DNA of 63,500 bases, the filler included, from Collodictyon triciliatum (Eukaryota): the NCBI GenBank assembly GCA_043381765.1. It is 5 parts of 5 records of this genome, joined end to end, with 100 filler letters (N's around TTAATTAATTAA, not from the genome) between each part and the next. Parts side by side here need not be neighbours in the genome. Positions count along the whole stretch, not along the records: positions 33,397 to 51,210 come from JBHJMP010001538.1; 4 more parts are not named here. One strand, given 5' to 3'. Below are positions 1 through 63,500 of the stretch, piece after piece (position 1 is the stretch's first letter; the number at the start of each line of letters is the position of its first letter). A program made the translations under genes and the position numbers. The notes under the pieces were generated by a model, which was given only the letters and a program-made list of their open reading frames with translations, was not told the DNA's origin and did not search any database.

Positions 1-23200: not shown

Positions 23201-26092
23201 TAAGATCGATTATGGGAATAATTACGTGAATGTCCAGGTAGTATGGGTATATAGTCAAAATGGACAAGATTGCTTTTGCAGAGTTGTCAGTCTGTGCCCA
23301 CGGAAGAACAACGTGCCTTTTTACAGGAGCCTTGAGCAAATTCTACAAGAAAAGTCAAACAGGATTGGTAAGAAACATGGGAATGCGTTTTGAATTGTTG
23401 CAATAACTACTGTGCACGAAGCCAGCAATGGCATAATAAAGCAACTGAAGCATGAAATTTGATGTATGAGTGTGACGAGATAGCAAGTTGTGCTGGTTTT
23501 GGTTTGAGGCATACGTCCAATACTACTTCTCGTGTAACGACTCTGGTATCAGCTTGCAAGTCAAAATGCCCGCGCGTAATTGCGCTGTTATCGAAGGGAA
23601 ATAAGAAAGAAAAAAAACATGAGTCTGATTAAATGTGTGCATTTTTCTTTCCTTTAAGGTTGCACGTTAAATGTAATTCTCGTGAAATGTGACATAGAAA
23701 AGAAAGGATTTTTAACAACCTTGATATGAAATGTAAATCTCCAGGTACCAGGGATACTTGGAAGCGACTCAAGTCATCGGCAGATATATTTGAGAGCTTC
23801 ATAAAGATTTCCTTCGACTCAACTGCGGTAAGCGGTTCCATCGCAATCTTTTGATTGAATATATACGAATCAGATAGATGTATGCATAGGGTATATTTTC
23901 TATATATAAACAGGCTAATTTTTATCTTTCATAGCCATACTTCCTCTACATCTCGAGGGGACATGCCATTGCTGCACAATGCACTCTTTAATCCGCTTGA
24001 GCGTGTGGTGATGATTATTCTCATACGTGTAGAATATGCCAGCATTCGGTTGATCAGATCGGACTATGAAGGAGATTTGGAGTCCAATCGGAATTTTTTT
24101 TTTTTAAAAAAAAAAAAAACAGAATGAAGAGAACATGACCAAATGAGAGCTTTTAATCATTTCGGAAACCATATTCAGAACTCATCTGTGGTTTCTTCGA
24201 CAACATATTTTATTTTTTTTTGATATTTGTTAGTGGATGTGTATGTATCAATCAAATACCAATGCTTTGAAGCTGGTAGACGTTCTTTCCACATGGTCGA
24301 GAACAAAAAGTGTATCATGAATGTGGTATTGTCGAACCCACGTAAGAAAACTCGTTGGTTCATGTTCGCCGGTAAAGTTGTATCCCATCGTGTGTGCAAT
24401 TTTACACATAAGCGACTGCGCTGTGGAACATCCGCGGACATCACAAAAGAAAGTATATCTGGTTTGAAGGGAAATCACAGCATTATTTGTTTGTTTTTGT
24501 TTTATTTCCAAGAAAAAATGGACATATTAAATCATGCGACATTGATTGAAATGATAAAGCAAATGTTGGCAATGAGTTATGTCAGGATGACATTTTCTTT
24601 TGACTTGTTTTTATGTGCACCAGTAGATTCATTTATATACTTTTGGTATTGAAGTTGCTCGTGGAGAGCCTGAATCAATCGCACTGTAGTGGCGGTTTTC
24701 CCAATGCCCTCGATGCCAAAAAGAATTGCAATTTTTGTCCTTTCACCAGGTGTCAGGCTGAAAAAGTGTGTATAAAATGAAATTCAACGCTAGGAAGGCA
24801 TATAAATATTATTTATTTTGGTTCTGCGATAATATCTGCCTCAATAATTGATTCACAACAGAAGTCGAGATAAAAAAAATTCAATAACAATAAATTAAGC
24901 ATTTGTATGAGTGAATATAACCACAAAGGTGTAATATTGTATTTTTGTGAGTTACCGGTAAGCAAGGTCGCCGATTCCTTTTTCTCTATCTCCTAAACTT
25001 CCTGGGTCAATACGAGCGGCATTCAAGGGCATTTTTTGAGGAGCTATGGTCGACATTACAGACTTTGGTCAATACGATTTATGTGGATAAATAATAATAA
25101 TAATATAAATGTATTATAATTGGATATTTTCCATTCTCATTGGTGAATATACGGTATGGCCCTCTCATTGGAGATTGGGCCACGCTTCTTTTATTACATT
25201 TGAATAAAAGTAATAATAAGGATATATAAGTTAAAGAAAATTTAAATGATAACTGTATTTGAGCAAATCCAGAACAACGTCATGGAGAGATGCCCCTGTT
25301 AACTTATCCGTCATATACTATGATGAATAGAACAATGTGATGAAGAAAAAGCGTTTATAACTAGCAATGTGTTGGCGTTTGTTAACCTATAATTGTCCGA
25401 CATATCAGCACCTTTGGATTTATATATATCATTTAGAAGGATGGCCAGGATTTCAGAACTAGATCTTTGGTTTACCTGCTCCACATAGTTGATTTGCTCC
25501 ACTGATACAAGACCCGAACCCCACGGGTCGATGAGAGTGCAAAGCCCGTCAATCTGCTCCTTCGCTAATGTGAATGCAGGTACATCCTTTTCCTGAACGC
25601 GTGGGAATATGAAAGAAGTAGTGAGTGCCTATTCATCTAGCTTCTGGTACAAAGAAGAACTTGTTGAGAACGCTTCTGAGATGTAATTTGAGGGCAGTAT
25701 CCCTTTTAATCTTATTTCACATGGCATGGCACTGCTTACCAATAGCCCCTGCTTCACTGCGACTTCCTTTGTGATACCGCCCTCCAGAAGCTTGATAAAC
25801 TGATCAAATGTGCACCTATCGCTGTGTATGTACGTTCCTTTCCTCTGTGAGGCAAAGAGAAAGGAAACTATTTACTTTGACCACGAAGAAGGCGTTCAAT
25901 CCTGCATACACATGAGTGTACGTCCCCAACAAGAAGGAAGCACAGAAACCAAATAGTCATGGGCAGCAAACAGTCGAAAAAGTGTGAGTCTTTTATGAGT
26001 TATTATTCGAAACACGGGACTGACCGGAAAGGAATCGCGCCACCATTGACGCCATGCGGGGCGGAAAAGCACTTGCCACGGCTGCAGTCCTC
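20252..26092 (-). CDS. STAND (NB-ARC-like) P-loop NTPase + TPR repeats + C-terminal FYVE zinc finger; 5' end lost in N gap
   Basis: Walker A LFGIEGIGKT (~24695-24725), Walker B TLFVLDHVE (~24290-24315), sensor-like IIITTR (~24000-24020); TPRs HPLTALTMNNIGNYMKDSKDYIKALEFYKTSLAIRQETLGLRHPL-VGQSFHNIA; phase-compatible final exons CTLCKRQFTLTFRRHRCRACGETVCEV-CSPSRGFRPIPDMGHTSPVRVCFRCSTDLA*. Confidence 0.8.
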
Positions 26093-27731
26093 NNNNNNNN
26101 NNNNNNNNNNNNNNNNNNNNNNNNNNNNNNNNNNNNNNNNNNNNNNNNNNNNNNNNNNNNNNNNNNNNNNNNNNNNNNNNNNNNNNNNNNNNNNNNNNNN
26201 NNNNNNNNNNNNNNNNNNNNNNNNNNNNNNNNNNNNNNNNNNNNNNNNNNNNNNNNNNNNNNNNNNNNNNNNNNNNNNNNNNNNNNNNNNNNNNNNNNNN
26301 NNNNNNNNNNNNNNNNNNNNNNNNNNNNNNNNNNNNNNNNNNNNNNNNNNNNNNNNNNNNNNNNNNNNNNNNNNNNNNNNNNNNNNNNNNNNNNNNNNNN
26401 NNNNNNNNNNNNNNNNNNNNNNNNNNNNNNNNNNNNNNNNNNNNNNNNNNNNNNNNNNNNNNNNNNNNNNNNNNNNNNNGATCTTGGCAGAATAAAGTCT
26501 GGTAGTCGCAGAAAAAGTGTCTGCTGTTTGTATGGAAGATAGCTGGGTCACAACAGAGCCACACGATGAATGAAAACAAGGTGTCTTCAAAGCTGTGATG
26601 GCTACACGTGAGTTTCGCAGTTGCCATCGGCTGAACCAGATTCGTGACAAGAGAGGGATCCCACAACCCACGGACGCCGCTTTTAAAACATTTTCTTTAA
26701 TATTACAAATATCATAATTAATTATTTCATTACTCTGTATTACACGGTTTATCATATAAATATGAAATTAAGACATCGATTCTATAAAATCCAATAATAG
26801 ATAAAATCTCCATATTGTAAAACTATTATTGGAAAAAATAATTATAATAATGTAAATTATTCATATATTGGTACCATTAATTTTAATAATCTAATGTTGA
26901 ACAATTTATACATAATTATATATATTTATAATAACAAATATTCCATGGAAATGTTCCGATTAAGATAGAAAGTGGAAACTTATCTTATCCAGACATTTTT
27001 TCTGAATTTTAACTAAAATACATCAAGTAAGGGAATCTCACAAAACTTTTGCCGTCATCAAAAAAAAACACCCATGAAAATCGGCGCCGCTGCGTTTTTC
27101 TCTTTTCATTTTCTCTCTCATCAAAACCCAAAAACACAAACACAAATAATTACATATGTGCAAAAAAGAAAAGGAGAAAAGATGGAGCGGCCCTATCAAA
27201 ACAATCGCAAACCACAACAAAAAGGATCACAATGATGAGTCCTGTTCGCGAAAAAGCCAGAGCAAAAAAGGGCAAAAGGATATGAAGAGAAAGAAGCAAG
27301 CAACAAGCTGTGGCACATACACACATAAAGAAAGAAAAAGAAAAAGACAAAAAAAAAAACCGGTACGGTACACGATTCCCTTTTTTTTTCCTTTCTGCTC
27401 ATCGCTCTGCATACTTCCTTGAAACAACCCTTCCTGTCTGTTTCTCTCTTCGGTAACGTAAACGCACGCACGTTTGGAACACTCTTATCTTTCTTTGGCT
27501 ACTCAGAGACTTCTGCTGCTCAACGAAACGGCTCATATGCTTTCGTTTTATTTCCCTACCCTGCACTGCTGAAATACTCTGTTTCGCCCCGATCGCACAT
27601 ACAAATTCGTGTGTTGCAAATCTGCACTTGACCTGCTATTTCTTTAACTTTTGGCTTCCTTTCATGACAAACATGTTCACACAATCTACATAGCCTGCTT
27701 CCAAAGCGGCTGACAACACAGGGTCACAGCC

Positions 27732-30700
27732 ATGGCTCAGCGCAATGTGCCTTCGAGCCTTTCGCGGCCATCGCAAGATGTGCCTTACATCTTTACGCCC
27801 GAGCAACTCGGATGCCTTCGTGCACAAATCTATGTCTACCGCTACTTGGAACGAAACGCGACACCGCCTCCGCAATACTTGGCTTTGGCTGTGGGGAATT
27901 CTTCACTTGCGCTAAATGCAATCGACCCGCCGCCTTCTCGGACAACTCTCACAGAGAGCCAGACTACATCGACCTCTACTCCCGCTACAACCTCCACCCA
28001 AGCACAACTGGTGAAGGAAGCAAAGGCCGAGTCCCAGCAGATTTCTGCAGTTAGTGGTCCGTCTGTCGTGCCTCGTGGTGTCAGCATGAGCCAGATTCTG
28101 CCGTTAGAGCAAAGTCCTACTGAGCAGAGACAAAAGCAGACTCAGCAGAAACCGCAACCAATTCAGCAGAATGCTGAAGAAAATAAGAATTTGCATCAAA
28201 AAAGTGTCCGAGTAAAGTCAGGTATCTGATTAATTTATGACTATTCTTATGTCTACTCTTTTCCTTTTAGAGTCAATACCTCTTATGTAATTTTTGATTT
28301 TAAACACAACATCGTCTCTAGAGTCCAAAAGTACCAAACTCCTCTCGGAACCATCCAAGATAGGACTTTTGACAGAGTCAAAGGACTTTCCATTGCTTTT
28401 TGTTCAAAAATTGAGAGATTACCGATGGGACACGTTCCGTGATGTTTTTGTAAATTGTAAATACGGTATTTTCTTTTTTCTTTTCTTTTTCTTTTTCTTT
28501 TTTCTTTCTCTTTCTTTTTTCTTTCTCTTTCTTTTTTCTTTCTCTTTCTTTTTTCTTTCTCTTTCTTTTTTCTTTCTCTTTCTTTTTTTTTTTTTTTTTT
28601 TTTTTGTATTGCAGCTATATTCCTCTCCTCTTTTTCACTTCTAGTCTTCAAACTTATTCAAAGTTATTTAAAAGTCACATTTTTTGACCTGCTCAGATGA
28701 TGACCACAAGCTTGTCAATTACCGAACTGCTCACATCGACCGCACTATCTCAGATCTGCAGAGAGCTCAGCTGAAGGTAGAACTTTGACTTACTGTGCAC
28801 CTCTATTACCCATGGGATAAAGTAGTATGTGTAGGAGAGAATGAATAAGGGTACGCTAATAACAATGATGGTGTAATCAATAGAGCTCCTCGAAACAAAT
28901 GGAGCTCCGAAGAGAAATATCATCACAGTTCTTTTCGGGTGTGGAACTATTATGCATTCAAGACCATAACAAGCATCGTGCTCATTTTACGGTAGGCTCT
29001 CCAAGAAAGGGCATGTTGAATTGATTATCAGAGTATTCTAGGCTGTTATAATGTTGATTCAACCGATCAAAATTTGCTTGAAATTGCATCTAAAATAATT
29101 TATCACATAAAGCCTGATAGCTACAATACAGCGCACTTTTTGTCTCAGGTATTCACTCATCCGTGGCGACCCAGTTATTGTTCAAAATTTAGATAATGCT
29201 AATCGCAAAAGTATATTAATGTAAAAAAAAAATGAACAGGAAAGCAAAATCAAATCTGATATGAACCATGATGTTCGATCAAGCCACAAAAAGTTTCTTG
29301 CAGCTGTCTGTAAGTTGAACATATGCCCGCTTATCAAATAAGCTGTCATTATCATTAATTTCAATCTTTTGGCACATATACGTTCACTTAAACTTAGTTT
29401 CGAATATTAAAGTGAAAACATAATGATTTTATTTTTAGTGGAGCATCACTCGCGATTCGAGGAATTCCATCGCACAAAATTGGGTTCCTTACGGAACCTG
29501 CAAAGGTATACCGCGAATAAATAAAACATGAAAAAAGATTTTGCCATTTACTTCTGCATTTCTTGCAGACGAATAATACAGCACCATCAAATCATGGAGC
29601 GAAAAGAGCAACAAAGACGTGAGAAAATGCAACGAGACAGATTGCGAGCATTAAAAGTAAGTCAGTATAGGCTCACAGCCTCTGCTATGAGTGCACTCCC
29701 TTAATTTTATTTAAACTCTTTTCTACTTTAGAAATTATATGTCTGATTTATATTCCCTATTTTCTGTTGTAAATAACTAGGAGGATAATTTTGAGGCATA
29801 CCTAAAATTAGTCGATGAAGCGAAGAATGACAGACTCAAATCATTATTAGAACAAACTGATGTAAACCTCTTAGTCACAAGAACACCAATAATATGTTTG
29901 TTATCTTTAAGGCACAAAGATAAAACTAATTTTTTTAAAACATACTTGTAGCAATATCTGATGCAAATAGGTGCCATGGTTGAAAAACAAAAGAACCAAG
30001 ACCAATCGGTATTTATCTTCAAGAAAATACACATGCGTATATTAAATATGTGAAATATTTTTTCAACTACATGATTATGTTGATATGAATCCACACTAAT
30101 GCTCGGGTGAACTGAATACTAAAATGAAGGGAGCATCGGGTTAGAATGTTATAAAATTATTCTTTGAAAATTCACAATCACGCTCGATTCTTTGTGAATT
30201 ATAAATGGCTTTTTTTTTTTTTACTGTTGAATAAAAAAAAAACCTTATCAACATATAAAATGATAGAAAAGCCTGTTTTGCCTACCCAACTGACTCCATC
30301 CGAGGTCACCCAGCAATATCTCGCTCGGAGAACAGAATATTATACAATAGCCCATAGGATTCAAGAGGAAGTCACACATCAGCCTGAAATGTTGGTTGGA
30401 GGGACGTTGAAGCCATATCAGGTTTTTTAGGAAGCCCAAACACTATATAATACAGATTTTATAGAAAAATGAAATGAGTGAAGATAATACGACTTATGGG
30501 TTGCTGATGATAAAATCCTGTCTACATCATATCAAAAGATTCAAGGATTACAATGGTTACTATCGTTGTACAATAACAATCTTAATGGAGTTCTCGCCGA
30601 CGAAATGGGGCTGGGGAAAACCATACAGGTTAACCTCTTGCTATCTAATAGACATACCTAGAAATATTAAAGTATATTAAGATTCAATTGAGAAATAAAA

Positions 30701-33054
30701 GCATCAGTATCGATGCGCATGATATCATTATGACAATAAAGTCATAGAGGAATAAATACTCATTTGCTTCTAGACTATTTCTTTGGTTACGCACTTGATG
30801 GAAAAGAAAGGAAATAAAGGGCCTTACCTAATCATTGTTCCACTATCGTAAATAATTTTATATGCACCACATAATTCCTCTTAAAGTTTAAATTATTAAC
30901 AAAAGAAAGGCTAATGTTATTATTTTACATAAAAAAAAATAATAGAACCTTACCGAACTGGAGAAATGAATTTCAAAAATGGGCTCCTGATGTGCGAGTT
31001 CTTGTCATATCAGGAGGGTATGAATTTCTCAATCCTATTACTAATTTTGTATGCGCTTCTTTTGTAATATTATCTCATTCAGTTTAGAGCTTAAAGTACA
31101 AACTCATCTCCTTTTCAAATGCGCTTTAGAATGGCAGACAGGAAAGATGTGTACAAGAGGACGCTGGTCGGAGGAAAATTTGACGTACTTTTGACCACCT
31201 ATGAGTAAACTTTGCTTCTTATTGAAAAACATTATAATGTTTTAGTGGAAGCTCTCTGAAAAGGAGTAACAGTATTATTGATGACGTTTGACCATAGGTA
31301 TATTATACGAGATAAAGCATTTTTATCTAAAACAAGCTGGGAATATATGATAGTGGACGAAGGGCACAGAATGAAAAATCATTCGTAATATTGATATTTT
31401 TTCCCATGCCCTTTATCTGTACTTATGGTGCTTTTTTTAAAAATAGCTCTATCACTTTTGCCTTTTCAAACCATATGATCGTAAATTAAAAATATTATTT
31501 GATTTTTTGACTCAATAATAAATTAGCTCCAAATTGTCCACTGTTCTCGCTCAAAATTACCGGTCAAAATACCGACTACTAATTACAGGGACACCGCTCC
31601 AAGTAATTGCTACCCACTATAAAATAGCCATTATAATCACCATTATTAACTCTATCTTATTTTCTTAATTCTATACCACTATTGAATCCCTATCGACCAT
31701 TTCATGTAAAGAATAACCTTCACGAGCTATGGTCTCTTCTTAATTTCCTCCTCCCGATGGTTTTCAACTCTGTGGACAATTTTGAGATGTGGTTCAACGC
31801 GCCTTTCGCTAATACGTAATCTGAAAATTAAATACATATATAGTAAAAATATATTGCAAAAGACAATTTATTTAACGGTTACATTTTTCCGGCTCTTTTG
31901 GATTTAGTGGTGAAAAAATGGATTGCACAGAAGAAGAACGATTTCTTGTTATAAACAGACTGCATCAAGTTTGTGAAAGCCGTCATATATTAAATTCATT
32001 TGAATGGTGCATCATTCTTTGAAGCTGTGCACACGCTCAGATAACGACACGATTATTTTTTTTAAAAAAAGATCCGAATTCTGTAATGCACACAGGTGCT
32101 ACGTCCATTTTTATTGAGGCGTCTGAAGACTGACGTTGAGAGTCAGCTCCCCGACAAAGTGAGTCGGATATGCTATTGTATCAACTGTAAACATTTCACA
32201 GTGCATTCTTTCCCTTAGGTTGAGTTTATCCTAAGATGTGATATGTCGTCCATGCAAGAAGTCATGTATAATCGATTTCGAGAATCTAGTGCAGTAATGT
32301 TGCAAAATCATGGGTAAGTTTATGATTTCCTCCTTTCTTTGTATTTATTATTATTGTTGTTATTGTTATTGTTATTGTTATTGTTATTAGTATTAGTATT
32401 ATTATTAGTATTATTATTAGTATTATTATTAGTATTATTATTAGTATTATTATTAGTATTATTATTAGTATTATTATTAGTATTATTATTAGTATTATCA
32501 TATGTGGCAATCAAGTTTCTCTTTCAACAAACTTCCTATTTGCATATATCAGTATTTAAATTTATGTAAATTCAACAGTAAAGCTCGTGCATTACAAAAC
32601 TCGATGATGCAATTGCGGAAAGTTTGCAATCATCCCTATTTATTCTTTGATGAAATACCCCACCCTGTGAGTTTCCCTCTTTTGCTACCATATGACGAAA
32701 CATATAAACCTCACTGATGTATGAAATCAACTGTGATGCTGATCTGGCTTGTTAATTCAAATAAAAATCATACTTTTTTTTCCTTATGTTCCATCTGACC
32801 TCCAACCATGCTACATATAATTCAAGGTTGACGATGAAATATATCGGTGTTCTGGAAAGTTTGAATTGCTTGACCGTATTCTCCCAAAATTACAGACTAC
32901 AGGACATCGCGTTAGTATTCGTGCTCTCTGATTCATATTTTTATCCCCTTCATTCGATTCAACGGCCTTCCGATTAATATAAACGCGCTTACAAAATGGT
33001 TGTAGATAAAATAATACCGCCAGTTTTTGCTATATTTTCTTCTTATTTCTATTA

Positions 33055-33148
<94 letters not shown>

Positions 33149-33296
33149 TCGGAGATTATTAACTCATGAACTGTCTCTAGGTTTTGCTATTCAGTCAGAT
33201 GACCACGTTGTTGGATCTGCTAGAGATCTATCTCTCGTGGCGAGACACAAAGTATCTTCGTCTAGATGGGCACACGAAATCAGAAGAGCGAGGCCG
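27732..33296 (+). CDS. SNF2: SNF2/BRM (SMARCA2/4-like) chromatin-remodelling ATPase, 3' truncated by contig end
   Basis: QLQ domain [22 protein letters not shown]-like region ([47 protein letters not shown]); [96 protein letters not shown]. Confidence 0.95.
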
Positions 33297-33396
33297 NNNN
33301 NNNNNNNNNNNNNNNNNNNNNNNNNNNNNNNNNNNNNNNNTTAATTAATTAANNNNNNNNNNNNNNNNNNNNNNNNNNNNNNNNNNNNNNNNNNNN
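33297..33396. other. Artificial contig linker
   Basis: TTAATTAATTAA at 33341-33352 within 100-bp N run. Confidence 0.95.
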
Positions 33397-33449
<53 letters not shown>

Positions 33450-33858
33450 CTTTTATTTTTTAAAACAAGAACTCAATAATAATAACAATAATAACAATAG
33501 AAAAAGAAAAAGAAAGGTACTTATAGTGTGGGGATAAACAACGATAAATGAATGTTTCTTTTTCTTTTTTGTTTTTTGCATTTTACTATGCCTGCAATCA
33601 TAGTTTGAAAATTGCGACCAAGCCACGGCATGTTTTTCAAGAAAGAAGGAATCGCAAGATGGCAGGGAAGTAAAGATCAGTAAGACTGAAGTGAATGAGC
33701 AACACGGATAAGTATCATTTGCCCGGTGGTTGGCCTTTGGTCTCACAACAGAAAGATTTTACTCTGCGTGTGTTTAGTATAGCACTGCTTGCTTTATTCT
33801 TGTCTGTATCTTCCTAAACTTCGATGGAAGGCCATGTTTGCAGACGCACTCTTGGTTG

Positions 33859-36800
33859 CTAGCCCCGTGGCCTTCCCAGCGAGCCCAACACTACGACCAG
33901 TTGTACCAGAAGAGGCTGGGTATTGATATAGATATCATATTGTGGAAAGAGTATTACAAAGTGGCCAGAAGTTGGGGCGACTCGGCTCGAGTCCTTATGA
34001 ATAAAGATGTATGGCTCGCATGGCGAAACTTCAAATCGCATAAATATTTGGTAAGTATGAAACATCTGGACCGCACAGACCTTGCGATTCTTTGACAAAA
34101 GATATTCTTCCATCACGCTGAGGTTACTTATGAGGGACTTATGAATCCTAGGGAGGTATTCTACCTCCGCCTCTTGTTGCGTGATAATTGAGCAATTGTC
34201 TTGATGAGAATCAGGAATATACTGGAACCACGAAGAACGATATCCATTAGTGAAGAGATGTATTTCAATCATACCACAACTTTTCTAAAAAAAAAAAATC
34301 ACAACAAAATGTTCGAATATTTTACCATGTCAGTTGTGGCTGTATGTATGTATGTATGTATGTATGTATGTATGTATGTATGTATGTATGTATGTATGTA
34401 TGTATGTATGTATGTATGTATGTATGTATGTATGTATGTATGTATGTATGTATACAAACGGCGATTTTTTCAAGGAACGTGTGAATCTGTGGTAAGTGGG
34501 TCTCGATGAAAGGATTTGCAGGTGTCATATAGCTCTCTTTTTCTCCAAATTTGATCCCATTCGCCAGATTTTGAAGGACTTTAGCAACTAATACAAGGCC
34601 TCGGCGGGATTGGGGAGATATGGGACCTATTTCATATACGAGCGAATAAAGGTCCATTTTTTTTTCAACTCGTAAACCAGAAATTTAATCCATAATTGTC
34701 AAAAGGGAAGGATGGACTTCAAAACACCTTTCACAATGCCAAAAGCCTCTGGTGTCATCAGGGCAGGGCCATAGAGCCTTAAAAACAAAAAAGACGCTAC
34801 TGAGTTCAGGCGAGTATCCGCAAATTTCTTCTTCGTTTCTGACTTTAAAAACCCAAGAGCGTATCGAAGTCGGCTATTCAAATTATGAGAATGTAAAATT
34901 TCCGGTTGAGAGTTCGTTAAAGATAGGGAAATGGAATTATTTATATCTTTCCTCTTGTATAAAATACAAGAAACTGATGCAAAATGGTAAACTAGAGAAC
35001 CGACAACATAAAAAGAAAACCATTCGAGATTATTGTGAGTATTATAGTAAACAAGGCACGAGGGGCGCCATTAAATATTCAGCACTTTCTTCTCTGATTA
35101 ATTTTAAATATATACATCACATTAAATTTCAATGTATGAAAGAACAAAGAGCAAAATATGCATTAAAAGGAAAAGGATAATGAAGACCAGAATTGTTCTT
35201 GTTTAATTCAAACAAGTAATTTTCACTCACAAAGGACATTTCAGTCCCTCACTTGTAATCCTTATGACAAGTTTTTCAGCAAATGTCATTAATTTTTGGA
35301 GATTTTGAATTGCAATGTCTGGATTCTCAAGTCTTTGAGGATCAACCTGTGTATTATAATTAACTTGAAATAAGTTTTTTTTTCCTTTATTCAGAAAAAT
35401 AATACTGATACTAATAATAAAATAGTAAAACTAATACTGATACTAATAATAATAATAATAATAATAAAATAGTAATACTAATACTGATACTGATACTAAT
35501 AATATGAATATGTGTGCGTTATGTTTGGTATGTTGTTTGGGTATAGTACTACCTCTAAAGGGGGTTCTGAATTCGAAAGTATTTCTTCTACAATAGGTCC
35601 GATCAAATTGTTCACATAGCTCTGAGATATCATCTTGCAATACATGTTTATAAATTTTGTATGTATGTTGCTCGCTCGAAATAGTGTGCTTTCTGATGCT
35701 TTTGGTATTTTATTTTAGTATACTAGTATTGCATTGTGAAGTCGATATTGTTACATATGCGCTGTGTGTAACAAACTGCAAAAGTGCTTCAATTGATTTC
35801 CATATTCTTTTTTAGAAAAGAAAAGTAATTCCATACAGGTATTTGATATCTCCTGGTCTATGGCCGTTTTTAATAACAGTAAAGATATATTAAATCCATC
35901 TAGCACACTGACCACGTCTTTCAAGAAATCATCTTTCTATTGGGTACAAAGTCTTTAACTACAAAAATCCAATAACTTATTGGCTATTCGAGAAAATAGT
36001 TTGAATACAATCTTGTTTAAAATTTTTTATAAATTCGATTACTTTGGTGATTTCAGTCATCGTTTCAACTAAATCTAGGTTTGTTTCTGCTAACAACTAT
36101 ATGATCAAATCTAACTTTCAAAATGGGCATGGCATACTACGACTGTTATTCTAACAATCTTGTGAGTTTCATATTAATAGAATCGGCATTTTTAATGGAT
36201 ACTCAGAACATGAAGAAAAACCTCGGCAAGGGAATGAAACTTTCTCCTCTTATTCTCATCCAATGTCCGAGTGACTTCATCCGCTCTTTCTTTTTTCATA
36301 GCTGTAAAAGCCACTCTATGCTTTATTTTTGAGTAAAATTTGAACCCGAATTTAATTTAGGAATACCTTTAAATATGCATATGCTGAGTAAATATGTATT
36401 TTTTCTCTATCAAATCCCCCTGTAAGACTTTGAATAAAGGAGGGAAAAATCACCTGTAAGACTTGATTCTCAAGATGAAGGGCATAGTCTCCATATGACT
36501 CAGCATGCGCTATAGCTATGTACTAAAATTAGCAGGGTTGGAGATATTCACATATATACAAAAAAAAATAGCATTTGTGAATGTCAAAATATGATGACTT
36601 AAATAAGTGGGCAAACCGGTCGAGAAATGAAAGCACATTAAAGATGTGATAATAAAGCGTTCTGCTATCTTACATTTTTTTCCAAACTCGTTAACGTCTA
36701 ATAGTAAAAATTTAAGTCCTTCGAGAACTACAAGGTCCTTCTTCAATAATACATGCATCAAATGATCCGCAACCTCTTGACTAGATACTTGATATTTAGA

Positions 36801-38160
36801 TTTCATTTCTGTACGATGGCAATAGTCCTGCATTGGTGGTGATGAATATCATATTGGTCGCGGTGATAGATTGGATATTAATCGGCACAAGTATGAAATA
36901 AAATGGTGTTGAAGCGATTCAAACGTCTCAGTTCAATTTTTGATCAATTATAAGACTGTGAACTTTATCATGATAAATGAAACATCATGAATAATTACAT
37001 CATATAAGTTTTGTGAGAATTTCCCTTCGGGCTCTGGTTGACTTTGAAATTGAGCAAGAAGTTCTTCATAATCATGTTTGGCCTTTTCGTATCTTTTCTT
37101 TGCTTTCTATTTAATTATCATCAATTTCGTTGAGCAAACCGTGCAGTAGGAAGAGACAACAACAATATTATCTCACCTCGTACTCTGCAAAATCAACCTC
37201 AAGAAGACACTTTAAAGGGGTTATAAAATGCGTACTTAGGTGGTTTTCCTATATGTTAGTGTTGGTATTCTAAGTGTTTTTTCCCTTTATGGTATACTTT
37301 GTGTTGTTGAAAAAAATGGATTTAAGATGATCAAGGTAATCGTGTGATATTTAAATGTTCGATTATTATATCTAACCATAAGGGATATCATTTCGCAGAA
37401 AAAAGTTTGGATCTTGCCAAGGGAACTTAAAGCATGCGCTAGAGTGATTGTGGAATAAGAAAGAAAAGTACATTAAAGATATATCATATTGTCATAATAG
37501 CAGTGACATTATTAATGTGGTATAGTTTATATACTTTTTTTTTTTTTTTTAGAATCGTACCAACTTCTGGTATTTGACATTCGCAGCTAGACCACCCAGA
37601 CATAAATTTGGCAAATGAGAACCCTTTCTGGCTGCAAGCTTGAAATATATCGATAAATGGTCATATGAATAAAGAGATGTCAAACGGTCAATACGTATGT
37701 CTACTTTGCCAAACTACCTTTACATCATATATGTTAAAAATCTATGGGTTATAAGTACGCACCCAATAACAACCTACTTTGGATCTACAAAAAAAAAAAA
37801 AGTACACATACCTTGTAAACTTTCGCTGAACTGCATGGCTTCGTTGATCAACTCGTGTATACTTGCGTTGGCTCTCTTAACATCCTAAGAGATAAGATAT
37901 ACATGTTACATTTAATCAGGTCTTTGGGTGCTGATCTCTCTCAGCTGTAACGCTATCCTCCCCAAGGGAAATATATGCTCGACGTAGTTCTTGTATACAT
38001 ATCTAAATCTGAAGATCCCTGGCAAGCGTCGCAAAAGCGGATGAGAAAGGGAAGGAAGTTATATAGATAAATTCAATAAACCTCTTGCTGCTTGACAAAT
38101 GAAGGACTTTCTTCCAATCGCTTTACAACTGGACTTGGTTGTTGAATCCATTTTGAGATT
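33859..38160 (-). CDS. BAR-like coiled-coil + RasGAP domain protein (start probably in further upstream exon near 38.5-38.7 kb)
   Basis: N-terminal exons LEESPSFVKQQE-DVKRANASIHELINEAMQFSESLQ...HFITPLKCLLEVDFAEYE-KAKKRYEKAKHDYEELLAQF resemble ACAP/APPL-type BAR. RasGAP motifs: arginine finger STLFRAS (~35670), FLFLRLYGPALMTPEAFGI, RRGLVLVAKVLQNLANGIKFGEKESYMTPANPFI; stop 33859-33861. Confidence 0.85.
34341..34453. repeat. (TGTA)n microsatellite (second tract at 56047-56140)
   Basis: Direct reading; both intronic. Confidence 0.9.
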
Positions 38161-39577
38161 CTACAATATAGTTTTTTTGAAACGAAAGGCTTAATCATTA
38201 AAGAGAAATGTGCGATCAGAAAGAAAAATGGATTATTTTTTTTGGTTTCTTTTCAACAGTTTATTGAGAGAAAACAAGAAGAAAGAAAAATGGATAATTA
38301 AACAACACAGATTTCGATAACAACGAAGCAAAAAAAAAAAAAAAAAAAGTGATCTTTTAGAAGTATATCTTCCTATGTCATTTGTACTGCAAGGATCAAG
38401 GGTTGGCGAAAAAGGAATTAAAGAATGATATAAACATGAGACAAGAAATAATATTTAGTTATTCATTTAAAACAGGAAAATCCAACACGTTTTCAGGTTG
38501 GATATAATTGTGGCTTCATTAGATACAAACCTTCTCCATGGAACAGTGGGGGGATTCATATAAAAGTGAAAATCGGATCCTTGTGTTCGTGAAGTCTACG
38601 TTATTTGTGGAATACCTGGCACGAGTTATTCCCCCAGTTTGGTTTATTGAAGAGAGTATGAGAGAAGACAGCCAAGCACGAAGCGTTCAGGGGATTTAAT
38701 ATTTCATCGCTCGAGCAACAAACACCGTTTGAGATGACAGAAATGAAAGGAAAAATAGGTCGGCCTGAGAACCATAAACGGCATTTAGAGTTAAAAAAAA
38801 AAAATGAAATGAAAAAAACACGAAATAAAAACCTTGAGGGATGTGGCAGGTTTTGCTGTGTGGATCAGCCTCTGTTGACAGCAAACTCAGAGGCAATTTT
38901 TTTTTTCCTTTATTCGATTCAAAGTGACTCAGAGGCAATTTTAATCAGCATACTTAATTTATCGTTTATAAAATACCGTATAATATCCTCGGCCTGTTCC
39001 CAATGTTCCCCGTCTTTGGGAAGAGTCTTAAATTTTTTCAAATAAATTTCTACTTCAGCTGATATTTACTGAACCTTCAAACTTTTTAATTAATTGTGGA
39101 TTATAAATATTTATATTATTTTAGCTCATTTTAATGGCCGAAAAATATATATATTTTATTTTTCCAAAAATTAATATTAAGATATAACTATGTATTTGTA
39201 CATTTCGAGCGTTCCCAATTACGTTGCTTGTCCACAGGGAATCCGCATATCCATTCTATCGCGCTCGCGCTACCCAAGGCTGCGTATAAAAGACACGGCA
39301 AACGCGCCCGAGTATCAACATAGTCACAGCATCAGACAATTATTTAAAGGATGGAGCTACTGTGTGGGATGAACTAAGTCCCTCGCGGCGCACAAGACTC
39401 AGTTGCGGTCAAGAAGGGAGACCAATGACCACAGACTCAGCACTATGGACGTCTGCGAGGCCGACTCTCACGCCTGGATTTCTGCCATTCCGCTTCTCCT
39501 TTGCTTGGATGTGAGCGCAAAGCGTGTCTCAAACACTGACGCACACTTGCGACTTTTTCTATGACCGACAGACAACA

Positions 39578-39816
39578 ATGGCGCGCACTGCATTCTCTCT
39601 GGCAATTCTCGCCGTAGCCTTTTGCCTCGCTGTCGCTGCGCAAGACTTTGACGTCCGCAAGCATCTTGCCAGCAAGACACCCTATTATCCCCAGCAGGTG
39701 CGTTGAGTACTCACGCTTAATTCTCTTACAGACGATGATTCCGTTTCGTTTTCATTCTCTTCCTGTCTGCCTAGTATTTTTTTTTTTACTCGTCATATTC
39801 GTTCTTATTGTTTGCA

Positions 39817-39868
<52 letters not shown>

Positions 39869-42290
39869 GTTTTATTCAAAATAATTTTTTTTAGGACTTC
39901 AGCCAACACACACCCGCCCCAGCAGGTTGCAGTCCCCTCCACCTCAACATCGCAGCCCGCCATGGAACCCGCAATCCGAGCGACGGAGATATTGAAGGTA
40001 TGAACGTATTTATGTGGTTTATTGTGATTATGATTATGATTATGATTATTTAATTATTTACTTATTGAGAGGAAAATTGACGAAACAGTGTAGTTTTGAC
40101 GGTTTTTTTGTAAAAAAAAAAATGAGGAACTCCGTGACGATACCTGTCTATTTGTGAAGCACTTCCTTATGTCTTTGTGCAAGATCAAGTACTAATGCGT
40201 CTCGACTTTGACAGATTACGATGCACTCATCTCTCAAATTCAGAAATATAAGCACCTCATCCCCGACACCTTTGCCTATATCAAGAACTGGACAAATCCA
40301 TTTGATGTTCAGGATGAGAGCAAGCTTGTCCTTCTTGGTAAGGATCAAAATGTGGCAACAGCGCAGTCGCCCAGTCGCCCAGTCGCCCAGTCTTGCATTT
40401 TCATTTCTCATTTTTCTTAACATTTTAAGGTAATCGTGTGTACTAGGAATTTGATTTATTTGCTTCAACTTTTTTTTTTTTTATAGGTCGCCAGGAACAT
40501 TACCAGTTGGCCAAGCGCTTCAAAGCTGCATATCCGAATATCTTCGCCGACAAGTATGACACTGACATAGTTTTCTTCCGCGCCACTCAAGAGCAGCGGT
40601 AATACCCAGCTTACTAACAATACAACATTTCGGATTGAATAACCATTCACATTTTTTTCAAGTTAGTTATAAGAAGCATATTGATACCAATCACAATGTG
40701 TGTACATGAGAATATTAACATATATTGACTCATAGTGCGGTTCTATCTGCTGACTCATTCGGCTACGGTCTCTTCGAGAGACTTGGGTCCATAGGAAATG
40801 ATAACTATGAGCCCAGATTTATTCTTTCAGACACAGAGAGCCAGGACTACATTCTCAAATACTATGATAATTGCCCACTTTACACCGCCCTCGTTGATGA
40901 CAACGATGACACTCAAGTAAGCAAGAATATCCNNNNNNNNNNNNNNNNNNNNNNNNNNNNNNNNNNNNNNNNNNNNNNNNNNNNNNNNNNNCCCCCACGT
41001 ACTCCATTCTTCTCTATTACATATAACGACAATACATAGTACGCGTTTTTCTTTTGAATGGCTTATTTATATATCTTGTACCATAACCTACATCTGATAA
41101 TCCAACAATAGTATGAGTTCGACATGTATGAGAGCCTCGTTGTCCCCCCAATTGCGTCACGCCTTACAGCTATTCTCGGTGTTGGATCTGCATGGAACCT
41201 TACAACCAATGAGGCCTTAACCGCGTGGGCTGCCTGCCAATCAGAAGCCTCCTTGTTTGAAAAGTACGAATGGTGCTCGCTTTTCCGTCAAAGTGAAGTC
41301 GAACAACTGGAATATCTGGAAGGTATGAAACATTCCAAATGATGCGGTGCATACTCGGTTGATTTCTGGTAGCTCATTTACTTAATAATTACCATGTAGA
41401 CCTCGATGACTACTACTCAAAAGGCTACCCCTATGAGATCAACTATCGCATGACCGCCCCACTTCTTCAGGATATCTTCAATTCGATGAAGGATGCCATC
41501 AACCGCGAAACGAGACAAAAGGCCAACCTCCGCTTTGCCCATTCTAGCACCATCGTCTCCCTTCTTGTTCGACTTGTGAGTTATGCAAAAGATTACTATA
41601 TCTGATCATGTATGGAAAATATAATATATTGATTCATTGTAAAAACTTACTGATTCGTAGGAATTGTTTCATCGGTAGGCAATGACAAAAACTTTTTTTT
41701 TAAAATAAAATAAAATAATTAGGGTCTCTTCAAAGACGCTTACACACTGACCCACGACCTTCCTCAAAGCCGCATTGACGCTCGCGTGTGGCGCACAAGT
41801 GTCTTGTCCCCAATGGCAACAAACCTTGCCGCGATCTTATACGAGTGCCCTCGTAGTCCAGTCACCCGGCACTATATCAAGGTATTCATGGACATAAGAC
41901 AAAAGTGCTTCGCTCTTCTTCTTTCGCTATCTTTTCGAGATAAGGATGGTGTGCTTGGTTATTGGGCTGCAGATCCATAGCATTAAAACATGACGTATTT
42001 GATGAACCTCGTGAAATAGTATACAGATCAAGTATATTGCCAACGTCCGATTGTTAATAAACTATTCTTTTATGTACATCCCTCTCCTCTGTGGCTACAT
42101 GCAGTTCCTCGTGAATGAGAAGGAGTACATCGCGCAAGGGTGCGACTCGGTCTACTGTCCATTCGAACAGTTTGCCACAGCATACTCTGAGGCCATTAAC
42201 GACAACTTCGAAGAGGTCTGCGCACTCCCAGAGCCCAAGCACAAGAAGCCAGCCTCAAATGCCGTGCCCGTGACTCTCAATCTCCGCTAA
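39578..42290 (+). CDS. MINPP1: Multiple inositol polyphosphate phosphatase-like histidine acid phosphatase (branch 2), secreted/ER
   Basis: Signal peptide MARTAFSLAILAVAFCLAVAA; HLASKTPY; catalytic RHGTRNP (~39958-39978); LEYLEDLDDYYSKGY; LRFAHSST; WRTSVLSPMATNLAAILYEC; FLVNEK...CDSVYCP; stop 42288-42290. Confidence 0.9.
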
Positions 42291-42454
42291 GCGTATGCCA
42301 CAACCCCCGTCTCGTCCATTCCAACTACAGGGGAACCGACATCTTCGCCAGTTTCATAGCTATAAACACTGGTACTGGAATGGTCATACCCGGCTGTCTG
42401 CGATTGGAATTGAAACTGGAGCTTCCTCTACCAACAGATATTGTTTCATTTATC

Positions 42455-42898
42455 TTGTCTTCTTCTCTTCTTTTTCTCTTTTTCTCCTTTTCTTTGTTTT
42501 ACTTTGTTTAAGTTTGTTTCACTTTTTTCTTTTTCTTTTTCTATCTCTATCTCTATCTCTATCTCTATCTCTATCTCTATCTATCTCTTTCTTTTTCTCT
42601 TTCTTTTCTTTTTCTTTCTCTTTCTCTTTCTCTTTCTATTTCTATTTCTATTTCTATTTCTATTTCTCTTTTCTCTTTTGTTTTTTCTCCTTTTTTGATC
42701 TTTTCTTTTTCTTTTTTCTTTTTTCTTTTTCTTTTTTCTTTTCTTTTTTCTTTTCTTTTTTCTTTTCTTTTTTCTTTTTATTTTTTCTTTCTCTTTTATC
42801 TTTTGTTTTTTTCTCTTTTCTTTTTTGTTTTTTCTCTTTTCTTTTTTCTTTTTTCTTTTTTCTTTTTTCTTTTTTCTTTTTTCTTTTTTCTTTTCTTT
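42455..42898. repeat. Long polypyrimidine low-complexity tract including (CTATCT)n and (TTTTC)n
   Basis: Direct reading; between MINPP1 3' end and the Fanzor region. Confidence 0.85.
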
Positions 42899-43609
42899 GG
42901 TCTCATTCAGCCTGTAAATGGATAACCATCATTGCAAAGGTTGTGACGAACTTGGTTTTATCCCTTTCAGGACACTGCACTTTTTATACAACGAAAGTGT
43001 TCTCACATATAGCGGTTTATTGCACAGACAACCATCGAATTAAATCTGAATTGACAAAAGCAGGAGCTTTGATGAATCCAAGAAGCAACCCGAATGATAT
43101 AATAGAATGATTAGTATATAATAAGATTAAAAATACTTAATAATCTCATTCTATTCATATAATCAGCTTATATTTTATTTTCCATTTATGCAATATTATC
43201 AATATCATTAAAAAACTACAAACAATACCTTGCGTTGGCCCAGACAGAACCCACGCTATAAACCTGCCACCAAACATGCATATAAAAAAAAGCATATTAT
43301 CCACACTTGCGGCGGTAATCATATTGCTTGGGGCCGATATGTTGACTTTCAGTCTCAATGGCAAAACAGCCGTCCTTTCGAACTTGCCGAAACAGCTCTC
43401 AGCGTTTTGTCTCAAATCACTCATAAAAAAAACTTTGTGTGTCTGTTTGCCACAATGTGCACATTTTGAAAGACTCGGTAGATGCTTAATTTTACATAAT
43501 TGATTTTATGCAGTTTTTATTTTTATTAAATTGACAGATTGGTTACAGTTTTATTAAAATTGAAAACTCGGTAGTTTTCTAAAAGAAAAAGTAAAACAAA
43601 GACTTTCAG

Positions 43610-45508
43610 ATGAAGAAAAGAAAACGTCTTGAGTCTGAGAAACTAAAGTATGTAAAGCCACAGTATCGAAATGTGAAAACATCTCTTAAGTCGATTGTAA
43701 AGAATGCGGATGACTATTACAAAATCAACGATATGGTTTTATTGTGTCATAATTTGGTTACCCACACTTATCTGTTTGCAAGATGTTACATATTGAAATC
43801 AAAACAACTCCTAACAATCGATGAAATGGTTTTTTTTTTTTGTAAGCTTTAAAGGCAGTCGGAGTAGCTTCACAAGATAGACCACCAAGTTGAAAATCCA
43901 GATATGAGAGATGACATGATGACTTTTTATCTCAATGATTTTCGAATCCTTTTGTCCCAATAAGAACGCTTTCTGTTGTTTGGACTGCCTCATGTATTAC
44001 CTTACTTGGTGAAGCAAATGCTAACAGCTTATCATAATAACATTAAGGAGCACTTTGTAAGGAGGTTTCTGCGCTTTATAAATCAAACAGTTCCTAAAGA
44101 TGAGGATATGATGGAAGCTATTAAAAAGGCAGAGTTACGAAAGTGAAAAAAAAAGCCATCTTCATGAAACTCGACATACCGGAACAAGATAAAGGATGGG
44201 CTAAAATGCATTTGAATCGTATCATTCCCAGCGATATTGTAAATGGTATCGATTATGATATCAAAGCCAATCCAGATGAGTAAATTCCAAGTCTGATTTA
44301 CATGAATCGCATTTTTGAGGACAGTGGAACCAAACTACTACAACCAATCCCTGTAAGAACTAACAATATACCATGTCATGTTACTCCAGATACTGCACGT
44401 TTGATAGATCTATTAGTATCAACTGAAAAAGCATCATTACTGAAGAATATATCAGGATGCAAAGAGACCCTATGGAATGACTTCTTTGAAATAAAGAAGA
44501 GGGTCTTTCATCTAAGAGTCTACAATTTTAAATGCATGATACAAACAGACGGCTTGGCGGTGTCACTATTGTTTTAATAGTAAGGTTTATCAAATTCAAA
44601 ATTCCAATAAAATCAATAACCCCCCCCTCCCAAGTATATTTATATAGATGAACTTTCCGAAGAGCATTTATCTTGATTAGCGACAAAAAAAAATAGTTGT
44701 AGTGGACGCAGGCAAGTTTAATATGGTTTAGATGGTGGATGAGACAGGCAAGAAATTACGTTACACGGCACACCAAAGAAGACATGATAACAAATCTCTT
44801 TAAAGTTACAAAATTTTCTTGCGCGAGAAAAAAGAATAGTACAATGCTTCAGGGATATGCATTCCAACATATTCACAAAGTGCTATTTCTTTTGGTCACA
44901 TGACTTTTGAAGAGAATCAACAGTTTGAGACATCAAGAGTATCTTTAATCGATTTAGAGACATAATTGAGTAAACAAAATTCATGCACGGTCGAATCTGA
45001 AAAATTTCGAGAATATGTATCTATGAAATCGAAGTTACCAGATATAATTATTCAGATTTTATGAACACGTAACTTTTCGAAAGATGGGATGGAGACAGTA
45101 TGCTAATACAAAAAGAAGTGAACGATTGTTTATGGACCGAATCGAAAAGACATTTGGCAAGGATGTTGTACTGGCGTACGGAGACTGGAGCAGAAAAACT
45201 CTGATGAAACATTTTATGCCATCAATCGGAAGAGGATTGCGAAAAATACTATCCAAACGTTTTGAACCAGTTAGTGCAGATGAATTTAGAACCTCCAAGA
45301 TGTGTCACAACTGCGAAAAAGAACTGGAGTCTTTGACACTGAAAAGAAACTCAAAAAAATGTATAGATGTATCATATGTAAAGAATGCAATCATTCAGAA
45401 AGCAAACAAAGTGTATTTTCGACAAGGGACTTAAACAGCGCTAAAAATATACTCAAGAAAATTCTTTTAATCCTTCAAAATATGCCTACACCTTCCTCTA
45501 AAAAATAG
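43610..45508 (+). pseudogene. Decayed Fanzor1-type (eukaryotic TnpB-like) RNA-guided RuvC endonuclease gene
   Basis: Collinear fragments across frameshifts and stops: MKKRKR..KTSLKSIV; YHNNIKEHFVRRFLRFIN; YDIKANP..IYMNRIFE..QPIPVRTNNIP; IQTDGLAVSLLF; RuvC-I IVVVDAGK (D at 44705-07); LRYTAHQRR; FYEHVTFRKMGWRQY..RSE; VLAYGDWS; RuvC-II ADEFRTSKMCHNC (E at 45282-84); CKEC; RuvC-III RDLNSAKNI (D at 45428-30). In-frame stops e.g. 43961, 44281, 44729. Confidence 0.88.
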
Positions 45509-45627
45509 ACTGTCGGGTCTTTCCTGGCAGCCTTCACCACCACACAATCTTTGTGAAAAAAGTGTTGGGATCTTGTATACTTGCGGACCAGGTTTAATCA
45601 ATCTTTCGACTGGTATACTCTTACTAG
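45480..45627 (+). ncRNA. Candidate Fanzor omegaRNA scaffold / element right end
   Basis: Directly 3' of the Fanzor ORF: hairpin CTGTCGGG/CCTGGCAG (45510-45530, 8 bp with two G-U), hairpin CACAA/TTGTG (45543-45555) with imperfect extension, bulged stem GTAT..ACCAG/CTGGT-ATAC (45575-45618). Position matches known TnpB/Fanzor omegaRNA placement; boundaries are inferred. Confidence 0.45.
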
Positions 45628-46251
45628 TTTATATATAAAACGAAAAAATGAAAACGATGATTGCCACAATTGTGCGCGAGATTCCTTCACTGCGTAATTC
45701 ATCCAAACGGAATTGGAATTTCCACAAGAGTAATTCCACAAATGGAACAGCTGTCATTGTCACTTGAACGATCTCGGCCTGCTGCCAGCGAAGTGTCGGG
45801 AAAGGATGAAAACCAAAAATGTGGATGTGAGCAAGAAAAGGACAGCCCCGATACCTCTGCGATCTTTTTCGTTTGCAGCGCAGTCATTTCGGCATTCTCC
45901 TTCACTCTCTTAGATATCTGTTCAACCTTTCGTGGGCATTTCATTCATTTGCTTTTTCATTTATGTACTTGCCTAAACACATCGCAGTATGTTTTTCTTT
46001 ATGCTTGTCATATATACCACGCTCTTATTCTTTTTTTCTTCTTCTTCTAAGAAATGACACACCCAGATAACAGAGACCGCGGGTGACAAGAATGAAAGAA
46101 AAGATTCACGAAACTGTTTATGTTTTTGTTTTTGTTTTTTGTTTTTTGTTTTTGTTTTTGTTTTTTGTTTTTTGTTTTTTGTTTTTTGTTTTTTGTTTTT
46201 TGTTTTTTGTTTTTGTTTATGTTAATGATAATGATAATGATAATGATAATG

Positions 46252-46282
<31 letters not shown>

Positions 46283-46528
46283 GGATAGTAGTGATTGTTG
46301 ATAACAATCATAACAATATATATATATACTTTACAGCTTGTCAAGTCACCCAATAAACACATCCCCACTCTCACACACGTAACCATATTCAAGAGGAAGA
46401 AAGCGTGGGATCAGCTTTTCTTTTCCTGCCTGCCCAGCTCGCCTTTGGTTCCCACTTCGGTCGAACCAAACAAACCAACAAAAACAAAAAAAACAAAAAA
46501 CGAAAGGCAAATAAAGCCACATCTGCAA

Positions 46529-49500
46529 ATGGGTATACATCTTTCCACTCCGACATTCCCGCCAGGCGCTCGGGATATTGTGCAGCGAGCAAGCTCAACA
46601 AACACGCTATCTCTGGACCTCAAGAACCAGTCGATCGAAGCGTGGCCTGCGCGCTATCAACTCCGTCGGATTCAGCATCTATACCTTGCCCAGAACCGAC
46701 TGCGAGACGTGCCCAGAGGATTCGGCCAGCGATGGGCTCAGCTGCTGAGTCTGGACATCTCCTTCAACAGACTGGCCTCGGTGCCGTCGGAACTAAGACA
46801 TCTGACCAATCTCCGTGCTTTGGACTTGAAGGGGAATCAACTGGCAAATGCAAAGGACATTCCAAGCGTGAGCCTCCGTCAGCTCAATCTCTTCAACAAT
46901 CTACTCCACCAATTCCCATCTCTGATATGGGAGCTCTCTGCGCTGGAGGAACTCATTGTGGACTACAACCTTGTCGAGACCATATCTTTTTCATCTCAGA
47001 TGCCGTCTGATTCTCAGGCTCATCCAGTACTTACAAGGCTTGTCTCCTTTCGCGCATCTCAAAATCAAATAAGACAGTTCCTTCTCCCAGTCAGGGAGTT
47101 TGTTCCCAATCTGCGTATATTGGATTTGTCCCTCAATCTCCTGACGGAGCTCTTTGGCTTCCCGCATGCGCACGGAGAAGACTCAGTTTGCCAATATCCG
47201 ACAAACTTGCAGGTCTTGTGTCTCTTTCAAAATCAGCTTTCGGCTATCCCAGACTTTCACTCGAGTATGACATGTCTGATGATCGTAAACCTATGCTCCA
47301 ACCAGCTTTACTCAATCTCTCCAACTTTTGGGTTTCTCCACGGGCTTGTGGACTTGAATCTGTCGGAAAACTTTATACAATACATTCCCACAGAATTTTC
47401 TTCACTCACTGCGCTTCAGCATATGAATTTATCAAGGAATCAGATTGGTGCGCTCCCGCCTCAAATAAGTGCGCTACAGTCTTTAACAAAGCTGGTTGCA
47501 TATCAAAACAATATATCAGAAATTCCAGATTCTGTATATTACCTAGGCTCCCTCAAATACCTCAATCTATCTTCAAACAAAATTACGTTCGTTCCCGTCA
47601 GTCCCTCAGGGGATTCACCGTTACTGTATTCTCTTGAAGAGATGTATCTGTCTGCTAATTGTATAACTGATTTTCCACTCGGCATCGTTGATTTTGTTAA
47701 AGTACAGTCCTTGGGCCTGTCCTACAATCGTATCAGTATTTTGCCCGAGAGTTTCACCAAATTATCCATGTTGAAATACTTGTTTCTTTCAGGTTTGCGG
47801 TGTGTCCCTAATGGGATGAAATTAGAATTCAACCATTCCTTTGTTTCTCTCATCAGTAATGCATATCTGCTCTACTCTTATGTGCTCATCCTATCTATTC
47901 TTTCATTTCTGTGTGGTGAAAATAATTTTACAAAAGAAACGTTTTTTTTTTCTTCATTTTTTAATTCTACTGGTCATATCATCTGAATGATCGAACTTAT
48001 CCCTCATAAAAACGCATTAAAAATATAGGTAACCATATACAAAATCTTTCTTTTGAGCTCAGGGATTTGGTGTTACTGAAGTGGCTGGTAATTCGATGCA
48101 CTATAATCTTTTCCCTCTTTTTGTTTGATTTAAGGAAGCAGTTTTTCCTTTTGGTTTGATACATCACAATTTATGTTTTTTTTTTTTAAGGATAGCTAAT
48201 TTTTCTCTCATGCATAATCAGCATATCCCTAAGTATATATCTTGTGTAGTACATAAACAACAATTATATGCGTTCTGTTCCTCAAGACATCAAAGATTAT
48301 GCATGTGAAGTAAAAGACATTTCAGGAAACCAAGTTGTTTCCATAAGCCCAGGGTACGTCCTTAATTTATCCTCTTACTATGAAATTTCTCAGTCGTAGA
48401 CATAATCTTCCATCCCTGAATTTCTGCTCTATTATAATTATGATTATTTTCAAAAAAAAATAATTACATATTGCCTGCTACATTCCGCAATTAAAATCAA
48501 ATTTAACTTCAACGCAACAGAAATCATCCTGTCGATGGTATTTTAATATTGATTATGAATTTGAGTATCGAACGATTTCCTTTATATAACTTTGGTTGTA
48601 AAAAGTTGATTAAGTATGATTTATTTGTTCTATAATTGAAGATTCAAAGTCAGGGCGTCGTCGCTCCAAAGGATTTAGAGGAGTCTCTGTCAACCAAAGC
48701 CGCCGGTTCCGGTAATTTCAATTTTGCATACTTTAAATTAATCCACTTTAGTGTTTAACCAAAATAATACCCATTAATTCCTTTACGATCTTGGCGTAAT
48801 TCCTTCATTATTTTTTTTCGAAAAAGGACAAAAATAAAAAAACAACTAACAACCACAACCTTTCTCATTTCTTTCATCCATAATAGAGTCTCGAATGCAG
48901 AAATGATTGGTAGAAGACCATACATGGAGGATGCTGTGTGTTTAAGAGGATGCTTTAGAAACAGACCAAGTACTATTCAACCGATTTATACATGTACATT
49001 TTAAAATTACAAGTTGGAAGGGAAGAAATCATTTAGATTACTTAGTATGCATCACCTCTATGACAATCCTTCTCATACACTAAAATACGCCTTACAATAT
49101 CATAAATAGTGGAGGATTTATTTGCAGTGTTTGATGGACACGGAACTGAGGGGAATGGAAAAGTGAATCACAGTCCCTCGCATAATATTGCTCTTGTGTT
49201 ACTCTGTGCTGCTACATAAAAAAAAAATAACAATTGGTTTATTAAGAGAGAGAAGAAGAAAAGGAGTTTTGCTCGAGCGCCCCTCTCTTACAAATATTAA
49301 TCTTTAGAAAGCTGCTGATTACCTCACCATGTATTTTTACGAAGATCTCGAGAATGCCCTGATGGAGGCCTTTAAGCCTTATATGAACGCAAAATCGCCT
49401 TTAATACAAAAGGCTGATGCAACTCCAATGGCAGGCAACATGGAGGAAGACGGCCTCGTGAGGAATGTCGTTGCGATGAGGTCATCCGCTGCTGAAGGGA

Positions 49501-49914
49501 GAGAACAGCGCTCCCCTTCAGGGCGTCGTAACCTTGCTCAACCACATGTCTCAATCGGAGAGGCTGGTGCTCCGGTTGTAAGTGAAGATGAAGATGTTCA
49601 AATTGAGGTATCCAAGGAGATCGAAATCATATCCAAAGTTTTGGTAGATACCTTTGAAAAGGTGGGCCTCCTTCTCTTTATTCTCTTCTCTTCCAATTCC
49701 ACTCACAAAAATCGATTTAGCTTTGGGAACTATGCAACTAAACTCGCAAAAGCAATAATGGTAATAACAATATGCGTCATATGTTTACACTCTAACAGAC
49801 GAATGAGGCCATGCTCGAACAAACGAAGAAAATCGGGGCTGCCTTGGGTTCGACCGGAGCTGTGGCATATATCCGACGAAATTTGTGAGCGATTTATTTA
49901 ATACTAAATACGAT

Positions 49915-49968
<54 letters not shown>

Positions 49969-50995
49969 NNNNNNNNNNNNNNNNNNNNNNNNNNNNNNNN
50001 NNNNNNNNNNNNNNNNNNNNNNNNNNNNNNNNNNNNNNNNNNNNNNNNNNNNNNNNNNNNNNNNNNNNNNNNNNNNNNNNNNNNNNNNNNNNNNNNNNNN
50101 NNNNNNNNNNNNNNNNNNNNNNNNNNNNNNNNNNNNNNNNNNNNNNNNNNNNNNNNNNNNNNNNNNNNNNNNNNNNNNNNNNNNNNNNNNNNNNNNNNNN
50201 NNNNNNNNNNNNNNNNNNNNNNNNNNNNNNNNNNNNNNNNNNNNNNNNNNNNNNNNNNNNNNNNNNNNNNNNNNNNNNNNNNNNNNNNNNNNNNNNNNNN
50301 NNNNNNNNNNNNNNNNNNGGGGGGGGGGGGGGGGGGGGGTGGGGTTGAATAAATCGCTAACGACGGTTAGGTGGACCACAAACCTTTTCTGCGCAGTGAG
50401 GAAAAAAGGATCCGAGAGGTTGGGGGATTTGTCTCAGAAACAGGGCGAGTGAACGGACAGCTTGCAGGTTCTTATCCAAGGACTTTTATGTCGGTCTTTT
50501 CTTTTGTCTTCACCTTCTCGGGAGATAGCGATGCTTTTATCACAATTATCATGATGGCTTCCGTTGAAAACTCAGGACTATACTACAATCTAGTCAAATT
50601 CATGAAGGAAAGAAGAGATAGAAATAACAAAAGCAAAATATTTCGATTGTGACGCCATTTCTACCAATATATCATTCGCTAATCATCCTAATCCCTCTTC
50701 TGGTCTCCAACTAGTGGCGCGCTCCTTTGGGGACTCTAAAAACAGGCCGGCCATCAGCGCCACTCCATACGTGAATGCAGTCGAGTTTGACCCGGCCACA
50801 GATCCGTTCCTGGTGATTGCCTGTGACGGAGTTTTTGATGTGATGACCAACCAGAACGTTGTGGATTGTGTAATGGAAGAGCTACAGACAGACCCGACCT
50901 TCACCAGCGCCGCAAGTCGCGTGAGAGACATGGCCTACCAGTATGGGAGTGCGGACAATATATCTGTGATTGTGGTGAGCCTCCTCGGCTCTTGA
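46529..50995 (+). CDS. Leucine-rich repeat + PP2C (PPM) protein phosphatase (PHLPP-like architecture), multi-exon, internal N gap
   Basis: ~1.26-kb first exon of LxxLxLxxNxL repeats after MGIHLS (possible myristoylation); PP2C motifs AEMIGRRPYMEDA, LFAVFDGHG, GSTG, DHKP..RIREVGGFVSETGRVNGQLA-VARSFGD, FLVIACDGVFDV, GSADNISVIVV; stop 50993-50995. Confidence 0.92.
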
Positions 50996-51079
50996 CTTCC
51001 AAGTGCCGGCCGACAAAGAATAATAGAGGGAATCCCGAATCTGCGCAGCAAATAAACATCCTCGTCTATTTTTTTTATG

Positions 51080-51117
<38 letters not shown>

Positions 51118-51210
51118 CATTATTATTATCATTATTATTATTATCATTATTATTATTATCATTATTATTATTATCATTATTATTATTATCATTATTATTA
51201 TTATCATTAT

Positions 51211-51310
51211 NNNNNNNNNNNNNNNNNNNNNNNNNNNNNNNNNNNNNNNNNNNNTTAATTAATTAANNNNNNNNNNNNNNNNNNNNNNNNNNNNNNNNNN
51301 NNNNNNNNNN
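51211..51310. other. Artificial contig linker
   Basis: TTAATTAATTAA at 51255-51266 within 100-bp N run. Confidence 0.95.
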
Positions 51311-51336
51311 AAAAAAAAAAAAAACAAAAATGTTTA

Positions 51337-51368
<32 letters not shown>

Positions 51369-51429
51369 AAGTCAAATTAAGGCGGTATATTTCTGCTTTG
51401 TTGTTCCAAATTCAAAATTAAGCCAGAAC

Positions 51430-53116
51430 CATTTTCGAACCAAGTATTGAAGGAATGTAGCATTCTCTTGTTGGACATACTCAGCGAGATACTAATTTAT
51501 AATTACAGTTTTTAAAAAAAAAATATGGATAGAAAATACGAATGAAGGTTGACTCAAAGTACAAGAATAATGAAAAGAAAGAATGGTTCAGGTTTCATGC
51601 AAAAGCCTTTGTGCTGACCTTCGTATCATAGAGCGTAGGAATAGTATCCACTATATAAGACACGAATTTGGAAAACTTGTCAGGCAGTGGTTTGTGGAAA
51701 TTATGACAGAGAAACATCAAGTCTAGCAATCCATTATGTACGATAATTGGCTTGCTTGATGTCAAAACTGCCTCAATGAATTCTCTCAATAATTTCCCTG
51801 CCTCCATAGATTTTTCAGGGAGAGGAGATTGCGGCATCCGTAAGTCCTACGATATATTAGTGAGATATTAAGGAGAAAAAAATCATGTTTGGATGGATGA
51901 TATATGAAGAAAATACAAAACTGAATTGGTCCATAAAATTGTATGTACTGGCACCACTGAATGCATAATGCAAGCGAGATTGTAACTTGGACTTACAGCC
52001 TCTACATGTTTTTCTAAGGGCCAATAAGGGATTCCCACATGGGGAAGCGAGTTAAAGTCGAAGTTGTGGCGAGACAGGAAAGCCAAGCTGGTGGGAGAGA
52101 GCATAAAATTTTCCTGGACGGAACCAAATTTACCCATTTTATAATGTGTACATTGTTGTATACATACGAAATGATAAGCTCTGCGTATTTATTCATTTGT
52201 TCTTTTTTTAAAAATTAGCGACTGAATTTACCTGTGACAAAGTGAATATCTGATATGTTCTGATATCGTAACTTTTCATGCTTGCAATCTTTGATGATGG
52301 CGAATCTTATGAGTCGGATGAGTTAAAGACAATAGTAAGAAAAAAAAATTAATTTTGTAACTGGAAGATGGTTATGAATTAAATATATACAAAATCACAT
52401 TCATTATGATTGATTTTTTCCAATATTAGTATTAACATTTAATCTATCAATTATTTGACTTCTTAGCTTTCTACATCTGTTTTCTTCTTTCTATTTATTT
52501 GTTATTATTGCTGTTATTATTAATTATTTGTTTGAAAAAGAGCACGCAAAAAAACCTGGCTGGGATACGATTTTTGGGATAAAAAAGCTCAGTCCTATTT
52601 GGATAACAGAGTATTGAGCTGCAGTATCTCGCAAGGCATTGTATCTTTCATCCATTTCCCTTAGAAATAAATAAGTCTCTTTACTACGTAGAAACACTCA
52701 GGGTTTTCTATTCAATAGCTTCAATTGCTCCCCTAATTTACAATCCCTCCAAGGTTGTGATGAAATAGAATAAAAATGAAACAGAAAGCAATTACATCAT
52801 AGATTAAAAATCATCAATGTCGGTCATAGAGAATGAAAGAAAATAGCGGTGAAGAAATCAAATAAATAAATAAAAGAGACAGCAAGCCGCCATAAGCCAG
52901 CCCAAATAGGGGGCTTGAGTGATTGTTTTTTGTTTTTGTTTTTTTGTTTTTTTTTTGAGGAATATACTTTGCCATCGAAGTGCGAGAGTTGGAGAGGCCG
53001 CTGAGTTCTGTGTCGACAGCCACAAAGTCGCATCTGCGCAGGGCCGTCTCCATCGTTCGGTGGAGAACCTTCATGGTCTCTACGGTCACATCCACAATCG
53101 GGATCTGCAACGACAT
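51430..53116 (-). CDS. TOE1: CAF1-family DEDD ribonuclease, TOE1-like; 3' truncated by contig end
   Basis: IPIVDVT...CDFVAVDTELSGL; ERYNALRDTAAQYSVIQIGLSFF; SLAFLSRHNFDFN..GIPY; PIIVHNGLLDLMFLCHNFHKPLPDKFSKFV; LYDTK-YLAEYV..ATFLQYL. Confidence 0.88.
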
Positions 53117-53359
53117 TCCCCCGCCTCGAATGGTCTTGATGGCCTGTGGGAAGGTGGGGTTGGGTCAGCTCTGGGATGGAGTGCTACGGCGGAGTGGGCT
53201 ATGGGTGGCTGAGGCGTGCTGGCAACTGAGGCCTCGGCAGCGCGTGGAATAAAGGAAGAAAAGAAAAAAGGGGCGAGCAGTAGAAAATCAGAACATGAAA
53301 AGGCTTCGCTTGCAGAAAACAAGAAAAAAGAAAATGGCATAAACCACGCACTAAAAAGA

Positions 53360-53431
53360 AGCGAACGACCGGAATTGAACCGGCGACCATTTGATCTGCA
53401 GTCAAACGCTCTACCACTGAGCTACATCCGC
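53360..53431 (-). tRNA. trnC-GCA: tRNA-Cys (anticodon GCA), intronless
   Basis: Minus strand GCGGATGTAGCTCAGTGGTAGAGCGTTTGACTGCAGATCAAATGGTCGCCGGTTCAATTCCGGTCGTTCGCT: acceptor GCGGATG/CGTTCGC, anticodon stem TTTGA/TCAAA around CTGCAGA, GGTTCAATTCC T-loop, U73 discriminator, followed by TTTTT Pol III terminator. Confidence 0.96.
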
Positions 53432-54282
53432 TCCTTATTGTTCTGCTACTAATTACTGTATTTAATTAATTATTTGTTGATTTCTGGTTTATTTCGATTA
53501 GCACCTGCTTTGGTTGTTTTAATTGTTTGTTCTTTTGGCTTGATTACAATTCTGTCCATTTCTTACTTTCGTCATCCCTTTTTTCTTACTTTTCATCAAA
53601 TATTACTTTCCGATATTTTGTTACTAGTAATTTGTTGTCTCACACTTTCTGATTTGAGTTTAGTTTTTCTTCCTGATATAGCGCATAAAAATTCCATTTG
53701 TTGATTATATAGATAAAGTGTTTTTTCCCTTCATATTTTTCAGTTTGTGCGAGATGACGAGGCCATACGATACAGATTTAGCATATAATAATTTTCTTAA
53801 TCGTGCTATATGCTACATTACAATTATATTTTGGTACTCTTTCGCAGAGACATAGCGTGTTTCTTTCGTACTGTTCGAGCTGATAAAGTCCAAGAGACTG
53901 GTGCGACACACGCATGTCTTGTCTTACGGTGTGATTTGCTTCGTGTATTACGACCAGGCCACAATGGGCACAACCAAGCATTCCAGCCGAATTGAATCAT
54001 ACCCAGAATCCCAGGTCTTTGGATAAAAACGAATGCACTGGAAACACATCCACATTAGCGTCATTTGTTGTGGCTAAAATAATTGCTATCACGAAATGCA
54101 CCATTTGCCCGCCCAATCGCAAGGACAAAAAGTGCAATGGGTATATTTTCCGCATATGCACAAGTGACCGTTTCGGTGTCGCCCCAACCCGAGTGCATGG
54201 TCACATGGTCACAAGATCCAATCCAACTTCAGTCGCCCGAATCACAGAACCCAGACGCAGAAAAGCAGCCAGCACGAAGCCG

Positions 54283-54714
54283 ATGGAAACACGAAGATTG
54301 AAGCGAAAGCAAGCCACATGCGAAAAACAACCCCACTCTGATGATTCTGTGGAGGTCTGTCAAGCACAGCCAGCAGAGTCGTACTTCCTGGGGAGCAAAA
54401 GAACACGAGGAACAGAACGGCTGTGGGAGACAAAGACTTGCCTTGCCACAAACACGCCAACCCTGCTCCGGTGGCCCGGTGGATCGGAGGCTTGGGGTCG
54501 CATTTCTGGGCCTGTCCATTTGGACCCCATATTCTTTCAATGTCTCGGGATCGAACCGCCACCGCAGCATGCTTACAAGGTGCAAGTGCTCAACAGGCTC
54601 GTCTCCACCCAACAGAAGCGCCCTTTGGTTCATGCCTGGTGGGACGGATGGTCTTTCGACGCCGACCTAGAGTTTCCCATACTCTCTGTTCTGCCGTCAG
54701 AGTACTGGGTGTGA
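54283..54714 (+). CDS. Hypothetical single-exon protein (~143 aa)
   Basis: Open frame METRRLKRK...WGRISGPVHLDPIFFQCLGIEPPPQHAYKVQVLNRL...HAWWDGWSFDADLEFPILSVLP; globular-looking C-terminal half, no family recognised; start uncertain. Confidence 0.35.
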   Translation: METRRLKRKQATCEKQPHSDDSVEVCQAQPAESYFLGSKRTRGTERLWETKTCLATNTPTLLRWPGGSEAWGRISGPVHLDPIFFQCLGIEPPPQHAYKVQVLNRLVSTQQKRPLVHAWWDGWSFDADLEFPILSVLPSEYWV

Positions 54715-55613
54715 CCCTGGACGCTTGGGCTAACTTCCAGTCCCGGCAAAATACGACTCGCCCCCTCTTGGTTACCTACCTACAGCCCTGGCTCCTTTTT
54801 CTATCCATTCGTCATTGCCAAAAGACGGCCATTCTCAAAACAAAAAAAACAAAAAAAAAAGCCCGTGGGCATCCCTTGTTGCCTGGTATGAGCAGATTTT
54901 ACCCTAGCGGATCGACCCCACTCACCACCGCCCGACTTCTCCTGCCACTCTTTTTTTTTCCCCCTTTCGCTGCATCGCGTTCGGCGTGTTGCATCCATGG
55001 TATGAAGTAGATGTAGATAAAGGTACACGCTTCCAATGCTCACTTTGCTTACTCCCCTCGGCCCACCGCGTGGGGATTGTGGTGTGATTGTGGTTGTGGC
55101 GTCCGCGAATCGCAGATGTGTTTTGCAAGGTACGGTGAAATGGGTGCGGTACACGAGGGGACTTCTTTGGTTCCCGGAATAGACAAATTCCCGTGTTCGT
55201 TGTCTTCCTCGCCGAAGGCTTTCTTTTTCAAAAGCTGTGTTTAGAACAGCTGATGTGGCTAGCCACAAGAATGCTACATGCTTTCTTGATAAAGCCCCTT
55301 GCAGCCATGTAGTTGCACAGCCTAATGAGTCTGCCAGTGTTCTTGAATCGCTCGCCATGTTCGAGGATGCCAGCGACCTGGGGCGATGTCTGTGCTGCCC
55401 AAAAGAACCAACTTGCCCTCCCCCGCTTGAGCGACCCGCCCCTCCAATATGTTTGGCTATGGGCACATGCGCGATAAGCCTTTCTCCTCCGAGCATTCCA
55501 GGTGTTTTGTCGGGGGGTTGTGCGCTTGTCTTTATTGTGAGTGTCTTACCGATGTTGCATCGTAGGGAAGCCACTCTGCAGCCAAGCCACACCAGCGAAA
55601 CACACCGGCACTC

Positions 55614-57040
55614 ATGGGCTACATTTTCGATCCCAACGTTTTGCAGTCGGTCGCAAAGGAAGCCATCCGCAAACAGTCTGTAGAAGCTGCACAACCCGAT
55701 TCACAGCCCCACACTTGTTTTCACAACTTTGCCACTTCTTGTGTTATCAGAGTGTATTCATCGCGCTTGCACCGCTCCCCAAGTCCACCTGACTTTGTGT
55801 CTACTGCTAACCACCTTGCGGTCACATTTTGTCTTTGGCAGCCCCGGCAAGATGGCCGAGATCTCAAAGTACATCCAAGCCAAGCTGACCGAAAAATATC
55901 CCGGCCACATCAACCAGACGCCTCGCTGGATCTTCAACAACGCTGGGGGGGCCATGGGTACCTATTTGTTTATTTCGTCAAAAGTGCCTCTGTGTTTGTC
56001 TGCAGTATGTATATAATATACCTATGTGTGAATGTGTGAGAATGCATGTATGTATGTATGTATGTATGTATGTATGTATGTATGTATGTATGTATGTATG
56101 TATGTATGTATGTATGTATGTATGTATGTATGTATGTATGTGTGTATGTGTGTATGTGTGTATGTTATACGCAGCTACCCTTCCCCATTTTCGTTGAATA
56201 GTTTGGTGACATCAACTAACACAGACACGACACTCAGGCGCTATGTGCCTTCTCCACGCATCTTTGAGTGAGTACGTGATTATCTTTGGCACTGCCGTCG
56301 GAACTGAGGGACACACGGGCCGCTTCCTGGCTGACGACTACTTCATTATTCTCGAGGTGCTTGCTTCACAGGCGCGACCCGTAGAGGGATAATTATAGAC
56401 TCGCGCTTTTTTCCCATGAGAAGAAGAAGAAAAGAAAGCATTCCGTAACGGGCGTTGTACATGATGTCGCCACAGAATAGCCCGTTATTTCAACCTTTTT
56501 TTGTAAGAGCCTCTCTTGAGATGTAACTGCAAGAACTCACACGGGTGCATTTGGTTGTCCACAGGGTGAACAATGGGCATTCTACGAAGGAAGCTTTGAC
56601 CGCGATGTCTTCCGCCCTGGAGACATGCACCATCTGCCCATGGGCTACTCCCAACAATACCGCATGCCCGACAAATGGTATGAATTGAACCCTGCACGGA
56701 AAGCGTTTATTCTATTTTCCATCTCCCGCACATCATGGCATACTGCCTCTTTTTTTTCTTTTAGAGTCGTATGCAGATAACCTATTCACTCAGTCGTAAG
56801 CATGTAGTTTGATTATGACTGCTCCCATCGTTGCACATGGAACTACATCTTGACTAATTTAACGCTAACTTAACTGTGTATAGCTGGGCCCTCGAGTATG
56901 CGCGAGGCGCCATCCCAAGCATGCTTCCATTTGGAATAGCTGACACGCTATTTTCGACCCTTGACTTTGTGACACTTGGGCGCACCTTCGCTGAGTATGC
57001 CAAGTGTGTTGTCAGCGAGCTGATCCAGTTCAAGATATAA
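55614..57040 (+). CDS. ERG2: ERG2 / sigma-1 receptor family protein (C-8 sterol isomerase-like), 5 exons
   Basis: [119 protein letters not shown]; stop 57038-57040. Confidence 0.95.
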
Positions 57041-57756
57041 CCCAGCTGTGACGCCACCCAGTCGCCACCCGCGCCTCCTCCTAGCTGTCGTTCTTACAAT
57101 TCACATTGTGTTATCTCGAAGGCACCCACCGACGAGGAAGTCTCGTACATCGCGCACTCGCACCTAGCACAATTTTTCTTTACATCCGTTTATCCCTCCG
57201 TCTTTTTCCTCCTTTCCTCGCTCTGCGAATCTATACATCNNNNNNNNNNNNNNNNNNNNNNNNNNNNNNNNNNNNNNNNNNNNNNNNNNNNNNNNNNNNN
57301 NNNNNNNNNNNNNNNNNNNNNNNNNNNNNNNNNNNNNNNNNNNNNNNNNNNNNNNNNNNNNNNNNNNNNNNNNNNNNNNNNNNNNNNNNNNNNNNNNNNN
57401 NNNNNNNNNNNNNNNNNNNNNNNNNNNNNNNNNNNNNNNNNNNNNNNNNNNNNNNNNNNNNNNNNNNNNNNNNNNNNNNNNNNNNNNNNNNNNNNNNNNN
57501 NNNNNNNNNNNNNNNNNNNNNNNNNNNNNNNNNNNNNNNNNNNNNNNNNNNNNNNNNNNNNNNNNNNNNNNNNNNNNNNNNNNNNNNNNNNNNNNNNNNN
57601 NNNNNNNNNNNNNNNNNNNNNNNNNNNNNNNNNNNNNNNNNNNNNNNNNNNNNNNNNNNNNNNNNNNNNNNNNNNNNNNNNNNNNNNNNNNNNNNNNNNN
57701 NNNNNNNNNNNNNNNNNNNNNNNNNNNNNNNNNNNNNNNNNNNNNNNNNNNNNNNN

Positions 57757-58796
57757 GGGCGCAGGCGGCGGACGAGGGCGCGGAAGCGGCGGGGCGGCGG
57801 GGCCAGGTCGAAGCGCAGCAGGGCGAGGGTGTGGAGCTCGAGGGCGTTGAGGGCGGCGAGGGGCAGGGGCAGGGACGAGGCGCAGGCGGCGGCAAAGGCG
57901 CGGTTGGAGGGCGGGGTGTCGAGCAGGACCTTTGTGGCCACCAGCAGGCACCCCACAAACAGGCTGCGCACGTTGCCCGCCGCCACCGCCCCCCGCCGCT
58001 GCAGCCGCTGCAGGTACCCCAGCCCCAGCCACACCGCGCTGCCCGGCACCACCCCGCACCCCCGCAGCCCTGCCGCCGTCTGCCCCGCCGCCCCCGTCCC
58101 CAGCGCAGCGTCCAGCCCCGCCCCCTCTCCTTCCTCTTGCTCTTGCCCTTGCCCTTGCCCTTGCCCTTGCCCTTGCCCTTGCTCTTGCTCTTGCTCTTGC
58201 TCTCTGCCCGCCGCCAGCAGCTCCATCACCACCCGCTGCACGTGCTCCCCCAGCCGCACCCCGTCCTCCGCCTCGCTGTCGCTGTCGCTGTCCGTGTCCG
58301 CGTCCGTGTCTGTCTCTCCGTCGCTGCAGAAAGTCATCCCCTGCGACCGCCGCAGAGATCCCCCGCCCTGTGGCTGTGGCTGTGGCTGTGGCTGTGGCTG
58401 TGCGGCCAGCGGGGGCAGCTGCGTGCGTGTCGGCAGGCGGTGCCGCACAGGCGGGGTCTCGCTCGGGGGTGCGTGGCGCGCAGACGACAGCGACGAGGCG
58501 GACGCAGACGACGACGACGACGAGAATGACGACCACAGCGACGGCGACTCTGCGGTGAATGCGATTGTGGCTGTGGCTGTGGTTGTGGTTGTGGCTGTGG
58601 TTGAGGCGGTTGCCTTGAGCGGGGGCAGCTGTGTGGCAGGGCCATGTTTGCTGCGCATGTGTGAAAACAGATCCCCTGCGTTGAGTTTGCGGCGTGGGGG
58701 AGAGTTGTCGTCCGTATCATGTGGTTGTGGTTGTGGTTGTGGTTGTCCAGCGCGATGGCTGGGGTTGGACCGTGGTCGCGGCGTTCGAAGGCTCAT
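57757..58796 (-). CDS. PHO80/cyclin-U-like cyclin with low-complexity N-terminus; 3' end in N gap
   Basis: Cyclin box AVWLGLGYLQRLQRR..NVRSLFVGCLLVATKVLLDTPPSNRAFA..LNALELHTLALLRFDL; N-terminus with (QP)n, poly-T/S and (EQ/GQ)n tracts; no intron seen. Confidence 0.8.
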
Positions 58797-60449
58797 GCGA
58801 GACTATGTCTTTGGCTTTCCTCCTGGCGGATCGGTGGGCGTGCTTTGCAGATTCCGACTTGCAGCGACGTGGGGAGAGCCACTGTGTTCCTGTGTGGGTG
58901 GCGCGGAGCAAAAGGCTCAGAGTCGGCTTCGAAGGCAAACAATCTGGTTTCTTTTTCTTTTCTTTTTCCTTTTTTCTTTGCTGAGTGTGCTCCTTGATCC
59001 TGCGAGAGGAGTGAAAAGGGGGGCGGCTATGCGTGCTGACTCGATTGATCGATCTCTATGGGTCTGCTTCGATAAAATGGCGCTTGCCTCTCAAAACCAG
59101 ACTGTTCTCCATGATACACACACGAAACAGAAGCACGATTCCCAATAAATACACGGGAAAAAATTACTCTCCCTCGGTGTTTAAATAATGCAAGGGCGTG
59201 ACGCAACCAACCCGCACCCGAATATATCCCGCTCTTGAAAGAGAATTGACAAAAAAAAAATTTGTGAGAAACAGATAATTTGTGTGTTAGAGAAGTGAAG
59301 AGTGGATCTGCGGGCAGAAAACGAACCGAATTGCTTGGGTAGGAAGCCGTGTGGCTCTTGAGAGAGAACAATCACTTGACTTATTCGTTTCCAGAGGGTA
59401 TTTATATACCCATTAATCTAATTTTTTTTTTGTGACTGTTGTCGTTTACATCGTTATTCGCCGAATATTCCCAATGTGCCCGCGCTCCACTGGGAAACTG
59501 TCCATCTGATTCGATTTTTCCTCTCGAAAATGTGTAGTCCGAAGAAAAAGCACCGAACAGAAACACAAACACACCAAATAGCGCCATCATATTTTCGATA
59601 ATCGACAGAGAATTCTCACTATCCATCCAAATGTGGATAGACAAATTTCTAGCCACGGAAGTTTTCCACATTTGCTGATCGATTTCCGTTACAAGGTTGT
59701 CGTTCTTTCACACAAATAGCATATAATTCGTCACATGACGTATAATTGACGACATCTATCCGCATCAAGAGGAGCCGTTAAATCCAAAATCCTTATTTCA
59801 ATCTGGAAAAGCCATCTTTGTCACAGGGCTTTCCATAACAAGATTAAAATTTTCTGTTTTGGTCAACTACCACGTCACCAATAAATCAGAAACCTCCCTT
59901 ATTAATCGAAACATTTATAATGCACTCTTTGGGAAACCGATGGCAACACCCAATTCAAAATCAAAAATCTTGTTCCGGATACTGTGGTTGATTTTCGTGT
60001 TGATGTCATGCTAGCACAAATCTCAATTCAAAATATAACGATAAATAACAATTCTCAAAATATATTATTATACGCTTATAAATTTTATTAAGAAAATAAA
60101 CGGCGCTTATAACAATTTATATGTAAATTCCACAAATATAATGAATACATCAGGCTTTTGCGGAACACCTCTTCGCCAAAATAAATCAAACAGCAAACAG
60201 GGGACAAAAATCTCGAAAACCAGTTCTTCTACCAAACAAATATCTTTGAAAAGAGGCTACCACCAACACGATAACACCTCGAGAATGGGACTGTTTTATG
60301 TCATTTCCCTTTCTTTTTTTCTTTTTGACAGAAAACTCACAAGACCTCCGACAAAGTTTGGCAGCGGACGTGCTATGGAGACTAAGAGGCAAATCATTTA
60401 TGCATATAACCAATCCTAAATCAGCTCTACCTAAAAAAAAAAAAAAAAA

Positions 60450-60549
60450 NNNNNNNNNNNNNNNNNNNNNNNNNNNNNNNNNNNNNNNNNNNNTTAATTA
60501 ATTAANNNNNNNNNNNNNNNNNNNNNNNNNNNNNNNNNNNNNNNNNNNN
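60450..60549. other. Artificial contig linker
   Basis: TTAATTAATTAA at 60494-60505 within 100-bp N run. Confidence 0.95.
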
Positions 60550-62124
60550 CCGTTCTGTCTCGACATCCGGAAACGCTGCATCTACATCCACCCAGTCTTC
60601 CATATCTATTTCTGTATCTGCATCGACACCTTCGAGCAACGGGATTCCCAGTAACTCTGTCCTATCGGTACGAGGAAACTCACAAAGCGGGTCACTTTCA
60701 ACCCTTTTCCCTCTTGTTTCTGTCGCATCCACCGAAGAAGTATCCAACGAGTCTGGGCAGTATCTATTCATTCAGTCCCAGGAACAAAGCCATATCAGTT
60801 CCCCAAGCGTCCTTCCGAGTTATATCAACTCTCCATCATTTCTTTCTTCGTCCGCTTCTATCCAGCCAGGCTATCCCATTTCCAACGGCTTTCCGCATCA
60901 GTCGCCATCAAAAGGATTCTCTCTTGCCAATCAGATATTCTGCCCAACCAACGCTCCCGGGCTTGCACCATCACCTTCATCGTCTTACAACTCATCCACT
61001 CCGTCCACTCCCATCGTCTCTAATAAGCCGCTTTCCTCTCTCGGTCCAGTCAACTTTTCTCTTGGCTTCGAACATCCTCATCCGAATACAGCTCTAGCCT
61101 CGCAAACATCTGGAGGAAAGGTATCTTTTTATTTCTCTTGATTTCTCTTTTTCATCCTACATCAGTTTCTTTCTGTCCTCAAAAAAAAAAAAAAAGAAGA
61201 AGAAGAAGAAGAAAAAGAAAGGCAAGTTCTGTAGTTAGCTCACGGTAGAATAATTTGATGATACAATAAAACTAGTTATTTCTGTTCTTTAATATTTTTT
61301 CTACCTTTGATCCAGAAAACAAAGAAGCCAAGAGCGCCTGCAACAGATAAACAAACAGCATTACCGAACGTAATTATATTCCACATATCCGTAGATTTCT
61401 AGTATTCGACTTTCCCAAAAGAATTTTCATTATGCCGACTTTACTTTGAAACAAAAATAAAGTTAGCCGAATAATTTTTTAATTTAAACTCATTTTTGAA
61501 GTTTGTGTTCATATGAGAATTATATTACGCTTTCCTATACACTTGGCCCCATCAATTCCGACCTTTATCCCTTGCAACTCACGACTCGATCAATAAGAAG
61601 CAAAGTTCTGTTAAGTATAATACTCAGCCACAGCATAGGTTAAGTCAATCAAATAAAACACTATGCTTTCATCAATAATTGATGATCAACTAAACGCTCA
61701 ATGTAATGTGTATGTTTTTATCTCTTACCAAGATAATTTCCATGCGAATCGCTTTTGAAAGCTAGTCGATACCTAAGATACCCAACTTGTACTCACAATA
61801 ATGTTCACCCTTCTCTAGATTCGTCTGAATGTCTGATAGTGACCCAACACTCCAAACACAAACAAAACCGAAGAAAAAATTACAAAGAAGGCTAGGGAAG
61901 CTGCGGCTGCAGACGCGGCCGCCGCTGCATCTGTGAGTTCGTTGGGTCACCTTCCACACTCTCGTTTTCGCCCATGCCATGAACAGCTTCGTCGCCAGCG
62001 CAGCTACAGCAGCTCAAAGGATTACTCCAGAACGCATCCCAATCAGGGAAATTCATCTTGGAATGCCCCGGTGCCAAAGAAAAATCAAATGGGGGTTATG
62101 TTGTTCCATGAACGTGCACCTTAG
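60550..62124 (+). CDS. 3' part of a Ser/Pro-rich protein of unknown function (5' truncated)
   Basis: Stop-free + frame 60551-61120 (RSVSTSGNAASTSTQSS...SQTSGGK) ending at a GT donor, small exon 61316-61369 (KTKKPRAPATDKQTALPN); later exons and stop are tentative. Confidence 0.5.
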
Positions 62125-63500
62125 TTTCTTTTCTTATGGTATCTATGTTCATTTTATCATTAGAAAGATATTTAATTTTGATATCATACAAACAACGGTA
62201 TAGCTTAATTCAAAAGAAAAAATAGTTTCATTTCCACAACGGACTTTGTTTTTAATGTAAAATTTTAGTGGAGCAGCACATAAATGCCGACAGAAAACGA
62301 ACAGTAAGTTCTTTTCTGTAAAGCCAAAAAATAATAAAAAAAAAAATTTGAAGATTTAACCAGGATATTTCTGGAAAAATTAGAAAGATAGTCCCACGTT
62401 GCGAATGAAGTTCGTGTAACCCTTTTCCCATTTTTCTGCAGGTGGGCGCATAATCAAACATGGTATGATAGCCCGCATTTCTGAGTCAATTGAATGAACC
62501 GGATGGAAGGTTCTCTGATTTGTCTATTCTCTGACCAAAGTTTTGGCAACTGTGAACAAATGGCAAACTCCACATTCGATGTTTTCAGAAATATGCTATC
62601 CAATACCACCAACATTTAATGTATTAACGTCTGAATGCAGTAAAACATACGAGTTACCTGGATATCAAAACTTGCTGAATAGAGTGAGAAATGCAATGTC
62701 ACGCAGCAGAAGTCTGGGTGAGTAATGAAACCAGAACCATCCACATCTGCGTCCTTACTTTTTTATCTAATTATCGAATTTCTTGTCAATATTCAGCTGG
62801 TACTTTTGTGACATCATACAAAAGCCGTGGGTAAATATAAAGTGACCTTTTTCTTTCAAATTTTGCAACATTATTATAAGGCTTCAAAGGTGTCAGTGAA
62901 GAAGGCTTGTACTTTGATGTATCGTGCACTAGAGGTAATACGTCTCAGGAAAAAAAGTTCGTAAGCAAGAATATAATGTTTTCGTCTACAAGAAATAAGG
63001 CTTCCTTTAATTAATTTTCTATCCCTTTCTTCATGTATGCCAAACTTTCATTTAGAGGACCGAATGAAAGATATTCTGTTACGATGCATAACAATATGTT
63101 CCCCGCACCTTTACCCAAATCCGTAGTTTGAATCACAGGCCACGTCCACTCCACTGCACACACAATAACTGCAGCAAACAACTTTCTGATCCAAAGTGTA
63201 TCAGGTGCAAGCGATTCTTTTGCGGACCAACCACTAACAACTGCAAACGTCCCCCTAAATACAGCAGCTCTCATCCTCTTCATTAACATACCATCAAAAT
63301 CTTCAGTCCCCGCGAAATCCTTCTGTCCCAAGCATTCCACCAAGCGTCACCTCGCCCAGTTGTTGATCTTTTTTGGATGCTTAAGTACAGTAAGGTCACG
63401 GAAAATTTTTCGATAGCTATTAGTATTTAGTTATCAGCCGGAACATCACCTCGGTACAAAGCCCTATGCAGTCTAATACAAATGGACCGAATGCAATCAG

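Follow-up and report, generated by a model that had tools for sequence, protein, structure and literature searches.

Fanzor1 proteins are transposon-borne, RNA-guided DNA cutters of eukaryotes and giant viruses. Their presence in protists, fungi, and giant viruses, their rearranged RuvC domain, their NLS-like tails, and their links with transposons have already been described (PMC10432273, PMC10530073, bioRxiv 10.1101/2023.08.09.552727), and an association of autonomous Fanzor1 transposons with mariner/Tc1 elements has also been reported (Jiang et al. 2023, PMC10530073). In SpuFz1, the residues D383, N385, E541, and D606 coordinate magnesium ions, as described in PMC10432273. The hallmark of Fanzor1 given in PMC10530073 is an inert residue (Gly or Pro) at the position of the canonical RuvC-II Glu, together with another conserved Glu that lies closer to the zinc finger. 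The published signature of the group reads DPG x(120,280) E x6 [CH]xxC x(10,65) C x(5,50) RD x5 N (Yoon et al., bioRxiv 10.1101/2023.08.09.552727). According to the same preprint, Fanzor2 and the IS607 TnpB proteins have, like Fanzor1, a RuvC domain with a shifted Glu, a zinc finger, and a guide RNA from the 3' end.

Here we found that the plus strand of the window, the whole stretch of 63,500 nt that was analyzed, very probably contains at 43610-45508 a badly decayed and dead copy of a Fanzor1 gene, full-length, intronless, and colinear, which a DNA transposon of a multicopy family left in intergenic nuclear DNA of a eukaryote (Table 1). As the homology with Fanzor1 runs from end to end and the frame is broken, this copy is a relic of the family and not a working member. 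In a frameshift-aware alignment, the relic was reconstructed over residues 2 to 616 of an intact relative of 634 aa (P0003), which correspond to 43616-45536, and 253 of the 601 matched codons (42%) are identical. When P0003 was used as the tblastn query, residues 2 to 610 were colinear with 43616-45517 in frames 2, 1, 2, 3, and 2, with a summed E value of about 1e-67 and no intron-sized gap. A sequence-only reading of this DNA had described a broken ORF of about 1.9 kb, intronless amid intron-split genes, and the alignments bear this out; every motif that it quoted was also found in place, and the motif FRKMGWRQY is present in the relic as well. The basic N terminus would act as an NLS, judging from the description of Fanzor1 in PMC10530073.

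Table 1. Features of the Fanzor1 relic in the window and of related loci on other contigs
Feature	Position	Strand	Remark
Fanzor1 pseudogene	43610-45508	+	full length, intronless; guide homology extends to 45536 past one extra frameshift
MKKRKR, basic NLS-like N terminus	43610-43627	+	starts with ATG; relatives begin alike (MKRKK..., MKKKKKK...)
KTSLKSI	43676-43696	+	
Span with all ten in-frame stops	43850-44965	+	P0013-guided frameshift-aware alignment
In-frame stops, first five	TAA 43850, TAG 43865, TAA 43961, TGA 44144, TAA 44281	+	
In-frame stops, last five	TGA 44674, TAG 44729, TAA 44801, TAG 44837, TAA 44963	+	
NNIKEHF	within ORF 43964-44146	+	
Net frameshift at A-run	44142-44157	+	frame 2 to 1
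TDGLAVS	within ORF 44284-44577	+	
Decayed linker	44572-44695	+	several frameshift events and stops; net frame 1 to 2
RuvC-I, VVVDAGK	44696-44716	+	catalytic Asp 44705-44707; DPG changed to DAG
Net frameshift	45031-45050	+	frame 2 to 3; one base fewer at 45031 in other copies
GDWS	45180-45191	+	Gly at the canonical RuvC-II Glu position
DEFRTSKMCHNC	45279-45314	+	shifted catalytic Glu 45282-45284 and first zinc-finger CxxC; Glu aligned to SpuFz1 chain residue 935 = E541
DEFRTSK	45279-45299	+	
CHNC	45303-45314	+	
Net frameshift adjoining A-run	45334-45352	+	frame 3 to 2
Second half of zinc finger and RuvC-III	45368-45451	+	CIICKEC 45368-45388; RDLNSAKNI 45425-45451; catalytic Asp 45428-45430
Terminal stop TAG	45506-45508	+	
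Possible decayed remnant of 3' guide-RNA scaffold	45526-45641	+	covariance model R1, 7.9 bits; not significant
HTH + DDE_3 (Tc1/mariner/IS630-like) transposase of relatives	L085:1286-2317, L002:1276-2316, L083:1350-2252	-	upstream of Fanzor1
Small conserved basic ORF of relatives	L002:2378-2587, L001:1287-1499, L082:2431-2628, L083:2412-2594	+	60-70 aa; no Pfam family
3' RNA block of relatives	L001:3374-3505, L002:4462-4592, L085:4462-4591		about 130 nt; examples

P0003 is the best full-length HMMER match among 1.84 billion representative proteins (1500 matches at E<=1e-3, 360 at E<=1e-10), and it aligns end to end with SpuFz1 (E 9e-37). The longest open piece of the relic, 45048-45434 (128 aa), matched the Fz1 proteins of Parasitella parasitica (E 1.5e-11), Spizellomyces punctatus (6e-6), and Guillardia theta (2e-4) in a phmmer search of the PDB, which gave no other notable match. 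The N-terminal piece 43868-44146, with an X at one stop, matched GtFz1 (E 5.8e-5), and the RuvC-I piece and the piece 44284-44577 gave no significant PDB match. The similarity to characterized Fanzor1 proteins thus extends over the REC lobe as well as the RuvC lobe. A relic of Fanzor2 or of an IS607/IS605 TnpB would share the core of RuvC domain and zinc finger, and a Pfam search with eight fragments of the relic gave sub-threshold matches only, one of them to Cas12f1-like_TNB (E 0.017, 15.7 bits against a cut-off of 26.3). However, the three Fanzor1 chains are the only PDB chains matched at E<=0.001, no TnpB, Cas12, or Fanzor2 chain appeared even at E<=10, the N-terminal 330 residues align with the REC region of Fanzor1, the length is about 630 aa, and the Pfam matches of the 138 window ORFs include no serine-recombinase family. 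The chance that the relic is of this other origin is close to nil, and the Fanzor1 identity proposed from the sequence stands. Longer relatives were not found in a word-indexed protein search, and a "near" protein search returned one fragment of 82 aa. Downstream of RuvC-I, the relic and the fragment P0001 have an insertion of about 33 codons (about 44840-44940), which is absent from the other relatives.

The catalytic residues of SpuFz1 could be followed into the relic. In the chain 8gkh_P, residues 777, 779, 935, and 1000 are D, N, E, and D, at a constant offset of 394 from the residues D383, N385, E541, and D606 of PMC10432273, and D581 of P0003 corresponds to chain residue 1000 and hence to D606. 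Through P0003, D383, E541, and D606 fall on the Asp of RuvC-I, the shifted Glu, and the Asp of RuvC-III of the relic (Table 1), so all three catalytic acids survive, as had been claimed. The rearrangement of RuvC-II was also recognized correctly: the relic carries the hallmark described in PMC10530073, with Gly in GDWS and the shifted Glu in DEFRTSK, and in an alignment of 14 rows Y44 and W47 are invariant, G45 is nearly invariant, and E79, the shifted Glu, is invariant. The strict Fanzor1 signature misses the relic solely at DAG versus DPG, and the form with D.G matches read-through positions 367 to 615. Of the 101 relatives examined, 97 match the strict signature; 98 were matched by the loose (D.G) form, 96 of them with D-P-G at RuvC-I. 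A one-base change in a dead gene would explain the mismatch of the relic. As the relic differs by only 1 to 15% from its siblings, survival of the three catalytic codons is expected and is uninformative on function.

Guided by P0013, the frameshift-aware alignment contains 10 in-frame stops (five TAA, three TAG, and two TGA) and 6 frameshift events; guided by P0003, it contains 7 stops and 9 events, so that the number of events (6 to 9) depends on the guide. There are at least four net frame changes, and four are robust. The sequence-only reading had pointed to the poly-T run 43830-43841 as a possible frameshift. The run of 12 T's is present, but the same frame is found on both sides of it, followed by two in-frame stops, and it need not be taken as a net frameshift. 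It could be argued that the gene is really intact and that the breaks are assembly or homopolymer errors or stop codons read as sense, as three of the frame changes (44142-44157, about 44680-44695, and about 45352) coincide with A-runs or adjoin them. However, the ten in-frame stops are of all three kinds and lie away from homopolymers. Stops are absent from the neighboring LRR frame of 563 codons and from the split host domains, which indicates that no stop codon is frequently used as a sense codon here. Moreover, freshwater-metagenome contigs of two other runs (records 1 and 7) cover 44187-44337 and 44953-45103 with 0 differences and repeat TAA 44281, TAA 44963, and the frame state at 45031-45050, the last being seen in record 7 of run X2; these contigs may not be independent of the source sample. 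No reads of the raw-read run X4 matched the relic stretch. We consider it highly improbable that the gene is intact, and the copy is best read as a pseudogene.

Further copies of the family were seen in the freshwater-metagenome run X3, where 147 short contigs align to the stretch, 4 at 99% identity or more, 27 at 95 to 99%, 69 at 90 to 95%, and 47 below 90%. Between 43400 and about 45600, they fill 29 of 30 bins; none extends past 45633, and on the left the repeat reaches at least to the start of the compared stretch. This suggests that the repeat unit is little bigger than the Fanzor1 gene. Other metagenome copies have TTA at TGA 44144, GAA at TAA 44963, and one base missing at 45031, which is the unbroken state at these three lesions; the missing base is found in 2 contigs that account for the whole depth there (13.2 of 13.2). 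One run X3 copy has a private 1-base deletion at 45123. The many pieces of 85 to 99% identity, together with the sense codons at some lesions, indicate what appears to be a multicopy family, judged from short metagenome contigs that possibly represent several organisms rather than one genome. The run X3 copies also argue for past mobility of the element. Two fragment copies of NCBI origin, P0017 and P0155, come from contigs of about 0.5 kb and share 79% identity with the window. P0017 is frameshifted and shifts to the other frame of the window past MKHFM, and P0155 terminates a few residues beyond the match; as these last residues are unrelated, P0155 may be broken too. No intact member was seen among the metagenome and NCBI-sourced copies, each of which is a fragment or broken, and no second copy is present elsewhere within the window.

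The DNA around the relic is eukaryotic, with intron-split genes; the sequence-only reading had called the host a protist, and these genes show it to be a eukaryote. A Brahma-type SNF2 gene occupies 27.7-32.7 kb in many small exons, and each of the CAF1, ammonium transporter, PP2C, His_Phos_2, RasGAP, and DCX domains is divided among two to three ORFs. The relic is flanked by a histidine-phosphatase-like gene with its end near 42.29 kb and by an LRR gene beginning after 46.3 kb. A Pfam search with the 138 window ORFs of at least 75 aa gave 24 families, all of them cellular (CAF1, PP2C, ammonium transporter, RasGAP, LRR, and others), with no viral hallmark family among them; shorter or decayed genes would escape such a search. 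The sole Rfam or ARAGORN match in the window is a tRNA-Cys (GCA) at 53358-53432 on the minus strand. At 57800-59150, beside an N gap, there is an island of 65% G+C with low-complexity frames rich in Ala, Pro, Gly, and Arg, the rest of the window being about 35% G+C.

Intact relatives were collected by pattern scans, which found them in at least 492 of 597 metagenome-contig stretches among the matches listed and in 473 of 518 IMG/VR stretches; the best 80 of each were kept, giving 160 loci. Many of the IMG/VR contigs with relatives are named giant-virus MAGs, which supports the kinship with giant-virus copies that had been suggested. An ORF of at least 500 aa spans the match in 72 of the 80 viral loci and in 52 of the 80 metagenome loci; of the other metagenome loci, 16 are truncated by contig ends and 12 have short frames (197 to 395 aa) inside continuing contigs (L004, L005, L006, L008, L012, L022, L023, L047, L050, L053, L060, and L070). 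These 12 may be additional pseudogenes or eukaryotic copies with introns. One JGI/IMG record, P0002, is a 378-aa Fanzor1 fragment named '6-pyruvoyl-tetrahydropterin synthase', which looks like a misannotation. A FastTree tree was built from the read-through of the window and 101 distinct ORFs, after ORFs of less than 500 aa and exact duplicates had been dropped. It places the window on a long branch (1.18) in a starred clade of 11 rows, consisting of 6 metagenome rows, 4 viral rows, and the window. The highest identity of the window to any ORF in the tree is 42%, over 565 columns, and the best segment against IMG/VR or JGI contigs is 59% identical among the matches listed. The closest intact relatives, at 42% identity or less, lie mostly on giant-virus contigs. 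With so many relatives on such contigs, viral rows in its own clade, and an intronless gene in an intron-rich contig, the relic might be a piece of an endogenized giant virus rather than a host-resident transposon copy. Against this, host genes flank it on both sides, viral hallmark families are absent from the Pfam matches of the window, the unit repeated in run X3 barely exceeds the gene, and identity to any viral copy in the tree does not exceed 42%, with nothing closer in IMG/VR or JGI contigs among the matches listed. A viral insertion is therefore improbable, and a host-resident transposon copy is the reading that we retain.

The relatives carry additional components next to the Fanzor1 gene. 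A divergent upstream ORF has HTH and DDE_3 domains according to Pfam, with a match in 52 of the 160 loci, and in 9 loci a small basic ORF lies between the transposase and the start of Fanzor1 (Table 1). In eight members of the clade, a common 3' nucleotide block spans the stop codon and ends in ...GGTGTAAAA, the sequences downstream being unrelated. The block is retained even when the ORF of the relative ends earlier. RNAalifold predicts 22 pairs in it, 11 of which show compensatory changes. A covariance model of the block gave 103 matches at E<=0.01 in the loci L001 to L100. Of the 92 plus-strand matches, which are spread over 91 of the 100 loci, all except one directly follow the Fanzor1 gene, and the 11 inverted matches lie 0.7 to 2.2 kb 5' of the gene in all but one locus (L007). 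In the alignment, which was fitted to the model, 87.5% of the cells pair, compared to 48 to 59% when the alignment is slid; in the same model-fitted alignment, 16 of the 22 pairs changed on both sides, and none of 500 shuffles matched the observed values. This block is probably both the omegaRNA scaffold and the terminal repeat of these elements. A DDE_3 transposase and an omegaRNA-like end beside the Fanzor1 gene indicate that the relatives are Tc1/mariner-like transposons.

Such components were looked for in the window as well. The inverted repeats around the relic do not rise above those of shuffled sequence (the best pair matches at 12 of 14 bases, 42978-42991 versus 45551-45564; observed 1, shuffled mean 1.3), and no TSD was seen around the relic. 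The transposase and small-ORF proteins of the relatives matched the window at best with E 0.47, at unrelated places, and the 24 Pfam families of the 138 ORFs include no transposase. The flanking ORFs of the window have no matches in the 160 loci of the relatives, and similarity at the DNA level between the window and these loci is confined to coding parts. At the expected 3' place, the covariance model R1 scored at the level of noise (7.9 bits; E 4 over the whole window, E 0.028 over 451 nt only), the broader model R2 had no match at 45526-45641, and RNA folding of the 3' end of the relic gave z-scores of 0.12 and -1.43. Just upstream of the relic, an ORF of 116 codons on the minus strand (43155-43505) has no Pfam family and no homologue was found; as run X3 shows repeat-level depth over 43400-43553, this ORF may belong to the element and not to the host. 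Pyrimidine-rich microsatellites (TTTTC-like, CT/TC units) occupy about 650 nt at 42274-42925, about 0.7 kb 5' of the relic. With a frame that was lost many times and with no transposase, terminal repeats, or recognizable scaffold found, the window copy is inactive today.

The working ancestor would have encoded a protein of about 630 aa with a basic N-terminal tail, a large REC lobe, a split RuvC domain with the shifted Glu, and a zinc finger. By analogy with the characterized Fanzor1 proteins described in PMC10432273 and PMC10530073, this protein would have bound a guide RNA that was transcribed from the gene's own 3' end, and it would have cut DNA matching this RNA. The gene of the closest intact relatives is carried by a transposon of the Tc1/mariner-like type, which has a divergent DDE_3 transposase and, at its end, a conserved structured RNA. 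To assign this type to the window's own family means extrapolating, as no intact relative is more than 42% identical. It is conceivable, although doubtful, that the relic represents a separate, undescribed Fanzor1 lineage of a freshwater eukaryote, at 42% identity or less to the giant-virus/Tc1-mariner clade, with its own insertion of about 33 codons and a 3' RNA that the model of the relatives does not recognize, and that less decayed siblings may encode a nuclease that still works and has a guide RNA of its own. The relic is a trace of earlier activity of a Fanzor-bearing element in this genome and is itself ordinary and of little consequence; if its family has intact members, they would add another candidate editor. 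The structured 3' RNA of the giant-virus Tc1/mariner-Fanzor1 elements is well supported and may be the more useful result.

Among the known systems, the relic resembles in architecture the solved Fanzor1 proteins SpuFz1 (8GKH), Parasitella parasitica Fz1 (9CF0), and GtFz1 (9CER). Like them, it is colinear from the REC lobe to RuvC-III and has the order Asp, shifted Glu, and Asp, a Gly at the old RuvC-II site, and a CxxC...CxxC finger. It differs from them in being a pseudogene, in its distant sequence (fragment E values of 1.5e-11 to 2e-4), and in the DAG of its RuvC-I. The S. punctatus loci described in PMC10432273 have 30-nt IRs, whereas the relic is without such repeats. The mariner/Tc1 Fanzor1 transposons on giant-virus and metagenome contigs (such as L081, L083, and L085) belong to the same starred clade as the relic and share its basic N terminus and its motifs. 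They have, in addition, an open frame, a divergent DDE_3 transposase, inverted end copies, and a covarying 3' RNA, none of which was detected in the window. Fanzor2 and the IS607 TnpB proteins are smaller than the relic, lack the enlarged REC region, and are paired with a serine recombinase, whereas the relic aligns to Fanzor1 only.
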